Shown piece after piece: positions 1-64,000 of a DNA stretch of 64,000 nt. The position numbers and the translations under genes were made by a program. The notes below the pieces were generated by a model. It searched no databases and had not been told where the DNA came from. It saw nothing but the letters and a program-made list of their open reading frames with translations. The stretch comes from a virus (Duplodnaviria; Caudoviricetes). Positions within the stretch are counted from its first letter, which is position 1. Each line of letters opens with the position of its first letter. The stretch is from the IMG/VR virus record IMGVR_UViG_3300033121_002300, positions 1 to 64,000 of that record; one strand, given 5' to 3'.

Positions 1-16
1 CTATGGGATAAAGAAT

Positions 17-319
17 TTGAAAATAATAATACGTAAACCAGAGGATACTTTAAAGAAAATGAAAGTGATAAAAAAAATATTTAAAAATATTAAATGCTTT
101 TGGGGTAGAAAATTTCCATTTGAAAACCATAATTTACATCAATTAGAATTAAATGCATACTTTTCAGATTATTTCGTGCAATTAAAATGTAGAAATTGCG
201 GTCAGAAATATACCTATAATAAGAACATTAGAGTAATCTTGCCTTGGGATCAAGGTTTTACTAAACATGTCCAGAAATTCTATCCAAACCATGAATATCT
301 TCAAAGGAATGAAAAATGA
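17..319 (+). CDS. hypothetical protein with one CxxC
   Basis: 100 aa ORF with LKCRNCGQKY; its stop overlaps the next ATG (ATGA). Confidence 0.6.
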   Translation: MKIIIRKPEDTLKKMKVIKKIFKNIKCFWGRKFPFENHNLHQLELNAYFSDYFVQLKCRNCGQKYTYNKNIRVILPWDQGFTKHVQKFYPNHEYLQRNEK

Positions 320-480
320 GGAAAAGAAATCAACCTAAAAAAGTAGTTTGCTCAACTTGCGGCAAGGAATTTGAAAAAACTCATATTTATACAAAAAACC
401 ATTACTGCACATCCGAGTGCGGTCAGAAAGGTAAAAGAAAAAATATTGAAAATTACTCCAAAAGAAAATATTTATTTTAA
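316..480 (+). CDS. small zinc-finger protein (54 aa), not in ORF track
   Basis: Hand translation MRKRNQPKKVVCSTCGKEFEKTHIYTKNHYCTSECGQKGKRK...; CxxC...CxxxC; ATGA overlap with the upstream ORF. Confidence 0.65.
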   Translation: MRKRNQPKKVVCSTCGKEFEKTHIYTKNHYCTSECGQKGKRKNIENYSKRKYLF

Positions 481-493
481 ATAAGGATAATTA

Positions 494-940
494 ATGGAAA
501 AATATAAATTATTGCATAACAAAACAATACAAAAACAAGGAGAAACCCTTTACAGAATTAAATCTTTAATTGATATAAAAGATAAAAAAGGAAATATCAT
601 AGTTAAAAAAGGAGACAAAGGAGGTTATGTTCAGCATCTGGGAAATCTTTCTCATGAAGATACCTGTTGGGTATATGACAATGCAATGGTATATCAAAGA
701 GCCCGAATTTACAGGCACTGTAAAGTAAAAGATGAAGCTGAGGTATCAGGAGATGCATTGTTACTGGTAGATGCCGTAATTAAAGGTAGAGCGAAAATAT
801 TTGGTTCAGCTAAAATTTTTTCTGGAGTTTGGACAACCGGACCTAAGATGTTAGTCTGTGACTGTGAAGCAACAATTGAAAGTGAATTAGGAGAATATTT
901 TGAAGAATACTCAAATAGCTTTAATAGAGAAACACGGTAG
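494..940 (+). CDS. phage protein with hexapeptide/left-handed beta-helix-like repeats
   Basis: LYRIKSL...KKGDKGGYV...NLS..TCWVYDNAMVYQRARIY..VKDEAEVSGDA pattern, typical of a widespread phage family. Confidence 0.6.
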   Translation: MEKYKLLHNKTIQKQGETLYRIKSLIDIKDKKGNIIVKKGDKGGYVQHLGNLSHEDTCWVYDNAMVYQRARIYRHCKVKDEAEVSGDALLLVDAVIKGRAKIFGSAKIFSGVWTTGPKMLVCDCEATIESELGEYFEEYSNSFNRETR

Positions 941-1859
941 CGATGAACTACCTAGACAAACAGATGGATTTCATGCTTACTGCGGTTTTTTAATGCTGGA
1001 CATAAAACCAGTATTAATTTCTTGGAAAGACATAAAAAATATTTCAAAAAAAGAGGATCTATTATTAAGAATAAATGCCTTAACAACTTGGGAAGAATTT
1101 AAAAGCCATCCAGAAGAAATAGTTGGGATCTATGGATGCGCTGACTTTACGAGAAAAATAATGAGCTTAATTGATATACCAATACCTCATCCGATTGATT
1201 ACAATATTTTACCAAATAGTAGAGCTCCAATTAAACTATACAATAACTTACCTGGCACTATTTTGGAGTATAATTATTTTGATAGAGCAATTTATCGAGA
1301 AAAAATAAAACAAATACCACGATTTTTATCAGCTAAAAAATGGCCCATATTTATAAAACCAGTAGAACATAAAAAATTTTTACCAACTATAATAAAAAAT
1401 CATGAAGACTATGTTAAGTTTATAGATTCTGAATCTAATAATATCTCAGATGAAACTGAATGCTGGATTCAAGATAAAAAAACATTCCAATCAGAATGGA
1501 GGTTTTATATCTTCAAGAAGCAAATAGTTGGCTGTGCAAATTATTTAGGAGATTGTACTTTTCTGCCAGATCCAGACTTTGTAAAAAGAATAATATCACA
1601 ATACGTAAGTCAACCAATAGCATTTACAATTGACATTGGGGTTATTAACAATGTAATGGTAACTAAATCCCTTCAAAATACAATATTTTCAGGTTCTCAA
1701 GCTAAACATTCAGTTGTAATTGAAGCTAATGATTTTATTCATATTGGAAATTATGGCGGGATACCAGATGAATTATTTGCGGAAATGTTAATGGCAAGAT
1801 TAAAACAATTAAGAGAAGAGGGAATTAAAAACATATGCAAGGACCAATTTATCAATTAA
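900..1859 (+). CDS. ATP-grasp domain protein (DUF4343/R2K-like)
   Basis: PIFIKP..KKF, FQSEWRFYI...IVG..NY, AFTIDIGV, VVIEAND..GNYG motifs; TTG start uncertain. Confidence 0.65.
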   Translation: MKNTQIALIEKHGSDELPRQTDGFHAYCGFLMLDIKPVLISWKDIKNISKKEDLLLRINALTTWEEFKSHPEEIVGIYGCADFTRKIMSLIDIPIPHPIDYNILPNSRAPIKLYNNLPGTILEYNYFDRAIYREKIKQIPRFLSAKKWPIFIKPVEHKKFLPTIIKNHEDYVKFIDSESNNISDETECWIQDKKTFQSEWRFYIFKKQIVGCANYLGDCTFLPDPDFVKRIISQYVSQPIAFTIDIGVINNVMVTKSLQNTIFSGSQAKHSVVIEANDFIHIGNYGGIPDELFAEMLMARLKQLREEGIKNICKDQFIN

Positions 1860-2317
1860 GCAACTTAGATGATTTAAATCAAGAAATAGATGCGGATTAT
1901 TTAACAAATCCAGATACCTTCCCTGATGTTTATGAAAAAATTATTACAGATTATATAACAAACCTTGAAGAATGGGAGAAAATTGATATTGAAAGTATTA
2001 TTAATTTATTTAGGAGTGATTTCTATTTATCAAAGAATAACCATTGGAGTGTTACTTTAAACAATAGGCATATAAAAACAATAGAAACCAGGATAAGAGA
2101 TTCTTTGATTAAGATTTCTGATATATGCGATCGAGCCATTATTTCTAATGGGGAATATAGTTCTATTCTATCTGAAATAAGAAAACATAGTCGTATTTGC
2201 GATTTGTATTTTATTATTAATGACAGAGTAGTTGATTTAGGTGAATTATTATCATATTTAAAACAAAATATCGGTAAGAAAATTTATATAATAAATCAAT
2301 TAAATTATCATAGGTAA
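1835..2317 (+). CDS. hypothetical protein
   Basis: 160 aa ORF coupled to the upstream gene. Confidence 0.6.
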   Translation: MQGPIYQLSNLDDLNQEIDADYLTNPDTFPDVYEKIITDYITNLEEWEKIDIESIINLFRSDFYLSKNNHWSVTLNNRHIKTIETRIRDSLIKISDICDRAIISNGEYSSILSEIRKHSRICDLYFIINDRVVDLGELLSYLKQNIGKKIYIINQLNYHR

Positions 2318-2365
2318 AATAAAACATTAATATTCGTTAAATTATGAAAATGGAGGAAAATAAAT

Positions 2366-2533
2366 ATGGACGATAACACAAAAGAAGAAATGTTAAAAGA
2401 ATTGAAAGAAATAAATAAAAGACAAAAAGAAAAAGACAGTATTCAATCCTTATCAACTATTATTGCAGCAATTATTGTTTTCTATTATATATTTTATGTG
2501 TTAAATTTCAGTTTGAAGGATTTTGGATTTTAA
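2366..2533 (+). CDS. small membrane protein (55 aa), not in ORF track
   Basis: GGAGG upstream; MDDNTKEEMLKELKEINKRQKEKDSIQSLSTIIAAIIVFYYIFYVLNFSLKDFGF with a C-terminal hydrophobic helix. Confidence 0.55.
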   Translation: MDDNTKEEMLKELKEINKRQKEKDSIQSLSTIIAAIIVFYYIFYVLNFSLKDFGF

Positions 2534-2536
2534 ATA

Positions 2537-2545
2537 TGATATAAT
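2537..2545 (+). promoter_or_regulatory. extended -10 promoter TGATATAAT upstream of ssb
   Basis: TGnTATAAT about 36 nt before the ATG; AGGAG RBS follows. Confidence 0.5.
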
Positions 2546-2581
2546 ATTTAAAACACATAAGATTAAGAATAGGAGTTTAAA

Positions 2582-3031
2582 ATGGCTTCAAACAACAGTA
2601 TTTCACTAATTGGAAGAATAGGGCAAACCCCTGAAGCAAAAAGAGTAGGAGCAGATCACGAAGTTGTTGATATTAGCATAGCAGTAAATCGTGGTTTTAA
2701 AGATGAAAATGGAGAATACATTAGCGACTGGGTGCCAATAAAAATATGGGACAAAAAAGCTGACTTCATTTTAAAATACGCCAAAAAGGGGAGCTTAATA
2801 GCTGTAAGTGGAACACTTAGGGTTGACAAATGGAACGATGATCATGGTAATAAAAAAAATAAGACTTATGTACAAGTTGAATCAGTGCAAGTTTTAGATA
2901 AAAAAGAAGAATCTGAGTCTGGTACTTCTAATAGGTCAAATTTTAATTCACCGTCAAAGAAAAGATCATCAACTTTAGATCAATTTGAAGACATGAGCGA
3001 TGAAGAAGCAGGATTTGTCCCGCCGTTTTAA
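2582..3031 (+). CDS. ssb: single-stranded DNA-binding protein
   Basis: N.I.LIGRIGQTPE, ISIAVNR, DWVPIKIWDK.A, KGSLIAVSG.LR OB-fold motifs; acidic tail ending in PPF. Confidence 0.95.
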   Translation: MASNNSISLIGRIGQTPEAKRVGADHEVVDISIAVNRGFKDENGEYISDWVPIKIWDKKADFILKYAKKGSLIAVSGTLRVDKWNDDHGNKKNKTYVQVESVQVLDKKEESESGTSNRSNFNSPSKKRSSTLDQFEDMSDEEAGFVPPF

Positions 3032-3112
3032 TAAAAATCCTGCAACTATATTTCTAATATATTAATACCTAAGAGGACAAAAAGGTTTTAATGGATTAAA
3101 TTTATTATTAAT

Positions 3113-3155
3113 AATAGGAGAGTTTGGATATTTCCAGAGCTCTCCTATTTTATTC
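3113..3155 (+). terminator. probable intrinsic terminator between ssb and nrdJ
   Basis: AATAGGAGAG(3113-22)...CTCTCCTATT(3140-49) stem with inner TGGA/TCCA, followed by a T-rich tract. Confidence 0.6.
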
Positions 3156-3182
3156 TGTGTATTATATTTTTTCAGGAGGATT

Positions 3183-5438
3183 ATGAATAATTCCAGCAAA
3201 ATTTTATCAAATGTAATTCATTATATGAAATATGCAGCTTATCTACCGGAAAGCAAAAGAAGGGAAACATTTGAAGAAACAGTTACTAGAAACAAGGAAA
3301 TGCATCAAAGAAAATTTCCTTATCTTAGTCAAAATATTGAAAGTATTTATAAAGATTTTGTTTACAATAAAAACTTTTTACCGGCAATGAGAATGCTACA
3401 GTTTTCAGGGAAAGCTATAGAAAAAAATAATGCAAGGGCATTTAATTGCTCCTACGCTCCAATAGATTATTACAAAGTTTTTTCAGAAGCAATGTTTCTT
3501 CTCTTATCTGGTGTTGGATTTGGTTATTCAGTGCAATTTCATCATGTAAATAAGTTGCCCAAGGTAATTAAACCCAGTAAAGAAAAAGCGTTTGTCATTC
3601 CAGATGAAATTGAAGGATGGGCAGATGCTGTAAATGAGCTAATGAAGGCTTTCTTTGGGCTAGGAGATTTACCTATATTTGATTTTAGTAAAATAAGGAA
3701 AAAAGGATCAAGATTAATAACAAGCGGAGGAAAAGCTCCCGGTCCAGAACCATTAAAAAAATGTCTTAAAAAAATACAAGAAGTATTAATTGAGATAGCT
3801 TCTAGGAATGAAGATAATTTAGGTACAGAAATTGAACCAATTGACTGCCATAGTATACTTTGCCACATTGCTGATGCTGTCTTAGCTGGAGGTATAAGAA
3901 GAGCTTCAATGATTGCCTTATTTTCATTTGATGATCATAAGATGAGAAATTGTAAGAGCGAAAAATGGTACGAGATAAATCCGCATTTTGCAAGAGCTAA
4001 TAATTCAGCTATTGCCGACTACAAAGAAATAACTGAGGGAATGTTTTTTGAGTTTTGGGAAGGGATTAAAAAAAATAAATCAGGAGAGCCTGGAATATAT
4101 TGGACCAATAATAAAAATATAGGAACAAATCCATGCTTTGCTAAAGATACTAAAATTCTTTCTGAAAACGGTTACGTTTCAATAGGTGATAATGTTGGAG
4201 TTATTAATTTAGTAAATAAAAATAATGAAATTGTTCCTGGTAAAATATGGTCAAATGGAATAAAAAAAATAATAAAATTAACAATGGATAATAAAGTCCA
4301 AATAAAATGCACTCCTGAGCATATTTTTTTAAAACAAAATGGAGGCGAAGTAAAAGCGATAGACTCTCTTTATGAAGAAATAAAGTCATTTACTGATAAT
4401 GTAAGTGTAAAAGTAATTAGAATAGATGATATAGCAGAACATGAAGAGGTATTCGATTTTTCATTGGATGATGATACTCACTGGGGTGTTGTTGAGGGAA
4501 TAATAGCTCATAATTGCGGGGAAGCGTCTTTGAGACCTTTTTCATTTTGCGATCTCGTTGAGATAAATGGTCATTTAATAGAAAACCAAGACCACTTTAA
4601 TAAAGTTTGCGTAGCAGCCTCATTTGTAAATACACTTCAAGCTGCTTACACGGACTTCACATACCTAAGGGATATCTGGAAAAAAACAACAGATGAAGAT
4701 GCTTTAATTGGAATAGGAATCACCGGTATTGCATCCGGCCGCCTTGAAAACATAAATCTATCTGAAGGGGCTAAGTTAGCAAAAGAAGAAAATATAAGAG
4801 TTTCGAAACTAATAGGAATAAATCCTGCAGCGAGAAGTTGTTTAATTAAACCCGGGGGGACTTCTTCTATTATTATGGAAACCACTTCTGGTATGAAAAA
4901 TTGGGAGTCTGAATATTTTATAAGAAGAGCTCGTGTAACAAAAACAGAGCCTATATACGCTTACTTAAAAGAAAAGTTACCAATGTTAATTGAGGATGAA
5001 TTTTATGATCCCGAAAATACAGCTGTCATAAATTTCCCTCAAAAAGCTCCGGAGAATGGAATATTAGACAGAGAAGTAAGAGCTCTTGATATGTTTAACA
5101 GAGTCAAAAGATTCAATCTTGAATGGATAAGACCGTCACATAACCACGGTGAAAACTTTCATAATGTATCAGCTACTGTTTACCTTCAAGATGATGAGTG
5201 GGATCAAGCCGGTTCATGGTTGTGGGAAAATAGAAATGACTACCATGGATTAACAGTGCTTCCGGTTGATAATAATTCTTATAAACAGCTACCATTTGAG
5301 CCATGTAGTAAAGAAGAATATGAAAGATTATCCCAACATTTAAATAATATTGATTTAACCGAGATATTTGAAGATGATGATTTAACTAATTTTAATGAAA
5401 TAATAGCTTGCTCTGGAGGGGCTTGTAATATTATTTAA
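3183..5438 (+). CDS. nrdJ: class II (B12-dependent) ribonucleotide reductase with mini-intein
   Basis: FNCS, GVGFG, GG.RRA.MI, GEPG, TNP|CGE (after intein removal), KPGGT and C-terminal CSGGAC; no ATP cone. Confidence 0.9.
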   Translation: MNNSSKILSNVIHYMKYAAYLPESKRRETFEETVTRNKEMHQRKFPYLSQNIESIYKDFVYNKNFLPAMRMLQFSGKAIEKNNARAFNCSYAPIDYYKVFSEAMFLLLSGVGFGYSVQFHHVNKLPKVIKPSKEKAFVIPDEIEGWADAVNELMKAFFGLGDLPIFDFSKIRKKGSRLITSGGKAPGPEPLKKCLKKIQEVLIEIASRNEDNLGTEIEPIDCHSILCHIADAVLAGGIRRASMIALFSFDDHKMRNCKSEKWYEINPHFARANNSAIADYKEITEGMFFEFWEGIKKNKSGEPGIYWTNNKNIGTNPCFAKDTKILSENGYVSIGDNVGVINLVNKNNEIVPGKIWSNGIKKIIKLTMDNKVQIKCTPEHIFLKQNGGEVKAIDSLYEEIKSFTDNVSVKVIRIDDIAEHEEVFDFSLDDDTHWGVVEGIIAHNCGEASLRPFSFCDLVEINGHLIENQDHFNKVCVAASFVNTLQAAYTDFTYLRDIWKKTTDEDALIGIGITGIASGRLENINLSEGAKLAKEENIRVSKLIGINPAARSCLIKPGGTSSIIMETTSGMKNWESEYFIRRARVTKTEPIYAYLKEKLPMLIEDEFYDPENTAVINFPQKAPENGILDREVRALDMFNRVKRFNLEWIRPSHNHGENFHNVSATVYLQDDEWDQAGSWLWENRNDYHGLTVLPVDNNSYKQLPFEPCSKEEYERLSQHLNNIDLTEIFEDDDLTNFNEIIACSGGACNII
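4134..4514 (+). mobile_element. 127 aa mini-intein in NrdJ (no endonuclease)
   Basis: CFAKDTKI (block A), CTPEH (B), VFDFSL (F), IAHN|C (G); inserted in NP|CGE. Confidence 0.9.
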
Positions 5439-5464
5439 AAAACAATGATAATGTTAAAAAAAAA

Positions 5465-5487
5465 TGTTAAAATAATCTTAGTATAAT
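5465..5487 (+). promoter_or_regulatory. promoter-like TGTTAAAAT and TATAAT before the tail-fibre module
   Basis: TGTTAAAAT at 5465-73 and TATAAT at 5482-87; the first motif recurs before other virion genes. Confidence 0.4.
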
Positions 5488-5505
5488 TAAAGAGTTTTAA
5501 ATGAA

Positions 5506-6015
5506 GTGGATATTTTTACCGAAAACCCATTAGCCCATGACTTTTATTTAATAAATAAAAGCACAAGGAATTTGGGTATTGATACTAAAATATTTTATCC
5601 AGAACAAATTACAACATTACGAGAACTTAGATTTAAGTTCTGTGACTTTAGAAGAGCTTATTATAGATCTTCCGAGGTTCAAGAATGGTTTAATAATGGC
5701 TGGATGGAGTTTTCTAGTATAAATGGGCTATCCCCTTTAAGATGTACAGATCCTGACTCAGTTAATTCTGGAGGAGGAGGAAGCTCTGATTTCAGTTTAT
5801 TGATTTATGATGAAGTACCAATTGGTTTTAAAAATGGGGTAAATATGGATTTTCTTACAGTTAATTTATATAGACCCCTTACACTTCAGATTTATAAAAA
5901 TGGACAAAAATTAACTAGAGATGGAGACTTTACTGAAACAGGAACAAATGGCTTTAATTTAGTTCGCCCACCAAAAAACACAGATATTCTAACGTGCGCT
6001 TATATTAAAGTTTAA
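5506..6015 (+). CDS. putative structural protein
   Basis: GTG start; C-terminal IYKNGQKL..DGDFTE.G..F.L..PP..TDIL domain shared with tail proteins in this window. Confidence 0.55.
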   Translation: MDIFTENPLAHDFYLINKSTRNLGIDTKIFYPEQITTLRELRFKFCDFRRAYYRSSEVQEWFNNGWMEFSSINGLSPLRCTDPDSVNSGGGGSSDFSLLIYDEVPIGFKNGVNMDFLTVNLYRPLTLQIYKNGQKLTRDGDFTETGTNGFNLVRPPKNTDILTCAYIKV

Positions 6016-6031
6016 GGAAGGAATAAAAAAA

Positions 6032-7099
6032 ATGGCAGAAACGTTATTAGATCTTGATGTGCAAGCTAGAGCTCAAGTATTTACATTTGGTGATACAAGC
6101 GCTGGTGGAGCCGCTGATATAACCTATGAAAAAGGCACCGGTAGTGCATCACAAGTAACAGTTCACAATAAGGGTTCTGAGACTATAGATGGAGATGTTG
6201 TAATTGGAGGAAATCTTACAGTAACAGGAGTTGTTGATACAGTAAATGCAACAAACACTGATGTTGCTGATAAGACTATATCTGTAAATAAAGGAGGGAC
6301 AACAGCCCTTGCGACTGGATCTGGAATAAAAGTCCTTGGTGATAAAGTTATCACTACAGATTTTGGAACTAACCCGACCTATATAACGCTAACTAATCAT
6401 GGACTATCAGTTAATCAAGGGATAAGTTTCACTGGGGTAGACGTACCAGCTCCATTAGTTACCGGAACCACATATTACGTTCAAAACGTTGTAGATGCAA
6501 ACAATTTTGAGGTTGCCTTGACTCAAAACGCAGTATCTCCTATAACATTAACCGATGATGGGACAGGGACAAGTAAAGTTGTTGGAGTGACCATTGCTCA
6601 AGTGTTATACAACCCTTCATCTGCTACAAATTTTCAAGTCGGAGACGGGGCAACTCAAGTTGACGTTGTTGGTAGAACTTCATCCCAAACTCTTACAAAT
6701 AAAACCATTAATGCTACAGACAACTCAATAACCGACACTTCTCAAGCGGCTGGTGATTTACTTAAAAATAATGGAACTAAATTTGTAAGATTTGCCATGG
6801 GAACAGCTCTTCAACAGCTAAGAGTTAATGCCGGTGGAACAGATCTTGAATACTTTACTCCAGCAGCATCTGCTATACACAGAAGAACTTCTATTGCCTC
6901 AGGCACTCAGAATGGAACAAATAAAGTATTTACAATAACAAATGCGTTAGGAGTTGACACTGACCAGGTATTTAAAAATGGTCAATTATTAACTCCCGGA
7001 GCTATAGATGCTGCTGACTATAACCTTTCCGGAACAACTCTAACATTTACGAGAGCGCCTAAAGCTAAAGATGTTATTACGATAATGGGAGCATACTAA
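6032..7099 (+). CDS. tail fibre/whisker-like structural protein
   Basis: T/G/V-rich; TNHGLSVNQGISF..VPAPLVTGTTYYVQNVVDANNFEVA beta-barrel; QTLTNKTI fibre motif; C-terminal VFKNGQLL..DY..SGTTLTF..AP domain. Confidence 0.7.
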   Translation: MAETLLDLDVQARAQVFTFGDTSAGGAADITYEKGTGSASQVTVHNKGSETIDGDVVIGGNLTVTGVVDTVNATNTDVADKTISVNKGGTTALATGSGIKVLGDKVITTDFGTNPTYITLTNHGLSVNQGISFTGVDVPAPLVTGTTYYVQNVVDANNFEVALTQNAVSPITLTDDGTGTSKVVGVTIAQVLYNPSSATNFQVGDGATQVDVVGRTSSQTLTNKTINATDNSITDTSQAAGDLLKNNGTKFVRFAMGTALQQLRVNAGGTDLEYFTPAASAIHRRTSIASGTQNGTNKVFTITNALGVDTDQVFKNGQLLTPGAIDAADYNLSGTTLTFTRAPKAKDVITIMGAY

Positions 7100-7112
7100 T
7101 TAGGTTTTAATA

Positions 7113-7436
7113 ATGCCAGAAACTCAAATTGACGGAGAGCAAATATTAGACCACTCTATTGAATTAGGGGTAGATACCTCAGGTGCTTTACCTACTGATC
7201 AGGGAGGGACAGGGTTATCTGTAGTAACCCCTAATTCTATTCTAATTACAGGAGAGGCATCTAACACTCCCTTTCGATCTTTTCCATTGGGTCCATCTGG
7301 CACTATTATAACCTCAAATGGAGAGGAACAACTTCCTGGTTTTATAGCAAATAGTATAAATAATTTTAATTTATTATTATCAAACTCTCTTGATTTATTA
7401 TTTAATAATGACTTGGAAATAATTGAACATGGGTAA
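7113..7436 (+). CDS. short tail-fibre-like protein
   Basis: GALPTDQGGTGLS fibre repeat, GPSGTIITSNG. Confidence 0.55.
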   Translation: MPETQIDGEQILDHSIELGVDTSGALPTDQGGTGLSVVTPNSILITGEASNTPFRSFPLGPSGTIITSNGEEQLPGFIANSINNFNLLLSNSLDLLFNNDLEIIEHG

Positions 7437-8037
7437 TAAATTTCATCAAAACTTAACCGATTCAGACGGTATTCATGAACCAAAAGGAATATCTACAGCA
7501 AACGCTGGATTTGTTTATGTTGCGAATGGTAATGGAGGTGGATCTTGGCAGTTATTAGATATTCCGGATTTATTGAATCCAAATATTGACTCTTTAAAAA
7601 ATTTAGATTACGTATCATTTTCAATTCTTACAATGATAGCTGAAAATACATTTGCTTTAGATACAGGAAACTGGAGAGCTAAATGTTATTCTCAATCAGC
7701 TGCAGGTAATATAACAACAACATCGTTGACCCCTGTACTTGCAACAGGAATGTCTAAGATACCTCCTGCTGGAACATATCTTTGCTTATTTATGACAGAT
7801 GTTACAAATAGCAATGCCGGAAGAATTGTAAAAATATCTTTATACAAAAATGATGCAATTTCTGGTAATTCAGAAAGAACCTTTGTAAATGGCAACGCAT
7901 CAGATCGCTCAACAGCAGTAACAATGGATATTATCTCTTGTAACGGAACAGATGAAGTAAGGGCAATGTGGAATGTAAGTGCTAATACAGGTACTATGGG
8001 AAATAGGATATTAGCTTTATTAAAGGTTGAACCATGA
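7429..8037 (+). CDS. putative tail fibre/receptor-binding protein
   Basis: IHEPKGISTANAGFVYVANGNGGGSW N-terminus; C-terminal C1q/BclA-like beta-sandwich pattern (GTYL..F.......ISLYKN...CNGTDEV). Confidence 0.5.
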   Translation: MGNKFHQNLTDSDGIHEPKGISTANAGFVYVANGNGGGSWQLLDIPDLLNPNIDSLKNLDYVSFSILTMIAENTFALDTGNWRAKCYSQSAAGNITTTSLTPVLATGMSKIPPAGTYLCLFMTDVTNSNAGRIVKISLYKNDAISGNSERTFVNGNASDRSTAVTMDIISCNGTDEVRAMWNVSANTGTMGNRILALLKVEP

Positions 8038-8849
8038 TAATAACATATCAAATAAATCAATTCAATAATGGAATAAATCTTGATAATCTTCAATTATCAA
8101 TAAAATCTAATCCTGGATTAGATAGTAAATATGCTCATTGCGGAGGAGAAAATGTTGGAACAGAAAATGAAATAATAAATATTCACTTCAATAACGAGTT
8201 GACTGAACAGGAATTATCTGATTTAGAACAAATTAGGTTAAATCATGATTCATCTCCATTAGTGTATGTATTGACTAATAAGCAGCAAGATCCTAGAGAA
8301 CTAGATTATGACATAATGGATTGCGTAAAAAAAAGAATATTAGGAACCGGAGACCATAAAGGAGAATTAAGAGAAATTGAATACTATAAAAATTACAATG
8401 TTCAAACAAATACATTTTCAAACTTAGCTGTAAAAGAAAGAAGAAGGTATATAAGGCAACCTATCACCGGATTAGTTATGTATAGACTAACCGATATTGA
8501 CTGGTATATGTCGAACGGAAGTATTGGTGTTTCTAAAAATAATATAATGAAAGTTTATTCATTTAATGAGGCTAGAATTGAAATGCAATCTAGGCGCTCA
8601 AACATAATTAATGATGTTGAAGCTTATTTACTTTATTATCAATCTCAAAATTATGGAGAGCAAGGATTAATGAACTCATTAACTCTTTTGGCTTCATTAA
8701 AGCCATATAAAGAATTATACATTGACAGCGTTGGTCAACCGTTGCTTGATGCTATAAATTCAAGTAATTATAATTTTATGGATCAGATTTTAAAAGATAC
8801 AATGTGTACGATGTTAACATACGATCCAAATGCAACGGATATTCCATAA
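8034..8849 (+). CDS. hypothetical protein, probably structural
   Basis: 271 aa, ATGA-coupled within the fibre module. Confidence 0.5.
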   Translation: MIITYQINQFNNGINLDNLQLSIKSNPGLDSKYAHCGGENVGTENEIINIHFNNELTEQELSDLEQIRLNHDSSPLVYVLTNKQQDPRELDYDIMDCVKKRILGTGDHKGELREIEYYKNYNVQTNTFSNLAVKERRRYIRQPITGLVMYRLTDIDWYMSNGSIGVSKNNIMKVYSFNEARIEMQSRRSNIINDVEAYLLYYQSQNYGEQGLMNSLTLLASLKPYKELYIDSVGQPLLDAINSSNYNFMDQILKDTMCTMLTYDPNATDIP

Positions 8850-9649
8850 TGTTAATTTTAAAACAAAAAAATATTAATTTAGTATTACCGGGTTCAGGTA
8901 CCTTGTTTCCTTATTATGCAGGATTGTATCATTACCTTACTGACTTTAATTTTAAAATAGATAAATTAATTGGGGTATCCGGCGGATCTGGAATGGGTGC
9001 AGCTATAGCTTCCGGTATAAAATCAGATGAGTTGAATAATATTTTAGAAAACTTAGATTTCCCAAAATTAAAAGATTTAAACTTAGATATATTTAATGGT
9101 TTTGGATTAATAAAAGGAGATGAGATACATTCCTTTTTAAAAGAAATTTTACCGAAAAATTTTTCCGACTTAAAGATACCATCAGTTTTTGTTACTACAA
9201 AAATAAGGACACAAGAAACTGTTTACTGGAATTATACTAATAGCAACGGAATTGATTTACCTTTAATAATAAGAGCCTCAATGAGTATCCCTTTTGTATT
9301 TAATTATGTGAAAATAAACAATGAAATTCATGGGGATGGTGGAATGAAAAGAAATAATCCAATATCTTTTTTTGGTAATACCAGTAAAACAATTTCATTT
9401 AAAACACTTCCATTTCAAGTTAAAGAAGAGCCTAGAAATTTTGGAGAATATTCCGGATGCATAGCAAATTGCCTAACATTTGACAATGAGGAAAATGATA
9501 TTAATAGCGCACCAAAAGCCAACTTAATTACAGTTGAAAGTCAATATAACAACATTGATTTTTCATTCAATAAAGAAATTATAAGAAATATGATAAGAGA
9601 TGGATACAACTCGGCTTACGAATATTTTAAAAGAAATCCATTTAAATAA
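8849..9649 (+). CDS. patatin-like phospholipase
   Basis: LVLPGSG oxyanion loop, GVSGG (GxSxG), IIRASMSIPFVF and DGG; start moved to the TAATG overlap at 8849. Confidence 0.9.
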   Translation: MLILKQKNINLVLPGSGTLFPYYAGLYHYLTDFNFKIDKLIGVSGGSGMGAAIASGIKSDELNNILENLDFPKLKDLNLDIFNGFGLIKGDEIHSFLKEILPKNFSDLKIPSVFVTTKIRTQETVYWNYTNSNGIDLPLIIRASMSIPFVFNYVKINNEIHGDGGMKRNNPISFFGNTSKTISFKTLPFQVKEEPRNFGEYSGCIANCLTFDNEENDINSAPKANLITVESQYNNIDFSFNKEIIRNMIRDGYNSAYEYFKRNPFK

Positions 9650-9676
9650 ATTTTTATTCTGAAATCTACCAGCGAT

Positions 9677-9706
9677 AACCCCTTTATGTAAGGGGTTTTA
9701 TTTTTT
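9677..9706 (+). terminator. intrinsic terminator
   Basis: AACCCCTT-tatgt-AAGGGGTT followed by TTATTTTTT. Confidence 0.75.
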
Positions 9707-9751
9707 GAATAAAATGATTATAATTACAATATACACACGGAGGAAATTATT

Positions 9752-10819
9752 TTGAACAAAAATATACTTAAAATAGGTACTGCATTTTCTGGTATAGGAG
9801 CCAAAGAACAAGCTGTTAAGAATTTAAATATACCATATAGAATAGAATTTGCTTGTGAAATAGATAGATTTTTTAGGACAACATATCTCAATAATTATTT
9901 CCCGCTTAAATTTTACAACGACTGGTTTAATATCTCCTCAGATTGGAACGAATTACCAGATGTTGATTTATTTATGGCAACAATTCCAAATAATATGCCT
10001 GGAGATTTTTCCAGAAAAAAATTTGAATATATAAGAGAGAAAACATTTAAATCAATACACGATTATCTTAAAGCAAAAAAACCAGATTACTTTATAATAG
10101 AAGATACCCCTAAAATAGCAAACTTATCTAAACATCAAAGCGTGTTTGGTAATTTTTTGGATTATTTAGGAACGGAATTTGAAGGTCAATTATCAATGTT
10201 CCCAAATGAAAATGCCTTAGATTATGGAATAAGCTGGAGAACACTTAAGAACTGTGATTTTGGAACACCCTTAAGACAATCAAGATTATATATAGTTGGC
10301 GTGAAAAATAATAAATTCACATTTCCCAACCCTAAAAAAAAGCATATTTTCGTTAAGGATATATTAGAAGATTTACATCCTGTATGTGAAAATACCAACA
10401 GTAGTATTTGGTTGAAAAAAAAAATATCAAATAAAATCTTAGACACCTTAAATATTAAACTCAATATTAATGATGGATTATTGTTAAATGAAATAATTGA
10501 ATCTACAGATAAATCACTAACAGATAAATCAGAAAATTTTTTAAAAAATAATCACAAGGTATATTCTGTAGATGGGTTATCTCCATCATTTACAGGTAAG
10601 ATGTCTTTAAAACAAAATAGGTGCGACTTTGGTATTTTTTTAGTAAAAAACAGATTAAGAGCTTTAACTGTTTTAGAGGTATTTAGGTTAATGGGTTTTC
10701 CTGATGATTTTAATAGACCTAGAACTAAACTTCAAGGTTATCGTCAGGCAAGTAATAGTAGCTGTGTTCCTGTTTATGAATCTTTGATTGAACAGATATT
10801 AAAAATGAGGGATAAATAA
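9752..10819 (+). CDS. C5-cytosine methyltransferase-like protein lacking catalytic motifs
   Basis: Motifs I (FSGIGA), II (ACEID), IX (RALTVLEVFRLMGFPD) and X (QASNS) present; PCQ becomes PNN, ENV becomes EDT, QxRxR becomes LRQSR. Confidence 0.8.
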   Translation: MNKNILKIGTAFSGIGAKEQAVKNLNIPYRIEFACEIDRFFRTTYLNNYFPLKFYNDWFNISSDWNELPDVDLFMATIPNNMPGDFSRKKFEYIREKTFKSIHDYLKAKKPDYFIIEDTPKIANLSKHQSVFGNFLDYLGTEFEGQLSMFPNENALDYGISWRTLKNCDFGTPLRQSRLYIVGVKNNKFTFPNPKKKHIFVKDILEDLHPVCENTNSSIWLKKKISNKILDTLNIKLNINDGLLLNEIIESTDKSLTDKSENFLKNNHKVYSVDGLSPSFTGKMSLKQNRCDFGIFLVKNRLRALTVLEVFRLMGFPDDFNRPRTKLQGYRQASNSSCVPVYESLIEQILKMRDK

Positions 10820-11733
10820 TGGTTAAAGTTCACGGTCAAGAAGAATCAAAAAGAAAAAAGAATAAATCGAAAGATAAAATAGAAGAAAAAAAAAATATAG
10901 AAAAATTTTCTGAGACTGAATCCAATGAAGAGGTAAAGTTAGAAAAAAAAAATAAGAGTGAAAATAAATTTTCTGAAGAAGAATTGAAAATAAAGACATC
11001 TATATATGATACATTGATAAGTTCTTCATATATAAAAAATTCAGGTTTACCGGGTGATATCTTTGATTCAATAGCAGAAGATATTGCTGAAAATTTAATT
11101 ACCGGATTAAAACAATCCGGATTTAATATAATTAATAAGGTTAAGTTAGAAGAAATTCAAAACACTTTACTGAAACTAAATAGCAATCCAATTGACAAAA
11201 CTAAAATAATAAAGGAATATCTTGATAAACAAGGTAATTATTTAATTTCAGTAATTAATGAATTATTTCAACATAGTCATAAATTCTATGAATTAGACTT
11301 CAATCAATTTGTTCCATTTGAAAAACCTGATTTAGTAATGAAAATGAAGGATGAAGATGATCAAATAGTAATAGCCAGTAATGAAGATAACACAAAGGGT
11401 TTATCAACCTTTTCTTTAATATCAACAATTACTGATATTATCATGCAAAAAAGAATAGCCTTCAATGTAGATGAAGAAACCGGTCAAATATTAGGAATCT
11501 GTTTCTGGAAAAATATAAAAAGTGAATCTTTAAATAAAAGACTTGAATCAGTGATTGAGTTGTTAGAAAAAAATAATAAAAATAAAAAAACATCTCCCAA
11601 TTCAATTAAAGCTAAACACCATTTAGACAAAATAACTGAAGATCAGTCTGAAAAAAGAGAACTTCTTGATGAGTTAATTAAAATAACAATTGATAGCATT
11701 AAAATTATTAAGGAAACAGAAAGTGAAGGATAA
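10819..11733 (+). CDS. hypothetical protein
   Basis: 304 aa; K/E-rich N-terminus; TAATG-coupled. Confidence 0.6.
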   Translation: MVKVHGQEESKRKKNKSKDKIEEKKNIEKFSETESNEEVKLEKKNKSENKFSEEELKIKTSIYDTLISSSYIKNSGLPGDIFDSIAEDIAENLITGLKQSGFNIINKVKLEEIQNTLLKLNSNPIDKTKIIKEYLDKQGNYLISVINELFQHSHKFYELDFNQFVPFEKPDLVMKMKDEDDQIVIASNEDNTKGLSTFSLISTITDIIMQKRIAFNVDEETGQILGICFWKNIKSESLNKRLESVIELLEKNNKNKKTSPNSIKAKHHLDKITEDQSEKRELLDELIKITIDSIKIIKETESEG

Positions 11734-14422
11734 ATTAAATCTTAGACCTTATCAAATAGAATGCGCTGAAAAAATAATACAGTCATATAATCAAGAAGAA
11801 CCGGGGGGAATTGTTTATATGGCCACAGGGCTAGGTAAAACAGTTCTTGCAAATGAAGTTATAAGTAGATTAAATGTAAAAACTTTAATATTAGTCCACA
11901 AAAATGAATTAGTAAATCAATTTATTCAAAAATTATTATTCTTTAATCCTGAAATATCATACGGAATAGTAAAAGCTGAAAAAAATTTACTTGGAAATAA
12001 AATAACAATAGCATCCATTCAAACCCTGTTAGGAGAAAGAAGACTTCAACAGGTGATTGATCATGGGCCATATGAATTAATAATAACCGATGAATGTTTT
12101 ATAGGCTCAACTTTAATTGACGGTAAGGCAATTAAAGATTTAAAAGTTGGAGATTATGTTAATTCATACAATCATAATACTGATAAAATTGAAAAAAAAC
12201 AAATTACATCAACATTTAAAAATAAAAGTAAAATTTTATTAAAAATAATAACAAGTAACGGAACCATTTACTCAACACCAAATCACCCATTTTGGAATGG
12301 TTACTATTATATTAAGGCTAAAAAACTAAAGAAAGGAGATTTCTTATATGAACAAAATATTTTGTCATCACTGCCAAGCGGAAACAAGTCTACAGCCACA
12401 TATAAAGAAAGTAAACTACGGAATAAGCGAACAAATGTACAAAGATCTAGGTTACGCTTATTGTTCAATAGAATGCCAAAAAATAATGCGAAAACAAATA
12501 AGATCTCAGAAAATGAGAGAAACAAATTTAAAAAGAAGGGATATTATTTCCGAAAGAATGAAAAAACAGAACCCAATGTTTATAGAAGAAATAAGGTTAA
12601 AATCAAAAGAATCTTTAAAAAACATAAAACACAAGCCTGTAATTCAAGGTGGAAATGGAAAACCTTCACCTATCCCTCAGCAAAAGCTGTGGGAAAAATT
12701 AGGAGAAGGATGGACAAAAGAATTTGTCGTGTCAAAGATAAAACAATATGGGGAACAGTACCCAAGTTGTTACAAAATAGATATAGCAAATCAATCTTTA
12801 ATGATAGCGGTAGAAGTAGATGGAGGGAGCCACAACTCATTCGCAAGGAAGCAACAGGACAAAAGAAAGGAACAATTACTCAAACAGTTAGGGTGGAAAG
12901 TATTAAGATTCTCAAATCGCCAAGTAACAGAGAATATAGACGAATGTGTCCAGACGGTTATGTCTATAATATAGAGGTGGAAGATAATAATAATTACTTC
13001 GTTAACAACATATTAGTTCATAATTGCCATCATTACTCTGGAAACGAATGGGCTTCAGTATTAAGTAAATTTAATGGATATAAACTCGGATTAACAGCAA
13101 CTCCAAATGGATTAGGTGAAAATGACGGTGAAGTTATATATAGATATACCATATTTGATGGTATAAAAAATAAATATTTATGTGACATAAAGGGCATTAA
13201 AGTAAATCTTGAAATAGATTTTAGTAAGGTTAAAGAATACAAAGGAGACTTTCAGGAAAAATCTCTTTGTGAACAAATGATGAAGCCAGAAAATATGGAA
13301 GAGACATATAAAGCCTGGGAAAAACATTGCCAAGATAGAAAAACAGCCGTTTTTTGTGTTAATGTAAAACACGCTCAAAGTTTAAATGAATTATTTAGGA
13401 ATAAAGGAGTGAAATCTGATGTCGTAATAGGTGAAACACCTTTAGAAGAAAGAGATATTCTGTATAATAAACTTGAATCAGGAGAAATAAAGGTGTTATT
13501 TTCTGTAAATGTAATGTCAGAAGGATTGGATTTACCGAGTTTGTCGGCAATATTAATGGCAAGACCTACTCTTTCAGAGACTTATTATATCCAAGCGGTA
13601 GGAAGAGCTTTGAGATTACACCCAAACAAGAAAAATGCCTTAATAATTGACCTAGTAGGAAACTCAGAGAAGTTCAGATTAATCCAACTCGGTATACTTT
13701 TTGGAAAAAAACCTAAAAAAGATAAGGAGGCTAAAGCTAAATTAAAAGATTTAGGATTAGAAATACCCGAAATACCAGAAGAAATAGATAGTGTATTAAG
13801 TCTAATTGCCAAAGAAGAAAATATATCACTGGAAAATACTCAAGATGGAAGAAAATTTGAATGGGTTGATGTTGATGGTAAGTTTGTTCTTACTATGGGA
13901 AATGATAAATTAGGCTTTCTTGTTATCGAAAAAGCAGGCGAAGACTTTAATTCTTGGAGAATAAAGAGATACTATAGCCAAAGTTGGAGAGATAAAATTG
14001 AGACATTAGTTGACGACCTGCCTTTTGATTGGTGTATAAGTATTGCAGAAAAAGAGGTTGAGAGATTTATCGAAGAAACAACTATTCCTCTTATATCAAG
14101 AGACTCAAATTGGAGAGATCTTGAACCTTCCTATAAGCAAATTGAACTGTTAAATGAATTGGGTTGTAAAGATATACCCAAAACAAGAGGTGATGCAACC
14201 TCGTTGATTGTTAAATATACAGTTAAACAAAAACTAAATGGATATAATGCCGCATTATCAGACCAGTCATCAATTAAAGCTCATGCAGCAATAATAAAGA
14301 TGCACAAGAACAATGAACTTAATGTTAAATTGGGTGACTTTGAACCCGATAAGCTATCAATAAATGAAGTGAATAGAATCAAATTCTTCCACTTCTACAA
14401 TCAAAATAAAGTTAAAAAATAA
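11723..14422 (+). CDS. superfamily 2 DExH helicase (type III Res/UvsW-like) with intein
   Basis: LRPYQ (Q motif), MATGLGKT, ITDE|CH after splicing, LTATP, SEGLDLP, YIQAVGRALR; likely GTG start at 11723. Confidence 0.9.
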   Translation: MKDKLNLRPYQIECAEKIIQSYNQEEPGGIVYMATGLGKTVLANEVISRLNVKTLILVHKNELVNQFIQKLLFFNPEISYGIVKAEKNLLGNKITIASIQTLLGERRLQQVIDHGPYELIITDECFIGSTLIDGKAIKDLKVGDYVNSYNHNTDKIEKKQITSTFKNKSKILLKIITSNGTIYSTPNHPFWNGYYYIKAKKLKKGDFLYEQNILSSLPSGNKSTATYKESKLRNKRTNVQRSRLRLLFNRMPKNNAKTNKISENERNKFKKKGYYFRKNEKTEPNVYRRNKVKIKRIFKKHKTQACNSRWKWKTFTYPSAKAVGKIRRRMDKRICRVKDKTIWGTVPKLLQNRYSKSIFNDSGRSRWREPQLIRKEATGQKKGTITQTVRVESIKILKSPSNREYRRMCPDGYVYNIEVEDNNNYFVNNILVHNCHHYSGNEWASVLSKFNGYKLGLTATPNGLGENDGEVIYRYTIFDGIKNKYLCDIKGIKVNLEIDFSKVKEYKGDFQEKSLCEQMMKPENMEETYKAWEKHCQDRKTAVFCVNVKHAQSLNELFRNKGVKSDVVIGETPLEERDILYNKLESGEIKVLFSVNVMSEGLDLPSLSAILMARPTLSETYYIQAVGRALRLHPNKKNALIIDLVGNSEKFRLIQLGILFGKKPKKDKEAKAKLKDLGLEIPEIPEEIDSVLSLIAKEENISLENTQDGRKFEWVDVDGKFVLTMGNDKLGFLVIEKAGEDFNSWRIKRYYSQSWRDKIETLVDDLPFDWCISIAEKEVERFIEETTIPLISRDSNWRDLEPSYKQIELLNELGCKDIPKTRGDATSLIVKYTVKQKLNGYNAALSDQSSIKAHAAIIKMHKNNELNVKLGDFEPDKLSINEVNRIKFFHFYNQNKVKK
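12095..13024 (+). mobile_element. 310 aa intein in helicase motif II
   Basis: CFIGSTLI (A), STPNHPF (B), VYNIEVEDNNNYFVNNILVHN|C (F/G); splicing restores DECH. Confidence 0.9.
12348..12974 (+). CDS. DUF559/Vsr-like endonuclease nested in the +1 frame of the helicase intein
   Basis: AAGGAG RBS upstream; N-terminal CHHC..CSIEC zinc finger; YKIDIA...IAVEVDGGSH...QDKRKEQLLKQLGWKVLRFSN. Confidence 0.85.
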   Translation: MNKIFCHHCQAETSLQPHIKKVNYGISEQMYKDLGYAYCSIECQKIMRKQIRSQKMRETNLKRRDIISERMKKQNPMFIEEIRLKSKESLKNIKHKPVIQGGNGKPSPIPQQKLWEKLGEGWTKEFVVSKIKQYGEQYPSCYKIDIANQSLMIAVEVDGGSHNSFARKQQDKRKEQLLKQLGWKVLRFSNRQVTENIDECVQTVMSII

Positions 14423-14447
14423 TATTATAAAAAAGGTAAAACAAAAA

Positions 14448-14924
14448 ATGCAAAATGAAAAAGAAAGAAGATCAGATGAAGAATCAGAAAATATTTCATC
14501 AGAAGTTATAGTTGCCATGAACGGACCTGCAATGGGAAAAATAACTGAAACAGTATTCAAAAATAAAGACGACATACCAGACTTTAAGGGCTCTAAAATA
14601 AATCCAGAAATTCAAAAACTATACACGGAAGCTCTACAGAAATGCATTAAAGGCTACGTTCAGACAGGTAAAAATCAAATCATAATCGTATATTCAGGGA
14701 TACAGGGGATTAAATTTGGAACAGGGGTCTATGCATCAGAACTTAATGAGGAGCAGAGTGAAATTTACATTGTAGAGAATATAATAAAAAAAGCCAAGGA
14801 TATGACGGTCAATGAAATTGTTCACGTAGCGAAAATAAATAAAGGAATAGTTGAAATGGATGGAATCCCATCTATGAAAATAAGGAAGTTCGGAAAAAAT
14901 AATTACAGAATACAGGAATTATAA
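14448..14924 (+). CDS. hypothetical protein
   Basis: 158 aa ORF, co-oriented with neighbours. Confidence 0.6.
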   Translation: MQNEKERRSDEESENISSEVIVAMNGPAMGKITETVFKNKDDIPDFKGSKINPEIQKLYTEALQKCIKGYVQTGKNQIIIVYSGIQGIKFGTGVYASELNEEQSEIYIVENIIKKAKDMTVNEIVHVAKINKGIVEMDGIPSMKIRKFGKNNYRIQEL

Positions 14925-14929
14925 GATAA

Positions 14930-15220
14930 ATGATTAAATACCTATCATCAATTTATTTTTCAAATAGAGAATTGCATGAGAAGTTTATTAAATTTATAGA
15001 TGAGAATGATTTTTCTCCAGAAAGTGATATTTTAATTTATCAAGAACAAACCAACTTAGTAGGCGGTCAATTTCCATCAGAATTAACTGTAACCTTTATC
15101 CATAAAGGAGCATTATATGTATGTTACATAGGTGGTAAATATAAAACAGGAGTAGTAATGGTTAAAATAACTAAATCAAATTTGTTCAAATTATTTAATG
15201 CAGGTAAATTAGATGGATAA
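14930..15220 (+). CDS. hypothetical protein
   Basis: 96 aa ORF. Confidence 0.55.
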   Translation: MIKYLSSIYFSNRELHEKFIKFIDENDFSPESDILIYQEQTNLVGGQFPSELTVTFIHKGALYVCYIGGKYKTGVVMVKITKSNLFKLFNAGKLDG

Positions 15221-15458
15221 AATCAATATTCTTAACCATCTATTTAATCTTTTTGTTAATAAATCAATACCAGAATATATCCTAATTAATTACATAAATA
15301 AATCTCATTCTTTTTATTTTCTGGAGCTTCAAGATTTTATATCAAACAACTTAAAGGAAGAGTTTAACTATCTAACCGGTTATGGAGTAATTGAATCCGT
15401 TGAATTACTGTATAAATCAGCGGTAGAAAACGGTAATATAGTGGAAGAGGGGATATAA
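15213..15458 (+). CDS. hypothetical protein
   Basis: 81 aa ORF, 8 nt overlap with the upstream gene. Confidence 0.55.
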   Translation: MDKINILNHLFNLFVNKSIPEYILINYINKSHSFYFLELQDFISNNLKEEFNYLTGYGVIESVELLYKSAVENGNIVEEGI

Positions 15459-15479
15459 GGTTAATTTAAAAGTATATTC

Positions 15480-15490
15480 CGGCATAAGTA
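15480..15490 (+). promoter_or_regulatory. YGGYATAAGTA motif, copy 1 (candidate phage promoter)
   Basis: Same motif at 24413-24423 and 24699-24709, each 31-49 nt upstream of an ATG. Confidence 0.5.
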
Positions 15491-15538
15491 TATTGAAGAG
15501 GAGAACTTCCTCTATTATATATAAAAAAGGAGAATATT

Positions 15539-15886
15539 ATGTCACTTCTAAAATCAAACTTTATAGGAAAAGGTAAACAAACTGCCCCAATTCAGGCCCC
15601 AGCTTTTGAAATGAACTTAAACCAAAATATATCAGGACACATAACTCAGGAGCTGTTAGCCCCAGGGGTAAATCCTGAAGATTCCAAGAGAAAAAAAATA
15701 GCAATGGCGGGGGCTGCCATTGCAGGCGGAGGGATTGTCTTTGGCTTTTTCAGCGAGCTAGGAAAAATAACAGCTAAAGCTGCGATAGGGGCAGCTGCTG
15801 GAGCTGCAAATTCAGTAAAAGAATATCTCCAAAAGATACAGTCCGAATCTACTGAAAAGAAGGAGGAAACTCCTGCGGGAAAGTAG
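15539..15886 (+). CDS. Gly/Ala-rich, probably membrane-associated protein (short form)
   Basis: AGGAG RBS; AMAGAAIAGGGIVFGFF and AAIGAAAGAA segments; ends GCG GGA AAG TAG. Confidence 0.7.
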   Translation: MSLLKSNFIGKGKQTAPIQAPAFEMNLNQNISGHITQELLAPGVNPEDSKRKKIAMAGAAIAGGGIVFGFFSELGKITAKAAIGAAAGAANSVKEYLQKIQSESTEKKEETPAGK

Positions 15887-16089
15887 CAGAGCCTTGTATT
15901 CTCGTAGCGGAAGAATACGCTTCACCTGAAGAAGATTCCTCCGTTACCATTCTTCAAGAAGTTGATCTTCAAGATCTTCAGGCATATGAAGCTCAACCTC
16001 TTAAAGAAAAAGAATGCAAGGAAAGCTCATTTTCCTTGTCCGAAGACAAAGAGAACGAGCTTTTGTTAAAGCTAAAAAAACTAAAATAA
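15877..16089 (+). other. candidate programmed -1 frameshift site and 68-codon extension
   Basis: G GGA AAG at 15877-83; AGGAGG 10 nt upstream; -1 frame open to TAA at 16087-89 with no usable start codon of its own. Confidence 0.65.
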
Positions 16090-16090
16090 A

Positions 16091-16123
16091 AAAATCACAT
16101 CACACTAGATGTGATTTTTTTAT
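16091..16123. terminator. bidirectional intrinsic terminator
   Basis: AAAAAATCACAT-cacactag-ATGTGATTTTTT directly after the -1 frame stop. Confidence 0.8.
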
Positions 16124-16166
16124 TTAACTATTTCATATTTACAAAAAGATTAGGAGAGATAATAAG

Positions 16167-16640
16167 ATGAAATACAGAATCCATTCATATCCTATAGTTC
16201 GGGTATCCATAAATGTCGAGGCTGATAATCCACAACAGGCGATGGATAAAGCATTAGCTTCGTTGGACTTTAATGATGTCTTTAATAAAGAAGAAGCGGA
16301 AGCTCAAGAGCATTTAGTTGTATGCTTCGCAGATGAAATGTCCGGATACGGATGTGTGGATGAAGATGATTGCGAGGACGGAATTATTGAACATTCCGTT
16401 GAGCAGAATTATAGAGGTAGTAACTCAATATCAATAAATGAAAACAAAATAAGAAGCCATACTGAAAAGAAAAAATCGCTAGAAAATTTAATTATTGAAT
16501 CAAAGGAATCTAATGACATAAAGGTTGGTATAGTTTTACTAAGTGAATCGCCTTTCAATGAATTTATAAATAACCTAAAAAAATTAGGTTATAAAGTAAA
16601 AAGAGAAGGCGATATATTCAAGTTATATAATGAGGAATAA
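16167..16640 (+). CDS. hypothetical protein
   Basis: AGGAG RBS; 157 aa. Confidence 0.6.
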   Translation: MKYRIHSYPIVRVSINVEADNPQQAMDKALASLDFNDVFNKEEAEAQEHLVVCFADEMSGYGCVDEDDCEDGIIEHSVEQNYRGSNSISINENKIRSHTEKKKSLENLIIESKESNDIKVGIVLLSESPFNEFINNLKKLGYKVKREGDIFKLYNEE

Positions 16641-16655
16641 GTAAAAGAGAGTCTT

Positions 16656-17144
16656 ATGAAAAAACTAGATTTGGTTTCGAGAATAATAATAGCCAAAGAA
16701 ATAAACAGAAGAAAGAAAGAATTCAAGTTCATGCAAAGAAAATTGGAAAAGAATTTCCCTAAAGAAAAGATACCATTTCCTGAAAACCCCTCACCGGAAA
16801 ACATAATAAATTATGGCATTTCTAAATTTTATAAAGAAAGAATAGTAAACAGAGATAGAGAAATGCATGTAAATAATATAAGAAAATTATGGAAAGAAAT
16901 AAGCACACTTCAAGCACTTGCTCAGATTCAAAAACCTTATATTTTTTACGTACTTGAATATAATAATAAAAAATATGTATTAACTCCAGATGAAGGAAAT
17001 AAGATTGAATCAAAAATATCATCAAAAGAAAAATTAGATTATTACGATCACAGCTTATTAGAAAAAAGAATAATGTACGATGAAGAATTTTTATCTAAAC
17101 TAAATTGGTATACTAATTTACCAATATTAGAAAAGATATTTTAA
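16656..17144 (+). CDS. hypothetical protein
   Basis: 162 aa, basic. Confidence 0.55.
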   Translation: MKKLDLVSRIIIAKEINRRKKEFKFMQRKLEKNFPKEKIPFPENPSPENIINYGISKFYKERIVNRDREMHVNNIRKLWKEISTLQALAQIQKPYIFYVLEYNNKKYVLTPDEGNKIESKISSKEKLDYYDHSLLEKRIMYDEEFLSKLNWYTNLPILEKIF

Positions 17145-17170
17145 GAATGTAAAAAGGGATAAGTACTTTA

Positions 17171-17539
17171 ATGTTTAATGTTGATAATTTTTATTTAACC
17201 ATCTTGGATAGACAAACCCTTAAGTTTAAAATAAACATAACTGATGGATACGGAAATATTCATAAATTCAACCCATCAAATCAGTTATCAGGTAGAATAA
17301 AAGAATTAATTAAGAATGATAAACTAAATGAATACCAGATTTTAAAAAAGTTAAATACAAAAATTCAAATAGAAATAAATCTAATGGTAGAAAAAATGAA
17401 TAAAGAACAACTTCAGGATCTTGAAAGAGAGAAAGAGTTCCGTGATAGACATTATGAAGAGCCTGATAATTCGGATTATTACTGCCGGGTTGATAATTAC
17501 AATGAGGTAGATGATACGGAGACTTCCGATGAACAATAA
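17171..17539 (+). CDS. hypothetical protein
   Basis: 122 aa with an acidic tail. Confidence 0.55.
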   Translation: MFNVDNFYLTILDRQTLKFKINITDGYGNIHKFNPSNQLSGRIKELIKNDKLNEYQILKKLNTKIQIEINLMVEKMNKEQLQDLEREKEFRDRHYEEPDNSDYYCRVDNYNEVDDTETSDEQ

Positions 17540-17816
17540 AATAGGTAATAGATTTCTACTTAAAGAATTCAATAAGAAAGATAAGTACGCTTTCTATGAA
17601 TGTGTAAGTGTAAGTGATTCACATGCATTACTCAAAAAGGTAATGAAAACAAAATTGTCAAAAAAAAATTCAGTTAAAATATCATTAAATGAATTGAGTA
17701 AAAAGCAAGAGCTTAAAAGAAATACTGATGATTGGAATAAACATTTTAATCAAAGTGATTTTTATTCTGATAAAAGTTTCAGGTGGTTAAGAAGGGAGGG
17801 TAAATTGTTTGGATAA
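17511..17816 (+). CDS. hypothetical protein
   Basis: About 95-101 aa; real start probably MNNKIG. Confidence 0.5.
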   Translation: MIRRLPMNNKIGNRFLLKEFNKKDKYAFYECVSVSDSHALLKKVMKTKLSKKNSVKISLNELSKKQELKRNTDDWNKHFNQSDFYSDKSFRWLRREGKLFG

Positions 17817-18906
17817 TATTAAGAAAAAAACAATAACATTAAAGATGTCATACAGAAATAGCTCAGATATAATGGAATTCCATGTTCCATTAGAAGAATC
17901 TTTAAATTATTTTAATTTAGATGAGCTTTCTGAATTAAAAGAAAAAATAGAATATCAAAACAGAATAAGAGATTGTAAGGTTTTAGGAAGAGAAATTAGC
18001 AGATGCCATCCCTATGAATGGAAATTAGGCGAAACCATTAATGATGACTGCATATTTATTAATGGTAAACATACTAAATATAATATGTGGTTTGACTCTA
18101 TACCTGATGTTTCTTTCCCTAAAGGGACGCTTAAATCAGATATAGCTAATTATATTTTAGCTTTAACTGGATTATCAGTTCCCGATCTAATGAATACAAA
18201 AACCAATGAATTAAGTTTAACTTATAGTGGATATATATTTAAAGTTAACACGGAAGAAATTGAATTAGAAAATCCAGAAGATCAGGTGACTTGTAATGAA
18301 ACCGGTTTATGGTTATTTAAAGAATTAGCTTATCCGGCTGATTTATTTGATAGACCGTATCAAGTTAATCCAGAAGTGCATTATTTCTTAAACGATTTCT
18401 TTTATGACTGCTTCATTGGTCATGTATATTCCAAAGATTTTGGATATGAATATTGTGAGGGATGTGATAGATATATATGTGAACAAGATCCTTCTTGCGG
18501 TTGGACGACTCACTTCAGAAGCATTGATGAGGAAGGTTATTATCGTGAATGCCTAAAATGTGTAAATGACAGAATGGAAGAAGGTGAATTCTCTAAACCG
18601 GAAATATTCGGAGAAGAATATTACGGAAAAGATAATGATGATTGTGTGGAAATAGATGGTAAAAAATATAAACCATACAATAAATCAGTAAAATTTCCCG
18701 CAAATTTTGTAACCCCAAGAGATGAAGCGGGCTATGAAATAGATGAATCATTCTCATTTGTGAACCATCATAATATCAAGAAATTAAATAAATATTGTCT
18801 GGAAAAGATAAAAGATAATTGTCTTATAATAATACAATTAAACCATATGTCTATAATAGGAGATGAGGGGTATATAGACTTATGGATTAAAAAAGGAGGT
18901 AAATGA
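17809..18906 (+). CDS. hypothetical protein with two CxxC pairs
   Basis: YCEGCDRY...ECLKC; 365 aa, acidic. Confidence 0.65.
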   Translation: MDNIKKKTITLKMSYRNSSDIMEFHVPLEESLNYFNLDELSELKEKIEYQNRIRDCKVLGREISRCHPYEWKLGETINDDCIFINGKHTKYNMWFDSIPDVSFPKGTLKSDIANYILALTGLSVPDLMNTKTNELSLTYSGYIFKVNTEEIELENPEDQVTCNETGLWLFKELAYPADLFDRPYQVNPEVHYFLNDFFYDCFIGHVYSKDFGYEYCEGCDRYICEQDPSCGWTTHFRSIDEEGYYRECLKCVNDRMEEGEFSKPEIFGEEYYGKDNDDCVEIDGKKYKPYNKSVKFPANFVTPRDEAGYEIDESFSFVNHHNIKKLNKYCLEKIKDNCLIIIQLNHMSIIGDEGYIDLWIKKGGK

Positions 18907-19662
18907 TTGAAAGAAGTAACGGAATTGGATTTATTCAAATTGACAGAAGTATTTCCACCTAAGTGGAGAATACAGAGTTTCGATAAATACGAGAATAAAG
19001 CAAGATGTGTTGCTTATTTCAAAAAAGAAACAGCTGAAGATATTCTTAATAACAATATAGGGAGAGGTAACTGGCAAAGAAAACACTCTTCTTTCATATA
19101 TGAGAAAGACAAATCAATTGTTTCATGTAGCATTGGAATAAAAATAAAAGGAGAGTGGATTTGGAGAGAAGATGCTGGAGACTCTGGCCAACGAGAAGAG
19201 CTTGAAGAGAAATCTCTCATGACAAACTCATTTAAAAGAGCAGCATCAGCTTGGGGAATCGGTGATTTTTTGTATAAATTAGGATTCCCTACCATTGACA
19301 CTAATAAGGTTTTACCAGAGCAGGTAACAAAAACAAACCCAAAACCGCATCCGGTAGATGAGAAAGGCGAAAAAATACCGGACTGGAATTTTTCTGATTA
19401 TTTAAATGAAACATCTTCAATAAAAAAAAAATTAGAAAAATTAAAAAATGAATACCAAGAAGCTTTATTTAAATTAGGGGACAAAGATTGGAAGAATATT
19501 TTAATAGATATGGCAATAAAAGATGTTTTAAACTCATCCAATTTAGATGAACTAAGGATAGTGCGTGAAAAATTTATATGCCTAGAAAAACCCAAAGTAG
19601 CAGAATATATAAAAGTCCTTAAAGAAAGAAAAGAACATTTGGAGAAAGTTGAAAATGAATAA
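18907..19662 (+). CDS. Sak/Rad52-Rad22 family single-strand annealing protein
   Basis: KWRIQ..CVAY...ILNN.IG..NWQ..VSCSIGI..EWIWREDAG..EK..TNSFKRAASAWGIG.FLY. Confidence 0.85.
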   Translation: MKEVTELDLFKLTEVFPPKWRIQSFDKYENKARCVAYFKKETAEDILNNNIGRGNWQRKHSSFIYEKDKSIVSCSIGIKIKGEWIWREDAGDSGQREELEEKSLMTNSFKRAASAWGIGDFLYKLGFPTIDTNKVLPEQVTKTNPKPHPVDEKGEKIPDWNFSDYLNETSSIKKKLEKLKNEYQEALFKLGDKDWKNILIDMAIKDVLNSSNLDELRIVREKFICLEKPKVAEYIKVLKERKEHLEKVENE

Positions 19663-19963
19663 AATAAAAAAGAAATTAATAGCATACTTTTTAGATCATG
19701 AGCCTAAATATATCTCAGAAATAGAAAGATACCTTTTTGAATCAATGAAAAACAAGAAGTGCACTCATATTGTTTTATCAATATTCCCACCAGAAAGCAT
19801 GAGATTATATTCATCTATTTTTGTATATAAAAGTGATGATGTGAGTAAAAAACTCAAGGAATATGATTACTCACTTAAAACGAATACTAATGAAAAAGCC
19901 AGAATATTTTTAATTGATATGGAAAAAGAATTAGTGAAAGAAATTATAAATAGTATAGCTTAA
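19649..19963 (+). CDS. hypothetical protein
   Basis: 104 aa ORF. Confidence 0.55.
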   Translation: MKMNKIKKKLIAYFLDHEPKYISEIERYLFESMKNKKCTHIVLSIFPPESMRLYSSIFVYKSDDVSKKLKEYDYSLKTNTNEKARIFLIDMEKELVKEIINSIA

Positions 19964-19974
19964 TATGAGGTAAA

Positions 19975-20469
19975 ATGGAAATAATTGGAACGTCTTTAAT
20001 AAATAATGTAAGCCTTATTAAGTACGAACCCAAAAATGGTATCCATGTTTTTTTAATAAAAAAAAATGAGGATGAAATAATAAACATAAAAGAAAATCAG
20101 TACAATGCATTTGAATGGGATTGGAGGAATGATTTTTTAGACAAAGATATAATCACTTTATATATGGGAGATAAATTAATAATTTCCGCAGAAACATTTG
20201 ATGATTATTTTCATTTCATTCAAAATCCATTGCATTATATTCCGGAAGGAATTAAAGTTGAAGTTGATTCTTTTTCTTTGAAAAAATTCCTCAGAAAAAA
20301 AATAACAAAAGCTCAACATTGTTGGTTTTATGTTTCAAAAAATGAAAATTATGTTAAATTAAATCTATGGTATAGAGAACAAAAAAGGTTGCAAGAATTA
20401 AGCATATCAGAATTACTTGATGAACTTATAAAAAAAAGACATTTATTAGAGTTAAAAGAAGGAGAATAA
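19975..20469 (+). CDS. hypothetical protein
   Basis: GAGG RBS; 164 aa. Confidence 0.6.
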   Translation: MEIIGTSLINNVSLIKYEPKNGIHVFLIKKNEDEIINIKENQYNAFEWDWRNDFLDKDIITLYMGDKLIISAETFDDYFHFIQNPLHYIPEGIKVEVDSFSLKKFLRKKITKAQHCWFYVSKNENYVKLNLWYREQKRLQELSISELLDELIKKRHLLELKEGE

Positions 20470-20470
20470 A

Positions 20471-20824
20471 GTGGAATTAGAAAAAATAAGAAAATTATTA
20501 TTTTCTGTAATGATATTTTCTCTTATATCAATAATTACAATCCTAGTTGGATTAACCTACATATCTAGTAAAAATTCAGCTGGACCTTATGATATAAATA
20601 AAGATGGGAAGCTTGATGGTAAAGACTGGCTCTTGCTAGGCACCAACCAAAAAGTTGAAATAATAAGAGCATCTTATATCCATCAAAATGTCCCTTTTAC
20701 AGACGGGACAGTATATTCCGGTATATACGAGATGGATATTTATTATGGAAAGGAAAAAGGTGAAAACGAACTTGCTCAAATGTTGTTAATATTGTGTAAA
20801 TTAGTAAGGGAAAATAAAATATAG
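20471..20824 (+). CDS. membrane-anchored protein with an EF-hand/dockerin-like loop
   Basis: N-terminal TM helix, then YDINKDGKLDGKDW (DxNxDGxxDxxD). Confidence 0.55.
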   Translation: MELEKIRKLLFSVMIFSLISIITILVGLTYISSKNSAGPYDINKDGKLDGKDWLLLGTNQKVEIIRASYIHQNVPFTDGTVYSGIYEMDIYYGKEKGENELAQMLLILCKLVRENKI

Positions 20825-20843
20825 TCCCTAAAAAGGATGAAAT

Positions 20844-21263
20844 ATGAAAAAAATCATAATAATGTTGCCAATTGTTTTATCTTGTTCAATAGCAAAAGCG
20901 GAAACGGCAACGTTTTATCATGACTGGTTTATTGGAAGAAATATGGCTAATGGTAAAAAATTTTATCAATACAAAACCAAAAACCAGAAATATGAGTATG
21001 CAGCCCATATGTCTTTACCGCTTGGTACTATAGTTGAAGTATCAAGGGGGTATAGGAAAATAAGGGTGAAAATTTCTGACAGAGGCAACTTTGATAGAAA
21101 CAACTTTGATTTATCAAAGGGGGCTTTTGCTAAATTAGCTCCATTATCAAATGGAGTGATTAATGTTAAAATAAAGGTAATATATAAACCACAAAAAACA
21201 CACAGGAGGAAACATGAATCAAAAAACAATCTATTTAGGAGCTTACCTAGAAGTAGTAGATAA
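20844..21263 (+). CDS. rlpA: RlpA-like lytic transglycosylase (DPBB domain)
   Basis: Signal peptide; ATFY..GRNMANG..AAHMSLPLGT.V.V..VKISDRG..DLSKGAFAKL..GVINVKI; no SPOR domain. Confidence 0.85.
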   Translation: MKKIIIMLPIVLSCSIAKAETATFYHDWFIGRNMANGKKFYQYKTKNQKYEYAAHMSLPLGTIVEVSRGYRKIRVKISDRGNFDRNNFDLSKGAFAKLAPLSNGVINVKIKVIYKPQKTHRRKHESKNNLFRSLPRSSR

Positions 21264-21552
21264 TCAAGAGTTCGCTTTCGATGTTTATGAAATAAATGAA
21301 AGTTTATCCAAACATGATCAATGTTCAATTCAAAAAGAAAACAAGATTTTCTGGCTACCAAATACCTCGTCAGAGGGTATAGTTATTTTCGACCATCCCA
21401 AATCAGAACAAGTTGAAATAGAAATAACCCCGGAACAAATAGAGAGATCAATCAGAAATTTCTCGTTAGCATTTTCTGATGCAATTGATAAGCTGAAGGA
21501 CTTTTATGGAGGAGGAACAGTTAAATTCGGCTACGTTACAGGTTGGAAATAA
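21214..21552 (+). CDS. hypothetical protein
   Basis: 112 aa; AGGAGG RBS; C-terminal VKFGYVTGWK. Confidence 0.65.
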   Translation: MNQKTIYLGAYLEVVDNQEFAFDVYEINESLSKHDQCSIQKENKIFWLPNTSSEGIVIFDHPKSEQVEIEITPEQIERSIRNFSLAFSDAIDKLKDFYGGGTVKFGYVTGWK

Positions 21553-22133
21553 TGAGATTAATAAATGAATTAGCCGATAAACTATCGAACTGGCCAGGAA
21601 TAGGAGATAAAAAAGCAAGGAGACTTGCTTATTTTTTAATAAAACAACCTGAAAGATATACAGATGATTTTGCTCAAATGCTTTTATCTTTAAAAGAGAA
21701 AGTAAAAACATGTTCAATATGTTTTAATTATTCTCTAAACCCTATATGTGAAATATGTAACAATCCTCAAAGAGACAAAAGTATAATATGTGTTGTATCT
21801 GATCCTAAGGATATTGAGCATTTAGAATTAACTAAAGTTTTTAAGGGAACTTATCATGTTCTTCATGGATATATCTCAATAGGAGAAGGAATAACCCCTA
21901 AACATATAAAGTTGATTGAGTTGTTAAAAAGAATGCAGGAAATTGACGTTTCAGAGTTAATATTAGCATTTGACGATTCAAGTCAAGCTCAAGATACAAC
22001 AAACTACATCAAAACCATCTTGCCTGATTACAAAATAACCAAACCGGCAACCGGTTTATCTATAGGGACAGAGCTTGATTATGCGGATGAGAAAACACTG
22101 TCTCAGAGCATTAAACAAAGAACAGAAATATAA
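21552..22133 (+). CDS. recR: recombination mediator RecR
   Basis: HhH WPGIGDKKARRLAY, CxxC-x8-CxxC zinc finger, ICVV..PKD, YHVLHG, Toprim C-terminus (G.SIG.ELDYADE.TL). Confidence 0.9.
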   Translation: MRLINELADKLSNWPGIGDKKARRLAYFLIKQPERYTDDFAQMLLSLKEKVKTCSICFNYSLNPICEICNNPQRDKSIICVVSDPKDIEHLELTKVFKGTYHVLHGYISIGEGITPKHIKLIELLKRMQEIDVSELILAFDDSSQAQDTTNYIKTILPDYKITKPATGLSIGTELDYADEKTLSQSIKQRTEI

Positions 22134-22159
22134 TTTTAAATTTTTAAAAGGAAAAAAAT

Positions 22160-23257
22160 ATGCTTACTAATGATGAAATCATAAAAAACAAAGAAAGAAT
22201 TCAAGAATATTTTAATCAAAAAACTTTTATAAATAATAGAGGTGAAGTATCCAATGTTCAAATTAAACTACCTTTTTATGAACTTGAACTTATTGATTAC
22301 ATAAATGAAACTATAAAAGTAAATAAACCGGATATTTATAATGAAATAATTCAATGGTTAAAACAGCCTTTAATAAAAACATCATCCGAGGTAACACCTC
22401 AGGTCTCAAAACCAGCTTTTAAATTATTTGAAGTTGATGAATTTAATGAAATAAAAGAAGTGGATATTTATAAAAAACCTGAGGAATCAAAGTTAAAGAT
22501 AAATATACCTGAAGCTCAAATAATAAACACAAAACCAGAAATAAAAGAACAAGCAAGCAATCTTTCTAATGTCATCAACAATGCTATGGACGAAGTATTA
22601 GATAGTGTCAATCCCGATCAATTTAAACCATTAGAAGAAAAAATAGATTTAGACTTCAGCATGGATGCCTTCAATGATTTAAATATTGGTATTAAATCTG
22701 GCTTAATTCCAATTAAATCCCCTCCACTCTTAACGGTATTAAATAATACTCATATTAAATTTCGATACCTTAACTGTCATGGCGTAAGTTTTAAACCAGT
22801 AAAGGCTCATGGCAATAAAGACACCGGCTATGATTGCTTTGCTTTTATTGTTGACGAAAAAGGAGAGCCTTATTTTAAAACAATAAGACCGAGAAGCAGA
22901 GAACTTATTAAATTAGGGTTCAGTCATTCTCTCGATAATGAGGTTTATGAATTTTATTCGAACGGAAAAATAATCAGACAAACACTTGCCGCTCAACTAA
23001 GACCCAGATCTGGTTTAGCATCAAAAGGTATAAAAACTGAATTCGGGACACTTGATCCTATCTGGGACAATCAATCAATGGCAATCATGGTTAATGATAC
23101 AGATCAAGCTGTAACAATAAAGTTCGGAGATAAAATTTGCCAGCTATGCATTGAGTGGGTTCCAATTCTTGATGAAGAATGGGAAGAGTTTTCCGGAACA
23201 GATGATAGTGTATTAAATCTAAACGGCAGAGGAGGATTTGGAAGCACGGGAACTTAA
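22160..23257 (+). CDS. dut: trimeric dUTPase with a long N-terminal extension
   Basis: TGYDC, RPRSGLA, GTLD, GDKICQL and RGGFGSTG in the C-terminal half. Confidence 0.85.
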   Translation: MLTNDEIIKNKERIQEYFNQKTFINNRGEVSNVQIKLPFYELELIDYINETIKVNKPDIYNEIIQWLKQPLIKTSSEVTPQVSKPAFKLFEVDEFNEIKEVDIYKKPEESKLKINIPEAQIINTKPEIKEQASNLSNVINNAMDEVLDSVNPDQFKPLEEKIDLDFSMDAFNDLNIGIKSGLIPIKSPPLLTVLNNTHIKFRYLNCHGVSFKPVKAHGNKDTGYDCFAFIVDEKGEPYFKTIRPRSRELIKLGFSHSLDNEVYEFYSNGKIIRQTLAAQLRPRSGLASKGIKTEFGTLDPIWDNQSMAIMVNDTDQAVTIKFGDKICQLCIEWVPILDEEWEEFSGTDDSVLNLNGRGGFGSTGT

Positions 23258-23274
23258 ATGTTAAAAGGAGGAAC

Positions 23275-23775
23275 ATGGTATTTTTAATTTATTGTTTTTT
23301 ATTACCTTTATTGGTTGGAATTATTTGCCTTAAGCTCAGAGAATTAAATTACGAAGAGATCGCTGAATTTTGGATGCTTAGTTTATTTGCTGAGTTAGGT
23401 ATAACTATATATTACAACGCAAGAGATCCGTATTTACCTATCATTGTAATGTATCAAATGACAATGCTCATTCCGTTTGTCTTCATCGCATTGTTTTTAC
23501 TTAATATTCACAGGATTCCTTCATACATGAAGAATACAGATATTAAATGGGAAGGTTCTAAATATAGAAGTATAATATTTTGGTTCCTGAGAGTACTAGA
23601 ACAAATAGGAGAATTAACAGAGGAAGAAAAACAAGATATAGAAAAACAAGAAAAAATAAAACAAGATAAATTTAATTCCGAAATAGAACTTGAACAAGAA
23701 TTTAAAACCGAAAAAGAATTTATTGAAAGTAATGAAAGATATCTTAATGCTTGGAAGAATATATTTTTTAAATAA
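23275..23775 (+). CDS. multi-pass membrane protein
   Basis: Three hydrophobic helices, then a charged tail; AGGAGG RBS. Confidence 0.65.
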   Translation: MVFLIYCFLLPLLVGIICLKLRELNYEEIAEFWMLSLFAELGITIYYNARDPYLPIIVMYQMTMLIPFVFIALFLLNIHRIPSYMKNTDIKWEGSKYRSIIFWFLRVLEQIGELTEEEKQDIEKQEKIKQDKFNSEIELEQEFKTEKEFIESNERYLNAWKNIFFK

Positions 23776-23786
23776 AGGAAAAAAAG

Positions 23787-24056
23787 ATGAAAGGTACAAA
23801 TATACTGTCAGCATATTTACCATTAATGATGGGAGCATTTAGCACCAGACCAATTAAATCTGTTAATAATAAGAATAGTTATGAGCATCATTTATCTAAT
23901 GAAACAGTTGATAAAATAAATGAAAATCTTCAAAAGGCAGAAAAGAAGGAAAAAGAAAAAAGACAGAGAAAGATGGAAAAAAGATTAAGAGATTCACGCT
24001 CTCAATCTGATTCTAAAAAGAAAAATAAATCTAAAAATAAAATATGGCTTGGTTAA
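23787..24056 (+). CDS. hypothetical basic protein
   Basis: 89 aa, K/R-rich. Confidence 0.55.
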   Translation: MKGTNILSAYLPLMMGAFSTRPIKSVNNKNSYEHHLSNETVDKINENLQKAEKKEKEKRQRKMEKRLRDSRSQSDSKKKNKSKNKIWLG

Positions 24057-24369
24057 AGGAATGCCAATATTTTACTTTTTAATCAAACTTGAGATACGAC
24101 ATGGTGAATATAGCTTTGAAGCAATATCCTTGCATACAGGCTCCTCAAATACAAACATTTATGCATTTGCAAGAAAATATGCATCTGAGTTTTATGGAGC
24201 AGCAGATGAGTATCTGGTTTCAAAAGATGATTATTTAAAACCTATAGATAACATTTCCTTCTCTTTAACTGATTATTTTTATTTTCATTGCGGGGAAATC
24301 GCAGTTAAAGTAAAAGAAGTAAAATATATAACTGAAGATGAATACAAAATACTAAATAAATATATTTAA
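24049..24369 (+). CDS. hypothetical protein
   Basis: 106 aa ORF. Confidence 0.55.
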   Translation: MVKGMPIFYFLIKLEIRHGEYSFEAISLHTGSSNTNIYAFARKYASEFYGAADEYLVSKDDYLKPIDNISFSLTDYFYFHCGEIAVKVKEVKYITEDEYKILNKYI

Positions 24370-24453
24370 TATTCCATGTAAATCTCACAAAAGTTAATTC
24401 ATATAATTTTCTCGGCATAAGTATTTAGAGAATATTTTTAAGAGGAAAAAAAT

Positions 24454-24609
24454 ATGAAAAAAAGGCTTAGAAAGCCTGGGGTCTTGTATATTAATTTTTT
24501 GGGTGAACCCCACACCCTAAAAGAATTACTGCAAAAAACACTAGGAGCTTTAATGCTCTTATTGTTTTTTGCGGTATTTTATATCCTGCTTTTCATAATA
24601 GCAGGATAA
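24454..24609 (+). CDS. 51 aa single-TM protein, not in ORF track
   Basis: GAGG RBS; MKKRLRKPGVLYINFLGEPHTLKELLQKTLGALMLLLFFAVFYILLFIIAG; flanked by the promoter motif and a terminator. Confidence 0.65.
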   Translation: MKKRLRKPGVLYINFLGEPHTLKELLQKTLGALMLLLFFAVFYILLFIIAG

Positions 24610-24619
24610 ATTCTCCTTT

Positions 24620-24653
24620 GAGGCCTTTGGTCTCTTTTTTTTAGCTTATTCAA
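24620..24653 (+). terminator. intrinsic terminator, repeat copy 1
   Basis: GAGGCC-ttt-GGTCTC, then T8, then AGCTTATTCAA. Confidence 0.7.
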
Positions 24654-24755
24654 AAATGGTGAAAAACGGTGAAACCATATCAATTTGTATCATTTTTCTG
24701 GTATAAGTACTTAAGAATAATGTCAGGTTCAAGACGTTAAAACCAGGAGAAAAAA

Positions 24756-25001
24756 ATGTTAGGAAAATTTATAAATTCGTATGGTTGCCAAGTGCACCAT
24801 TATGGTTATAACAATATAACAGAATGTACATGCATCAAGCCATGCATGTACCACGACCTAAAAACCTCGGAAGATTATGATGACTGCAACTGTAGTTCAC
24901 AAAAGTGCAACTGTAGAACCTGCTCCTGTAGGACGTATTTCGCCTCAGAGGATGAGGTAAGTACAAAGGCTATGAGGGAAGACTTTGTGGAATGGGTATA
25001 A
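24756..25001 (+). CDS. Cys-rich small protein (10 Cys, CxC motifs)
   Basis: AGGAG RBS; ECTC, DCNC, KCNC, TCSC. Confidence 0.65.
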   Translation: MLGKFINSYGCQVHHYGYNNITECTCIKPCMYHDLKTSEDYDDCNCSSQKCNCRTCSCRTYFASEDEVSTKAMREDFVEWV

Positions 25002-25011
25002 CCTATTCCAT

Positions 25012-25046
25012 AAGAGGTCTTTCCTCTTTTTTTTTAGCTTATTCAA
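25012..25046 (+). terminator. intrinsic terminator, repeat copy 2
   Basis: AGAGG-tcttt-CCTCT, then a T-run, then AGCTTATTCAA (same tail as 24632-24653). Confidence 0.7.
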
Positions 25047-25098
25047 GTTTAATAAGTTCTTATTTAAGGCGATTGAATAGATAGAAAATTATCCTGAA

Positions 25099-25713
25099 TT
25101 ATCTTACTAAAATCCTATCTAATTCTTTGTTTATTAACTTCTTATCAATTAATGCAGTAAAGCAATCAGCGGTTGCTCTTACATCATTTATAGCTCTATG
25201 AGCTCCAGGAAAATCTTGTGAAAATAAATATTGATATAATTCTTTTAATGAAGGATTCTTAAATCCAGATCCAATTTTCTTTCTGGTTCTGCAGACATCC
25301 TTAGTTAGTTCCATTGTACACAAACCGGTTAATTCATTTAAAACATTAGCATCAAAAGGTCTATTTAATCGGCGAAACTCCCATTCAACAATAGGCAGAT
25401 CAAACTTTAAATTGTGAGCAACTATAAATTTGCAATGCTTCATATCATTATAGAAAATATCCATAACATCAGAAAGCTCTTCTCCGTTTAATGAAGCATA
25501 CTCAGTAGTTAATCCATGTATACTAGATGCCCCTTCAGGAATTGAAAATCCATTTGGTTTAATTATATAACTTTTAAGTGTTTTTTCCTGAAAATTTTCA
25601 TCAAGAACAACCCAAGCCAATTCAACTATTCTTGGCTGAATTTCATCTTCGGATATATTTGCAGATTTACTTTTAGGTAAACCGGTTGTTTCAGTGTCAA
25701 TTATTAAGTACAT
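25099..25713 (-). CDS. DEDDh 3'-5' exonuclease (DnaQ-like)
   Basis: IIDTETTGLP, IHG, AHNLKFD, AHRAINDV. Confidence 0.9.
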   Translation of the reverse strand: MYLIIDTETTGLPKSKSANISEDEIQPRIVELAWVVLDENFQEKTLKSYIIKPNGFSIPEGASSIHGLTTEYASLNGEELSDVMDIFYNDMKHCKFIVAHNLKFDLPIVEWEFRRLNRPFDANVLNELTGLCTMELTKDVCRTRKKIGSGFKNPSLKELYQYLFSQDFPGAHRAINDVRATADCFTALIDKKLINKELDRILVR

Positions 25714-25715
25714 GT

Positions 25716-26348
25716 TTACCTCAATAGTTCTACAAAAATAAATTTTCTTTTATCCGATTTTAAATCCTGAAAGTATTTAATTGTATTTGATTTCACACTG
25801 TTATAATAGTGACCTATATCCCATCGCTCAGCTTTGTACCCATCTTCCTTTGCATACATTGCATGATCTGCTATAACATCAATGTTAATTGAGCCAGGTA
25901 TTACTTTACCTAAATGCATTTTAGGTAAGGTTATTTTATTCACAGGGGAAATATTTTTCCAAGCACATATTTCAGCGGCTAATATAGCCATTGTATCCAA
26001 CATATTATTTGTGGGTTTTAAATAATTAGGAGGCTTTCCTGACATACTACATAGAGTTATGCCAATGGAACCTGAATTTCTTCCCCAGAGGTGTTGACCT
26101 TTTTCTGTCCATTTTAATGTTTTAATAACATAAACTTTTCCATTAATATCAGATATATTAAAATGATAATCATCATAAATATCATTTAAAGAATCCGCTG
26201 TCCAGTGAAAGATTATTTTATTAGGTGAACCTGGATTTTCTTTTCTTTGAGAATTAGGTCTATGAAAATCGAAATTAACTCCTTCAATTTTACATATTCC
26301 AGACGGTAAAGAGGTTACATCCTCTTGAATAAATTTAATCAATTTCAT
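25716..26348 (-). CDS. N-acetylmuramoyl-L-alanine amidase (Amidase_2-like endolysin)
   Basis: IIFHWTA, YHFNI, HLWGRNSGSIGI, DH...RWD zinc-amidase motifs. Confidence 0.75.
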   Translation of the reverse strand: MKLIKFIQEDVTSLPSGICKIEGVNFDFHRPNSQRKENPGSPNKIIFHWTADSLNDIYDDYHFNISDINGKVYVIKTLKWTEKGQHLWGRNSGSIGITLCSMSGKPPNYLKPTNNMLDTMAILAAEICAWKNISPVNKITLPKMHLGKVIPGSINIDVIADHAMYAKEDGYKAERWDIGHYYNSVKSNTIKYFQDLKSDKRKFIFVELLR

Positions 26349-27012
26349 CTACCTCCATTTCTTCCAAATTATTTGGGGTTAAAACTAATACTACTTTAGT
26401 TATATTTCCCTGAAAAAAAGATTTACAATTATCACCTGTAACAATTTCAACTCCAATAAAAGGGCCTCCGTAATGAATTTCTTCTACTATATCAGACTCA
26501 TCAAATTCCTCTTCATTTACTTTGTTGTCAGTGGAGTTATTATTAATGTTATCAGTTAATAAATCTTTTGACAATTGAATAAAACCTTGAGATATAAATT
26601 TTCTATCAGCAAAAGGTATTACTTGTTGAGATACATTTAAGGTATTATCAAGTGATTTAGGCGTTTCTTTTAATCCTTTAATCATATTTTGTTTAAGTAT
26701 TTTTGAATTAATTAAAGTTGAATCAAGCTCATTATCAATAATTTCCTGTCTTTTATCTGATGCTGTGAATTTTTGAGTTAACCCTAATCTTTTATCAATT
26801 TCTTTTAAGTTTTTTGGCTTATTTAATTCATGTAAAGTCTCCATTGCTATTATTTGGCAAGTAAAGACACCTAAAACCGTAGTTAAAAAGGATTCGTTTC
26901 TGTTTAACTCATTAAACTTATAATCTATGAAACACTTTTTAGTTGCCCTGTTATAAATGACTGCACATAAACATTCTGAATTATTATTTTTCTTGGAATA
27001 ATTATTATGCAT
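26335..27012 (-). CDS. hypothetical protein
   Basis: 225 aa, first gene of a short minus-strand operon. Confidence 0.55.
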   Translation of the reverse strand: MHNNYSKKNNNSECLCAVIYNRATKKCFIDYKFNELNRNESFLTTVLGVFTCQIIAMETLHELNKPKNLKEIDKRLGLTQKFTASDKRQEIIDNELDSTLINSKILKQNMIKGLKETPKSLDNTLNVSQQVIPFADRKFISQGFIQLSKDLLTDNINNNSTDNKVNEEEFDESDIVEEIHYGGPFIGVEIVTGDNCKSFFQGNITKVVLVLTPNNLEEMEVDEID

Positions 27013-27102
27013 TGAAATCTCCTTCTGGTTGATTGAAACTGTTATTTAAATTATAATAGATGTAGTTGATTTAAGGTATACCTAAAAAGGAAAAAAATAT
27101 CA

Positions 27103-28119
27103 ATGTTATCTAATTCTATTTTAGACATCTCAGATGATAACCAGAAAGCTATATTGAAAATAATAGAGAAAGAGACCGAGATTCCGGTGTTTGTCAAAAC
27201 AGCTTCAGTAACTGAGGAAAAAAAAGTTTATGCCATTCCTGAGATGAAAAAATTTGCATGTGACACTCCTTCAGATATATGGTTAAGTTATCAATATCTA
27301 AAGAAAACAGCTTCAAATTTAAAACCTTATGTAGCTGATGTTGCTATGAGAAATATAATGAAATACGCTAATTGGATGGGTGTAAATCTCAATTCAAGGG
27401 AGAAAAATATTGAATTAAAAGAAGAATATGAAATAGATAAAAATGATTTTGCACTAAGGATTCCTAAGAATGAACTTTCTGAAGAATTTTTATCTAAAAA
27501 TGCCAGTTACATTTATGGAAACGATTTAGTTTTATATCCCTTAAATAATAAGGAAAATATTAAAAAAGCTAATATGAATTTCCCAAAAGGATTAGATGGA
27601 GATTTAGAAGGCTTTCGCCCTATGGTAGCAACCGGAATATCAGAAAAACTCCCGAAAGATGAATTATCAAGTCAGGTTAAATCCTATTTACCTATTCCAA
27701 AATCAGCCGCTATTAATCAAATTGAATATAGAGAAAATAAATTCCCATTATGGAAGGATGACTACAACAGGGTCAAAAAAATGATTCAAGAAGAAAATCC
27801 TAATATAATTAAAGCTGCAAGTGAGTTAGAAAAAATAGATGATAAAGTTGGAGCATCTGTTTTATATGGTGATAATTTTTTATCACCTTTAAGATATTTA
27901 CAAGGGATATATGACGACACTGATTATTCATATAAAAAGGTAAAACTTGCTTCAAAGGAAATATTTTTTAGGGACTTACTATCCAAGAAAGCTGAATTAA
28001 TTGATTCAATTCCTGAAACATCAGATGATGACTTCAAATCTCCTGCTACTTTTAATCAATATTATTCACAAAAACCTGAATACTTAAAACAAGCAATCGG
28101 AGTTATATTAAATGGATGA
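27103..28119 (+). CDS. putative head-assembly protein with K-x-A motifs
   Basis: VKTAS, KKTAS, VKLAS, IKAAS; two genes upstream of the portal candidate. Confidence 0.55.
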   Translation: MLSNSILDISDDNQKAILKIIEKETEIPVFVKTASVTEEKKVYAIPEMKKFACDTPSDIWLSYQYLKKTASNLKPYVADVAMRNIMKYANWMGVNLNSREKNIELKEEYEIDKNDFALRIPKNELSEEFLSKNASYIYGNDLVLYPLNNKENIKKANMNFPKGLDGDLEGFRPMVATGISEKLPKDELSSQVKSYLPIPKSAAINQIEYRENKFPLWKDDYNRVKKMIQEENPNIIKAASELEKIDDKVGASVLYGDNFLSPLRYLQGIYDDTDYSYKKVKLASKEIFFRDLLSKKAELIDSIPETSDDDFKSPATFNQYYSQKPEYLKQAIGVILNG

Positions 28120-28783
28120 TATATATAATTCATATATTGAATTATTGAAAGAGGTTTCTGGAAATAAAAGCAAGCCAAAAATCATCGAAAAAGCCATACA
28201 AAAAAAAGATACTCAGATTCTTGATAAGAAAAAAATATCGAGAGAAGCCTTAACTGTATTTTTTTTAGCACAGGCAAAATTTCCGGATTTTTTTCAGTAT
28301 GAACCTGAAACAATTAAAAGTAAATTGAATTTAGACTTAATGGAATTAGAAGAGTTACTTTGCTGCCAGAATATCTGGCACAATTTAACACCGTTTGAAG
28401 ATTGGCATATTTTTGAAAAAACAGTTTGTGTATTAAATCAAAGGCATTCAAACTTTCTAATAACTCAAGATATAAATCCATCAGAAATATGTTGGGCAAT
28501 TAAATCAATGAGAAGAATTGATGATCAATCTCTTTTCAGTGATGAAGTTCTTGAATATATCTCAGTCATCTTGCATCATGAAGGATTTATTACAGCTCCT
28601 GATATTTTAAAAACGGAACAAAGTTATACCGGATTAGGAGTTGATTTTTTTCTTAAACAATTAAATAAACACCATGAATATCATGATTATAAATCAAAAA
28701 ATGAAATATTCAATAACATAAACAATTATGTATCAGACAGACAAGTAAAATTTGAACATGAATCCAAGGAAGAAAAGGTATGA
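28112..28783 (+). CDS. hypothetical protein (head/portal operon)
   Basis: 223 aa, overlap-coupled on both sides. Confidence 0.55.
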   Translation: MDDIYNSYIELLKEVSGNKSKPKIIEKAIQKKDTQILDKKKISREALTVFFLAQAKFPDFFQYEPETIKSKLNLDLMELEELLCCQNIWHNLTPFEDWHIFEKTVCVLNQRHSNFLITQDINPSEICWAIKSMRRIDDQSLFSDEVLEYISVILHHEGFITAPDILKTEQSYTGLGVDFFLKQLNKHHEYHDYKSKNEIFNNINNYVSDRQVKFEHESKEEKV

Positions 28784-30768
28784 ACTCACCAATAGACAAC
28801 GCTCCGAGAGGATCTCTTAGCACCTGGAACAATTCGCTATTTGGCAATTATAATTATGCCTCTTCACTTGCTTATCCGGCTCCTTTTCTTAATTACGAAA
28901 AGCATTTAATACCAGAATCTTTTAGAAAGGCGGCAGAATTACTTTGTCACCATTTTTTTACAGATAGCAATATAAATTCAGGTATTGAGGTGATGAGTGT
29001 TTATCCTATTACTGAATTTATGTATCCAAATAAACCTAAAAAAGAAATTCGTGAAAAATGGGATGAAATATTAAGAAAAAAAAAGTTAAAAAGCTTTAAC
29101 AAGAAACAAGGGATTGACTATTTTCTTTATGGAAACACTGCCGTTAGTCTTTATAAACCATTTCAGAGGCATGGAACATGTGTAAAATGTAATTCTAAAT
29201 ATAATTTAAATTCTACTTTAACCAAGTGGGAATTTAAATCACTTAAATTTAAAGTTTTTTGTTCAAAGTGTAAAAGTAAACAGGAATTAGTTAATATAAA
29301 GGATATTCCATTATCCGGATTAAATGCTTTAAAGAAAATAAATTTAATAAAATGGAATATTTTTGATTTAACACCAAGAGAGCATTTTACATCAAGTGAA
29401 AAAAAATGGCGATTAACTATTCCCCAAAAAACAGTTAATGAAATAATAGCAGGAGATTCTTGGTATATTTCCTTAACACAAATAGATTTCATTGAAGCTG
29501 TTCAGTCATGGAAAGCCGGAACATCAAATAAACCTGAAATAGAATTTGATGAAAATCAAATAATGGTAATTCAAAGACCAATGCCGAGCATGCCTGGTGG
29601 AGAAATGTTGGGATGGGGTTTACCTCTTGCCATTTCTGCATTAAGAGATTTAATGTTCAAGAACACTATAAGAAGAGCTCAATCTGTTTTGCTATATGAA
29701 AATATACTGCCATTTAGAATATTTTCACCCCAGCAAATTTCAGCGGATCCTTCTTTGGTTGATAATGGAGCTTGGGTTAATAACCTACAATTCAACTACC
29801 AGGCTTGGAGAAAAAACCCTCAACATATAATGACATCTGGAGTTCCAATTAACATTCAACAAGCGGGTGGTGATGGAAAAATTTTAAGCATGTTCCCTGA
29901 AATGCAGTTACTCGACAAGAATATTCTTAAGTCAATTAATACTCCGGCTGGGATAATTGAAGGAAATCTTACCTTTAGTGGCGGTAGTATAGCTTTAAGA
30001 GTGTTTGAAAATACATTGATAAATTTCACATCTGAGCTTGATGAAAGTAATACCTGGATAGTTGAGCAAATTGCCGAAATAATAGATTTCGAGAAAGTTG
30101 AAGTCGCATATATGCCATTTAAGACCGGTGACGATCCTCAGTACAAACAATTGCAAGCTAATGCAGCGGAAAAAGGGTGGATATCTAAAGATGCATATGT
30201 AAGAACATTAGGCTATGATTATGAGACAGAGCAAATTAAAGTTTCAGAAGAATTAGTCAAAGAAATGGTAATGAATGCCATCGGTCAAGCTAAAGCTCAA
30301 GCTAAAGCTCAAAAAACTATTGAGTATATTCAGACAAATAACTCATCAGCTTTTAATAATGGTACTATGCCAATAGATCCTCAGCTTGTAGATCAAGTAT
30401 TTTTACAATTAAGTCAACTTCCTCCTGAACAACAGAAGGCAGCAATACAAAGTGTTCAGCAACAAAATCCTTTACTTGCCAGAGAATTATCGAATAGAAA
30501 TGATTTATCCCCTCAAGCTGGTATAGACTTTTTAACTGAATTGCAGCAAACATCTCCCGAAATAGCTAACCAGAGAATACAAAGCTTAGAAGTTGATGAT
30601 CCTATAAAGATGATGATAACAAAAGCAGTCGCAGATGCTATGTCTATGTATTTACCAACAATGGCTAACGGAGCTCTTCAACCTCAACAGCAAGGAGCGG
30701 TATCGAATACGGTTGACATGAGACCAGCACCAGTCCAAAAACCTCCAATGAGAAACTATCAAAAATAA
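28780..30768 (+). CDS. probable portal protein
   Basis: Size and helical pattern: DYFLYGN, WG.P....ALRDL, IL..I..P.GII.G..T..G; two CxxC insertions; Q-rich tail. Inferred, not searched. Confidence 0.6.
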   Translation: MNSPIDNAPRGSLSTWNNSLFGNYNYASSLAYPAPFLNYEKHLIPESFRKAAELLCHHFFTDSNINSGIEVMSVYPITEFMYPNKPKKEIREKWDEILRKKKLKSFNKKQGIDYFLYGNTAVSLYKPFQRHGTCVKCNSKYNLNSTLTKWEFKSLKFKVFCSKCKSKQELVNIKDIPLSGLNALKKINLIKWNIFDLTPREHFTSSEKKWRLTIPQKTVNEIIAGDSWYISLTQIDFIEAVQSWKAGTSNKPEIEFDENQIMVIQRPMPSMPGGEMLGWGLPLAISALRDLMFKNTIRRAQSVLLYENILPFRIFSPQQISADPSLVDNGAWVNNLQFNYQAWRKNPQHIMTSGVPINIQQAGGDGKILSMFPEMQLLDKNILKSINTPAGIIEGNLTFSGGSIALRVFENTLINFTSELDESNTWIVEQIAEIIDFEKVEVAYMPFKTGDDPQYKQLQANAAEKGWISKDAYVRTLGYDYETEQIKVSEELVKEMVMNAIGQAKAQAKAQKTIEYIQTNNSSAFNNGTMPIDPQLVDQVFLQLSQLPPEQQKAAIQSVQQQNPLLARELSNRNDLSPQAGIDFLTELQQTSPEIANQRIQSLEVDDPIKMMITKAVADAMSMYLPTMANGALQPQQQGAVSNTVDMRPAPVQKPPMRNYQK

Positions 30769-30784
30769 TTTTTTTTTAAATTAT

Positions 30785-31114
30785 CTAACTATTGGGTAAT
30801 TTATAAATAATAAAAGGAGGTAAATTTTCCCCAACTTCTGGATTTTCCATTACACCGAAGACTTGAGGTATTTTGTCTAACTCCAAGAAAATTTGTTCAA
30901 CAGTTGCTTTAGTTAAAATCATTTGCTCTGGAGTCATGTTTGGTGTTACATTAGCTAAAGAAGATATTATTGAAGCCTTAACTTCATCCGGTAAACCATC
31001 ATTTGAATTAATATCATTCGTAATTTGCTCAACTACTGGACCAACGGCATTTACCATATCCTGATTAAGTTGATCTGTTATCCTTTGAACGGTTTCCGAA
31101 ACACTAAATTCCAT
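30785..31114 (-). CDS. hypothetical protein
   Basis: 109 aa, acidic. Confidence 0.5.
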   Translation of the reverse strand: MEFSVSETVQRITDQLNQDMVNAVGPVVEQITNDINSNDGLPDEVKASIISSLANVTPNMTPEQMILTKATVEQIFLELDKIPQVFGVMENPEVGENLPPFIIYKLPNS

Positions 31115-31658
31115 CAGAATATACCTCTAAACCATTTACCAATCCTCTAGGATCTCTTGAGAGGGCTGGAACTTTATGATTTTTTTTAACGTATGACATT
31201 TTAAGTGAGTTAAATTGAGAATCTAATTCATTTCTCAAGACCGGAATTACTGCCTCTATTTCTTTGCTAAGAATGTTTTTGAATTTCTCTTTTTTTTCAG
31301 GATCCGTTATTGATGTATTAATTCTATCAATTATATAACTTTTTGCTATATCCATTTTTTCTGTGCCAGTCTTTTCTTTAACAGAAGGATCTAACCAAGT
31401 TTTATGAGCAACCTCCTCAGCCAGAAATATACCCTTTTTTACCCAATCCTCGAACTGCTTCATTTCATCTTGCTCTATTTTTAATGAATTATAGGCATCA
31501 ATTTGAGCCTGAGATGATTGCTTCAGCTTAAGCTCTTCCACTTTTGCATCAATTTGCCTATTAAGAAGTAAACTACCTTTCCTTACTATATATCCAACAA
31601 GAAGCGGAACAGAAACATCTATCAACACGCTTATTAAATTTTGAACAATGGTATCCAT
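31104..31658 (-). CDS. probable holin (LL-H-like)
   Basis: One N-terminal TM helix; AEE..TGTEKMDIAKSYI..IEAVI pattern. Confidence 0.55.
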   Translation of the reverse strand: MDTIVQNLISVLIDVSVPLLVGYIVRKGSLLLNRQIDAKVEELKLKQSSQAQIDAYNSLKIEQDEMKQFEDWVKKGIFLAEEVAHKTWLDPSVKEKTGTEKMDIAKSYIIDRINTSITDPEKKEKFKNILSKEIEAVIPVLRNELDSQFNSLKMSYVKKNHKVPALSRDPRGLVNGLEVYSDGI

Positions 31659-31666
31659 AAAATCTC

Positions 31667-33367
31667 CTAAGTATGAACTAACATAATTTTATCGCCATTA
31701 AATATAGGAATATTTAAAATGATTTGTTGAGGATTTACTGATAAATCATAATCTTCAAATCTAATCCTTTTTGGCCCTATAAACAACAAAGTATTGTTCT
31801 TATTTGATATTGGATTTGAAAATGTCAATATAGTATTTGCCGGTTGATTAACTTGCACAGTTAAATAATCAAAATATAATAAATTTCCATACGAATCATC
31901 ACTAACATAAACAAAAACTATATCATCAAATCTTGATGAATTCGGCCTTGTATACGGCATGCTTTCCATGATTTTTTTATCAGATGGATTAACGGAAAAA
32001 TCTCCAAATTGAGGAAACAGAGCTTCACCGCAGTAAAACATCATTACCTTATTTTGCTTAACAGCTTTCTGAAGAGTAAATGTATCAGGGCCAGAATTTG
32101 TTCTTTTGAAATACTCAACATTTAAATGAGATTGAGAAAAAGCATCATTAAATGAAACAATGTCAAACCAATCAGAATTCTGAGGTATTATAATCGGAGT
32201 AACTCTATCTGAGTCCCATCTTATAAAATTATTATCCCTTGTATATTCCGGCAAAGTACCAGGATAAAGAGTACCTATTGCCCCATTATCATAATTAGAT
32301 CCAAAAGCAAATGCACCACGAAAAAACACCAATGTTTTTTTATTGGTAACACTGAATTGACTGGCTTGATTGTATTGAGTTAGATATACTGAAGGATTTC
32401 CTCCATCCTCTGAAGTTCCAGCATCAACTTCTTGAGTTACCATTATTATAGGGGAATAAGCTGAACCATCTTTAAAATAAGAGAAATCAATATATTTCCC
32501 TGTAACGGCTACAGGTTTTAATTGACCCCCATTCTGAAGAAATGTTGATGGATACTGGATTAAATAATCAGACCCGTAATTATATCTTAATGTGTCATAA
32601 AATAAATTACTACCACTATTCATTGATGTTTTTGGCGGAGCCGTTATTTCAAAGCTATCAGGATTATCCTCAGTTAATTCTATAATATTTCTTGATAAAA
32701 TCTGTCCAAGAAGAAAAGGAGAAGTGCTTGTTTTGTTATAATAAAACGCAAAAACAAGAGAACTGTTTGAAATTGGATAATCAACTTGTTTTAACCAAGA
32801 AATCTCAGAAGTTAATTCATCATAAGTAAAATCAATTCCAGGCAAGAAAACTTTTCTATCAACGCAAAAATATATTGAAGATTGATTATAAGGTAAAGTG
32901 TTAATATTCCCGTTAATACCTTTAAGCTTAACCTTTGGAATAGGACCAGGTGTAAAAACATTTTCACCAAGTAAATCTATTAATTCAATAGTAATCGCAT
33001 TTGCTGTATAAAGATTACCGGGACCCCAAGCTGAAACCTCATCAGTTGGATTAATAGCAGTTGAGCTTAGCCATTTAATAGCATTATATCCACTTGAAAT
33101 AAAATCTAATCCAGGTAAAAATATTTCACCTTTAACAGATAAAACGCTTTTACCGGCTCCATAAACAGCAGGTAATATTAAATATGGATTAGTAATAGAA
33201 TTAACTTGACCCGGTATGTAAACTGGTTTTGAATAAACAATTAATCTTGTATCATCAGGGAGATTGTCAAGTAAGGGCGTTATATCAGGTCTAGTTGAAC
33301 CAGCCATAGAGCCCTGAAGCGTAATACCTGAGTTATCTATAATGAAATTCAGTCCATTTATAGCCAT
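31667..33367 (-). CDS. structural (baseplate/tail) protein with repeated beta domains
   Basis: Four or more repeats of the type GEIFLPGLDF / RKVFLPGIDF / GEALFPQFGDF / RIRFEDY. Confidence 0.55.
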   Translation of the reverse strand: MAINGLNFIIDNSGITLQGSMAGSTRPDITPLLDNLPDDTRLIVYSKPVYIPGQVNSITNPYLILPAVYGAGKSVLSVKGEIFLPGLDFISSGYNAIKWLSSTAINPTDEVSAWGPGNLYTANAITIELIDLLGENVFTPGPIPKVKLKGINGNINTLPYNQSSIYFCVDRKVFLPGIDFTYDELTSEISWLKQVDYPISNSSLVFAFYYNKTSTSPFLLGQILSRNIIELTEDNPDSFEITAPPKTSMNSGSNLFYDTLRYNYGSDYLIQYPSTFLQNGGQLKPVAVTGKYIDFSYFKDGSAYSPIIMVTQEVDAGTSEDGGNPSVYLTQYNQASQFSVTNKKTLVFFRGAFAFGSNYDNGAIGTLYPGTLPEYTRDNNFIRWDSDRVTPIIIPQNSDWFDIVSFNDAFSQSHLNVEYFKRTNSGPDTFTLQKAVKQNKVMMFYCGEALFPQFGDFSVNPSDKKIMESMPYTRPNSSRFDDIVFVYVSDDSYGNLLYFDYLTVQVNQPANTILTFSNPISNKNNTLLFIGPKRIRFEDYDLSVNPQQIILNIPIFNGDKIMLVHT

Positions 33368-36300
33368 TAAAAAATCTCCCTATAATTTTCTTCTAATTCG
33401 CAAATAAAGGCTTGATCCTTATCCTTGAGAGCAAAAACCCCTTCTCTGCATTCGAATAAAAATAACCTTATACATGTAAGTTGTTTAACCAAGCAAAACC
33501 AAGCAGCTAAACCTGTGTAAATCTGAACAATGCCAGATAGGATTAACTCGCCATTGAAATCTATTTTTTCTCCTTCAATAAAAGGTCTAACCTGTTGTTG
33601 ATAAATGAAAACATCATTCATTCCAAGATTAGAAGGAGGTGTATCCAAACCAACATATGTAACACCCTGAACAACCGGAAGCTTGTAATCAATCGGAGAA
33701 TATATTGATGAAGAGTCATTTGCTGTACCATCAGTTGATAAAACTAAAAAACCTCTATTAACAACTGTTGCTTTTTCATCTGAAACATAAGGCAATCTAG
33801 CCTCACTTGTTGAATTATTATATTCAAATGATGAGTTATCCGGAATAAAAGGCATAAAAGGCAATGAGTTATATTGATACTGTAAATAAACTTGACTCGA
33901 TTCCAACATTAAAGATTGCATAACAGGAATTCTTATAGTTACTCCATTTGCAGGGACATATCTATTCAATGAAACATTCAATTCCCAATTAGCTCCGGTG
34001 AATAATGTTAATTGAGCTGCTGTTAATTGAATTACGACCTTTATAAGATTATCACCTATACCGTGTATACTTGCTGGAACTAAATCATTCCCAACAAATA
34101 CCATAAAATTATTTTTCATAGAACTGGCACCGTAAATTAAATGCCCATTACTGAAAAAATAAATTCCATCAGGGTGAGATATTTCTGAACCAGTGGTGGA
34201 AAAAATATGAGTTTCTGTAAGATTAGATATTTCTAAAGACCCAATACTTATATCAATTTGTTTTCCTGCATCTCCACCAACACCAAAAACAAATTCAACA
34301 GGATCTGAAACAGCCTCAGCCAGTCTGATTAAAAAATTATTATTTGAATTATATTGTTGTTTAACTTTCGTAATAGGAATTTGTTCGCCGGTAACAGCAT
34401 TGAAAGCATTTATTAAACCGATAACCGTATAATCACCTATAATTTCATCAATTTCATAATCATTTGCATTTGAGTTATTTCCGGCCATAAAATAATGCAA
34501 CTCATAAGAGTAATATTTTTTATCACTCCCCATCTTTATAATAGAAAGAAAATCAGTATAAGTATCTAACCCTATAACTTTTGATGATAAATCCTTTACC
34601 TTTGTTGGGTTTATATAAGAATCCAATGCTATTGCATAGCTTTCCGACAATATTGAATAACTATTATTATTTGCAGCGCTAATTATATTAGATGGAATTT
34701 GTTTCAGTCCAACATCAACTATATCTTCATACCTAATGTAGAATATAATAGCTATTTCTCCATCAGCAATATAATCAGGATCTCCTGTATCAATTAAAGC
34801 AGATGAGTTTCTCATTTGACCAATTGACCAGTTATTAGCCAAAATAACAGGGCGACCGGTTGATACCCATTTCAGAGAAACATTTAAAGGCATGCCGGTT
34901 GACTGATCTGAAACGATACTTCCAAGTGTATCATCAGGAACCTTTATCACTAAATATTTTAAGTCTTGATCATAAGTAATTGTCGGAAAATTATAAGGAG
35001 CAATTCCTGAATCTTCATCAGCTTTTATAAGTCCATACATTTTTACTATCTTAGATTTATTTCGACTCCAGAGATACCTTATACCATCAGTTGTTCCAAT
35101 AAATGAACTATCAGCCATAGGGGCATTTGTACCAAGTCTATCAACTTGAAGAGGACTCCTTGAAAACATATAAGGATCACTGTAAGTAGGTTGAAGTAAA
35201 TTATTATGTTTACTATTCAATATTTTAAATATAGTTGAATTAAGAAGAGATAGGCTCTCATTTCTTTTTAATACAGGAGCCTTCTTTTCAACTTCTTCTA
35301 AATTTATTCTTAATGCTGTTTTATTATCAGGTCTTCCAATTCCACCAGCTTTATTTGTTTGAGCATTATAGGCGGAAGAATTAAATCTGGATACCACCAT
35401 TATAGGAATGGCATGAGTTTTTCCGTCAACTAAATTATCAGCAAAATCTGATGAGTAATGCCCCATTCTTTGGTAAACATAAGGATTATCATCGTCATTC
35501 TTTACTGTTGCAACATTAAGAAAAGGGTCTCTATAAAGAAGATAATTAATATCTTCAACTACTTTTATTTTATAGGATAACTGAATCCAAGGTATTGATT
35601 TTTTTTCTATTTCAAAAAAAACAAAATCCTGCCTATATCCAGAAACACTTGGGGCGGGCAGCGTAACATCAACTCCCTCAAAATATAACAAATAACCATC
35701 GAAACATAAAATATTCGGTTCTATTCTTAATTTGTTATCTTCCGCTAATTCAGTAATAACGAGTGGATTCAAAAAACCACTGCAGTATTTAGTTCTCAAA
35801 TATCTGGAAAAATTATCCAGAAACAAAGACTGCCCAGATAAATTGTTTACTATATAAAAATGTACATCATCAAGTACACTTTCAGAACCAACCTGAGCAT
35901 AAGCTATAAGATAATAATCAGCCTCTTCAGTAACAGTCCAAGTTGTTTCAACTCTTAATTCTCCGGAATCTTTTTTTACGCCAACATAAATTGTTTTATT
36001 CTGAAATTCAGATGCTAAAGTGAATTTTCGCATAAATGAAGTATCAGCAGGAGTATATCCAGAATCAGTTTTATTATGGTAAATAAAATATTCGCTACCA
36101 ACTCTGCCCATATGCCTAATATCTTTTACTATAACATTTAATCCATCTCCATATATATCACCACCAAAAGTTCCTGAAGCTTCTCTTGCAAAAGTAACAA
36201 AATAGCTATCTCCAAAATTTAGCAAAGATTCAGATTGAAGAACCTCCGTAAGAACGGAAATGTTAGCATATTGTCTGTTAACAGATGCAGCAGTCCACGT

Positions 36301-36801
36301 TTGACCATCTTCATAAAATAACCTCGGTTCTTCAGGATTTAAAGTTGAAACAAGTAAAGACTCTGTTCTTACTGAATAATCAACAACTAAATCATTTATA
36401 TTAGCAGCCGCTAAATTAACCCAACCGGGCCATGTTATTTTACAAAAAATAGGTGTTCCTGCAGCCGGAGGATTTATACTGGTGCTAACAACTAAGTCGC
36501 CATCACCTTCTGAATAATAAATCCAAGCATTTCCTGCAGAAAAAATATTTATTGTTAATATAAATTTAGGAGATTCAAGATTTTCCCTGTCATAACCAGG
36601 GCTTGTGGCAAGGGAATCAGAGAAGCCAAGAAGAATCTGTTTAGCAAAAGTATTGTGATAAGAACCAACACCTCTTAACTCACCGTTTGACAATCTGATA
36701 GTAAATGGCGATATATTAATTTGATTAGGCGCTTCAATAGTAACATCCCCGCCACTATAAATACCAAAATCACCGTATTGTTTTATTGGAGTATCAGTCA
36801 T
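33367..36801 (-). CDS. large baseplate/tail protein
   Basis: 1144 aa, beta-rich; RQDFVFFEI...HAIPIMVVSRFN motif; TAATG-coupled. Confidence 0.6.
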   Translation of the reverse strand: MTDTPIKQYGDFGIYSGGDVTIEAPNQINISPFTIRLSNGELRGVGSYHNTFAKQILLGFSDSLATSPGYDRENLESPKFILTINIFSAGNAWIYYSEGDGDLVVSTSINPPAAGTPIFCKITWPGWVNLAAANINDLVVDYSVRTESLLVSTLNPEEPRLFYEDGQTWTAASVNRQYANISVLTEVLQSESLLNFGDSYFVTFAREASGTFGGDIYGDGLNVIVKDIRHMGRVGSEYFIYHNKTDSGYTPADTSFMRKFTLASEFQNKTIYVGVKKDSGELRVETTWTVTEEADYYLIAYAQVGSESVLDDVHFYIVNNLSGQSLFLDNFSRYLRTKYCSGFLNPLVITELAEDNKLRIEPNILCFDGYLLYFEGVDVTLPAPSVSGYRQDFVFFEIEKKSIPWIQLSYKIKVVEDINYLLYRDPFLNVATVKNDDDNPYVYQRMGHYSSDFADNLVDGKTHAIPIMVVSRFNSSAYNAQTNKAGGIGRPDNKTALRINLEEVEKKAPVLKRNESLSLLNSTIFKILNSKHNNLLQPTYSDPYMFSRSPLQVDRLGTNAPMADSSFIGTTDGIRYLWSRNKSKIVKMYGLIKADEDSGIAPYNFPTITYDQDLKYLVIKVPDDTLGSIVSDQSTGMPLNVSLKWVSTGRPVILANNWSIGQMRNSSALIDTGDPDYIADGEIAIIFYIRYEDIVDVGLKQIPSNIISAANNNSYSILSESYAIALDSYINPTKVKDLSSKVIGLDTYTDFLSIIKMGSDKKYYSYELHYFMAGNNSNANDYEIDEIIGDYTVIGLINAFNAVTGEQIPITKVKQQYNSNNNFLIRLAEAVSDPVEFVFGVGGDAGKQIDISIGSLEISNLTETHIFSTTGSEISHPDGIYFFSNGHLIYGASSMKNNFMVFVGNDLVPASIHGIGDNLIKVVIQLTAAQLTLFTGANWELNVSLNRYVPANGVTIRIPVMQSLMLESSQVYLQYQYNSLPFMPFIPDNSSFEYNNSTSEARLPYVSDEKATVVNRGFLVLSTDGTANDSSSIYSPIDYKLPVVQGVTYVGLDTPPSNLGMNDVFIYQQQVRPFIEGEKIDFNGELILSGIVQIYTGLAAWFCLVKQLTCIRLFLFECREGVFALKDKDQAFICELEENYREIF

Positions 36802-36810
36802 AATAACCTT

Positions 36811-37392
36811 CTAATTGAAAATATAAAGCCACTCAAGGCCGATATAAATTTTTTCGGTCGTTTTAGGAATATCAGCGTCCGCAACAAAATGAGCAAACAT
36901 TAATCCTTTTGGATGAAGTGAATTGGGATTAGACCTTAAAGCAACTTCCCTAACAAATGGATAACTACTACTTGGAGGCAAACTTAAAACCTCATTGGTT
37001 AGCATTGTCGTTATTTTTAAGACATTTTCAGCAGATGTTGGGAATGTATAACCAGAGATATTCGTATAAACAGCAGGAGTAAATGGTCCCGATAAATCAG
37101 TATTACTTCTCTGGGCGATATTACTACCATACCCCCATTCAACCCTAGTTAGCTTATAATCATTGTCACCAGGAATAAGTAAATGAGCATGACCTTTTCT
37201 TGAATCAAGAGTAGCCATATTATGTTTAAATGGATTAAAAAAACGAGCATAAGTTTTCAGTTTTTTTTCATCAAGAGTTTCCCCTGTATCAGCATCAATT
37301 AAAGTCATTCTAGCATGACCTTCCCATTCAGCGGATCTTGTAGCAGTAACCTTTCTTATAAAGTGAATGAACCTATCAAACATTATTAACAA
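36811..37392 (-). CDS. baseplate/tail-collar protein (DUF3751-like)
   Basis: WG.G.....TDL...REVAL...MFAHF..PKT..IGLEW pattern. Confidence 0.55.
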   Translation of the reverse strand: MLIMFDRFIHFIRKVTATRSAEWEGHARMTLIDADTGETLDEKKLKTYARFFNPFKHNMATLDSRKGHAHLLIPGDNDYKLTRVEWGYGSNIAQRSNTDLSGPFTPAVYTNISGYTFPTSAENVLKITTMLTNEVLSLPPSSSYPFVREVALRSNPNSLHPKGLMFAHFVADADIPKTTEKIYIGLEWLYIFN

Positions 37393-37414
37393 CCTTTATT
37401 CATAATCTTTTTCA

Positions 37415-37423
37415 ATTTTAACA
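37415..37423 (-). promoter_or_regulatory. TGTTAAAAT extended -10-like site
   Basis: About 23 nt upstream of the baseplate operon start. Confidence 0.4.
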
Positions 37424-37454
37424 TAATCAAACGAAAACTTAAAGAAAACTATAA

Positions 37455-38111
37455 TCAATATTTTTCAATATTTAACTCTCCTTCTTTAAATCTGGCTACT
37501 ATTTTGCGAACCCTCCTTCTTGATGACTTTATCCACGTAAAAGGAATGCAAAACAGTTCAGCTACCTCCTCTCTTGTTAAATTAAATTCTTCAATAGCTG
37601 AATGAATAGCAACATCTAATACGTTATCATTAAATATTTTAAGCAATCTATCGTTGTCTTCTTTAGACAATTTAAAATCAAAATCATTATCGGATTCAAT
37701 ATTAGGAAAGTCATCAATGTTTTCAAAGGAAAAATTAGCTTCCTTTTTATGATTAATGGTCCAACCTGACGCTACTCCTTTACCTTCATACCCTTTAACA
37801 ATATGAGATAAATCAAATCTCAAAACATTAATATAATACGTCATGAAACTTGCTTTTTTGTCTATCCTGTACCTTTTTATACAGTCCATCATAATGATAA
37901 TAGCATCCTGAAGTAAATCCTCTTCATATGATCCATATAGAACGAATACCTTTTTAATATAAGGAGTTAATATTTCAAGTAATTCCGAAAATTTTTTTTT
38001 ATCTGCAAATAACTCAGGATCAAGAACTAACTTCTGAACCCTGTCCGAAATAACTTTCAAATCCATTCTTGATCCCGTTTTGTTTAAAATCAAAAGCACA
38101 TGTTTTCTCAT
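37455..38111 (-). CDS. sigma70-family RNA polymerase sigma factor
   Basis: Region 2 EEDLLQDAIIIMMDCIKRY..SFMTYYINVLR; region 4 HTH LTREEVAELFCIP..IKSSRRR; start may be 38066. Confidence 0.8.
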   Translation of the reverse strand: MRKHVLLILNKTGSRMDLKVISDRVQKLVLDPELFADKKKFSELLEILTPYIKKVFVLYGSYEEDLLQDAIIIMMDCIKRYRIDKKASFMTYYINVLRFDLSHIVKGYEGKGVASGWTINHKKEANFSFENIDDFPNIESDNDFDFKLSKEDNDRLLKIFNDNVLDVAIHSAIEEFNLTREEVAELFCIPFTWIKSSRRRVRKIVARFKEGELNIEKY

Positions 38112-38469
38112 TTACAGGTTCCGCAACCTTTAATAATACATCTTCACTACCTTCATCGAACCTTATTCTTGTTATTAATAAATTACCAACGCTTTGCATT
38201 GTCATTACAATTCTTAAAAAGAAAAAAGAAATATTTTCATAAGAGTAATCTTTAGGCTTATTTTCAGTTAACCCAAGATCCAATTCAATAGGTGAATTAT
38301 TTGGGAACTTTAAATCAAAAAAGGTAACAAATTTATTTTTACTCTCAAGTTCTCTACATATTTGCTCAACTGCAAAACATAATTGATCTGGCTTAAAGTC
38401 CTTAGATTGCAATAATAATCTTAAATTTGTTTCGTAAAACTTTTTTATATCTATTGTGGATTGTTCCAT
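38020..38469 (-). CDS. hypothetical protein
   Basis: 149 aa; AAAGG upstream. Confidence 0.55.
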   Translation of the reverse strand: MEQSTIDIKKFYETNLRLLLQSKDFKPDQLCFAVEQICRELESKNKFVTFFDLKFPNNSPIELDLGLTENKPKDYSYENISFFFLRIVMTMQSVGNLLITRIRFDEGSEDVLLKVAEPVNEKTCAFDFKQNGIKNGFESYFGQGSEVSS

Positions 38470-38572
38470 TACCTTTTTCCTTGCACCATATTCTAAATAT
38501 GAAGGTTTTCTTTATTATACCAGTTCGGTGTAAAAAGAAACAGTTAGTATTATGTTAATAAGGTGAAAATGT

Positions 38573-41500
38573 ATGGCAATAACCTTTCTTTCAGCAAAAA
38601 AACCCGGAGTTTACGTTAACCAATTCGTAACAGGGCCAACTGTTGTCACTCCAGCAGAAAGTGATCTCCCTGCCTTAATTATTGGACCTAAGGTAAACCT
38701 TGTAAGGAATAAACTTGCAGGTGTTTATGAAGGACAGGAAGTTGAAGTTCCTTTTCCTGAGTACGAGGCGGGCTCTAAAGTTTTCAAGGACAGCGTAAGG
38801 ATAGTTCTTCAAAACATTATAATGGCTATAACTGAGTCAGAAAATAATACAGTTGTAGACGGTTCAGCTTCCGGAACAGGAAGAACTTTATCGGGAACAA
38901 TTTTAACCGATAAAAAGCAAGACTTATCAAGCGCTCTCGTTGGCGATAGCGTAACAATAAGTTACACTATATCAAGTATTTTATATTCAATAAAAGCCAA
39001 TGTAGTTGAAGTTAATCCGGTTATTTCACCAGCATTCAATCAAGCTGTATTAGCTCCGGCAGGTGAAACTTTAAAAATAAAAACATCAGCACATGATCCG
39101 TCAGCTGTATCAGTTCCGGTAACTATTTATTTCATAAACGGAAGCGATTTACCAGATTCAGAGGTAATAACTCTTGACAATACTGATACCAGTACTCCAA
39201 TCGCAGGACTTGAAACTTGCAAAAAAATATTATCAGTAGATGTTGGGGCTGCTATTTCTACCGTATCTTTAATAGTAACAGATTCAGCGGATAATACTAT
39301 TGTAACCATTCCAACACCAGGTGCTCAAACTTATGTATCGGCTCTGACAAGATTAACTCTTGACAAAGCTCTACCATCAATGACATCAGGTATTACATAT
39401 ATAGTTACAAGAAATACAGGTAAATTTGAAGCTTTTGGAAATATCTTAAAAACAGATACCGTTAATGGATTTTCAAATGTCTTTCCTGGTTATGAAATAA
39501 AAGTAGATCATCCAACTCAAGGTTTAATCTCAGCTAAGGTAAACAAAGTAATTGACGTTGATGAAATACAATTAAATAAAAGCTTTGCTGCTGCAACAAA
39601 TGTTGGATATGAAATAACTCAAAAAAATAGTAATAGAACTTCAGTTATGGGTATTCGAGCTGGGTTGTTCGCAACAGCTAACACTGATATCCTTCAAGAT
39701 GCATCAAATACCGGTTTTACTACCGTTAAAGTTGGAGATGATGTAAGGATACAAAATGGGCAAGTTATTCAACAAGCAACTGTTTTAAGTAAAATTGATA
39801 ATTACAGAATTCAATTAAGCAAAAAATTTGACGCAGGTTCTATCTATTTTTCAATAACAAGACAACAGGTTTCAAATAGCCCTATCGAATTATTCGATAA
39901 AGTTAATCAATTTGTTCTAAACAATGCAAATAGTGATAAGTATGTTGATGATAATACTTTCACAATAAAAGATGCTCTTCAAGTAAGTGGGCTTGATGGT
40001 GATATTTCCATAAAGCAAGCGGATATTTATGTTGATTATGATGCATTAAGCGTAGCAAAAGCTAATACAGTTATAGAAGTTGAAACTGATTTAGTAATTG
40101 AAGATAGAGTTGGATTAATGAATGATAAAAATCCATTAGGCTTAGCCGTTGGTATAGCTTGTGCTAATACCATTGCAAAAGTTTACGCAATACCAATTGA
40201 TGATACAACTAATGCTGCATGGTTAAGAGCTTTATCAATTGCTGAAAACCAAAAGGCGTATAACATTTGTTTGTTAACTCAAAGCGGGACAATCCAAAGT
40301 TATGGAAGAACTCATGTTGACGGAATGTCTACAGCCAATAAACATGGTTGGAGAGTATTATGGATGAATCTTGAGCACCCGTATGAAGAAACTCTTATAA
40401 CAACAACCCCAAATGGGACTATTACTTATAAGACAAATTCAACTCCTTTAGATCTCACTGATGATTATATTGAGTTTTACGATCCTTTAGGTGATTATAG
40501 TTCAGTACCAGCATCTGATACTTATATAGCTTTCTGGGAAAACGGGGAACTATTTGACATAAATGATAATCCAATAGACCCAGTGTTCCTTAAGGTCAGC
40601 GAAAAAGGTGAAGACAGCAATGTTTTAATTTGTGAAACCATAGAGTACCTTGGAACACAAGGAAAGGGCTTGTATATTCCGAATAAAAAAGTGTCCTTAA
40701 ATGCGATACCGGTTGGCCCTGGATTAGCTACCTACGATTATCAAAATAAAACATTTACAATACCTGATTCAATATGGCAAACAGCATTTGGAACAGGAAC
40801 TTTTGCTACTGCTGACAGAGTGGTAGTAAACGCTCAAGTTGATGAAGACCAAGAAGGGATATTTACTGTTAGTCAGGTTGGAAGCGCAAGTCCAGCAGTT
40901 GATTGGATAATCAAAAAAGATTCAACAATATCTGAGATTGATGTAAATGATTTAGTTAATCTTCCAACATCAGCAGCTCCAAATAAAGTTGGCTCATACA
41001 AGATAATTAAATTAAATAATTTAACAGAACAAGCTCAGGCATTGGCAAATATCGCTAATTCTTTCAGCAGTAGAAGAGTTCTTTATATAACAAATGAAAC
41101 ATGTATAGTTGAAGTAGATAATGTTGATAAAGAACTACCAGGTTATTATATCTGTGCAGCGTATGCTGGTTTATCATCAGGAACAATGCCTCATCAACCG
41201 ATGACTGAATTTGAAATAAATGCAATCAAGGGAATAAGAAAAGGTAATCCATATTTTGATTTAGATCAACAGGGTATTGTTGTTGCCGGAGGTGGATGGA
41301 TAATGATTCAAGATGTTCCTGATAAATCATTACCTAAAGCTTGGAAGCAAACAACAACTGATACAACCAGTATTAAAACCATAGAGTTTTCTTTCACCAA
41401 AAACCTTGATGATATTTGTTATAAATTATTTGAGGATCATAAAAGATTCCCTGGAACCTCAAACAATCTACCTATAGCAAGAGAAGATGCAGCTTCTCAA

Positions 41501-41695
41501 ACTGAAGTCACACTTAATGAATTAAAAAAAGACAGGGGAAGAGGGCCAAACAACGGTTATGTTGGGCCGCAAGTTGTAAGCGCAACATTTAATGGATTTG
41601 TTCCGGATCCTATATTAGCAGATACAAGTTATGCTGATATAGATCTTCAACTACCACTTGTTTGGAATGTTTATGTATTTAATGTTAGAGCATAA
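38573..41695 (+). CDS. contractile tail sheath protein
   Basis: N-terminal KPGVYV.Q, PALIIGP; C-terminal NPLGLA, RRVLY, PGYYICAAYAG..P.QP.T, TTD...EFS..KNLD. Confidence 0.85.
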   Translation: MAITFLSAKKPGVYVNQFVTGPTVVTPAESDLPALIIGPKVNLVRNKLAGVYEGQEVEVPFPEYEAGSKVFKDSVRIVLQNIIMAITESENNTVVDGSASGTGRTLSGTILTDKKQDLSSALVGDSVTISYTISSILYSIKANVVEVNPVISPAFNQAVLAPAGETLKIKTSAHDPSAVSVPVTIYFINGSDLPDSEVITLDNTDTSTPIAGLETCKKILSVDVGAAISTVSLIVTDSADNTIVTIPTPGAQTYVSALTRLTLDKALPSMTSGITYIVTRNTGKFEAFGNILKTDTVNGFSNVFPGYEIKVDHPTQGLISAKVNKVIDVDEIQLNKSFAAATNVGYEITQKNSNRTSVMGIRAGLFATANTDILQDASNTGFTTVKVGDDVRIQNGQVIQQATVLSKIDNYRIQLSKKFDAGSIYFSITRQQVSNSPIELFDKVNQFVLNNANSDKYVDDNTFTIKDALQVSGLDGDISIKQADIYVDYDALSVAKANTVIEVETDLVIEDRVGLMNDKNPLGLAVGIACANTIAKVYAIPIDDTTNAAWLRALSIAENQKAYNICLLTQSGTIQSYGRTHVDGMSTANKHGWRVLWMNLEHPYEETLITTTPNGTITYKTNSTPLDLTDDYIEFYDPLGDYSSVPASDTYIAFWENGELFDINDNPIDPVFLKVSEKGEDSNVLICETIEYLGTQGKGLYIPNKKVSLNAIPVGPGLATYDYQNKTFTIPDSIWQTAFGTGTFATADRVVVNAQVDEDQEGIFTVSQVGSASPAVDWIIKKDSTISEIDVNDLVNLPTSAAPNKVGSYKIIKLNNLTEQAQALANIANSFSSRRVLYITNETCIVEVDNVDKELPGYYICAAYAGLSSGTMPHQPMTEFEINAIKGIRKGNPYFDLDQQGIVVAGGGWIMIQDVPDKSLPKAWKQTTTDTTSIKTIEFSFTKNLDDICYKLFEDHKRFPGTSNNLPIAREDAASQTEVTLNELKKDRGRGPNNGYVGPQVVSATFNGFVPDPILADTSYADIDLQLPLVWNVYVFNVRA

Positions 41696-41706
41696 GGAGA
41701 AAATAT

Positions 41707-42534
41707 ATGGCTGATGTATACGTAGATGATTTAATTAAGCCGTTTTTATATGCAGCCTCAACTGCATTAGAAAACTTGAATTTTTATGAACAGGTCGTTG
41801 AAAGCGATGATGATCCCAATAATGTGGCATCAAGCGAAGCTACTTTTGTTTTCTCCGGTCCACCTGTATTAAAAAGGAGTTATACTACTTATTATGCCCC
41901 TGACGGAACCCAAAAAAATAATCCATATGCAGCTAAGTTATTACCTTCATTACTCAAGCCAATCGGGGCGGTTCAACAAATAAATGTTCAGGCGGGCAAA
42001 CAAATAATCCCATTCAGGGAGCTCGGTTCAAAACTTTTAAGACAGGCTGCCGGTTCAACTCAGTATTCAGGTTCAATGTCAAGAGTTTTAACCAGGCAGA
42101 ATAACCTAAAATATGCTTTTTACAGATGGCTGTTTGAAGGTTTAATAGGCAAAGATGATAAGCTTAATTTAGCAAGAGTTCCCTCTGATAACAATAAACA
42201 ATTTATTGGGCTTGAATCTGAAGTTTATAATATTCCATTTGGACTGTTAATATTGGTAGGTTCTGCTGGAGGCAAAGTTATTCAGGCTGAATATCTTGAG
42301 AAGTGTCATATAGCATCAGATGGAAGTAGTAAGCAAGTTGGAAATACACTAATAGTTGATAATGTTCAATTTACAGTTTCTCGATCAATACCATTTGTTC
42401 ACAATGTTGGGGCTGCAACTACTAAAATATCAACAGATACAAATGTACTGAGGAGCAAAGGAACTGATGGTTCTCAGATAGGAATGTTCGGCTTTAGTGC
42501 AACTGATTCAATTGGTGAAGTCGATCCAGTTTAG
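41707..42534 (+). CDS. tail tube protein, paralog 1
   Basis: Directly follows the sheath; IGAVQQINVQ..KQ..FRELGS, YLEKC..VDNV beta-strand pattern. Confidence 0.7.
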   Translation: MADVYVDDLIKPFLYAASTALENLNFYEQVVESDDDPNNVASSEATFVFSGPPVLKRSYTTYYAPDGTQKNNPYAAKLLPSLLKPIGAVQQINVQAGKQIIPFRELGSKLLRQAAGSTQYSGSMSRVLTRQNNLKYAFYRWLFEGLIGKDDKLNLARVPSDNNKQFIGLESEVYNIPFGLLILVGSAGGKVIQAEYLEKCHIASDGSSKQVGNTLIVDNVQFTVSRSIPFVHNVGAATTKISTDTNVLRSKGTDGSQIGMFGFSATDSIGEVDPV

Positions 42535-42597
42535 AACTAAATTGAAATATAAGTTTAACAGTTTATCTGTTAATATGTTCGAAATCTGTGTGTGGAT

Positions 42598-42620
42598 GCG
42601 GGGGAGACCCCGCTTTTTTT
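42598..42620 (+). terminator. intrinsic terminator
   Basis: GCGGGG-gaga-CCCCGC followed by T7. Confidence 0.85.
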
Positions 42621-42621
42621 A

Positions 42622-42630
42622 TGATATAAT
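42622..42630 (+). promoter_or_regulatory. extended -10 TGATATAAT
   Basis: Right after the terminator, 24 nt before the ATG at 42655. Confidence 0.5.
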
Positions 42631-42654
42631 AAGAATTATTTACAAGGTGAAATA

Positions 42655-43518
42655 ATGAATTTAAATATTTTCGATATTTTAAATCCAGTGAATTCTTCTG
42701 GAAGAAGAGCTGATCCTTTATTAACTGAGGTTGTTGAAGATAAGGATAATTTATCTTATTTTGACCCATACAATAAAAGTGTAGAAGTTGACTTAAGTGC
42801 CGGGGATTTTATTTCAGGTGAAACAGTTCTATTAATGTCCGGGCCTCCAACTCTTGATATGGCACTAAATATATTAATCGGAACTAAAACTAGAGTCGGG
42901 AATCCTAATGCATTAAAAACAATAGGCTTAACCGTAAATGCAAACATCCAAGATTCTAAGCAATATTCAACATGGGATGAGCAGGGATTTTCCGGATATA
43001 GGGCTGTTCCTAATAAAACCAGTACAAATTTGACATTACAGAGAGTTAGAAGTAATCATAATTCTTTAATGTATGCGTGTTACAGGTGGTTAATTGCAGC
43101 AATGCAGACCAATCAATCAGGAGGAGTAGAACAAATTAATCACATGTTATTCGGTTCACCTTCTTCTCTTGTTTTTCAATCTTATCCTGGATTTGTTGCT
43201 ACTATAAATAACGGAAAAACAGTATTAGCTGATAGGCATTATGATAATTTAATGTCAGAATTTTTTCTTTTCCCTTTTGGGGTATTATCATTAGAATTGG
43301 ATCATTATATGAATATTGTAACTGCTTTTTATTTCGAAAATTGCAAGGCCGTGACATTATCAAGGACAATATCAGAATCTCCTTTAATAGTAGAAGGAGT
43401 TCAGATTCAAGCAACAAAAAAACTACCAGCTTTAGGTTTAAATTTTCCGGGTATACAAAAGAAAATATTTGAAATAAAAGATACAATTGAAGAAGGATTT
43501 AAATCTATAAAACCTTAA
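42655..43518 (+). CDS. tail tube protein, paralog 2
   Basis: Shares SGPP.L, LK.IG, L.YA.YRWL, PFG.L.L and E.C motifs with 41707-42534. Confidence 0.65.
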   Translation: MNLNIFDILNPVNSSGRRADPLLTEVVEDKDNLSYFDPYNKSVEVDLSAGDFISGETVLLMSGPPTLDMALNILIGTKTRVGNPNALKTIGLTVNANIQDSKQYSTWDEQGFSGYRAVPNKTSTNLTLQRVRSNHNSLMYACYRWLIAAMQTNQSGGVEQINHMLFGSPSSLVFQSYPGFVATINNGKTVLADRHYDNLMSEFFLFPFGVLSLELDHYMNIVTAFYFENCKAVTLSRTISESPLIVEGVQIQATKKLPALGLNFPGIQKKIFEIKDTIEEGFKSIKP

Positions 43519-43856
43519 ATTCCGCCCATATTTTTTAAGGTAAAATCAATCGCTTCCTTAGCTACGGTTCTCATTTTATCGTCAATATTAACTAATTCAT
43601 TGCTTGAGTTCATACTTACTTTATCAATTTTTATTTCAGGTAATTTAACAAACGGTAAGTCAATAGGCTCAGAATTAATTGGTTCAATTATTTGCTCCAT
43701 ATTTTTTACAACTATTTCACCGTCATCTAATTGAACTAAAAATTTATTAAGTTCCGGATTAGATATTTTTAAAGTATTAATCCTTGAAACTATTTTCCGA
43801 AGAAAATTTCTATCAAGAGGCGTTAATTGCTGCTCTAATTTCGTTACGAATTTCAT
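43515..43856 (-). CDS. hypothetical protein
   Basis: 113 aa, end of the neck operon. Confidence 0.5.
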   Translation of the reverse strand: MKFVTKLEQQLTPLDRNFLRKIVSRINTLKISNPELNKFLVQLDDGEIVVKNMEQIIEPINSEPIDLPFVKLPEIKIDKVSMNSSNELVNIDDKMRTVAKEAIDFTLKNMGGI

Positions 43857-44706
43857 TTATCTGTAAAAACATTTTATCCCAATATATTCTATTATTAAGA
43901 GATTTGGAAAAAGGTACTTTTTTTCCATAAAGAGGATGATTAGAATCTTCCTGCTGAACAGCCATAATTGTTGATACGGGTTGATTTCCCGTTTCACTCT
44001 CTTGAGCTATCTGACCAACGCAATAAAGTCTAAATGGTGGTATTAACTCTCGAAAATAGTCATTTACTTTCGGTACAATAAAAAATGAAGATGTTGTGGC
44101 TATTCTATTGCTTGGTTGCATTTTTATTACACCTTGATCTTGAACATCTTTATTATTAGCATTTTTATAATCAACCCATGCCAAAACAGGAGGATAGTAC
44201 CCTCCTTCATATCCGGTACCTTCACAAGTTGGACATTTTGAACGAATACTCCCCATACTTTTATTTATTCCACAACTGCTGCACAAAATTCCAGATGTTC
44301 TCTTTTGATAAAATAAAACCGGTATATTTACTATATCAGACACATTACAAACTAATTCAAATAAATGAGTTCTCATAACATTGAACATAGCTTTAAGCAT
44401 TTTAGGATAAATAGTCATAATAGGGCTTTCAATTTTTTTGTCAGAATCTGTTACAAGTTCTATTTTATAATAATGATTTTTAAACTTATCATAATTAAAG
44501 GTTACATGATGATAAAAATATCCATCTATTATTTCTTGATTTACCTTTACTAAACTTTCAGGATTTTCTGAATAATATAAATTAAAACCTTTAATTGGTT
44601 CTTTAACAATATTTTTCAGAAAATTTTCTTGATCTAAAATAACCCACTGTAAATCAGTATAATTAGGGGTGATATTTTGCACTATTAAATTAACAAGCAA
44701 TTGCAT
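43813..44706 (-). CDS. probable neck/head-closure protein
   Basis: FYQKRTSG..CSSC...CPTCEGTGYEGGYYPP zinc ribbon; position between capsid and tail genes. Confidence 0.5.
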   Translation of the reverse strand: MQLLVNLIVQNITPNYTDLQWVILDQENFLKNIVKEPIKGFNLYYSENPESLVKVNQEIIDGYFYHHVTFNYDKFKNHYYKIELVTDSDKKIESPIMTIYPKMLKAMFNVMRTHLFELVCNVSDIVNIPVLFYQKRTSGILCSSCGINKSMGSIRSKCPTCEGTGYEGGYYPPVLAWVDYKNANNKDVQDQGVIKMQPSNRIATTSSFFIVPKVNDYFRELIPPFRLYCVGQIAQESETGNQPVSTIMAVQQEDSNHPLYGKKVPFSKSLNNRIYWDKMFLQINEIRNEIRAAINAS

Positions 44707-44745
44707 TATTCACCTAAAATATAAGCGGTTAACATTTTATACTCC

Positions 44746-45234
44746 TTAAAATATAGGGAAATTTGGAGGTATTGCAAATATCGAACCATTTGCTTCATTG
44801 ATATTTTGCCGACCTTTTATTGTCTTCAGTTCCGTAATAACATTTGCCTCTAAACTTGCCAAAAAATTAGACAATAAAGGAGCGTTATTATGAATTGAAA
44901 CCTCAATACCTGAATTATTTCCTTGTAATAAATTTTTTATTTTATAAAGAACAACATCTCTTAAGACCTCAATCATGCTTAAACTCATCAAGAGATAAGC
45001 ATGTCTCTGAGGAAAGCTTTTTGGGCTCCATGATGAATAAGGAGGAGAAGAGTTAAATCTCATTACAGCACGGCAAATAGCGTGATCATACTCCTCCGGA
45101 AGAACTAATTCATCAAATATTTCATTCCATTCAGATTTATCTTTCCAGTATTCTTTCAAATCATCTTTAGTTACAACCCATTCATTTCTAGGTATGGATA
45201 ACATACCGGTCATTTGTCTGGAATAAAAGCCCAT
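44746..45234 (-). CDS. probable head-tail adaptor
   Basis: A..RFNSSPP...SFP...LMSL..IEVL pattern; position. Confidence 0.5.
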   Translation of the reverse strand: MGFYSRQMTGMLSIPRNEWVVTKDDLKEYWKDKSEWNEIFDELVLPEEYDHAICRAVMRFNSSPPYSSWSPKSFPQRHAYLLMSLSMIEVLRDVVLYKIKNLLQGNNSGIEVSIHNNAPLLSNFLASLEANVITELKTIKGRQNINEANGSIFAIPPNFPIF

Positions 45235-46691
45235 TATATATGATGCTCCCTTAATACAAAAAATGGCTCAAGAGATATTTGATTCCTTTTTTGGGAAAAC
45301 TTCATAGGATCAATATAAGCTTTTATTTTAAAATAATTTATTTTTTTTCTAATTGCCGAGAAAACATCCATCTCAGCTTTAGATGCCAAATCTATTATCT
45401 TAACATCATCAATAACATCACCTGATAATGAGGTGCATATATCAAACACTTCTTGATTATAAGGAAGATGAACTGGTTGAAATAAAACCTCAAACTTGTT
45501 ATTTGACAATAAAGATACCCCAAAAGATTGTATACGGTTGTTTATTGACTCACTTACATAAACTTTATTGTTTAAAATAAAAATACCAGACAAACCATTA
45601 AAATAACCTAACGTTTGATCCATTCCCAAAAGGCTTTCATCAGCCAATTTACCAAAGGTTCCAACCAATTCATTACTAGAATTAAGAGCAATAACTTTAC
45701 CAATGCTTTTAGAGGTAATATACAAAATGCCGTTTGATAGCACCAATCGCTGTAAATCTCCATTTTTAATTCCTAATTTTGAAGGAAGATTAATAACACC
45801 TTTACTGGTTAATTTATTTTCCGTATTTAAAACATTTGTATCAAATTTACCAATAGAATCATCCCCATTCAATACATAAATAAAATCCCTGCCGTTAACC
45901 TGTGTGACAAACATATCTTTAGGTTCTTTTATTTCACCTTCATAACACTTTCCGGTACCACCATTTATACCACAGTAAAGAGCAATGCATTTGAACTTAT
46001 GTTGATAGTCATAAACGGCCACAAATCCATTTCCGGTCGAACCAGAGGGGGCTCCATCTGAACATAACACATATATGTAACTGGAACCCAATGCAATAGC
46101 AACCGGCTTGCTTAATTTAGAGGTAGTTGTACCTATAGTACCCTCAGCCCCAGCAATGCCGCTACCAATAGATCCTGAATATTGTTTAGTCTTGGAATCA
46201 TAATAATGAACTATATTATCAGACTTACTTACTATGTAATAACAAGAACTTTGTTCAGAGTAAGCTAAGTCAACTGAATCTGAATATTCTCCGGAATTTA
46301 AATTAGAACCCACCTTACCTATATAACCTCTAAAATTTAAATTTAAATCCAATTCACAACAAGAAACATTTTCAATTAAAGAGCTGGTATTAGAAACTAA
46401 TATTTTATCACCGAATAATCTTAAATTATTTGGTGATGATATAAATAAATTATCTTGCCTATTAAGCTCAACACCCCAGCTTTCTTCCAATGAAAGAGAT
46501 AAATTCTGATTCACTAACCCTTGACTGATTGATTCAATACCATCAACTAAAGTAAATCCACTACTTGATACTAAATTAAATTGATTCTCCACATCCTTAA
46601 GATGCTCAGATGTAACCTCAGGAAAAGAACTAAGAAACTTAGGACTTTTAATCAAGTTTAAAATATATTCCAAATTTAAATTATTTGTCAT
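45234..46691 (-). CDS. NHL-repeat beta-propeller protein
   Basis: LSKPVAIA..IYV, EPKDMFV, FNGLSGIFI..KVYVSESINNRIQSF. Confidence 0.75.
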   Translation of the reverse strand: MTNNLNLEYILNLIKSPKFLSSFPEVTSEHLKDVENQFNLVSSSGFTLVDGIESISQGLVNQNLSLSLEESWGVELNRQDNLFISSPNNLRLFGDKILVSNTSSLIENVSCCELDLNLNFRGYIGKVGSNLNSGEYSDSVDLAYSEQSSCYYIVSKSDNIVHYYDSKTKQYSGSIGSGIAGAEGTIGTTTSKLSKPVAIALGSSYIYVLCSDGAPSGSTGNGFVAVYDYQHKFKCIALYCGINGGTGKCYEGEIKEPKDMFVTQVNGRDFIYVLNGDDSIGKFDTNVLNTENKLTSKGVINLPSKLGIKNGDLQRLVLSNGILYITSKSIGKVIALNSSNELVGTFGKLADESLLGMDQTLGYFNGLSGIFILNNKVYVSESINNRIQSFGVSLLSNNKFEVLFQPVHLPYNQEVFDICTSLSGDVIDDVKIIDLASKAEMDVFSAIRKKINYFKIKAYIDPMKFSQKRNQISLEPFFVLREHHI

Positions 46692-46700
46692 GATTACCTA

Positions 46701-47117
46701 TTATTGTTTAATTTTACTTTTTTTATTTCCATTACCATTATTTTTTTTAGAAGAAACACCTGTATCTGTAACTGGTAATTTAACTTCATTCTTTATTTTA
46801 GATACATCAGCATCTGCAATCACAGGCTTCACTTCAGGTTTAACTTCAACAGTTTCTTTAACTATAACAGAATTTTCTACCGCTTTTATAATAATTCTAG
46901 GCTTAGGTGTTCCTACAAAAAATTTCATAGCACTTCCGCTCATGATATTTACCAATTCTGACTTTGAAATTTTAAGCTCTTCAAGGCTCATTTCTTTACC
47001 AGACGGAATAGAAACTCCATCTCTTAATATAGCAGTACCATAACCTATATTATGCAACTTAAACGTTACAGCATTTGGGTTATTTAAAATATCCAACTGA
47101 TTCATATTGTTCCTCAC
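46701..47117 (-). CDS. hypothetical protein directly downstream of the capsid gene
   Basis: GAGG RBS; low-complexity K/E/P tail. Confidence 0.55.
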   Translation of the reverse strand: MRNNMNQLDILNNPNAVTFKLHNIGYGTAILRDGVSIPSGKEMSLEELKISKSELVNIMSGSAMKFFVGTPKPRIIIKAVENSVIVKETVEVKPEVKPVIADADVSKIKNEVKLPVTDTGVSSKKNNGNGNKKSKIKQ

Positions 47118-47132
47118 TTATGACAATAAAAT

Positions 47133-47160
47133 AAAAGGAGGCTGAATACTCAACCTCCTT
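47133..47160 (-). terminator. terminator after the major capsid gene
   Basis: Minus strand AAGGAGG-ttgagtattcag-CCTCCTT followed by TTATTTT. Confidence 0.7.
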
Positions 47161-47178
47161 CTATTTTAACAGATTTTA

Positions 47179-48111
47179 TTAGTTAAAATCAATCTTAGCT
47201 ATTGAATTAACGTTAACTATAGATTGAGCAATTACTTCTCTCATCTTAATAGATAAGATGTAATCTTCCCATTTTACGGTAGTTTCAGGTGAACCGAACT
47301 CATAGAACTTACCAAGCATATTGTTAGGACCAAAACCATAAAGAGTTCCTTCCTGAACAATATCAGAATTAAGAGTGGTAATCCACTTTAAGTTAAATAA
47401 GTTTTTGTATTTACCATCATCACCCATTAATCCCTTTGTAACTAAATCTTGCATTATACGTGAACCAACAAGGGAATTTTCCCAAGAAAGTATATCAGAA
47501 TAAGTAGCTTCATGGCAAAGCACAGTCACAAGAGGTATTCTCATTCTGTCAAACGCTTTTTTAAGCAAAGCTATATCATTTGGCTTAATTGAAGAATTTG
47601 GTGAATTGATAATATTTCCAGAAACAGCAAGGCATCTTTCAACTTGTTCCATAAATCTTCCATCTTCAACAGCAAGGAAGTCATTTCTGATAACACCCTC
47701 AATATATTGTCTAATAGGAATAGGACTGTTTATAATCTGATTTTCAGACATCTTAAATGTTCTACTTACCAGAGGGTTAAATCTAATCCTATGTAATTTA
47801 GATGTATACCAGATGTCTTTACTAGGCTGTAACCAGTCACTAGCTGAAACAAGATACCCATTTATCGGATCTTCAACCGGAACGAACTTAGTTAGAACGT
47901 CAGGGTTATAAGGGTCACGATTTAAATCTTCACGAGTACATTGCTTATAATCAACAATTTGTCTTGAAAAACCATCTTCACGAACAAACTTGAAGATCAT
48001 TTCCTCATTTACAGTTTCAGCAATTTTCTCAAGACCTTCTTTTCCACCATGTTTAGCTAAGTTTAGAAGCTTTTCATTTTCTAATTCAGCTTCAGTTAAT
48101 TCATTTGCCAT
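47179..48111 (-). CDS. probable major capsid protein
   Basis: GGAG RBS before MANELT; REDGFSRQI, IRNDFLAVEDGRF, YGFGP..LGKFY pattern; about 310 aa; last gene of the head operon before a terminator. Confidence 0.7.
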   Translation of the reverse strand: MANELTEAELENEKLLNLAKHGGKEGLEKIAETVNEEMIFKFVREDGFSRQIVDYKQCTREDLNRDPYNPDVLTKFVPVEDPINGYLVSASDWLQPSKDIWYTSKLHRIRFNPLVSRTFKMSENQIINSPIPIRQYIEGVIRNDFLAVEDGRFMEQVERCLAVSGNIINSPNSSIKPNDIALLKKAFDRMRIPLVTVLCHEATYSDILSWENSLVGSRIMQDLVTKGLMGDDGKYKNLFNLKWITTLNSDIVQEGTLYGFGPNNMLGKFYEFGSPETTVKWEDYILSIKMREVIAQSIVNVNSIAKIDFN

Positions 48112-48137
48112 ATTTTTTGTCTCCTTTTTCAACTTAA

Positions 48138-48815
48138 TTAAACAGCGAAATTAAATCTGAATCGAACTTTTGTTCTTGCATTTTTTGTAAACTTGTATTC
48201 GACCTGAGCAAGTTTTTTCTCACTGCCAACAACTTTTTTGAACTTACCTTTATAGGCTGTCAAATAATCACCTGGATCAATATTAGTTAAGTCAAGCTCC
48301 TGAAATAATCTAGCTCCAGCCCAAGCCTCACCTGAACCGATAACTCCGGTGACGTTATAAGATCCCATAGTTCCTGGCTCATAAGCCGCATCAAAAACAG
48401 GCTTCAATGGACTTCCTGCAAATTTAGGAATCCAAGGATCATCAGTCTTATTAACGTAATCATGAACGATGTTTTCAAGCCCAGAGACTCTGAATCCAAT
48501 CTGATTCGTGAACACCATATAAGTAGGCAAATCATCGGCATTTGCAGCGAAATCATAGAATCCATCAGGGCTCTGAATATTCAAAGCAGCTAACTGAGGC
48601 TCTGTATATCTCGCTGGATTAACCCTTGATAAAATCATACCATCCTCTAAATAATTGGGATAGTTGTCTATACCATTTGGTCCCCAAGATAAACCCGTGT
48701 AAAAAAATGGTAACGGGACAAACTCATAAGCACCAAATTGAGCGATTTCCAAATCATCAACTTCTGGTCTTAAGGGTTCATTGTCATTTCCCGGTTTCCC
48801 TAGCAAGAGTGTCAT
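48138..48815 (-). CDS. putative capsid decoration/cement protein
   Basis: AGGAGG RBS; immediately upstream of the MCP; beta-rich. Confidence 0.45.
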   Translation of the reverse strand: MTLLLGKPGNDNEPLRPEVDDLEIAQFGAYEFVPLPFFYTGLSWGPNGIDNYPNYLEDGMILSRVNPARYTEPQLAALNIQSPDGFYDFAANADDLPTYMVFTNQIGFRVSGLENIVHDYVNKTDDPWIPKFAGSPLKPVFDAAYEPGTMGSYNVTGVIGSGEAWAGARLFQELDLTNIDPGDYLTAYKGKFKKVVGSEKKLAQVEYKFTKNARTKVRFRFNFAV

Positions 48816-48836
48816 AGTTTTCCTCCTAATAAAATT

Positions 48837-49166
48837 TTATAAACTCATTATTTTAGAACGCCATCCAGACCAGCGATCTTCACCGGCGTTAGATACATTC
48901 GGATTATTTATTACAGGCTTACCAAGACTCGCACTTTTAACGGGAACGTTTCCTGATATATCAAGTAATGATTGAGTAATTAACTCCAATTCTTTGGAAC
49001 TCATTGAAGCAAATTTAGTCCTCTGAGTGCTTTCCTCATCATCGGTCTGAATAATTCCAGATTCCTTTAGCTTACATATAGATGACTCAACTTGGTCTTC
49101 TTTTTCAAGAGTATCAGCTAAATCACTTAATATATTAGCAGCCTTCATCAGCTTAGCTTTGAACAT
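48837..49166 (-). CDS. scaffold-like small head protein
   Basis: MKAAN, VKSAS; coiled-coil character; position before the capsid genes. Confidence 0.5.
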   Translation of the reverse strand: MFKAKLMKAANILSDLADTLEKEDQVESSICKLKESGIIQTDDEESTQRTKFASMSSKELELITQSLLDISGNVPVKSASLGKPVINNPNVSNAGEDRWSGWRSKIMSL

Positions 49167-49353
49167 TTCCTAATACTCCTTTTCCTACAGCATCAAGATA
49201 TTCAGCAAGTCTAACCTGGGTAAAAACTTCCGCATCTACGGACAAATCTCCAGTTGAAGCTGTTTTATTTAAATCAACTTCAATTGACTCAGCCGCTTCT
49301 TTTATTAACTTAGAAGCTTCTCTTAAGCCGCTTATAAGCTTTGAACTATCCAT
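49153..49353 (-). CDS. small head-cluster protein
   Basis: GGAG RBS; LNKTAS. Confidence 0.5.
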   Translation of the reverse strand: MDSSKLISGLREASKLIKEAAESIEVDLNKTASTGDLSVDAEVFTQVRLAEYLDAVGKGVLGNVQS

Positions 49354-49413
49354 ATTATTACTCCTATACTATTATTATGGTGCAACCGTGATTATTTCGG
49401 AACAACCTACAAC

Positions 49414-49971
49414 TTATTTTTGAATATTTAAATATTCAAGTTCAAAGGCTGAAGCTATTTTCTTTAAGTTATGCCCAAAAACCTGACCGGTTATCTCATC
49501 CATATAAGCTTGAGCTGCAACTTGAAGAGGATCGTGTGATGCTGATTTATTCATTTGAGCTATTTCAGCTTCAGTTTGAATAAATGCATTTGAGTAAAGA
49601 TCCTGGCATTCTTCAGGCCAATTAGCAGACTTATTTAATCCGTATCCAGCCATAACATCAACAGGTTCAGATAAGTTATACATACTCAATGCATCACAAT
49701 GAGCCTGTTTAACAATTAAATTAGCCACATCTTCAGCGGTAAGCTGAGGTTCATTTGAATTATTAACCGTAACCCCAGCTTCAGCAAGTTTGACTAAAGT
49801 TTGCTCTACCGTATAATCATATAAAGCCTGGTCATCATCTGAAAAACTTGCAGACTTATTTAATCCATATTCCTGAAAAAAATCACGAGAATCAGTTAAT
49901 TGATATGATGACATAACATCGTTTTCTGCTTGAGAAACAATTAACTGATCCTTTGAAGTATATTCACTCAT
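49414..49971 (-). CDS. acidic head-cluster protein with repeated NKSA motifs
   Basis: YGLNKSAS, YGLNKSAN, MNKSAS, KKIAS. Confidence 0.6.
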   Translation of the reverse strand: MSEYTSKDQLIVSQAENDVMSSYQLTDSRDFFQEYGLNKSASFSDDDQALYDYTVEQTLVKLAEAGVTVNNSNEPQLTAEDVANLIVKQAHCDALSMYNLSEPVDVMAGYGLNKSANWPEECQDLYSNAFIQTEAEIAQMNKSASHDPLQVAAQAYMDEITGQVFGHNLKKIASAFELEYLNIQK

Positions 49972-50019
49972 AAAAACTCCTTCTAAAATACTATTAAAAT
50001 TTATTGCTGAATTCTAATG

Positions 50020-50086
50020 TCAAGGTTGACAATAGCAATACAACCCTGATATTAAAATTCAACGATCCATTCAGGATCGTTGAATT
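50020..50086. repeat. two adjacent inverted repeats in an intergenic spacer
   Basis: Perfect 13 bp AATTCAACGATCC/GGATCGTTGAATT (50056-86) plus TCAAGGTTG/CAACCCTGA (50020-49). Confidence 0.8.
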
Positions 50087-50090
50087 CTTC

Positions 50091-51326
50091 TTATTCTCCG
50101 CCTAATGCAACGTATTCAAACAAACTGGCTTCTTTTTTGAAATTTTCATTATAAACCTGTTCAAAAATTTCACCAACATATGCTTTAGCAGCCAAAGCCA
50201 TAGGGTCTGAAACATTAGCTGATTTTTGCAACTCATTAACATCTATCCCAAGATCAGCAAGAGCTTGATTATAACCATCAGCAAAAATTTCGCTTCCCAT
50301 TGACTGCTCTTTTGTCATTCTGTTATAACCATACAGTCCAGCCCCACCTAAAGCAGCAGCTCCAACACCAGCTTGAACATAAGGGTTTTTAGCTGCATTC
50401 ATAACATGAGCCGCACCTTGTCTTAATGTATCAGAAGCCTGGTTATAAGCAGCATTAGCTCTTCCAGAAAAAGAACGAGCGTAGGCTTCTTGATTTGCCT
50501 GCTGAATAGCCGCATGAGCCTGAGCAGCTCTTTCAGCTTCCATCATCGCAGCTTGAGATCTTGTAGGCATGCCTCTCATGTGAGCAACTCCGTCCCCTGC
50601 CATTCCATAAAGTTCTTTAGCACCAGAAGCTATTGATTTTCTACCTTTATAAGCACCGAGAGCAGCTAGACCTGCAGCTCCTAATCCCGCACCTATCGAA
50701 CCGTATCCAGCAGCTCTTTCAACGCCAGGTGAAGCTCTCAATATATCATCAAGATTAATCTGACTTTCTAGGTGAGAAATATCTCTAATTTCATTTTTTA
50801 CAGAGCTTGGCAATACTCTATTTCCAAGATCCATAACACGCTGATCAACAGCGCCAGCTAACCCTTTAATAGAACTCCCGGCAGCCCTGAGTTTATTTGC
50901 GGCGCTTGCCTTAAGACCTTTAATAGCCTCCATCCCCGCTGTGGCTGCGGATGCTGTTTTAACAGCAAAACCATTCCCTGTATCGTACATGTTTCCCCCT
51001 TTGTTAACTGATTCTCTTATGATATTAGCATGTTTGGCAATATTAATAGCCTGTAAAGCTGCAACTTTATCTAACTTAAACATAGTCTGTTCATCTAAGT
51101 TAGACACAGCCTGCTTGAAAGCATCCTCAATGGTTGAGGCTTTTTTTTCTTCTTTTTTTTCTTCTTTTTTATCCTCTTCCTTCTTATCTTCTTTCTTTTC
51201 CTTTTTGTCTTCTTTTTCTTCTTCATCTTCTTTCTTTTTATCTTTTTTTTCTTCTTCTTTTTCAGAAGCAGACTTATTGAGACTACCAGAAAGATGGTTG
51301 TTAATAAAATCCTGCAAAGATGGCAT
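50091..51326 (-). CDS. putative internal head/ejection protein
   Basis: K/E/D low-complexity block between NKSAS and KKAST; Gly/Ala zipper segments; several K-x-A sites. Confidence 0.6.
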   Translation of the reverse strand: MPSLQDFINNHLSGSLNKSASEKEEEKKDKKKEDEEEKEDKKEKKEDKKEEDKKEEKKEEKKASTIEDAFKQAVSNLDEQTMFKLDKVAALQAINIAKHANIIRESVNKGGNMYDTGNGFAVKTASAATAGMEAIKGLKASAANKLRAAGSSIKGLAGAVDQRVMDLGNRVLPSSVKNEIRDISHLESQINLDDILRASPGVERAAGYGSIGAGLGAAGLAALGAYKGRKSIASGAKELYGMAGDGVAHMRGMPTRSQAAMMEAERAAQAHAAIQQANQEAYARSFSGRANAAYNQASDTLRQGAAHVMNAAKNPYVQAGVGAAALGGAGLYGYNRMTKEQSMGSEIFADGYNQALADLGIDVNELQKSANVSDPMALAAKAYVGEIFEQVYNENFKKEASLFEYVALGGE

Positions 51327-51392
51327 TTCCCTTTTCCTCCAAAATAAATTCTTATATTAAATATTAATTAGCAAATCAAAAACTTATGATAA

Positions 51393-53180
51393 TCATCCTT
51401 TATCAAAAAATTTTCTCCTATCATTATAGTACAACTTATCAGTATTAGAATTCAATAACCCTTGCAATATTTCAGCATTTGTAGCATCAAATTTTATCCC
51501 AGCTCTAAGTAATTCTTTTTTTACAAGAGGGGAATTTAGAAAATTTGAGAGCTTGGGTAGTAATTCTGGTTCCGATAAAATCCTAGCAATCAAAACAGCC
51601 TGAGCTTGTTGACCCAATTGATCTGTAACCGCTGAATAGTCAACAGCAGGTTCAGATGCTGTTTTACTAAACCCACGAGAAAGAACAAATTCAGGTGAAT
51701 AACTTTTCCTTTGTAAAAAAGGTTCAACAATATAAATAACCTTTTTAAACTCATCAATATTAGGCTCTGATTTATTTATATTTATCTTTATGTCAACCTT
51801 AAATACCGGTTCATCATATGAGGATAACCTAAAATCCCTGCATGATGATACTGCCCTTGAGATTAAACCACTAACACCTAAAGGTAGATCAAATAATAAG
51901 TTAGCAATATCCTGATTAGTCGGATTAATAGACATCAAACCCAAATATGATAATAAATTACTTAAAGGGAAGTTCCTTAATCTTTTTATTACTGGTAAAG
52001 GAAACGGTTCTTCGGAATTTCTCCAACTGCTTAAATTATTAGAAACAACATTAGCAAGCTCATGAGAATAATCCATATTTTTCATGTTCATAGGTTTAAT
52101 GGAAATAGGCTGCTGATTACTGTCAAAAACCGGAAGATGCACTCTTGGTTTATATTCATCCAAAGAAGACTTAAATGTTGGAGTCTGCACCTGCTTATCA
52201 GCACTTAAAACATTTACATCTCTATCGTCAATAGCAATTTTATCAGCGATTGACTGATTTCTTGATTCCAACACATCTATGTTAGCTTGTTTCGAATAAA
52301 TTAAATAATCATTACCAAAACACCAGGTATTTTCAGAATAATAAATTTTATCCGAATCAAAGGCAACTTTAGTCAACATAGCAGCAACAGGATCTGCTGG
52401 TCTATCAGTTAAAGTCATATCAAAGAAATAAGGGTAATCATTCGCCATTGCATATAAACGACCATTTATATCAATAATTCCACGAGTTCTCCTGTCTCTC
52501 AAGCATGAACAGTAATTACTTAATGATGTTGATAGATTACCACAGTTCATACAGCGATCAAATCCAACATCACAAGCCATTGAAACCCCAACAGGTTCAC
52601 CATTATCAATTTTGTACACCCATTTAGGAAATTTCTGTTCAGAAACAGTTTGAATTATCTCAACACGATACACTTTAGGGTTCCAAAATTCTTTTAGAAT
52701 ATAACCACCACGAGGTTCTTTAGGATTTGAGTAATCAACCGGTTTACCCATTAACTCAGGAGGGACTCTATTATTATGTTCTTGAAAGGTATTACCACCT
52801 CCAATTTGAATCCCTCTGGAATCAAATTTAGTTGGAAAAGTTGAAATACCCCAGACCTTTGGTATTTTATTTCGATACTTATCGAAATGACTTTGAGGAA
52901 CATCAGAAGGGTGCTTACCTAACAAACCGTTTATAGGAAATGTATCAGCTTTTTTATTAGCCCCCCAATATTCTGTACTACCAATACCGGTAACAAGTAT
53001 TATCCTATATCCCGGAATAGGTTCAAGCTTTGAAGCATATTCTAAAGCCTCCTCAGAGGCTGCGGTCTTGGAAAAACGATCATCAAACTCATATCCTGAT
53101 TTTGTTAATACAAACGGGGTTACTCTTTTCTCTTTTGAAGAAAGATATTCACTGTTTGATAATGTTATTCGTTTTTCCAT
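51393..53180 (-). CDS. probable prohead maturation protease with a zinc-binding insertion
   Basis: FQEHNN (His), GVSMAC (Ser), CMNC..CSC insertion, DMTLTDRPADPVA (compare the S.V..PA...A end of HK97/herpes-fold proteases). Confidence 0.6.
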   Translation of the reverse strand: MEKRITLSNSEYLSSKEKRVTPFVLTKSGYEFDDRFSKTAASEEALEYASKLEPIPGYRIILVTGIGSTEYWGANKKADTFPINGLLGKHPSDVPQSHFDKYRNKIPKVWGISTFPTKFDSRGIQIGGGNTFQEHNNRVPPELMGKPVDYSNPKEPRGGYILKEFWNPKVYRVEIIQTVSEQKFPKWVYKIDNGEPVGVSMACDVGFDRCMNCGNLSTSLSNYCSCLRDRRTRGIIDINGRLYAMANDYPYFFDMTLTDRPADPVAAMLTKVAFDSDKIYYSENTWCFGNDYLIYSKQANIDVLESRNQSIADKIAIDDRDVNVLSADKQVQTPTFKSSLDEYKPRVHLPVFDSNQQPISIKPMNMKNMDYSHELANVVSNNLSSWRNSEEPFPLPVIKRLRNFPLSNLLSYLGLMSINPTNQDIANLLFDLPLGVSGLISRAVSSCRDFRLSSYDEPVFKVDIKININKSEPNIDEFKKVIYIVEPFLQRKSYSPEFVLSRGFSKTASEPAVDYSAVTDQLGQQAQAVLIARILSEPELLPKLSNFLNSPLVKKELLRAGIKFDATNAEILQGLLNSNTDKLYYNDRRKFFDKG

Positions 53181-53188
53181 TTAACTTA

Positions 53189-53755
53189 TTACTGAAGGTA
53201 AGGAATTAATTCCTGTGGAACAAGACCGTTTGCAATCATTGTAGGAATAAGAACACTTACATCACTCGCTGTTTTATTTAAAGCATTTTCAACCATTTGC
53301 TCATAAATAGCAGGTTCGGTTGGAACAACATTTTCAAAAACAGGAACAAGCTGATCGTCAATATTAACAACCTTGCTTGCCATTTTTTCCATAAAGGACT
53401 CAGATTCACTTACATGATTTGCAACTTTCCCCATAGCAGGACCAGCCATTGCAACATTATTTATTGCGTTTGAAATAGTCTGATATCTTTCAGAAATAGT
53501 ACCCTTATAAGGAATTAAGTTAGTTCCAGATATTTGACCATCAAGATAGTTCTGTCTATTGGCGGCCGCTCTCATTTCTGATAAAACAGAAAACTGAGCT
53601 CTACTTGGATCTGGATTTACCATACCAGCCCCATGATTTCCAAAGGCTGTAGGGAGAGCTTCCTCATTAGCCTGCTTAGCCTTAAAGAGAGCTCTTTCAG
53701 CTAAGTTTAATAGTCTGTCGTTTTGGTTGTACATGTTTGTCTCCTTACTGCACAA
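53189..53755 (-). CDS. head-cluster protein with K-x-A motifs
   Basis: GKVAN, EKMAS, NKTAS; start probably MYNQND. Confidence 0.55.
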   Translation of the reverse strand: MCSKETNMYNQNDRLLNLAERALFKAKQANEEALPTAFGNHGAGMVNPDPSRAQFSVLSEMRAAANRQNYLDGQISGTNLIPYKGTISERYQTISNAINNVAMAGPAMGKVANHVSESESFMEKMASKVVNIDDQLVPVFENVVPTEPAIYEQMVENALNKTASDVSVLIPTMIANGLVPQELIPYLQ

Positions 53756-53833
53756 GAAATTTTAAAAAAAATTTAACATAAAAACATTAACAAGTATATT
53801 ATATAATATCAATCATCATTCACGCAACTGCAA

Positions 53834-54925
53834 TTATCTTACCATGCTAAATAATTGAGTTCCGGTATTTGCTACATCAAAAGGTAAACTCATTGAATTA
53901 CCGCTTATCTTTTGTTGTGCTTCAGCTAACTCTTTCATAATTACAGGAGTTGCTCCTCCAAAATTTACCATATTTTCAATAAAATTAGCAGAGACCCTTA
54001 TATCTCTCCCAACAGACGGAGCTATTCTGAAAATCATTCGATAATAATCAAGAATCATTTGTCTATCTAAACCGGCAAGCATTGGTTTTATTTCAAATAT
54101 TTTTGAAAGATTATATCTTATAGGTATTTCAATTGTCGGATCTGGAACACCAATATTTTTAAATGTATCAATTACTTTCATAGCAGCAAGCCCTCCTCCG
54201 GCAAGAGCTGCTCCTCCGGCTAAAGGGCCCAATAATTGACCAACAGTTGATCGTTGCATTTTACCGATCAAAGTGTCGCTTTTTTGAAGCTCACGATTTA
54301 ATCTTTCTTTTTCAAGAATAGACTTTTCTATTTCAAGATCTTTTAATGTATTTTCAGTTGAACGTAGTTGGGTTTCAACTAATTCCTTTATATGTCTAGG
54401 TTCAACCCCTACATCAGCAAGTCTACCTATATCTCCGATCATGTTACTTAATTCCGGAGATAATTCAGACAAAGCCCTGGTTGCTTTATAGTCTCTATAA
54501 GCATTTGCACCAAAATGAGTCAAACCAGCTCCAGCTCCAATTAAACCCATAGCAGCTAAACCGCCAACTTTATTCGAATGAGCTTGCCTTAATTTCTGTA
54601 TATCATCTAATCTCTGTTTCTTTTTCAATATATCTTCTTGACTTAATTTAAAGGCATTATCATATTCAGCCCTCTCTTTTCCATGTAATAACTTAATCTT
54701 CTCAATCTCTTCTCTGCTAGGCATATCTCCAATTGGGCTTAAAGTTAAAGACGGAGGAGTGTAATTTCTAACCTGATCATTTAATACCCTTTCTTCAACT
54801 TCAAGCAAAGGGTAAGACTTACTAAACGGCCTTATCTTTTCACTATATTCAGTAAGAGCTTCACCTAATGGTTTTACAAATGAAAAAATACTACCAGATT
54901 TAACCTTAGAATCTAAACTACCCAT
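53834..54925 (-). CDS. putative ejection/internal protein
   Basis: GGLAAMGLIGAGAGL and GPLAGGAALAGGGLAA glycine zippers, coiled coil. Confidence 0.55.
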   Translation of the reverse strand: MGSLDSKVKSGSIFSFVKPLGEALTEYSEKIRPFSKSYPLLEVEERVLNDQVRNYTPPSLTLSPIGDMPSREEIEKIKLLHGKERAEYDNAFKLSQEDILKKKQRLDDIQKLRQAHSNKVGGLAAMGLIGAGAGLTHFGANAYRDYKATRALSELSPELSNMIGDIGRLADVGVEPRHIKELVETQLRSTENTLKDLEIEKSILEKERLNRELQKSDTLIGKMQRSTVGQLLGPLAGGAALAGGGLAAMKVIDTFKNIGVPDPTIEIPIRYNLSKIFEIKPMLAGLDRQMILDYYRMIFRIAPSVGRDIRVSANFIENMVNFGGATPVIMKELAEAQQKISGNSMSLPFDVANTGTQLFSMVR

Positions 54926-55724
54926 CTATCATAACCCCCGCAACATTATTTAAACTTTGTCTCTTCTGATTTAACTCATCCAATTCATTTACAATTGAAA
55001 TAAACTCACCAGTTAAATGATTAAAATTACCCTCAAGAGATGCTAGTTTGGAAATTTTTGAATCCATTGGATATAAATTTGTTTTAATACCTATATGAGA
55101 TTTAGCATTATTATTATCATAAAGATAATCAATTAAAGCAGAAGCCTTTTTAGATAAAGAAGTTAAAATATCAGATTTGGAATAACCAACTCTTTTTAAG
55201 TCATCCACACAATCATTTGCCTCTTTTAAGATCTTCTCCATCTTAATTTCAGTTTTTACTTTTTTATCTTTTAAACTGTAAATATCATCATTAGCCAGCT
55301 TGCGCATAAGAGGAGCTACATTTATCTTTGGAGGAACACTTTTATTCTCACCAGAAAGATTAGCGCTTTTACGCAAAGAGTTACTTAAGTCAACGCCCTC
55401 CCAGAAAGAGGAACTTGATTTATATTCTGGATAGTTATAATTAGCAACCTTTGTTTTTGGTTTATTATATTTATCCAAATAAGAAACAACTTCGTCATAT
55501 CCAGCAATAGGAACATTATGAGAACCAGTTTTAAGAACATAAGCTTCATTTGTCAATCCGACCATGTTCTTGATTTTATTATCATTGAAGTTTTCCTTTG
55601 TTGCAGCTTTAGCAATCAAGGAAGACAAAGGAACTCTTGCCTCCGGATCAACGCTAGAAGATAAATGATCTTCTATTATTTGCTCTGCAATTTTACGCAT
55701 CCTCGGCTTTATATCTTGGACCAT
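54918..55724 (-). CDS. head-cluster protein with K-x-A motifs
   Basis: RKIAE, RKSAN, RKLAN, KKASA, SKLAS. Confidence 0.55.
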   Translation of the reverse strand: MVQDIKPRMRKIAEQIIEDHLSSSVDPEARVPLSSLIAKAATKENFNDNKIKNMVGLTNEAYVLKTGSHNVPIAGYDEVVSYLDKYNKPKTKVANYNYPEYKSSSSFWEGVDLSNSLRKSANLSGENKSVPPKINVAPLMRKLANDDIYSLKDKKVKTEIKMEKILKEANDCVDDLKRVGYSKSDILTSLSKKASALIDYLYDNNNAKSHIGIKTNLYPMDSKISKLASLEGNFNHLTGEFISIVNELDELNQKRQSLNNVAGVMIDG

Positions 55725-56424
55725 CGTACCTTACCTTTAACCTTTTATTATTTACTATAATAGGACTCTTATGAACCTCATTTCCTAGTTCATAAAAATT
55801 TCCATAGCCCCGTCTTTCGATTACAGTTATCTCGCCGGGCACGTTAACATCATTTCGAACTCGCCACTCTCTTTCTTGTGGTAATTTACATTCAAATTCA
55901 ACTTTAGGAATTTGTAATGCATAAACAGGCACCCCATCAGAAAGAGTACCCAAAAACTTGGATTGCCTTAAGTATAAAACAAGAGTTGCCATTTGATCTC
56001 TCCAGAACAGAATACACCTTTCTTCCTGAGGATCTAAATCATACTCAACAACGTATTGCTTTCTGTTTTCAGGTGTAGGCTCAATTGGGGAAATGTTTTT
56101 TATAACCAACTCATTAGTCTCTTGATCTATATAAGCTGTATTTATATCTTCCGGAAATCTATTTTGAATCTTCAATTTATCTTTACTCACTATGATTTTA
56201 TCTATCTCAGCCCAAGGGGTGTAACTTCTTCCGATATTAAAAATGTCAAACCCAACAAGGCCCTCTCTTTTAAAGATAAGAGTATTTCCGTCTTCATAAT
56301 CATCACTTAATGGAACTTGAGTTCCTTGTGTCATTCCTTTAACTAAAGCTGTCATAAATACCTCTCGTGTGTACAATAATAGAACTATTAATAGTTTATC
56401 ATTTATAGAATATGTTGTAAACAA
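55693..56424 (-). CDS. hypothetical protein
   Basis: Real start probably MTALVK (GAGAGG upstream). Confidence 0.5.
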   Translation of the reverse strand: MFTTYSINDKLLIVLLLYTREVFMTALVKGMTQGTQVPLSDDYEDGNTLIFKREGLVGFDIFNIGRSYTPWAEIDKIIVSKDKLKIQNRFPEDINTAYIDQETNELVIKNISPIEPTPENRKQYVVEYDLDPQEERCILFWRDQMATLVLYLRQSKFLGTLSDGVPVYALQIPKVEFECKLPQEREWRVRNDVNVPGEITVIERRGYGNFYELGNEVHKSPIIVNNKRLKVRYDGPRYKAEDA

Positions 56425-56554
56425 ACATTTTTTACTATCAAAAAAACCAACCTTCTTTGCACTATTTTTATGAAACGTGAGGTGAGTATGTTAATTAAAT
56501 TTTACCAAAAAAAAGAAAATACTCACAATTACTATTTTTTAATTAATCAATTTT

Positions 56555-56563
56555 TGTTAAAAT
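56555..56563 (+). promoter_or_regulatory. TGTTAAAAT extended -10-like site before the RNAP gene
   Basis: 30 nt upstream of the ATG; AAGGA RBS. Confidence 0.45.
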
Positions 56564-56593
56564 TTAAATGTATGTAAATAAAAGGAAAATCAA

Positions 56594-59500
56594 ATGAGGC
56601 AACCGGATCAGTACACAAAAGCAATACAGGATTCCTTGAAACAAGTTTTAGAACAAACTTACAGTAAGATAGACGGAAAAAATAAATCAATAGAATTAAA
56701 TAACATAACATTTGATCCTATTCCTGAAAGTGATAATTACGCTAAGCAAAAAAAGATATTATTAAACAAAGAAACCGAGGGTGTTAACTTTTATGGAGAT
56801 GTAAGATTAGTTGATAAAGAATCAGGGAAAATAATTGACGAAAAAAAGAAACTTAAACTAGGTTTATTGCCCACAGTAACAGATAGACATTCATTTATAA
56901 TAAACGGAAAAGAATACAATGTTTTTAATCAACTTAGATTACAACCGGGTATATACACAAAAATAGATCAAAATGGATTACCAGTTGCGGGATTTAATCT
57001 GGAAAAAGGTAAGAACATGCAAATAACATATGTTCCCGCAAAAGAAAGGATGATGTTAAAAATTGAAAACACCAATATACCATTATACACACTCCTTAAA
57101 GATGTTTATAATTTACCGGAATCAAAATTAATTGAAGCGTTTGGAAAAGAATTTCACGGGTATCAGATTGATAAATATAAGAATGACTCTGAAAGATATT
57201 TAAACAATTTATATAAAGCTTTGACAGGTAATGAAGTTTCAGGTAGAACACCAAATCAGATGGCAATTGAAATAAAAGAGAGATTAAGTAAAACATCTAT
57301 GAATCCTGAAATAACCAAAATGACAACAGGAAAAGAATTTTCAAGTGTCACATCAGACTCTATTTTGGAAGGAGCAAAACAGGTACTAGGAATTCATCAA
57401 GGTAAAATCAACCCATCTGAAAGAGATAATTTAGCTTTTAAATCAGTATTATCGGCTGAAGATTTCATTAAGGAAAAATTCACCAAACTTGCACCTCAAA
57501 TAAAAAACAAGATTAAATTTAAGTTAGATAAATCAGATAAAATAATGGATACCGGAATATCAAGACAGGTGAGAGAAACTTTAAATGATTTTTTTACAAA
57601 AAGTAGACTGGTTAATTACTCTCAACAAATCAACCCAATGGAATTTCTTGAAAGCAGTCACAAAATAACCTCAATAGGAGAAGGCGCTATTTCAGATGTA
57701 CACTCATTACCGATTGAGAATAGAGATATACACTGGTCATTTGGTGGGTTCATAGACCCTGTAAGGACACCTGATAATATGAGAGCTGGAGCGGATGTAA
57801 GAACAGCGATGTCAGCATGGAAGGAGGGTAATACACTTAAGTCATTAGCTTTTAATAAATCAGGTCAACCGGTCGAAGTTTCTCCAGCTGAATTGTTTTA
57901 TAAAACCTATTCAATGCTGAATCAAAAATCAACAATTAAAGAAAACGGTCAAGAACTTTTTCCTGCATTTAGAAAAGGAAATATTGTTTACGTGCCCAAG
58001 AAAGAAATTGATTTTTTTGTAAAACCAGATTATGCCTTTACTCCAACAACGGCATATATCCCTTTTCTTGAATCAAATCAAGGTCAAAGATGCGCAATGG
58101 GAGCTAAAATGTTAACTCAAGCCTTATCATTAAAAGACAGAGAGACTCCATTAATTTCAACAGATGCCAGTAAGTTAATAGAAAATTCTTACGTACCAAA
58201 GTCAAAAGTTGACGGAGTTGTTGAGAAAATAAATAAAGACACATTGGAAATAAGAGATGAAAACGGAAACATTCATCATCACAATGTACCTAATAACTTC
58301 CCATTAAATTACCACTCATTTCTTGATTTTACTCCACTTGTAAAACCAGGTGATAAGGTTAAACAAGGTGACGTACTAGGTGATACAAATTTTTCCAGGA
58401 ACGGAAAAATGGCGCTTGGAGTAAACTTAAACGTTGCTTATATGCCATATAAAGGTTTAAATAACGATGATGCATTTGTTATAACTCAGCAAGGAGCAGA
58501 TAAGCTAACGTCACTGCATACATTTATATATGAATTACCATTATCTCCGGGAATAATTGCAGATAAAGAAAAATTCAGATCATATTATCCAAACAAATAT
58601 TCAGTTCAGCAATTAATGAAAATACAAAATTCAATAATTAAACAGGGAGCAAAAGTTGAGCCAGGAGATCCGTTGATTTTAGCATTAAGGAAAAAAAGTG
58701 AGTCACCTGAGGTCTTAATGATAGGAAAGATGTCGAGTCGAATATCTAATCCTTATGAGGATATTTCAATTTCATGGGATAAAGATTATCCTGGTGAAGT
58801 TATCGAAGTAGTAAGCGCAGGAGATCATTTAAAGGTAATTGTAAAAGCGGAAAGCCCTATGGTCATAGGAAGTAAGCTAGCTGGTAGATATGGTAATAAA
58901 GGGGTTGTAGCAGAAATTATCCCAAACCACCTTGCTCCAAAAAAAGAAAATGGAGAAATTCCTGATATAATAATGAACCCATCAACGATACCAAGCCGTA
59001 TGAATGTAGGTCAAACTCTTGAAACAGGATTGGCTAAGATAATAAAAAATAAAGGGCTTAACTCTCAATATATTCAAAACTTTAGCGGAGTTAAGAATAT
59101 AGAAGAAATGGAAAAAGCCATGGATAAAGCTGGTATAAAAGGAAGTGAAACATATATAGATCCTGAGACCGGAAAAAAAATTCCAAACGTATTTAACGGA
59201 TATCAATATATTTTAAAATTATTTAAAGAAGCTGAAACTGCTTATTCAGCGAGAAGTACTGGTAAATATGATATTGACTTAAGACCAATGAGAGGTGGGG
59301 TTGAAGGAAGTAAAGCAATTGGAATGTTAGACTTTTATGGAGTGTTGGCTCATAAGGGAGGTAATCGAGCTCTTTTATCAGAAATGGGTACTCTTAAGGC
59401 TGAATACAATCCTGAGTTTTGGTCAAGCTTATTACAAGGTAAACCGCTCCCTGCCCCAAAACCTACATTTGCTTTTAATAAATTTATTGGAATGATGCAG

Positions 59501-62500
59501 GGTATGGGAATAAACCTCCAAAAGAACGGTAACACAATGAAATTGATTCCATTTACAGATAAAGATATTGAAAAAATTTCAAATGGCGAAATAACAAAAG
59601 CGAGTACAGTTTTTGCTAAACCAGATGAAAAAACAGGGCTACCATTTAGACCTGAAACAAATGGATTATTTGACCCAGCAAAAACAGGTGGACTTAAAGG
59701 GACGAATTTCACTCATATAAATTTAGCTGTCCCTGTTGTCAATTCAATGTTTGAAAAACCAATAAGAACATTGCTTAATCTTAAACAGGACGAGTTTAAA
59801 AAAATATCAGAAGGAAGCAAAACTGTAACAATAAATAATGAAGAGTTAACAGGGGGAAAGGCAATACACGAATTACTTAAATCAATAAATCCCAAAACAG
59901 AACTAGATAAATTAAAAACAAATGTATTAACAACTAAGTCAATAACAAAAAAAGACGATATGATAAAAAAAATAAAATACTTACAACCCTTGGTTGAAAA
60001 TAAATTACTACCACATGAAGCTTATACTTTTACGAAATTACCGGTAATACCTCCAGCTTTCAGACCAATTTACCCTGACTCAGAAGGCAAAATGGTGGTA
60101 TCAGATGCAAATCATTTATATAAAGAAGTTATTGAATTTAATAATCAAATGAAAAGTCCATTAATGCAAGCATTAGATCACAATGATCCCATTTATCAAA
60201 AGGCACATAGGAATTTATTTAATTCAATAAAAAAACTACAGGGGCTTGATGGCACAACTGATTCAATGGATTTTTCAGCAAGAGAACCAAAAGGGTTTCT
60301 TCAGACGATAGTTGGAACAAATGCAAAGTATGGGTATTTCCAAAATAAATTAGTTTCTAAAGTTCAAGATTTGGTAGGGCGAAGTGTAATTACCCCTGAT
60401 ACTAAATTAGGTATAGATGAATTAGGTATTCCTGAGCCAATGGCCTGGGAATTATACACCCCATTTATCATTGGAGAGCTATCAAAAAGCGGATACGCAC
60501 TTCCTCAAGCAACAGAAGAAGTTAAAAACCGAACACAACTTGCTAGGAATATTTTACAATCACAAATGAAAGAAAGACCGGTTATATTAAACAGAGCTCC
60601 AACGCTGCATAAATTTAATATGATGGCTTTTAAACCTTCGCTAACTAACGGAAAACAAATAACAATGCCCTCGTTAGTTAATCGTGGATTTAATGCTGAC
60701 TATGACGGGGATACAGTATTATCATCGGTGTTTTGTAGGTTTAAATTAGTTGACATTAAATCAATTAACAAGTATAATACAAATGGAAACATTTATATTG
60801 AGGAAAATATTATGACATTCACAAACAAAATCTTATATCAAAATGGATTAATTAATCTTAGGGATTTTCCAAGAATTGAAGAAACAAAAATAGTCAAAGA
60901 TAATAAAGAATTTTATAAAGTGCCACAAGGGGTTGAGGTTTTAACTTTAAATAATGAAGGAGAGTTTAAATGGTTACAGGTTGATGAATATTCAATACAT
61001 AAAAACTTAATAATGAATGAGATTTCAACTCATAAAAACAGAACAGTTCAGGCTAGTAACGATCACTCATTTGTAACACTTGATTCTGATTTAAATATAA
61101 TAATGTCCAAAGCTGAATTAAATATGTTAATCCCGTGTAAGGTATCACCGGTTTTCCAGAGTTCTATTTATGATCTAAAATTAGAATTTAAAGATAGAAC
61201 GAATAGAAAGCATACATTTAGAGATAGAATGGAATTAAATTATTTTACTGGTCACTTAATTGGATGTATTGTCGGTGACGGATGGGTCTCATCCGTAGCA
61301 AAAGATAAAGGAGCTATTTGCTTTGCTTCTATTACACAGGAGTTAAACAAGCAGTGGAAAAAAACAATAGAAAAGTATATCGTTTCAGAATCAGAGGTAG
61401 TTCACTTATCATCAGTTAATTGTGATCATGTATATGAAGGGTTTGAATGTAAATCAAATAAAATAACTTGGTTTTCAGCAGGGGAATTCGCTTTATTGAT
61501 TAAAGATTGGGTTGGACATGGAGCTCAAAAAAAACATTTACCACCATTCTTCCTTGAGTCACCAATTGATTTTCGTAAAGGGCTTTTGGCTGGATTACTG
61601 GATACAGATGGTACTGTTAGTATTAATTCATCAGGAATAAGAAAGAATAAGTCTCAAGCTAATATTTCTATTTGCACAACATCTTATCAATTAGCTCATG
61701 AGATTATAGCGTTATCTAATTCTTTAGGTTATATATGTGGATTACAATATTCACAAACACCAAAAGGAGAGCCTTGTTATTATTGCATATTTGATACAGA
61801 GAGTATTCTAAAAATAAAAAAAGAAATATTGCTTTATCATCCAGAAAAGGCCAACAAATTAAAACAAATCAGAGACAATGCAAATATTGAAAGAGAAAAA
61901 TATGGCCCCCCATTAACGGTATCAAGATTAAATGAGCTAAGGAAAATAATAGGAGCTCCTCGTGTTTTCAAAAGAGGAACAAAGACACCAAGTTTTGAAG
62001 GTAAGGAACTTGAAATAGCATATTTAAAACGAAATTTAAACGCTGAAATTGCAGCACAAATAAAAAAATTAGACGGAAGATGTGGTCATTTAACGCTAGG
62101 AAAATGTAAGGAAATAATCTCCCTTAATTTATCTGAAATAAATGAAGACCCATTTTGGTTGCGTTGGAAAGATTGGGTATTAAATCCTGATGTTTCTTGG
62201 GAGCGTATAACTGATATTAAGCCACTACCTTTTATAACCGAAGCTTACGATTTAACCATCCCTCCTGCATATACAATGGTAACCGAGTCCGGTATTGTTG
62301 TTTGGGATTCTCTTAACGTCCATATGCCTGTGGCTCCCGATGCTGTTAAAGAGGCATGGAAGATGCTCCCGTCAAATAATCTATTTAATCCATTAAATAA
62401 AAATCCAATGTTTATGCCAGATCAAGAAGCTGTAATGGGGCTTTATCAAATAAGCACGCCAAAACAAAATACACCGATAATGAAATTTAAAAGCATTGAA

Positions 62501-62569
62501 GATGCAAAAAAAGCTTATCATGATGGTAAAATAGATATAAATGATCATATTGAGGTACAAAACAAATAA
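56594..62569 (+). CDS. multisubunit-type DNA-directed RNA polymerase, beta fused to N-terminal beta', with intein
   Basis: beta motifs: QRCAMGAKMLTQA, GSKLAGRYGNKG, IMNPSTIPSRMNVGQ, ARSTGKY. beta' motifs: VIPPAFRP, SDANHLY, KVQDLVGRSVI, LNRAPTLH, NADYDGD|SLNVH. Confidence 0.95.
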   Translation: MRQPDQYTKAIQDSLKQVLEQTYSKIDGKNKSIELNNITFDPIPESDNYAKQKKILLNKETEGVNFYGDVRLVDKESGKIIDEKKKLKLGLLPTVTDRHSFIINGKEYNVFNQLRLQPGIYTKIDQNGLPVAGFNLEKGKNMQITYVPAKERMMLKIENTNIPLYTLLKDVYNLPESKLIEAFGKEFHGYQIDKYKNDSERYLNNLYKALTGNEVSGRTPNQMAIEIKERLSKTSMNPEITKMTTGKEFSSVTSDSILEGAKQVLGIHQGKINPSERDNLAFKSVLSAEDFIKEKFTKLAPQIKNKIKFKLDKSDKIMDTGISRQVRETLNDFFTKSRLVNYSQQINPMEFLESSHKITSIGEGAISDVHSLPIENRDIHWSFGGFIDPVRTPDNMRAGADVRTAMSAWKEGNTLKSLAFNKSGQPVEVSPAELFYKTYSMLNQKSTIKENGQELFPAFRKGNIVYVPKKEIDFFVKPDYAFTPTTAYIPFLESNQGQRCAMGAKMLTQALSLKDRETPLISTDASKLIENSYVPKSKVDGVVEKINKDTLEIRDENGNIHHHNVPNNFPLNYHSFLDFTPLVKPGDKVKQGDVLGDTNFSRNGKMALGVNLNVAYMPYKGLNNDDAFVITQQGADKLTSLHTFIYELPLSPGIIADKEKFRSYYPNKYSVQQLMKIQNSIIKQGAKVEPGDPLILALRKKSESPEVLMIGKMSSRISNPYEDISISWDKDYPGEVIEVVSAGDHLKVIVKAESPMVIGSKLAGRYGNKGVVAEIIPNHLAPKKENGEIPDIIMNPSTIPSRMNVGQTLETGLAKIIKNKGLNSQYIQNFSGVKNIEEMEKAMDKAGIKGSETYIDPETGKKIPNVFNGYQYILKLFKEAETAYSARSTGKYDIDLRPMRGGVEGSKAIGMLDFYGVLAHKGGNRALLSEMGTLKAEYNPEFWSSLLQGKPLPAPKPTFAFNKFIGMMQGMGINLQKNGNTMKLIPFTDKDIEKISNGEITKASTVFAKPDEKTGLPFRPETNGLFDPAKTGGLKGTNFTHINLAVPVVNSMFEKPIRTLLNLKQDEFKKISEGSKTVTINNEELTGGKAIHELLKSINPKTELDKLKTNVLTTKSITKKDDMIKKIKYLQPLVENKLLPHEAYTFTKLPVIPPAFRPIYPDSEGKMVVSDANHLYKEVIEFNNQMKSPLMQALDHNDPIYQKAHRNLFNSIKKLQGLDGTTDSMDFSAREPKGFLQTIVGTNAKYGYFQNKLVSKVQDLVGRSVITPDTKLGIDELGIPEPMAWELYTPFIIGELSKSGYALPQATEEVKNRTQLARNILQSQMKERPVILNRAPTLHKFNMMAFKPSLTNGKQITMPSLVNRGFNADYDGDTVLSSVFCRFKLVDIKSINKYNTNGNIYIEENIMTFTNKILYQNGLINLRDFPRIEETKIVKDNKEFYKVPQGVEVLTLNNEGEFKWLQVDEYSIHKNLIMNEISTHKNRTVQASNDHSFVTLDSDLNIIMSKAELNMLIPCKVSPVFQSSIYDLKLEFKDRTNRKHTFRDRMELNYFTGHLIGCIVGDGWVSSVAKDKGAICFASITQELNKQWKKTIEKYIVSESEVVHLSSVNCDHVYEGFECKSNKITWFSAGEFALLIKDWVGHGAQKKHLPPFFLESPIDFRKGLLAGLLDTDGTVSINSSGIRKNKSQANISICTTSYQLAHEIIALSNSLGYICGLQYSQTPKGEPCYYCIFDTESILKIKKEILLYHPEKANKLKQIRDNANIEREKYGPPLTVSRLNELRKIIGAPRVFKRGTKTPSFEGKELEIAYLKRNLNAEIAAQIKKLDGRCGHLTLGKCKEIISLNLSEINEDPFWLRWKDWVLNPDVSWERITDIKPLPFITEAYDLTIPPAYTMVTESGIVVWDSLNVHMPVAPDAVKEAWKMLPSNNLFNPLNKNPMFMPDQEAVMGLYQISTPKQNTPIMKFKSIEDAKKAYHDGKIDINDHIEVQNK
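60713..62308 (+). mobile_element. 532 aa LAGLIDADG intein with atypical ends
   Basis: Follows NADYDGD; ASNDHS (B), LIGCIVGDG and LLAGLLDTDG (LAGLIDADG), AYDLTI (F); ends IVVWD|S. Confidence 0.85.
60750..60814 (+). promoter_or_regulatory. perfect sigma70 promoter, RBS and in-frame ATG inside the intein
   Basis: TTGACA 60750-55, 17 nt spacer, TATAAT 60773-78, GAGG 60800-03, ATG 60812 in the RNAP frame. Confidence 0.75.
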
Positions 62570-64000
62570 TGTTTAATGAATTATTATCCACCATGTCTAA
62601 TATTAAAAGCCCTCAAACGGATTTAGGTCAATTTTTACCAACCGTTTTTGCTAGTCAAGGTAACTTTTCTCCCTTGTTATTTAACAAGACCCTTGATTTG
62701 TACAATCAAAAATATAATAAAAATGAAAAAAATCCATTTAATAAATATGTTAATAATTATATGGGTTCAAATGTTGTAAAGAATATAAAGGAATATAAAG
62801 GACTTATTGACAATGAGAAGGCTATTTATGGAGCAAAAGAACCTGGATTTTCATCCTTATTTCTAAATGCAAAAGGTTCTGTAAATAGAACTTCCCCTTA
62901 CGAAGAAGTTTTAAAAGCAGGGAAGATTAGAGCTGAATCTTTAAATAAATTAGTTGATTCAGATATTTCTCATACTACCACAAATCTAGGTACTAATATG
63001 GCATTGCTACAGGGAGAAAATCTAGCTAAAAATTTCATAACTCAAAAAGCCGTTGGCAAAGCTACTGAGTTAATAGCAGATAAAGTTGGAGATAAACTCA
63101 AAGATAAATTCAAGAACTATAACCAAGATCAAATAGCTAAAGTCATAACTGAGACCAGTGATAGGATATCAGGGTTTAATAGATCGAAATTAGGATTAAT
63201 GGATATTGCTAAGTTTATAAATCCAGTGCCTATAATGTTAGGTTCAGCTGGTTTAAAAGCTGGTAATGCGGTAGTAAAACAAGGTTTAATGGGAGTGCTT
63301 GGAGTGCAAGATGCCTATCATGCAACAAGTAATGAATCAGCTAAAAAGATAGTAGAACACGGGTTAGATCCATCAAGAGGCGGGCAAAAAGGTGGTGCGA
63401 CAAGGGCTTTAATGAGAGAAGCTTATGAGTCTAATAAGATATACCCAACAATAAAAGCAGCCCCATTGATCTCCCAGCAGCGAGATGCTTATTTAAAAGT
63501 TCCAGTATATGACTTATTCGATCAGGCTGTTCAAAGAAGTTATGTTGGGACAGGTTTAGTCGGAAAGGGTTCAGTTGGATATTATGCGGCAAAGACAAAC
63601 CCTGAAGGTTTTATGGAAAAGGTTAAAAACGTTATTGAATCTACTGCATTAGCACGAAAACAACTAGAACAAACTTCATTCAAGAATCCAATAAAAAAAA
63701 TAAAAGCATTTGCGAACACAGCCAAAGAAGTTGCTAAAACTCCACTAAAGGTAAATGACTTATACAATTTTTTATACTCAAAGAATCCTGAAGAAATGAA
63801 AATCGTTGCAACCGCAATGCCGTTCAATGAGTTCCATCAAAGATTTGAACCAGATCCTCAAGATGTTGCATATCTTAGAACAGGATACAGAACTAAGAGA
63901 CCGAAAGAGATAGACCCCTTAGGTGAAAAAACATTTACGATGACTGATGATCAACTAGATAAACACGTATCAGATGCTCTTGAGGGTGTATCAAAGTCTG
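62569..64000 (+). CDS. truncated large ORF, putative virion protein with an ART-like motif (not in ORF track)
   Basis: TAATG overlap with the RNAP stop; open by hand translation to the window end (MFNELLSTMSNIKSPQ...); contains AYHATSNESAKKIVEHGLDPSRGG. Confidence 0.75.
   Translation, partial: MFNELLSTMSNIKSPQTDLGQFLPTVFASQGNFSPLLFNKTLDLYNQKYNKNEKNPFNKYVNNYMGSNVVKNIKEYKGLIDNEKAIYGAKEPGFSSLFLNAKGSVNRTSPYEEVLKAGKIRAESLNKLVDSDISHTTTNLGTNMALLQGENLAKNFITQKAVGKATELIADKVGDKLKDKFKNYNQDQIAKVITETSDRISGFNRSKLGLMDIAKFINPVPIMLGSAGLKAGNAVVKQGLMGVLGVQDAYHATSNESAKKIVEHGLDPSRGGQKGGATRALMREAYESNKIYPTIKAAPLISQQRDAYLKVPVYDLFDQAVQRSYVGTGLVGKGSVGYYAAKTNPEGFMEKVKNVIESTALARKQLEQTSFKNPIKKIKAFANTAKEVAKTPLKVNDLYNFLYSKNPEEMKIVATAMPFNEFHQRFEPDPQDVAYLRTGYRTKRPKEIDPLGEKTFTMTDDQLDKHVSDALEGVSKS

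Follow-up and report, generated by a model that had tools for sequence, protein, structure and literature searches.

What holds open the reading frame of a phage intein across an endonuclease gene that is read in another frame, and is that second gene a genuine one? The question is raised by a helicase gene in the window, by which we mean the whole 64,000-nt stretch of viral DNA that was analyzed; its source is a metagenome-derived viral contig. The original prediction had placed an endonuclease gene out of frame within the intein of this helicase, and we found every element of that layout where it was expected:

11690..14422, + strand: SF2 (ResIII/DExH) DNA helicase gene, one open frame through the intein, 910 aa
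12083..12094, + strand: left half of the predicted homing site, the insertion point being taken from the intein boundaries
12095..13024, + strand: predicted class 1 intein, 310 aa (Cys1...His-Asn, then Cys+1), splitting motif II between DE and CHH
12095..12364, + strand: predicted N-terminal HINT lobe, residues 1-90, blocks A and B; pLDDT 90-98, Foldseek matches to mini-inteins
12333..12338, + strand: Shine-Dalgarno-like AAGGAG, 9 nt before the endonuclease ATG, made of the intein Lys-Gly-Asp codons AAA GGA GAT
12348..12974, + strand: nested putative homing-endonuclease gene, +1 frame, 208 aa; DUF559 match, Vsr-like fold
12365..12874, + strand: intein-frame linker, residues 91-260, K/R-rich, predicted disordered; shadow translation of the endonuclease gene
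12875..13024, + strand: predicted C-terminal HINT lobe, residues 261-310, blocks F and G; pLDDT >90
13025..13036, + strand: right half of the predicted homing site (Cys+1 His His Tyr codons), placed in the same way

The helicase frame from 11690 to 14422 has 0 stops in 910 codons. Its start is uncertain, and could be the TTG at 11690 or lie 11 codons further downstream, where the 899-aa database protein P0001 begins. The product matches the Pfam families ResIII (E = 2.7e-24), Helicase_C (9e-18), Intein_splicing, and PT-HINT, as well as the PHROG 16 DNA helicase (1.5e-71). The intein begins with C at 12095 and ends with N at 13024, between the flanks ...ITDE and CHHYSG, and it scores 49.4 bits with Intein_splicing, for which the Pfam cut-off is 35.8. 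The residues of a class 1 intein are present, namely C1, T61..H64 (in STPNHPF), H309-N310, and C+1; across 32 homologs C1, H64, and N310 never vary, and T61 and H309 hardly do. The AlphaFold2 model of the intein frame consists of two HINT lobes and a disordered linker of about 170 residues, and Foldseek matches it to BIL/mini-intein structures with E-values down to 5e-7. By its residues, its Pfam score, and its AlphaFold2/Foldseek fold, the insert is assigned to the class 1 inteins with a HINT fold, and it would be expected to splice autocatalytically. The intein frame had been described as open but without motifs in its middle, and this description is confirmed by the 0 stops, by the pLDDT of only 43-58 for linker residues 91-260, which are modeled without secondary structure, and by the lack of any sequence conservation of its own.

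The endonuclease gene lies on the same strand and overlaps the intein frame for 627 nt. DUF559 (PF04480) matches the +1 ORF with E = 3.4e-13 and 49.9 bits, against a Pfam cut-off of 20.6, and the genome scan gave 50.3 bits. The N-terminus has a 4-Cys zinc finger (C6, C9, C39, and C43) followed by long helices, and the Pfam scan found no NUMOD family in it. The middle part is helical and contains an NPM motif and a GGNG loop, and residues ~109-208 form a Vsr-like/DUF559 nuclease core. In 35 sequences, including that of the window, D145, E156, H162, D171, and K174 are invariant and D158 is near-invariant. The AlphaFold2 model is folded, with a pLDDT of 87, and its top Foldseek match in the PDB is 3r3p (I-Bth0305I), followed by 3hrl; the Vsr entries 1cw0 and 1vsr are also among the matches. 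A profile search of the PDB found 3hrl at 1.7e-8 and 3r3p at 0.003, while the search with the single sequence was weaker and found 3hrl alone, at E = 0.003. The Pfam match, the residue conservation, and the Foldseek results thus bear out the proposal of a +1 ORF behind AAGGAG that encodes a zinc finger and a DUF559/Vsr-like nuclease, and they support its being a real, selected gene.

The two coding regions meet at both ends of the linker. The endonuclease start overlaps the final 5-6 codons of the N-terminal HINT lobe, and the first ~32 codons of the C-terminal lobe (12875-12971) overlap the conserved endonuclease C-terminus. In this latter segment a folded protein is predicted in both frames (pLDDT >90 in both AlphaFold2 models), and conservation of the intein frame peaks at 12876-12905, at 0.33.

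Could an intein frame stay open over such a distance by chance? In the window, 72 endonuclease codons begin with AA, AG, or GA, so that a preceding T would create an intein-frame stop. T is found at 0 of these 72 sites, compared with 41% in 46 other ORFs of the window (analytic P ~1e-13.6). Synonymous resampling of the endonuclease gene gave 21 intein-frame stops on average and never fewer than 10. At the same offset, the other genes of the window stay open for 74 codons at most, compared with 209 here, and the third frame across the intein has 50 stops. The open intein frame exceeds chance. The embedded copies have 0 intein-frame stops in 12,435 codons; the equivalent frame of six free-standing homologs has 16-29 stops. 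The NNY codons before stop-prone codons give an unambiguous signature at these critical synonymous sites, with 394 C and 0 T in the embedded copies versus 20 C and 71 T in the free-standing ones. These stops can be removed at no cost to the endonuclease, because all of them have the form NNT followed by AA, AG, or GA, and the change of NNT to NNC is always synonymous. The claim that selection holds the intein frame free of stops is therefore sustained by the 0/72 T and by the free-standing control.

What, then, is selection acting on? Codon-position conservation across homologs had been suggested as a check, and when it was run, the changes were found to concentrate at endonuclease position 3: differences at positions 1/2/3 are 5/1/35 and 4/3/20 in close homolog pairs. 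Amino-acid identity reaches 0.44 when the endonuclease frame is translated but 0.22 for the intein frame, the latter equal to that of the noncoding third frame, and the three frames contain 0, 0, and 140 stops. Since the substitutions track the endonuclease frame, the middle of the intein frame is kept only free of stops. As judged from these substitutions, selection demonstrably targets the endonuclease protein, and the host frame is selected only against stops. The overlap is thus a clean natural case, 627 nt long on the same strand, of selection for a protein in one frame and just for the absence of stops in the other.

The layout is common to hundreds of phages, and it is found in cultured phages of Vibrio, Pseudomonas, and Corynebacterium. 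Among 74 related loci, the endonuclease gene lies in +1 within a contiguous intein at 52, and also in +1 on 10 partial contigs; none of the 74 has it in frame or in +2. The peptide that the intein frame yields was also considered as a marker of the overlap. The regular expression LQxR[HY] is found in 38 of 108 long inteins among the helicase homologs, which number at least 647, but it was rejected as too narrow, as 3 of 3 motif-negative proteins checked by DNA have the +1 endonuclease gene too, the peptide there being a YKVDIA or YKLDIA variant. We inspected 7 cultured-phage records, and in all of them the helicase CDS is the only annotation that covers the endonuclease match; gene callers have overlooked an entire family of homing endonucleases.

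The site of insertion is polymorphic. In Vibrio phages whose exteins are 93.6% identical, the site is either empty, occupied by a 150-aa mini-intein, or occupied by the intein with its endonuclease gene, in each case exactly between GAG and TGT, and it is exactly empty in Vibrio phage 234P10; phage K453 has the mini-intein, and phage K391 the intein with the endonuclease gene. These cultured phages, with empty, mini-intein, and full alleles, are a ready experimental system for phage intein homing. With a slash marking the insertion point, the predicted empty allele of the window is ...ACC GAT GAA/TGC CAT CAT..., and the element-less target predicted from both halves is ...ACCGATGAA/TGCCATCAT.... 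Free-standing homologs of the endonuclease adjoin intein-less helicase genes and have their own start codon at the equivalent position; these copies are nested within the endonuclease tree. The original prediction also held that a free-standing endonuclease invaded a mini-intein, and both the free-standing homologs and the endonuclease-less mini-intein alleles fit it. The element supports an evolution of inteins in which the splicing domain came first and the endonuclease invaded later. Pairwise identities of the endonuclease, the intein lobes, and the exteins correlate moderately (Spearman ~0.4), but because truncated contigs confound these correlations, we draw no conclusion about co-transfer.

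Might the +1 ORF be a relic with no role in homing, inactive or domesticated, in an element that is inherited only vertically? The closest relatives of the window (L018 and L019) have an endonuclease identity of just 49-55%, with similar extein identity, and these values give no sign of recent transfer into the phage of the window. Furthermore, the endonuclease is truncated to 120 aa at one locus (L049) and decayed at two others (L023 and L024). Nevertheless, the close pairs indicate strong purifying selection on the endonuclease frame, the catalytic-type residues do not vary in the 35 sequences compared, and presence or absence is polymorphic at one precise site in the near-identical helicases of the Vibrio phages. 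Inactivity of the endonuclease is excluded by the selection pattern, and the endonuclease may have another function in the phage; as a whole, this explanation is improbable.

How is the endonuclease translated? Considerably less probable than a relic is a programmed +1 ribosomal frameshift out of the helicase/intein frame, which would give a fusion of N-extein, IntN, and endonuclease. The constant +1 register is consistent with such a shift, and so are the 12 of 43 distinct homologs that have no obvious Shine-Dalgarno-like motif before any candidate start, though some of their hosts may not use Shine-Dalgarno sequences. The motif is present 4-11 nt before a candidate start in the other 31, and that of the window is the strong AAGGAG-N9-ATG. 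In every homolog, a start codon precedes the first CxxC, and the free-standing homologs start equivalently. Finally, the +1 frame has a stop 6 codons upstream of the ATG (open span 12330-12974), and therefore there is almost no room for a shift site. Separate initiation is the better account of these observations.

It is hardly credible that the locus is instead a fractured gene, whose helicase halves are made separately and trans-spliced, so that the open linker is irrelevant. A broken host frame with a separate C-lobe ORF occurs only in one relative, L068, which has a stop after IntN, 8 linker stops, and a separate IntC-extein ORF, and PHROGs 16259 and 9690 look like helicase halves bearing intein lobes. 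The helicase frame of the window is unbroken, however, and the strongly selected avoidance of stops would be pointless if read-through did not matter. That assembly indels displaced an in-frame intein domain is effectively refuted and the least credible of all: the contig is metagenome-derived, but the displacement would take two compensating indels, the 209 wrong-frame codons without a stop would be left unexplained, and the same +1 layout is seen at >50 independent loci, including finished cultured-phage genomes, with 0 in-frame versions among the 74 loci. A pseudogene was rejected along with the frameshift-artefact and split-gene readings.

We consider it quite probable, therefore, that the locus is a composite selfish element, a mini-intein in a helicase with a nested +1 Vsr-like/DUF559 homing endonuclease; its splicing, separate translation, and cleavage are steps that we infer. 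The proposed mechanism is as follows. A mini-intein with the HINT fold would interrupt motif II (DExH) of an SF2 helicase essential to the phage, and an endonuclease gene of the free-standing type would be nested in its inter-lobe loop, in the +1 frame. Ribosomes translating the helicase would read through, and the endonuclease DNA, read one base earlier, would yield the disordered linker of ~170 residues. The N and C HINT lobes would then dock, excise the 310-residue insert, and restore DECHH, although so long a disordered insert might slow splicing. The endonuclease would be made by internal initiation at the ATG at 12348, behind the AAGGAG of the intein codons. In a co-infection, helicase alleles without the intein would be its targets, cut at or near GAT GAA/TGC CAT, and repair would copy the intein and the endonuclease gene into the cut allele; both steps are proposed by analogy with I-Bth0305I and other homing endonucleases.

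Why is the register always +1? The synonymous change of NNT to NNC may be the cause, but common descent from one +1 ancestor predicts the same pattern. As a universal register for nested endonucleases, +1 is ruled out, since the published EndoVII-like gene and the ShiLan HNH are in frame 3. A wider picture can be drawn, in which composite mobile elements of a single very large family, not annotated before, insert at the Walker B "DE-x-H" motif of P-loop NTPases, both SF2 helicases and a clamp loader. The genetic code itself would dictate the +1 register of the family, since only there does every host-frame stop go by synonymous NNT to NNC; the ribosome-binding site of the endonuclease would be built from conserved intein Gly-Asp codons, with helicase translation and endonuclease initiation competing on the same mRNA and throttling homing; and the gene would repeatedly enter and leave inteins. 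We offer this picture tentatively, and it is rather doubtful that all of its parts hold together.

How does this element compare with known systems? I-Bth0305I is an EDxHD (Vsr-like) homing endonuclease of a group I intron, with NUMOD motifs (Taylor et al. 2011, PMC3239194; PDB 3r3p). It is the best structural match to the nuclease core (TM 0.67-0.69 on the target; profile E = 0.003) and likewise combines an N-terminal DNA-binding part with a C-terminal Vsr-like nuclease; the invariant acidic and His residues of the endonuclease described here are candidates for the composite EDxHD catalytic set. This endonuclease has a 4-Cys zinc finger instead, and its sequence resembles DUF559 more closely (3hrl, E = 1.7e-8).

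Inteins with the homing endonuclease in a separate frame were described by Gosselin, Arsenault, and Gogarten in actinobacteriophages (bioRxiv 10.1101/2025.01.02.630785). Related reports concern a cyanobacterial dnaX intein (bioRxiv 10.64898/2026.09.14.751524) and the ShiLan out-of-frame HNH insertion, in frame 3 (PMC11855218). The published cases comprise LAGLIDADG and VSR-like endonucleases, both antisense, and an endonuclease VII-like one on the same strand in frame 3; the host genes are those of polymerase, minor capsid, terminase, and thymidylate synthase, and the published proposal for their origin is likewise a free-standing endonuclease gene that invaded an intein (bioRxiv 10.1101/2025.01.02.630785 and related). 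Both published marks of such inteins, a stop-free, fold-less intein frame and a selected nuclease ORF between the splicing blocks, are found here. As in the inteins of Gosselin et al., the intein frame is contiguous and stop-free, its middle is without a fold, and a complete endonuclease ORF lies in another frame. Unlike theirs, the present gene is a sense-strand +1 Vsr-like one. The elements of its family interrupt the Walker B/DExH motif of SF2 helicases and, in one case, of a clamp loader; their phages infect Proteobacteria, Actinobacteria, and low-GC hosts, and the +1 layout is the majority state of the family. Out-of-frame intein endonucleases were thus already published in 2025-2026, and the same-strand +1 helicase form is not among them. 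The locus had been called rare rather than unprecedented; the precedent stands, but the rarity does not, because the +1 form is the majority state.

The closest parallel in layout is in the fractured genes of Dassa et al. (2009, PMC2677866), where the two parts of a split intein flank a free-standing endonuclease gene of the Vsr-like or GIY-YIG type. There, as here, a same-strand Vsr-like gene separates the N and C lobes of an intein in phage genes for DNA metabolism, and its 3' end runs into the beginning of the C-lobe coding sequence. In the fractured genes the host frame is broken and splicing is in trans, whereas here the frame is open over the 627 nt and cis-splicing of one precursor is expected. 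The element in the window is the missing contiguous counterpart to those genes.

The 910-residue helicase ORF contains an intein, and a second ORF lies out of frame within it. All the elements of the original prediction (helicase, intein, +1 ORF, AAGGAG and DUF559-type nuclease) were found where it had placed them:

11690-14422 (+): SF2 helicase ORF, 910 aa (Pfam ResIII, E = 2.7e-24; Helicase_C, 9e-18)
12095-13024 (+): intein, 310 aa, from Cys at 12095 to Asn at 13024
12333-12338 (+): AAGGAG, 9 nt 5' of the endonuclease ATG
12348-12974 (+): nested endonuclease ORF, 208 aa, in the +1 frame (DUF559, E = 3.4e-13)

The helicase ORF also matches Pfam Intein_splicing and PT-HINT, and PHROG 16, DNA helicase, at 1.5e-71; the DUF559 match of the nested ORF exceeds the curated Pfam cut-off. 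Since the intein is flanked by ...LIITDE on the left and CHHYSG on the right, its insertion point is within helicase motif II. The window, with a GC content of 32%, is part of an IMG/VR viral record of 82 kb whose completeness is estimated at about 45%. Two genes upstream of the helicase there is a cytosine-5 DNA methyltransferase-like ORF (9752-10819, +), and in CP-T1 and Vibrio phage 104E43.1 methylase genes also adjoin the helicase homologs.

Each intein-frame codon consists of the last base of one endonuclease codon and the first two of the next, so a stop requires a T-ending codon before AA, AG or GA. T precedes none of the 72 stop-prone codons of the endonuclease ORF; as background, T occupies 41% of such sites in 46 further ORFs of the window (P ~ 1e-13.6). 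When the endonuclease codons were resampled synonymously, host-frame stops averaged 21, with a minimum of 10. Elsewhere in the window, no gene stays open at this offset for more than 74 codons, and the third frame across the intein has 50 stops. Thus, the open intein frame is not due to chance. The same is seen in the homologs, where embedded copies have no intein-frame stop in 12,435 codons, compared with 1,054 stops in the other frame. Six free-standing endonuclease copies provide a natural control, with 16-29 stops each in the equivalent frame. Where the amino acid before a stop-prone codon is encoded only by NNY codons (F, Y, H, N, D and C), its codon ends in C 394 times and in T never in embedded genes; the corresponding counts in free-standing genes are 20 C and 71 T.

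The codon-position comparison proposed originally was performed on 11 diverged loci, with their nucleotides threaded on the aligned endonucleases (143 ungapped codons). Mean pairwise amino-acid identity is 0.44 in the endonuclease frame and 0.22 in both the intein and third frames, and among 1,573 codons there are no stops in the endonuclease or intein frames and 140 in the third. The mean nucleotide differences at endonuclease codon positions 1, 2 and 3 are 0.45, 0.39 and 0.645. In two close pairs of loci, the differences at these positions are 5/1/35 (L002 and L003) and 4/3/20 (L004 and L005), giving 6 and 7 changes in the endonuclease vs 34 and 23 in the intein-frame peptide. The frame identities and the position differences in the close pairs therefore show that the endonuclease protein is under purifying selection, and that the middle of the intein frame varies freely as long as it is stop-free.

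The predicted structures were obtained from alignments of 35 (endonuclease) and 32 (intein frame) sequences. The endonuclease model (mean pLDDT 87) begins with a small zinc finger, continues in long helices and ends in an alpha/beta core. C6, C9, C39 and C43 are near-invariant, and D145, E156, H162, D171 and K174 are invariant. In the PDB, the model best matches the catalytic domain of I-Bth0305I (3r3p; target-normalised TM of 0.67-0.69), together with the DUF559 protein 3hrl and with Vsr; the sequence profile finds 3hrl at 1.7e-8 and 3r3p at 0.003. In the intein model, residues 1-90 and 261-310 have pLDDT > 90 and match mini-inteins, and residues 91-260 have pLDDT of 43-58 and are predicted to be without secondary structure. 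Both frames have confident predicted structure over about 32 codons (12875-12971), where the LGWKVLRFSN motif of the nuclease overlaps the first strand of the intein C lobe.

The AAGGAG is part of the intein codons AAA GGA GAT, which cover the conserved GD ending the N lobe. A Shine-Dalgarno-like motif is located 4-11 nt 5' of a candidate start in 31 of 43 distinct homologs, and the intein stretch that supplies it is often the same one, as with GACGAGGTT in the Vibrio and Pseudomonas phages. From these signals we infer that the endonuclease is translated separately; the intein presumably undergoes protein splicing, and the endonuclease presumably cleaves DNA.

A tblastn search of 50,697 phage records with the +1 protein matched 40 records, and every match is spanned by the annotated CDS of a helicase or another host gene. 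Seven were fetched (Vibrio phages CP-T1, K391, 1.088.O, 104E43.1 and 159E43-1b, Corynebacterium phage phi673 and Pseudomonas phage MR14), and all seven have a stop-free intein of 300-356 aa at DE|CHH of the helicase with an endonuclease homolog in +1. The set was expanded to 74 loci with IMG/VR and JGI metagenome pattern scans and the closest helicase homologs, and these were classed with HMMs of the two intein lobes and the endonuclease:

Classification of the 74 loci
Endonuclease gene in +1 within a contiguous intein: 52
Endonuclease in frame with a contiguous intein: 0
Endonuclease gene in +2 within a contiguous intein: 0
Partial contigs with one lobe found, every one at +1: 10
Neither intein lobe detected: 10
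N and C lobes in different ORFs: 2 (L068, L024)

Six of the ten loci in which no lobes were detected are truly free-standing, and the rest have a stop-free host frame. The latter include L016/L062 (IMG/VR and JGI contig, 2-1132), where the endonuclease family is in +1 within a clamp-loader (DNA_pol3_delta2) intein with the junction ...VHN|CHK. Nearly all insertions are located at DE|C(H) of SF2 helicases, and the clamp-loader case suggests that the element moves from one P-loop NTPase to another by way of their Walker B 'DE-x-H' sites. The endonuclease genes of L024 and of a partial contig, L023, are decayed. L068 (metagenome contig SDBT01241308.1, 2-1400) is a fractured, split-intein form of the arrangement, in which the reading frame ends after the N lobe, the linker frame contains 8 stops, and the C lobe and C-extein have an ORF of their own; this layout is like the fractured genes of Dassa et al. 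2009.

In a set of 5.8 billion proteins, DE|C is occupied by an intein 200 aa or longer in 108 of the best 120 helicase homologs, and an endonuclease-type Pfam domain lies in frame in only 2 of the 120. At least one of these two, P0003 (Logan SRR31980946, 1247 aa), a close helicase homolog, carries that domain in a second intein; it has the same linker-type intein at DE|C and a LAGLIDADG-motif intein in the Helicase_C region. The three homologs checked at the DNA level that lack the screened intein-frame peptide motif all contain the +1 endonuclease gene (HMM E 1e-62 to 1e-74). The long inteins, together with these motif-negative homologs, indicate that the family numbers in the hundreds.

Why is the register always +1? 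In this register, every host-frame stop is NNT|AA, NNT|AG or NNT|GA, and is abolished by exchanging NNT for NNC, a change that never alters the amino acid. In the other register, ATG followed by A gives an unavoidable TGA, about 1.5 per 100 endonuclease codons, or three to four per gene. Synonymous stop removal may thus explain the constant register. Descent from a single +1 ancestor would give the identical pattern. The published examples with an endonuclease VII-like gene and with the ShiLan HNH gene use frame 3, so +1 is no general law.

Within one Vibrio phage group, the exteins, the helicase parts flanking the intein, are 93.6% identical in nucleotides, and three alleles occur, all exactly at GAG|TGT: an empty site in 234P10, a mini-intein of 150 aa lacking a nested ORF in K453 and 268E42.1, and a 356-aa intein with the endonuclease gene in K391 and about 25 others. 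K453 has a CDS annotated 'endonuclease' directly downstream of the helicase. Free-standing endonuclease copies are located directly upstream of intein-less helicase genes at L009 and L014. In an unrooted FastTree of 55 endonucleases, free-standing copies fall at at least 4 places among embedded ones (local supports 0.96-0.97). The alleles, the free-standing copies and the tree fit the proposal that a free-standing endonuclease gene invaded a mini-intein, and would agree with various numbers and directions of transitions. The model is the same as that of Dassa et al. and Gosselin et al.

Two other ORFs of the window are also of interest for inteins. A ribonucleotide-reductase-like ORF of 751 aa (3183-5438, +) looks like it has a mini-intein without an endonuclease (putatively ...TNPC|FAKDTKIL...GIIAHN|CGEASL, with weak Intein_splicing matches at 4185-4514). 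A 1991-aa fused multisubunit RNA-polymerase-like ORF with a NADYDGD motif (56594-62569, +) has what seems to be a canonical intein, its LAGLIDADG-type motifs (LIGCIVGDGW and LLAGLLDTDG) lying in frame. With the helicase intein, one phage would thus have three styles: mini, canonical and out-of-frame.

The analysis confirms the original observation and supports its interpretation. Inteins with an endonuclease in a separate frame have been described in actinophages by Gosselin, Arsenault and Gogarten (bioRxiv 10.1101/2025.01.02.630785), with antisense LAGLIDADG, antisense VSR-like and frame-3 endonuclease VII-like layouts in polymerase, capsid, terminase and thymidylate synthase hosts; according to the same preprint, Vsr-like endonucleases are otherwise known only with split inteins. 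A cyanobacterial dnaX intein has an out-of-frame endonuclease (2026 preprint), an out-of-frame HNH insertion without a splicing domain has been reported (PMC11855218), and Dassa et al. 2009 describe fractured genes only. The literature searched yielded no report of contiguous helicase inteins that enclose a Vsr-like gene in +1 on the same strand. Thus, out-of-frame intein endonucleases are already known, and the same-strand +1 helicase variant and its abundance appear to be new. To a concept already published, the helicase intein adds an unusually clear case of dual coding, for which an experimental system is at hand.

Follow-up and report, generated by a model that had tools for sequence, protein, structure and literature searches.

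A candidate -1 ribosomal frameshift signal of the lambda G-T type in a small accessory gene of an uncultured wastewater phage

A small plus-strand gene of an uncultured wastewater phage ends with the slippery heptamer G_GGA_AAG placed directly in front of its TAG stop codon, and the -1 reading frame continues from this point for 68 codons up to an intrinsic terminator. This extension is, or recently was, coding as the continuation of the upstream ORF of 115 amino acids. A real -1 slippage on the heptamer, yielding a second and longer isoform of the protein, is the reading that we favor, and we assign to it a probability of roughly 0.55. A -1 shift with two isoforms had already been proposed in a preliminary description of this DNA, and the analysis presented here partly supports that interpretation.

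Genomic context and anatomy of the cassette

The gene is located on an 82,083-bp virus record of IMG/VR, which is a metagenome assembly; the window, meaning the whole stretch of DNA that was analyzed, comprises the first 64 kb of this record. The contig has a G+C content of 32% and a completeness of about 45% as estimated with CheckV. It encodes a ribonucleotide reductase, a helicase with an intein and a protein of 1991 amino acids with RNA polymerase beta-type matches. A Shine-Dalgarno (SD) core precedes the start codon in 61 of the 88 genes (about 70%), the stop codons are distributed as TAA 63, TAG 13 and TGA 12, and no tRNA genes were found in the contig. Exact contigs of 151 to 207 nt from wastewater metatranscriptome and activated-sludge runs match the positions 15376-15526, 15691-15841 and 16107-16313, which indicates that the phage or a near-identical strain is present in such samples; the exact 151-nt metatranscriptome contigs (15376-15526 and 15691-15841) do not demonstrate transcription.

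The gene under study belongs to a series of small ORFans on the plus strand that follows the helicase gene, next to replication genes. A search of Pfam with the 115-aa ORF gave nothing above threshold and a search of PHROG gave no match. Together with the possession of its own promoter-terminator cassette among small ORFans, this bears out the earlier view that the signal is located outside the context of a tail chaperone.

Overlapping frames were also observed elsewhere in this part of the window. Inside the intein of the helicase ORF (11690-14422) an ORF of 208 amino acids is present in another frame of the plus strand (12348-12974). It matches DUF559/Vsr-like endonucleases with an E value of 3e-13, and the intein frame stays open across it and reads there as Lys/Arg-rich filler. 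Further upstream, the ORF 8034-8849 and the ORF of a patatin-like phospholipase (8804-9649, GTG start) overlap by 46 nt in the -1 frame, and an in-phase T_TTA_AAA at 8789 is located near the overlap within 8034-9649. This arrangement may be an ordinary gene overlap.

The features of the cassette are compiled in Table 1. Reading of the sequence confirmed most of the anatomy given in the preliminary description: the ORF ends with GCG GGA AAG TAG, so that the heptamer lies immediately 5' of the stop codon, the hexamer AGGAGG is found 10 nt upstream of the heptamer, and a terminator is positioned at the stop of the -1 frame, with its hairpin overlapping the TAA.

Table 1. Coordinates of the cassette features, given as positions of the window
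Feature	Position	Strand	Remarks
Promoter-associated motif GGCATAAGTA	15481-15490	+	common to two other one-gene cassettes
Ribosome binding site AAGGAG	15527-15532	+	6 nt 5' of the ATG, read from the sequence
Zero-frame ORF, 115 aa	15539-15886	+	ATG start, TAG stop; sequence reading
Shine-Dalgarno-like AGGAGG inside the ORF	15861-15866	+	10-nt spacer to the heptamer
Slippery heptamer G_GGA_AAG	15877-15883	+	X_XXY_YYZ phase; TAG (15884-86) directly after
-1 extension, 68 codons and TAA	15883-16089	+	codons 15883-16086, TAA 16087-89
Stable RNA hairpin within the extension	15904-15947	+	-19.2 kcal/mol, z -6.1, 0/200 shuffles
Intrinsic terminator	16084-16125	+	18-bp stem, flanked by A and T runs

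The promoter-associated motif occurs in the window in three exact copies of GGYATAAGTA, at 15481, 24414 and 24700. Each copy is located 40-58 nt upstream of an ATG and heads a one-gene cassette which ends in a terminator, and the motif may represent a phage-specific promoter element. In the two sister cassettes the terminator follows about 10 nt past the stop codon, and neither contains a long 3' UTR. The locus described here fits this layout only if translation in the -1 frame reaches 16089; otherwise the transcript would carry an untranslated tail of 198 nt. The terminator hairpin is highly stable (-19.6 kcal/mol, z -9.3), and its 5' arm contains the TAA of the extension.

Coding character of the -1 frame and predicted products

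The -1 frame is closed by a TGA at 15853-55, and the overlap between the two frames is therefore restricted to 9 codons. From stop to stop (15856-16086) the -1 frame comprises 77 codons, of which codon 60 is the first ATG, GTG or TTG, and no SD could be placed ahead of any of the rare start codons in this frame. The position of the first start codon means that the -1 frame is without a usable start, as had been stated before. For the analysis of the coding character we used a codon-usage log-odds score for which the remaining genes of the genome served as the training set. In the -1 frame the extension reached 0.307 per codon, compared with 0.347 ± 0.095 for real gene windows of 68 codons, whereas the same region scored -0.76 and -0.44 in the other two frames. 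Stop-free shuffles of the extension gave 0.005 ± 0.088, and none of 2000 reached the observed value. Pure chance is thus excluded for the extension, and its characterization as 68 natural-looking acidic codons was confirmed by the gene-like score and by a net charge of -9. This phage-like codon usage, in combination with the terminator placement known from the sister cassettes, indicates that the extension is, or until recently was, coding and joined to the ORF. In annotation, probable coding sequence should be assumed for the 200 nt that follow the called gene.

Beyond the TAG the zero frame contains only TAG stops for about 60 codons. A use of TAG as a sense codon was considered and rejected because of the poor zero-frame score past the TAG (-0.76), the normal stop usage and the lack of tRNA genes.

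Relatives were searched for with both parts of the putative gene. The 115-aa ORF (P0001) retrieved only itself from 5.8 billion clustered proteins, and a HMMER search against 1.84 billion representatives resulted in itself and three giant Gly/Ala repeat proteins, which were rejected as relatives because these are low-complexity matches. The extension had no match in longer proteins. There was also no match in a tblastn search of 50,697 phage records with P0001, the extension and the body of the leader-bearing site-1 gene, nor in a blastn search of 14400-17200 against phages. Structural look-alikes from the ESM Atlas all scored under 0.9, and the genome contains no paralogs of the gene. Searches of viral contigs with P0001, the next gene, the helicase C-terminus and the site-2 alignment revealed no related locus, and DNA patterns placed across the heptamer (with variable run length) and inside the ORF had no match among viral and metagenome contigs, in scans which may leave out the window's own record. 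As neither part has a homolog, conservation of the heptamer or of the frame arrangement cannot be shown.

The 115-aa form is basic with a pI of 9.4, and its N-terminal 45 residues are disordered. A hydrophobic Gly/Ala segment is located at residues 54-72 (KD19 1.80), with a Lys/Arg cluster just before it. A single-sequence AlphaFold model shows a long helix from residue 46 to 105 at low confidence (pLDDT 60). The acidic extension has a terminal amphipathic helix; it is modeled as mostly disordered with a helix at residues 54-67, again at low confidence (pLDDT about 60), and both single-sequence models were used only for secondary structure. The earlier assignment as a Gly/Ala membrane-type protein stands insofar as one hydrophobic segment is present, but this segment and the low-confidence helix are its entire basis. 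As a working guess, the product could be a small membrane-anchored host-interaction protein, of which the long isoform would carry an additional acidic tail.

Candidate slippage signals and alternative readings of the locus

In the reading that we favor, the locus represents a one-gene expression cassette, consisting of promoter motif, ribosome binding site, ORF and terminator, and its mRNA would be translated into two products. The majority of ribosomes would translate 115 codons and terminate at the TAG, which would result in a small basic protein whose single hydrophobic helix is rich in Gly/Ala. Some ribosomes would slip back by one base on G_GGA_AAG, where the glycine tRNA would re-pair with GGG instead of GGA and the lysine tRNA with AAA instead of AAG. 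Their translation would proceed through the 68 codons of the -1 frame and yield an isoform of 183 amino acids, in which PAGK is joined to VAEPC and which carries an acidic, mostly disordered tail with a short amphipathic helix at its end. The slippage would be promoted by pairing of the 3' end of the 16S rRNA with the AGGAGG located 10 nt upstream, as in dnaX, and by slow decoding of the adjacent stop codon. With the adjacent stop codon waiting in the A site, a single tRNA could also slip on A_AAG. The anatomy of the sequence, the coding nature of the extension and the limits of the cassette are shown by the data, whereas the occurrence of slippage, its efficiency and a function for either isoform are predictions.

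Among the -1 motifs measured in E. coli, G_GGA_AAG belongs to the three with the highest efficiency (PMC4066793; PMC5009743), and its presence in the correct phase confirmed the earlier designation as a slippery heptamer of the lambda type. SD-like elements stimulate -1 shifts from a position 9-14 nt upstream, with a distance of 10 nt in the case of dnaX (PMC5009743). The AGGAGG hexamer fits this published range, in agreement with the earlier suggestion that its spacing is that of a known stimulator, and can be regarded as a candidate for such an element. SD-like stimulators on the 5' side occur in dnaX and in about half of the IS elements and are not obligatory. Inside same-strand genes AGGAGG was found 18 times in 78 kb, which gives a chance of about 0.2% that a copy lies 8-14 nt ahead of any particular site. 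Its occurrence at the canonical spacing points to selection of the signal and not to mere accident. The hexamer is also able to pair with CTCCT at 15870-74, forming a small hairpin of -7.4 kcal/mol (z -2.0).

Stem-loops or pseudoknots on the 3' side, usually about 5-9 nt past the heptamer, are common elements of such sites and likewise not obligatory. The preliminary description had included a stem of GTATTCT (15896-902) and AGAATAC (15912-18) as a downstream element. This stem is present at the described distance of 12 nt, but it is not significant (-9.4 kcal/mol, z -1.6, matched by 14 of 200 shuffles) and is displaced by the stronger hairpin at 15904-15947. The stronger hairpin is significant but begins 20 nt past the heptamer, outside the usual spacing; it is too distant to be counted as a stimulator, and the site thus has no canonical 3' stimulator. 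For a zero-frame stop directly past the shift site there is a precedent in the reversed dnaX arrangement of some bacteria (PMC5009743).

The combination of signals was also compared with the rest of the contig. The 88 ORFs contain 403 in-phase heptamers of the type X_XXY_YYZ, and only in this gene is a heptamer located beside the stop codon together with a long -1 frame that has no start. Among open frames of at least 60 codons, the ORF and its extension form the only pair on the coding strand which resembles a split gene. In-phase X_XXA_AAG is not avoided in the genome (22 seen versus 27.8 ± 4.7 expected), and at the frequency of this genome an efficient in-phase heptamer has a chance of about 0.8% to fall into a window of 9 codons. 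A second apparent candidate at genome position 77778 (A_AAT_TTT) was rejected, because it is simply the next gene with its own ATG and SD.

Two further sites on the contig, both beyond the window, contain an in-phase A_AAA_AAG in front of a -1 frame. At genome position 81347-81723 (L007:17347-17723) a leader ends after 13 codons, and the body of the gene lies in the -1 frame, where a stretch of 43 codons contains no start, so that a -1 shift at the heptamer (81370-76) is needed. In two homologs (P0007 and P0008, about 53% identity) leader and body are encoded in one frame, with EKKASK across the junction. The DNA of the relative L008 reads GAA AAA AAG GCA, whereas this contig reads GAA AAA AAG CTT; the comparison indicates that the contig lacks one base directly behind a heptamer that was slippery already and that slippage by -1 would bring back the ancestral protein. 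This site would therefore be either a rescued real deletion or an error. At the other site, genome position 64476-64912 (L007:476-912), an upstream ORF of 27 codons leads through the heptamer (64511-17) in the -1 frame into a body of 130 amino acids; as this body has its own ATG four codons past the heptamer, a frameshift is not required there. The evidence from 81347-81723 cuts both ways. The homologs in one frame demonstrate that single bases are indeed lost at sites of this kind in the present sequence and keep a one-base deletion a live rival at the site studied here; on the other hand, the site suggests that the phage lives with, or uses, slippage of lysine tRNA. If the slippage at the heptamer described here is real, it would suggest, together with the two A_AAA_AAG sites, that some phages tolerate or exploit this type of slippage repeatedly. 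A more far-reaching idea appears doubtful to us, namely that three or more unrelated genes of the phage (the present one and those at 64511-17 and 81370-76) depend on -1 slippage of lysine tRNA at X_XXA_AAG, which would then form a genome-wide layer of expression. Such a layer might be tuned by the modification state of the host tRNA-Lys, which is known to alter lambda G-T frameshifting (PMC3296357).

The alternative readings of the locus differ in how they account for the open -1 frame. A real one-base deletion in this lineage, located between 15856 and 15883 in a single gene of about 183-184 codons, is conceivable, although we consider it unlikely. The base would most likely have been lost from a short run of A or G; the product of 115 amino acids would then be a truncated form, and the tail would no longer be made, or would be made only by incidental compensating slippage on the heptamer. 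The coding-type codon usage that is kept in the extension is expected soon after such a mutation, and the overlap window contains AAAA (15855-58) as well as GGG and AAA runs. Insertion of an extra A or G in the runs of the heptamer, or of an extra A at 15855-58, results in one uninterrupted ORF. Furthermore, loss of one base in GGGAAAAG or GGGGAAAG by itself creates the in-phase heptamer and the adjacent TAG, and for this reason the heptamer is not fully independent evidence for slippage. Compared with its homologs, the site 81370-76 of this contig shows precisely this kind of loss, and indels rescued by low-level frameshifting were described by Atkins et al. (PMC5009743). However, the deletion requires that three features coincide, namely an in-phase heptamer (about 0.8%), an AGGAGG at the canonical spacing (about 0.2%) and the adjacent stop, and a loss within the runs of the heptamer accounts for the heptamer and the stop but not for the SD.

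An assembly or sequencing error, with a true sequence that is one base longer and forms a single ORF, would have the same appearance. The contig is a metagenome assembly, the public contigs on the region (four runs) cover 15691-15841 and 16107-16313 and none of them 15842-16106, and the two other apparent -1 sites are located at runs of seven A. An error is nevertheless improbable, since the runs at the site itself are only 3 nt long, while ORFs of up to 1991 codons are intact on a contig with 64 A/T runs of 8-10 nt elsewhere, and no other ORF that is split without a start was found on it. In addition, all of the 302 sampled 31-letter words from 14400-17400 are present in an independent Logan assembly, which possibly derives from the same sample. 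Still less probable is the interpretation of 15887-16083 as a non-coding 3' UTR with a structured RNA, in which the -1 frame is open by chance or belongs to a separate gene with a non-canonical start. The highly significant hairpin at 15904-15947 is in line with a structured RNA, and 17% of 120 spurious open frames inside genes match the score of the extension. Against this, an open frame of 68 codons arises by chance in only about 0.5% of cases at this base composition, the stop-free shuffles never attained its codon score, and the sister cassettes have no comparable 3' UTR; a separate gene would have to begin without an ATG, GTG or TTG before codon 60 and without an SD before the rare starts.

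Comparison with known frameshift systems

The mechanism which we propose for the locus is classical, and the instance described here is a lead from a single metagenomic contig without relatives, not an established recoding event. Its signals can be compared with several known systems. In lambda, the G-T frameshift needs little beyond the heptamer, whereas in the present gene an SD-like element and an adjacent stop accompany it. The present gene also differs from gpG/gpGT in that it has no match to a chaperone family and is not located between the genes for the major tail protein and the tape measure. Both systems share the identical heptamer near the end of the upstream ORF and a C-terminally extended fusion beside a short form (PMC5009743), the latter being predicted from sequence in our case.

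With E. coli dnaX the locus has in common a heptamer of the X_XXA_AAG class on which a lysine tRNA slips and an SD-like element 10 nt on the 5' side (PMC5009743). The reversed dnaX of some bacteria resembles it further in the stop directly past the shift site and in a longer product that results from the shift (PMC5009743). In contrast, the strong stem-loop of dnaX is found at the canonical distance on the 3' side, whereas the strong hairpin of the phage gene is 20 nt away; the proteins are unrelated, and frameshifting in dnaX is conserved and proven, whereas here it is predicted from one contig. The locus is also similar to 'savior indel' frameshifting, in which one base is missing beside a shift-prone run and a minority of the ribosomes still reads through (PMC5009743). 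The genome site 81370-76 looks alike, whereas for the site studied here no in-frame ancestor or relative is known.

A -1 shift near the end of an ORF that adds a C-terminal extension to part of the protein is also found in cdd of Bacillus subtilis. According to Mejlhede et al. 1999, this shift reportedly takes place at CGA AAG with an upstream SD-like stimulator. In gene 10A/10B of T7 and T3, a -1 shift near the ORF end likewise extends the C terminus of a fraction of the product (PMC5009743). These cases involve other heptamers and other proteins than the phage gene, and they were shown experimentally. If the signal described here is real, an accessory gene of the membrane type, equipped with its own promoter and terminator, would join the short list of phage -1 frameshifts outside virion assembly, and it would provide a clean case of stimulation by an SD and an adjacent stop in which no canonical 3' structure takes part.

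Follow-up and report, generated by a model that had tools for sequence, protein, structure and literature searches.

A gene for a fused phage RNA polymerase (RNAP) is interrupted in frame by an intein in the window, by which we mean the whole 64,000-nucleotide stretch of viral DNA that was analysed. A promoter of the sigma70 type, a Shine-Dalgarno (SD) sequence and an in-frame ATG lie within the coding sequence of this intein. The question that this locus raises is whether these signals arise from chance or protein constraints, remain from a split form of the gene, or constitute a cassette from which a second protein is produced beside the full-length precursor.

The RNA polymerase gene, its intein and the signals in the intein loop

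The features of the locus are as follows (window coordinates; +, plus strand).

56594..62569, +, gene of the fused beta-beta' (N-terminal part) phage RNAP that hosts the intein, 1991 codons (ORF list)
60692..60712, +, NADYDGD catalytic metal-binding motif, the N-extein junction; P0011, which has no intein, reads NADYDGDQLNVHV
60713..62308, +, LAGLIDADG intein of 532 aa, Thr1 to Trp-Asp, followed by Ser+1 (AlphaFold, Foldseek)
60713..60748, +, intein residues 1-12 (TVLSSVFCRFKL), first beta-strand; the N-terminus S/C-x-x-x-S-V-[FY]-x-R-[FW] is conserved in homologs
60749..60811, +, variable linker, intein residues 13-33, the loop between strands 1 and 2, which carries the regulatory signals
60750..60755, +, -35 hexamer TTGACA, conserved in relatives
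60773..60778, +, -10 hexamer TATAAT, a consensus match, separated from the -35 hexamer by a 17-nt spacer
60800..60803, +, SD core GAGG, 8 nt upstream of the ATG; an SD is conserved in relatives
60812..60814, +, in-frame ATG, intein Met34, homologous to the start codon of the C-gene of split relatives
60812..62569, +, predicted internal product of 585 aa: intein from strand 2, LAGLIDADG endonuclease and 86-aa C-extein
61256..61288, +, first LAGLIDADG motif (LIGCIVGDGWV); G-D-G is invariant in alignments A1 and A2
61583..61618, +, second LAGLIDADG motif (LLAGLLDTDGTV), Pfam LAGLIDADG_3; D-G is invariant in A1 and A2
62243..62308, +, intein blocks F and G (AYDLTIPPAYTMVTESGIVVWD), last residue Asp; inteins of the family end in Asn or Asp (YD/T, WD/S, SN/T)
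62309..62566, +, C-extein, SLNVHMPV to IEVQNK, 86 aa; its stop codon overlaps the start of the next ORF

The product of 56594..62569 matches the Pfam families RNA_pol_Rpb2_6, Rpb1_1, Rpb1_2, LAGLIDADG_3 and Intein_splicing, and a large family of fused phage RNAPs was found, some members of which contain an intein and some of which do not. The intein begins with Thr at 60713, immediately 3' of NADYDGD, and ends with VVWD at 62308. Excision of 60713-62308 restores NADYDGD joined to SLNVHMPV, in agreement with the sequence of the intein-less P0011, indicating that the intein is an in-frame insertion. The AlphaFold model of the intein has a pLDDT of 84 and a pTM of 0.86. When this model is searched with Foldseek, the best match is the TliVMA intein 7qss (E 9e-22), followed by PI-PfuI and PI-SceI, and the matches to these three inteins have E values of 1e-10 to 1e-21. 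According to this model, the insert is an intein of the bifunctional type, consisting of a HINT splicing fold and a LAGLIDADG endonuclease fold, both with predicted activities. The acidic residues of the endonuclease (GDG and DTDG) are invariant in the aligned relatives.

Canonical inteins have Cys or Ser at residue 1 and end with His-Asn, which is followed by Cys, Ser or Thr. Residue 1 of the intein in the window is Thr (ACA), its end is Trp-Asp and the +1 residue is Ser. Thr1 is also found in locus L009, and residue 1 is Ser or Cys in close relatives, the inteins of which end in Asn or Asp. Intein residues 1-12 are the counterpart of the short N-piece in split relatives.

The initial annotation reported TTGACA-N17-TATAAT, GAGG and an in-frame ATG inside the RNAP intein, and all of these elements are present as listed above. 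The ATG at 60812 is in frame with ORF 56594-62569 and encodes residue 1407 of the protein and residue 34 of the intein. The initial annotation also regarded this promoter as the only perfect one noticed in 64 kb, and a full scan of both strands bears this out: it is the sole 12/12 match in the window, and is still the sole site when one mismatch is allowed. Scoring was done against the general bacterial sigma70 consensus, and the term "host-type" refers to this consensus rather than to a particular host. When the window is shuffled with its dinucleotide composition retained and spacers of 16-18 nt are allowed, 15 of 100 shuffles contain one or more perfect matches (mean, 0.17), so that chance is not negligible for the window alone. 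Near-consensus sites show no overall enrichment in the window, one being seen and 1.77 being expected. The place of the site is nevertheless far from random: it lies within a 99-nt linker in which relatives have the same cassette, and none of 300 shuffles of this linker itself equals its promoter score. Transcription is predicted to start near 60785-60786.

The SD duplex energy at 60800 is -6.2 kcal/mol. The phage uses SD sites, and this value is typical of its real starts (median, -6.1 kcal/mol; n = 51), whereas random ATGs in the same phage average -1.6 kcal/mol. Within the ORF of the window, an SD as good as that of Met34 is found at 2 of the 42 other in-frame Met codons, so that this signal is only moderate.

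The peptide encoded by the linker was initially described as reading like intergenic DNA, and this description is apt. The GC content is 23% for the linker versus 33% for the ORF, the linker is hypervariable among homologs in both length and sequence, and the pLDDT is below 50 at intein residues 18-39, with strands 5-14 and 39-48 on either side. Thirty-three intein residues precede Met34, giving the geometry of a short N-piece and a long C-piece with the break in the loop after strand 1. The linker contains no stop codon and ORF 56594-62569 is continuous, so that the N- and C-pieces are not two genes here. No Rfam match is found in 60300-62700, and the predicted folding of the linker RNA in the window is no more stable than that of its shuffles (z = +1.2), with no stable fold predicted.

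Signals conserved as DNA in a structurally free loop

The family was gathered by a homologous-protein search and HMMER, and the DNA of the relatives was obtained from IMG/VR, metagenomes and assemblies. Viral contigs yield no relative when the single protein is the query, whereas relatives are obtained when the alignment is used. The loop region was tested in 39 non-redundant related loci, which have GC contents of 28-68% and encode proteins that are 22-52% identical. A promoter is enriched in the loop of these loci when compared with same-length in-frame windows (Fisher p = 1.9e-20) or dinucleotide shuffles (Fisher p = 1.5e-18), and so is a translation start (p = 5.6e-18); these combined values overstate independence, because the loci share ancestry, a problem that is limited by their near-saturated sequence divergence. 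The minus strand of the loops in the relatives shows no promoter enrichment (p = 0.29). When the relatives are taken into account, chance is thus ruled out as the source of the promoter.

Promoters that match the consensus at 12 of 12 positions are found in the window, L002, L016, L085 and L105, and those that match it at 11 positions in L006, L086 and L082; among the 39 non-redundant loci, five 12/12 and two 11/12 matches are counted. The distance from the end of the -10 hexamer to the ATG has a median of 36 nt among the relatives. The cassette is present in every major clade of the intein tree. With p < 0.05 as the limit, the region test detects neither a promoter nor a start signal in 11 of the 39 loci. 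L017 and L102, which are among the 11, have no linker at all and keep the endonuclease, and the cassette is therefore not indispensable.

The -35 hexamer encodes [VLIF]-Asp in most loci and Leu-Thr in others, so that two codon frames are involved. Its Asp codon is GAC, also in loci where only 13-22% of the Asp codons are GAC. The residues that precede the conserved Met vary, but the DNA in this region has a GGAGG-like motif at a distance of 5-10 nt upstream of the start, and the codon frame of this motif differs among loci. The mean SD duplex energy is -8.5 kcal/mol at the conserved start, whereas 743 further Met codons that are in frame in these ORFs average -2.5 kcal/mol (Mann-Whitney p = 9e-10), and the SD at this start is the best of the ORF in 10 of 17 loci. 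The aligned start codon is usually ATG in contiguous relatives. When Val occupies this column, its codon is GTG and an SD is present in all five cases checked. The possibility that the conserved Met is a structural residue was rejected, since it is located in a low-confidence loop and GTG substitutes for ATG. The GC content of the linker is lower than that of the ORF by 5-13 points in most loci. These results show that it is the DNA of the signals, and not the encoded protein, that is conserved, and that the signals lie in a structurally free loop. Homologs that are all contiguous and lack the promoter were named in the initial annotation as evidence that would speak against its proposal; the contiguous homologs instead keep the promoter, the SD and the start codon.

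The mean unpaired fraction of the SD and start region across the family is predicted to be 0.55 in the short transcript versus 0.35 in the long read-through mRNA, and the gain in opening in the short transcript is 0.19 versus 0.06 at control sites (p = 0.005; family-wide). Masking in the long mRNA is not predicted when only the window is considered (0.52 for the short and 0.60 for the long transcript). These folding predictions hint that the SD may be masked in the read-through mRNA at the level of the family.

Split relatives and competing explanations

An alignment of homologous genes was initially suggested as a way to detect natural split forms, and such forms are found at the same point. 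In L168, the N-gene stops within the linker, and its end has an overlap (ATGCATAA) with the beginning of the next gene, which encodes an IntC-endonuclease-C-extein protein of 685 aa. In P0017 and P0019, a stop codon lies 27-28 residues past DGD, and the next gene starts 25 or 31 nt further on. The C-gene of these rare true split relatives starts at the same codon as Met34. Judged by its sequence, the gene in the window is a single mutation away from the naturally split form.

The predicted 585-aa product can be aligned from end to end with 12 proteins of A1 that were called as C-fragments. Each of the 12 begins at the Met34 column, and at least four of them (P0130, P0152, P0169 and P0209), and probably P0214, are gene calls at contig edges rather than proven split genes. 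Short proteins that start at the Met34 column (P0127, P0130, P0152, P0169, P0209, P0214 and others) were dropped as natural splits. Their genes begin 1-115 nt from the contig end, and the frame of L082 is open upstream as far as the contig end. These short calls most likely result from assemblies that are broken at an intein presence/absence polymorphism, with the gene callers picking a strong internal start. P0093 (L167), which ends 25 residues after DGD, was rejected as a model; its intein is of a different type, and the next gene is not a C-piece.

Most of the insert can probably also be made as a separate protein, because the three signals are retained in about 40 distant relatives. The explanation that we prefer, with a probability of roughly 0.65, is that the cassette is an expression unit kept by selection, which gives a predicted IntC-endonuclease-C-extein protein beside the full precursor, probably for an early supply of the endonuclease. 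A contiguous splicing intein would then also hold a second, self-contained expression unit, consisting of a sigma70-type promoter, a short leader with an SD and a start codon, which is threaded in frame through the disordered loop between strands 1 and 2, and two proteins would therefore be expected from one DNA. One of them would be the full RNAP precursor, which becomes an active enzyme only after splicing. The other would be the 585-aa protein, translated from Met34 on a transcript that host RNA polymerase starts near 60785, and would contain the remaining intein fold, the LAGLIDADG homing endonuclease and the 86-aa C-extein. Its likely purpose would be to supply the endonuclease independently of the timing and level of phage RNAP gene expression, once host polymerase meets the DNA. 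Signals are carried in this way by the homing endonuclease genes of T-even phages, both intron-borne and free-standing. As a side effect, a stop codon or a frameshift in the loop would immediately generate a working, atypically split intein gene pair, as in a few relatives. The initiation of transcription and translation at the cassette, and the role of the product, are inferred. The folding and endonuclease activity of the Met34 product are likewise only predicted, because this product is without the first strand of the intein fold and the C-extein is still attached to it.

The initial annotation offered three options for the second output, namely early endonuclease expression, a trans-splicing partner and a snapshot of a gene that is fusing or splitting. 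Early endonuclease expression fits best. The age of the cassette and its conservation in all clades of the intein tree speak against the snapshot, and a trans-splicing partner does not apply to the contiguous gene as it stands, because a separate N-fragment is not encoded. The more general terms of the initial annotation, "two outputs" and "latent split intein", are supported as the best reading of the sequence evidence.

It is conceivable, but unlikely, that the cassette is a relic of a family that toggles between split and contiguous forms, being needed only in the split form and having no role in contiguous fusions like that of the window. The existence of true split relatives with the same start codon is consistent with this possibility, as are the resemblance of the linker to a translated spacer (low GC, disordered and hypervariable) and the switch between the two forms by one stop codon or frameshift. 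However, contiguous forms greatly outnumber split ones in the DNA examined (39 non-redundant loci versus L168, with DNA, and the P0017/P0019 pair), and only GTG ever replaces ATG. In addition, long separate contiguous branches keep 11-12/12 promoters although the sequence around the hexamers has diverged, and this counts against a relic, because unused signals should decay meanwhile.

Alternatively, the promoter may serve the phage rather than the intein, such that host RNAP transcribes the C-terminal part of the RNAP gene and the downstream genes, for example to offset the 1.6-kb insertion, and the SD and ATG are incidental. No plus-strand terminator-like site is present from 60812 to the end of the window, and the transcript could enter the next ORF at 62569. 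We consider this improbable, since the SD and the in-frame ATG or GTG are conserved as strongly as the promoter and at a fixed distance from it, and intein-less relatives have no such promoter at that place.

A by-product of protein constraints, or of a tolerant low-GC loop, would have no regulatory meaning, and for the window taken alone, the match could be due to chance. The perfect matches in 15% of the shuffled windows and the low GC content of most linkers relative to their own ORFs agree with it, and in many loci the -35 hexamer is translated as [VLI]-Asp, located where strand 1 ends, and this may reflect a structural preference. Nevertheless, this explanation is very unlikely: the enrichment survives composition-controlled shuffling of the linkers and is confined to the plus strand, the hexamer occurs in two reading frames with a rare codon, and the -10 hexamer, SD and start are located in the region with pLDDT below 50, with a promoter-like order and spacing kept. 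There is equally little reason to regard the -10-like and SD-like elements as pause sites, which slow the polymerase or ribosome so that the 1373-residue N-extein folds before the intein, because their position immediately 3' of the N-extein suits such a role but the exact 16-18 nt spacing from the -35 hexamer and the conserved ATG or GTG are unnecessary for pausing, and the same codon is the actual gene start in split relatives.

Implications and comparison with known systems

To our knowledge, inteins are thought to be wholly dependent on their host gene for expression. A literature search for an intein with an internal promoter or an internal translation start gave nothing relevant, and no published description was found. 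The conserved cassette indicates that a family of inteins in the magnesium-binding loop of RNA polymerase keeps promoter and start signals within its own coding sequence. It points to a second protein product, through which a selfish endonuclease could escape the timing of the host gene. The origin of split inteins is regarded in the literature as hard to explain, since a new promoter and start must arise together with the break (PMC2677866). The cassette may provide the missing viable intermediate, from which a single stop codon or frameshift would lead to a viable trans-splicing gene pair. It would offer a one-step route to split genes, which has been taken in nature at least twice. The family would also provide a natural series of inteins in which the N-piece has 12 structured residues and the chemistry does not involve cysteine, a type that is sought for protein ligation. 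We propose only tentatively that every member of the family is both a cis-splicing intein and a ready-made split intein, in which a permanent in-frame cassette gives an early, host-transcribed endonuclease and represents the viable intermediate of split-intein origin.

The RNAP intein shares with PI-SceI, PI-PfuI and the TliVMA intein the two-domain fold, the insertion at a catalytic site and the location of the endonuclease between blocks B and F. It differs from them in the 21-residue regulatory insert in the loop between strands 1 and 2, in its Thr start and in its Trp-Asp end, and these inteins are wholly dependent on the expression of their host gene.

The RNAP intein resembles the atypically split inteins in the break in the loop after strand 1, in the 12 structured residues followed by a tail, and in the phage or metagenomic context. 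A short N-piece (about 15-40 aa) and a long C-piece are common to both, 33 residues preceding Met34 in the RNAP intein, and the C-piece has its own predicted start, with GAGG 8 nt before the ATG at the column of the split relatives. The cysteine-free catalytic residues of PolB16 also have a parallel in Thr1 and Ser+1. In contrast, the gene for the RNAP intein is one continuous frame, and its long C-piece contains a full LAGLIDADG endonuclease, whereas the published atypically split inteins are described as minimal, without an endonuclease and without an account of promoter or start signals.

The ORFs of T4 group I introns, such as I-TevI, lie within phage genes, encode homing endonucleases and have expression signals of their own. 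In "fractured genes", the free-standing endonucleases have promoter elements, and hairpins mask their ribosome-binding site (PMC2677866). As in these systems, a selfish endonuclease that resides in an essential phage gene comes with a promoter and a ribosome-binding site, which are predicted ones in the RNAP intein. The endonuclease of these systems, however, has an ORF to itself, which is located in an intron or between the two halves of a gene, whereas the signals of the RNAP intein run in frame through the intein coding sequence, and its predicted product shares the frame and most of the sequence with the precursor. In non-canonical phage inteins, the endonuclease is encoded in another frame or on the opposite strand, and promoters and start signals are unmentioned (bioRxiv 10.1101/2025.01.02.630785). 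Their endonuclease, like that of the RNAP intein, needs its own start within the intein DNA, but its ORF is out of frame or antisense, whereas the RNAP intein has a predicted second product that is in frame and contains the greater part of the splicing domain.

The RNAP intein and the signals inside it

The window comes from an IMG/VR virus contig of 82 kb whose completeness is estimated at 45%. The features considered here are listed below.

Features of the RNA polymerase (RNAP) gene, its intein and the neighbouring head module
47179-48132: major head protein, in the head module that is the divergent neighbour of the RNAP gene
56594-62569, plus strand: fused RNA polymerase beta and N-terminal part of beta', 1991 residues (Pfam Rpb2_6, Rpb1_1, Rpb1_2)
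60692-60712, plus strand: catalytic motif NADYDGD, directly 5' of the intein
60713-62308, plus strand: intein insert, 532 residues (Pfam LAGLIDADG_3 and Intein_splicing)
60750-60755, plus strand: -35 element TTGACA, followed by a 17-nt spacer
60773-60778, plus strand: -10 element TATAAT, after the 17-nt spacer
60800-60803, plus strand: SD core GAGG
60812, plus strand: in-frame ATG, intein residue 34 (Met34)

When 60713-62308 is taken out, the joined sequence reads NADYDGD followed by SLNVHMPV, and the intein-less relative P0011 reads NADYDGDQLNVHV at the matching site. The AlphaFold model of the intein (pLDDT 84, pTM 0.86) resembles the endonuclease-bearing inteins TliVMA 7qss (E 9e-22), PI-PfuI and PI-SceI. 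In this model, strands at intein residues 5-14 and 39-48 flank a loop of residues 18-39, which includes the -10 element, the SD and Met34 and has pLDDT below 50.

The intein has Thr at residue 1 and Trp-Asp at its end, followed by Ser, while residue 1 of the relatives' inteins is mostly Ser or Cys and the final residue is Asn or Asp. The Thr1 codon (60713-60715) is ACA, one base away from Ser TCA. Thr1 is not unique to this contig, because the distant relative L009 also has it (TILGSVF). The endonuclease acidic residues are invariant across the intein family. The Ser and His of YSIHKN (60989-61006, intein residues 93-98) are more than 90% conserved family-wide (S104 and H106 of the family protein alignment A2), and this histidine is a possible counterpart of the 'NX' histidine described in cysteine-free inteins (PMC10189870). 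At the 3' end of the gene, the stop TAA shares one base with the ATG of the next ORF (62567-62571), which suggests translational coupling; that ORF, from 62569 onward, exceeds 477 aa and has no family match above threshold. The divergent position of the RNAP gene beside the head module would fit late expression, the timing being a guess.

The initial annotation placed a promoter, an RBS and an ATG inside the intein, and every element is present. It is also right that this is the only perfect consensus promoter, since it is the sole 12/12 match in 64 kb and the sole match even with one mismatch allowed. However, when the window is shuffled 100 times, a perfect match turns up somewhere in 15 cases, and the part at 54-64 kb has no excess of promoter-like sites, so that the perfect promoter of the window alone is weak evidence. 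The SD is moderate (-6.2 kcal/mol), as compared with a median of -6.1 for the real gene starts of this phage (n=51) and an average of -1.6 for random ATGs.

Conservation of the signals as DNA

Relatives were gathered both with a word-indexed search and with a full run of HMMER, and their DNA was taken from IMG/VR (L002-L020), metagenomes (L085-L116) and assemblies (L082, L084). Many fused phage RNAPs were found, some without an intein and many with the same intein at the same site. The closest isolated-phage relatives, at about 31% identity, are Vibrio phages D181 and D148 (OZ196140.1 and OZ196545.1, hits H3 and H4), together with Salmonella phage Arash and Vibrio phage D69. In D181 and D148, the annotation of the RNAP region consists of several hypothetical proteins and a homing endonuclease, and the match is pieced together from two segments.

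The N-terminal strand S/C-x-x-x-S-V-[FY]-x-R-[FW] is conserved among intein-bearing members, and in all of them the stretch after it is highly variable in length and sequence. This linker is followed by a Met and the conserved GLINLxDFPR; L017 and L102 have neither the variable stretch nor the Met. GGAGG-like motifs lie 5-10 nt upstream of the conserved Met, in varying codon frames, in relatives with a GC content of 30 to 68%. The anti-SD duplex energy averages -8.5 kcal/mol at the conserved Met versus -2.5 kcal/mol at 743 other in-frame Mets of the same ORFs (Mann-Whitney p 9e-10), and this SD is the best of its ORF in 10 of 17 loci.

The relatives' linkers also contain a plus-strand sigma70-type promoter. 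The region from DGD, the end of the catalytic motif, to the start of the conserved part was analyzed in 39 non-duplicate loci, with the Met not pre-selected, against in-frame windows of equal length from the ORF itself and against 300 dinucleotide shuffles. For the promoter, Fisher p is 1.9e-20 (in-frame windows) and 1.5e-18 (shuffles); the translation start gives 5.6e-18. These combined values are not exact because the loci are related. At least one signal is present at p<0.05 in 28 of the 39 loci, and both in 11. No promoter enrichment is seen on the minus strand of these linkers (p 0.29). The median distance between the -10 end and the start codon is 36 nt. Promoters are 12/12 in the window, L002, L016, L085 (16-nt spacer) and L105, and 11/12 in L006, L086 and L082. 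At the homologous position, L084, which is the closest relative, carries TTAACA-17-TATAAG and an extended -10 TG. The -35 element translates as [VLIF]-Asp-x in most loci; in L086, L003 and L092 the reading is Leu-Thr. Its Asp codon is GAC even where GAC accounts for only 13-22% of Asp codons. Val at the start column is encoded by GTG in five of five cases, each with an SD. The relatives' proteins are 22-52% identical, and the DNA around the signals is fully diverged. In an intein tree built with the linker left out, the cassette is present in all major clades, and perfect promoters fall in three separate ones. The observation is real and not due to chance.

Split and variant members

The suggestion that natural split forms might exist is borne out by three relatives, L168, P0017 and P0019, in which the gene is split at the linker and the C-gene start aligns with the Met34 column. 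The N-gene of L168 ends with KECKDA and a stop that overlaps the start of the next gene (ATGCATAA). This C-gene encodes 685 aa comprising the remaining intein, the endonuclease and the C-extein. The start of this gene is preceded by AAGGAG at a distance of 7 nt, and its frame is closed five codons upstream. P0017 and P0019 are diverged N-fragments from the same sample, which stop 27-28 residues after DGD; the next gene begins 25 or 31 nt downstream, and in the P0019 contig it encodes a 537-aa protein with endonuclease domains.

Many other short proteins starting at the Met34 column lie at contig ends and are not counted as split forms. Five mutually unrelated assemblies, those of P0130 (L082), P0152, P0169 (L165), P0209 (L166) and P0214 (L083), end 1-115 nt upstream of the internal ATG, likely because intein-plus and intein-minus alleles coexist, so that the assembly graph is interrupted where the intein inserts and gene callers then choose the internal start.

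In a large branch of the family, residue 1 is not Ser, Cys or Thr but Gln, Asn, Lys, Leu, Asp, Glu, Arg, Met or Tyr (loci L007, L008, L013, L014, L016, L018, L095, L100, L105, L106, L110, L115 and L116; proteins P0028, P0036, P0041, P0169, P0209 and P0214). Where seen aligned (P0169, P0209, P0214, P0255), block B is DDDPRAVYG, with no histidine; the terminal Asn and Thr+1 are retained in all four and the block-F Asp in three. L167 (7700-7800; P0093, also P0071 and P0095) carries another type of intein at the same DGD position; its N-piece is canonical, 25 residues long (SVSGDTYVMV...IREVE), and ends at a stop. Its C-piece must be elsewhere in the genome, because the gene after the N-piece is not the C-piece. 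L114 has an in-frame TGA four codons past DGD (about 2836-2870; DYDGDSLSA-stop-VTMTYD), where relatives have Val or Ile, and its internal SD-ATG, farther downstream, is intact; this could represent a broken gene, read-through or an extreme split. In L088, L090, L091 and P0134, the intein ORF starts 2-15 residues before DGD (e.g. MITYDGD followed by C) and in-frame stops lie upstream; the host gene, too, seems to be interrupted immediately ahead of the catalytic motif. In P0137, P0138 and P0151, which are related to the P0134 group, the C-extein (TVSFNVLY...) is unlike RNAP beta'.

Two proposed outputs, rival explanations and known systems

The signals are present and conserved as DNA, they lie in a free loop, and their start is that of the split relatives' C-gene. 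The earlier proposal of a latent split intein with two outputs is the best-supported reading of these sequences, as the signals are kept as DNA and split relatives share the start. Host RNA polymerase would initiate near 60785 and ribosomes at 60812, giving a predicted product of 585 aa that comprises the intein from strand 2 on, the endonuclease and an 86-aa C-extein; the full RNAP precursor would also be produced and must splice. The likeliest gain is to the selfish element, whose endonuclease supply would be independent of the timing and level of RNAP gene expression. Across the family, predicted openness of the SD and start is 0.55 in the short transcript versus 0.35 in the read-through mRNA, and the predicted gain is 0.19 at these sites versus 0.06 at control sites (p 0.005, family level). 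The promoter spacer of L085 contains CCTCCT opposite the AGGAGG SD; SD masking in the read-through mRNA is not predicted for the window itself.

The strongest rival is that the cassette is a relic that persists solely because family members alternate between a split and a fused form. Contiguous forms, however, predominate, and they retain near-perfect signals on long separate branches. The promoter might instead serve downstream phage genes. Another rival holds that the signals are protein-level or compositional by-products. Pause sites are a further rival explanation of the signals.

Atypically split inteins have N-pieces of 15-37 residues and are described without an endonuclease, in accounts that do not cover expression signals (PMC11766414, PMC10189870). 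In 'fractured genes', the split intein halves are separated by free-standing endonuclease genes that have promoter elements and hairpins; the authors emphasize that a new promoter and a new start are required when an intein gene breaks, the intermediates being unclear (PMC2677866). Phage inteins with out-of-frame or antisense endonucleases are reported with no mention of promoters (bioRxiv 10.1101/2025.01.02.630785). Literature searches, in which few subscription journals were covered, yielded no intein that has a promoter or start inside it, and this is not proof of absence. We rate the cassette-bearing intein as a variation on known kinds, namely inteins, split inteins and self-expressed homing endonucleases.
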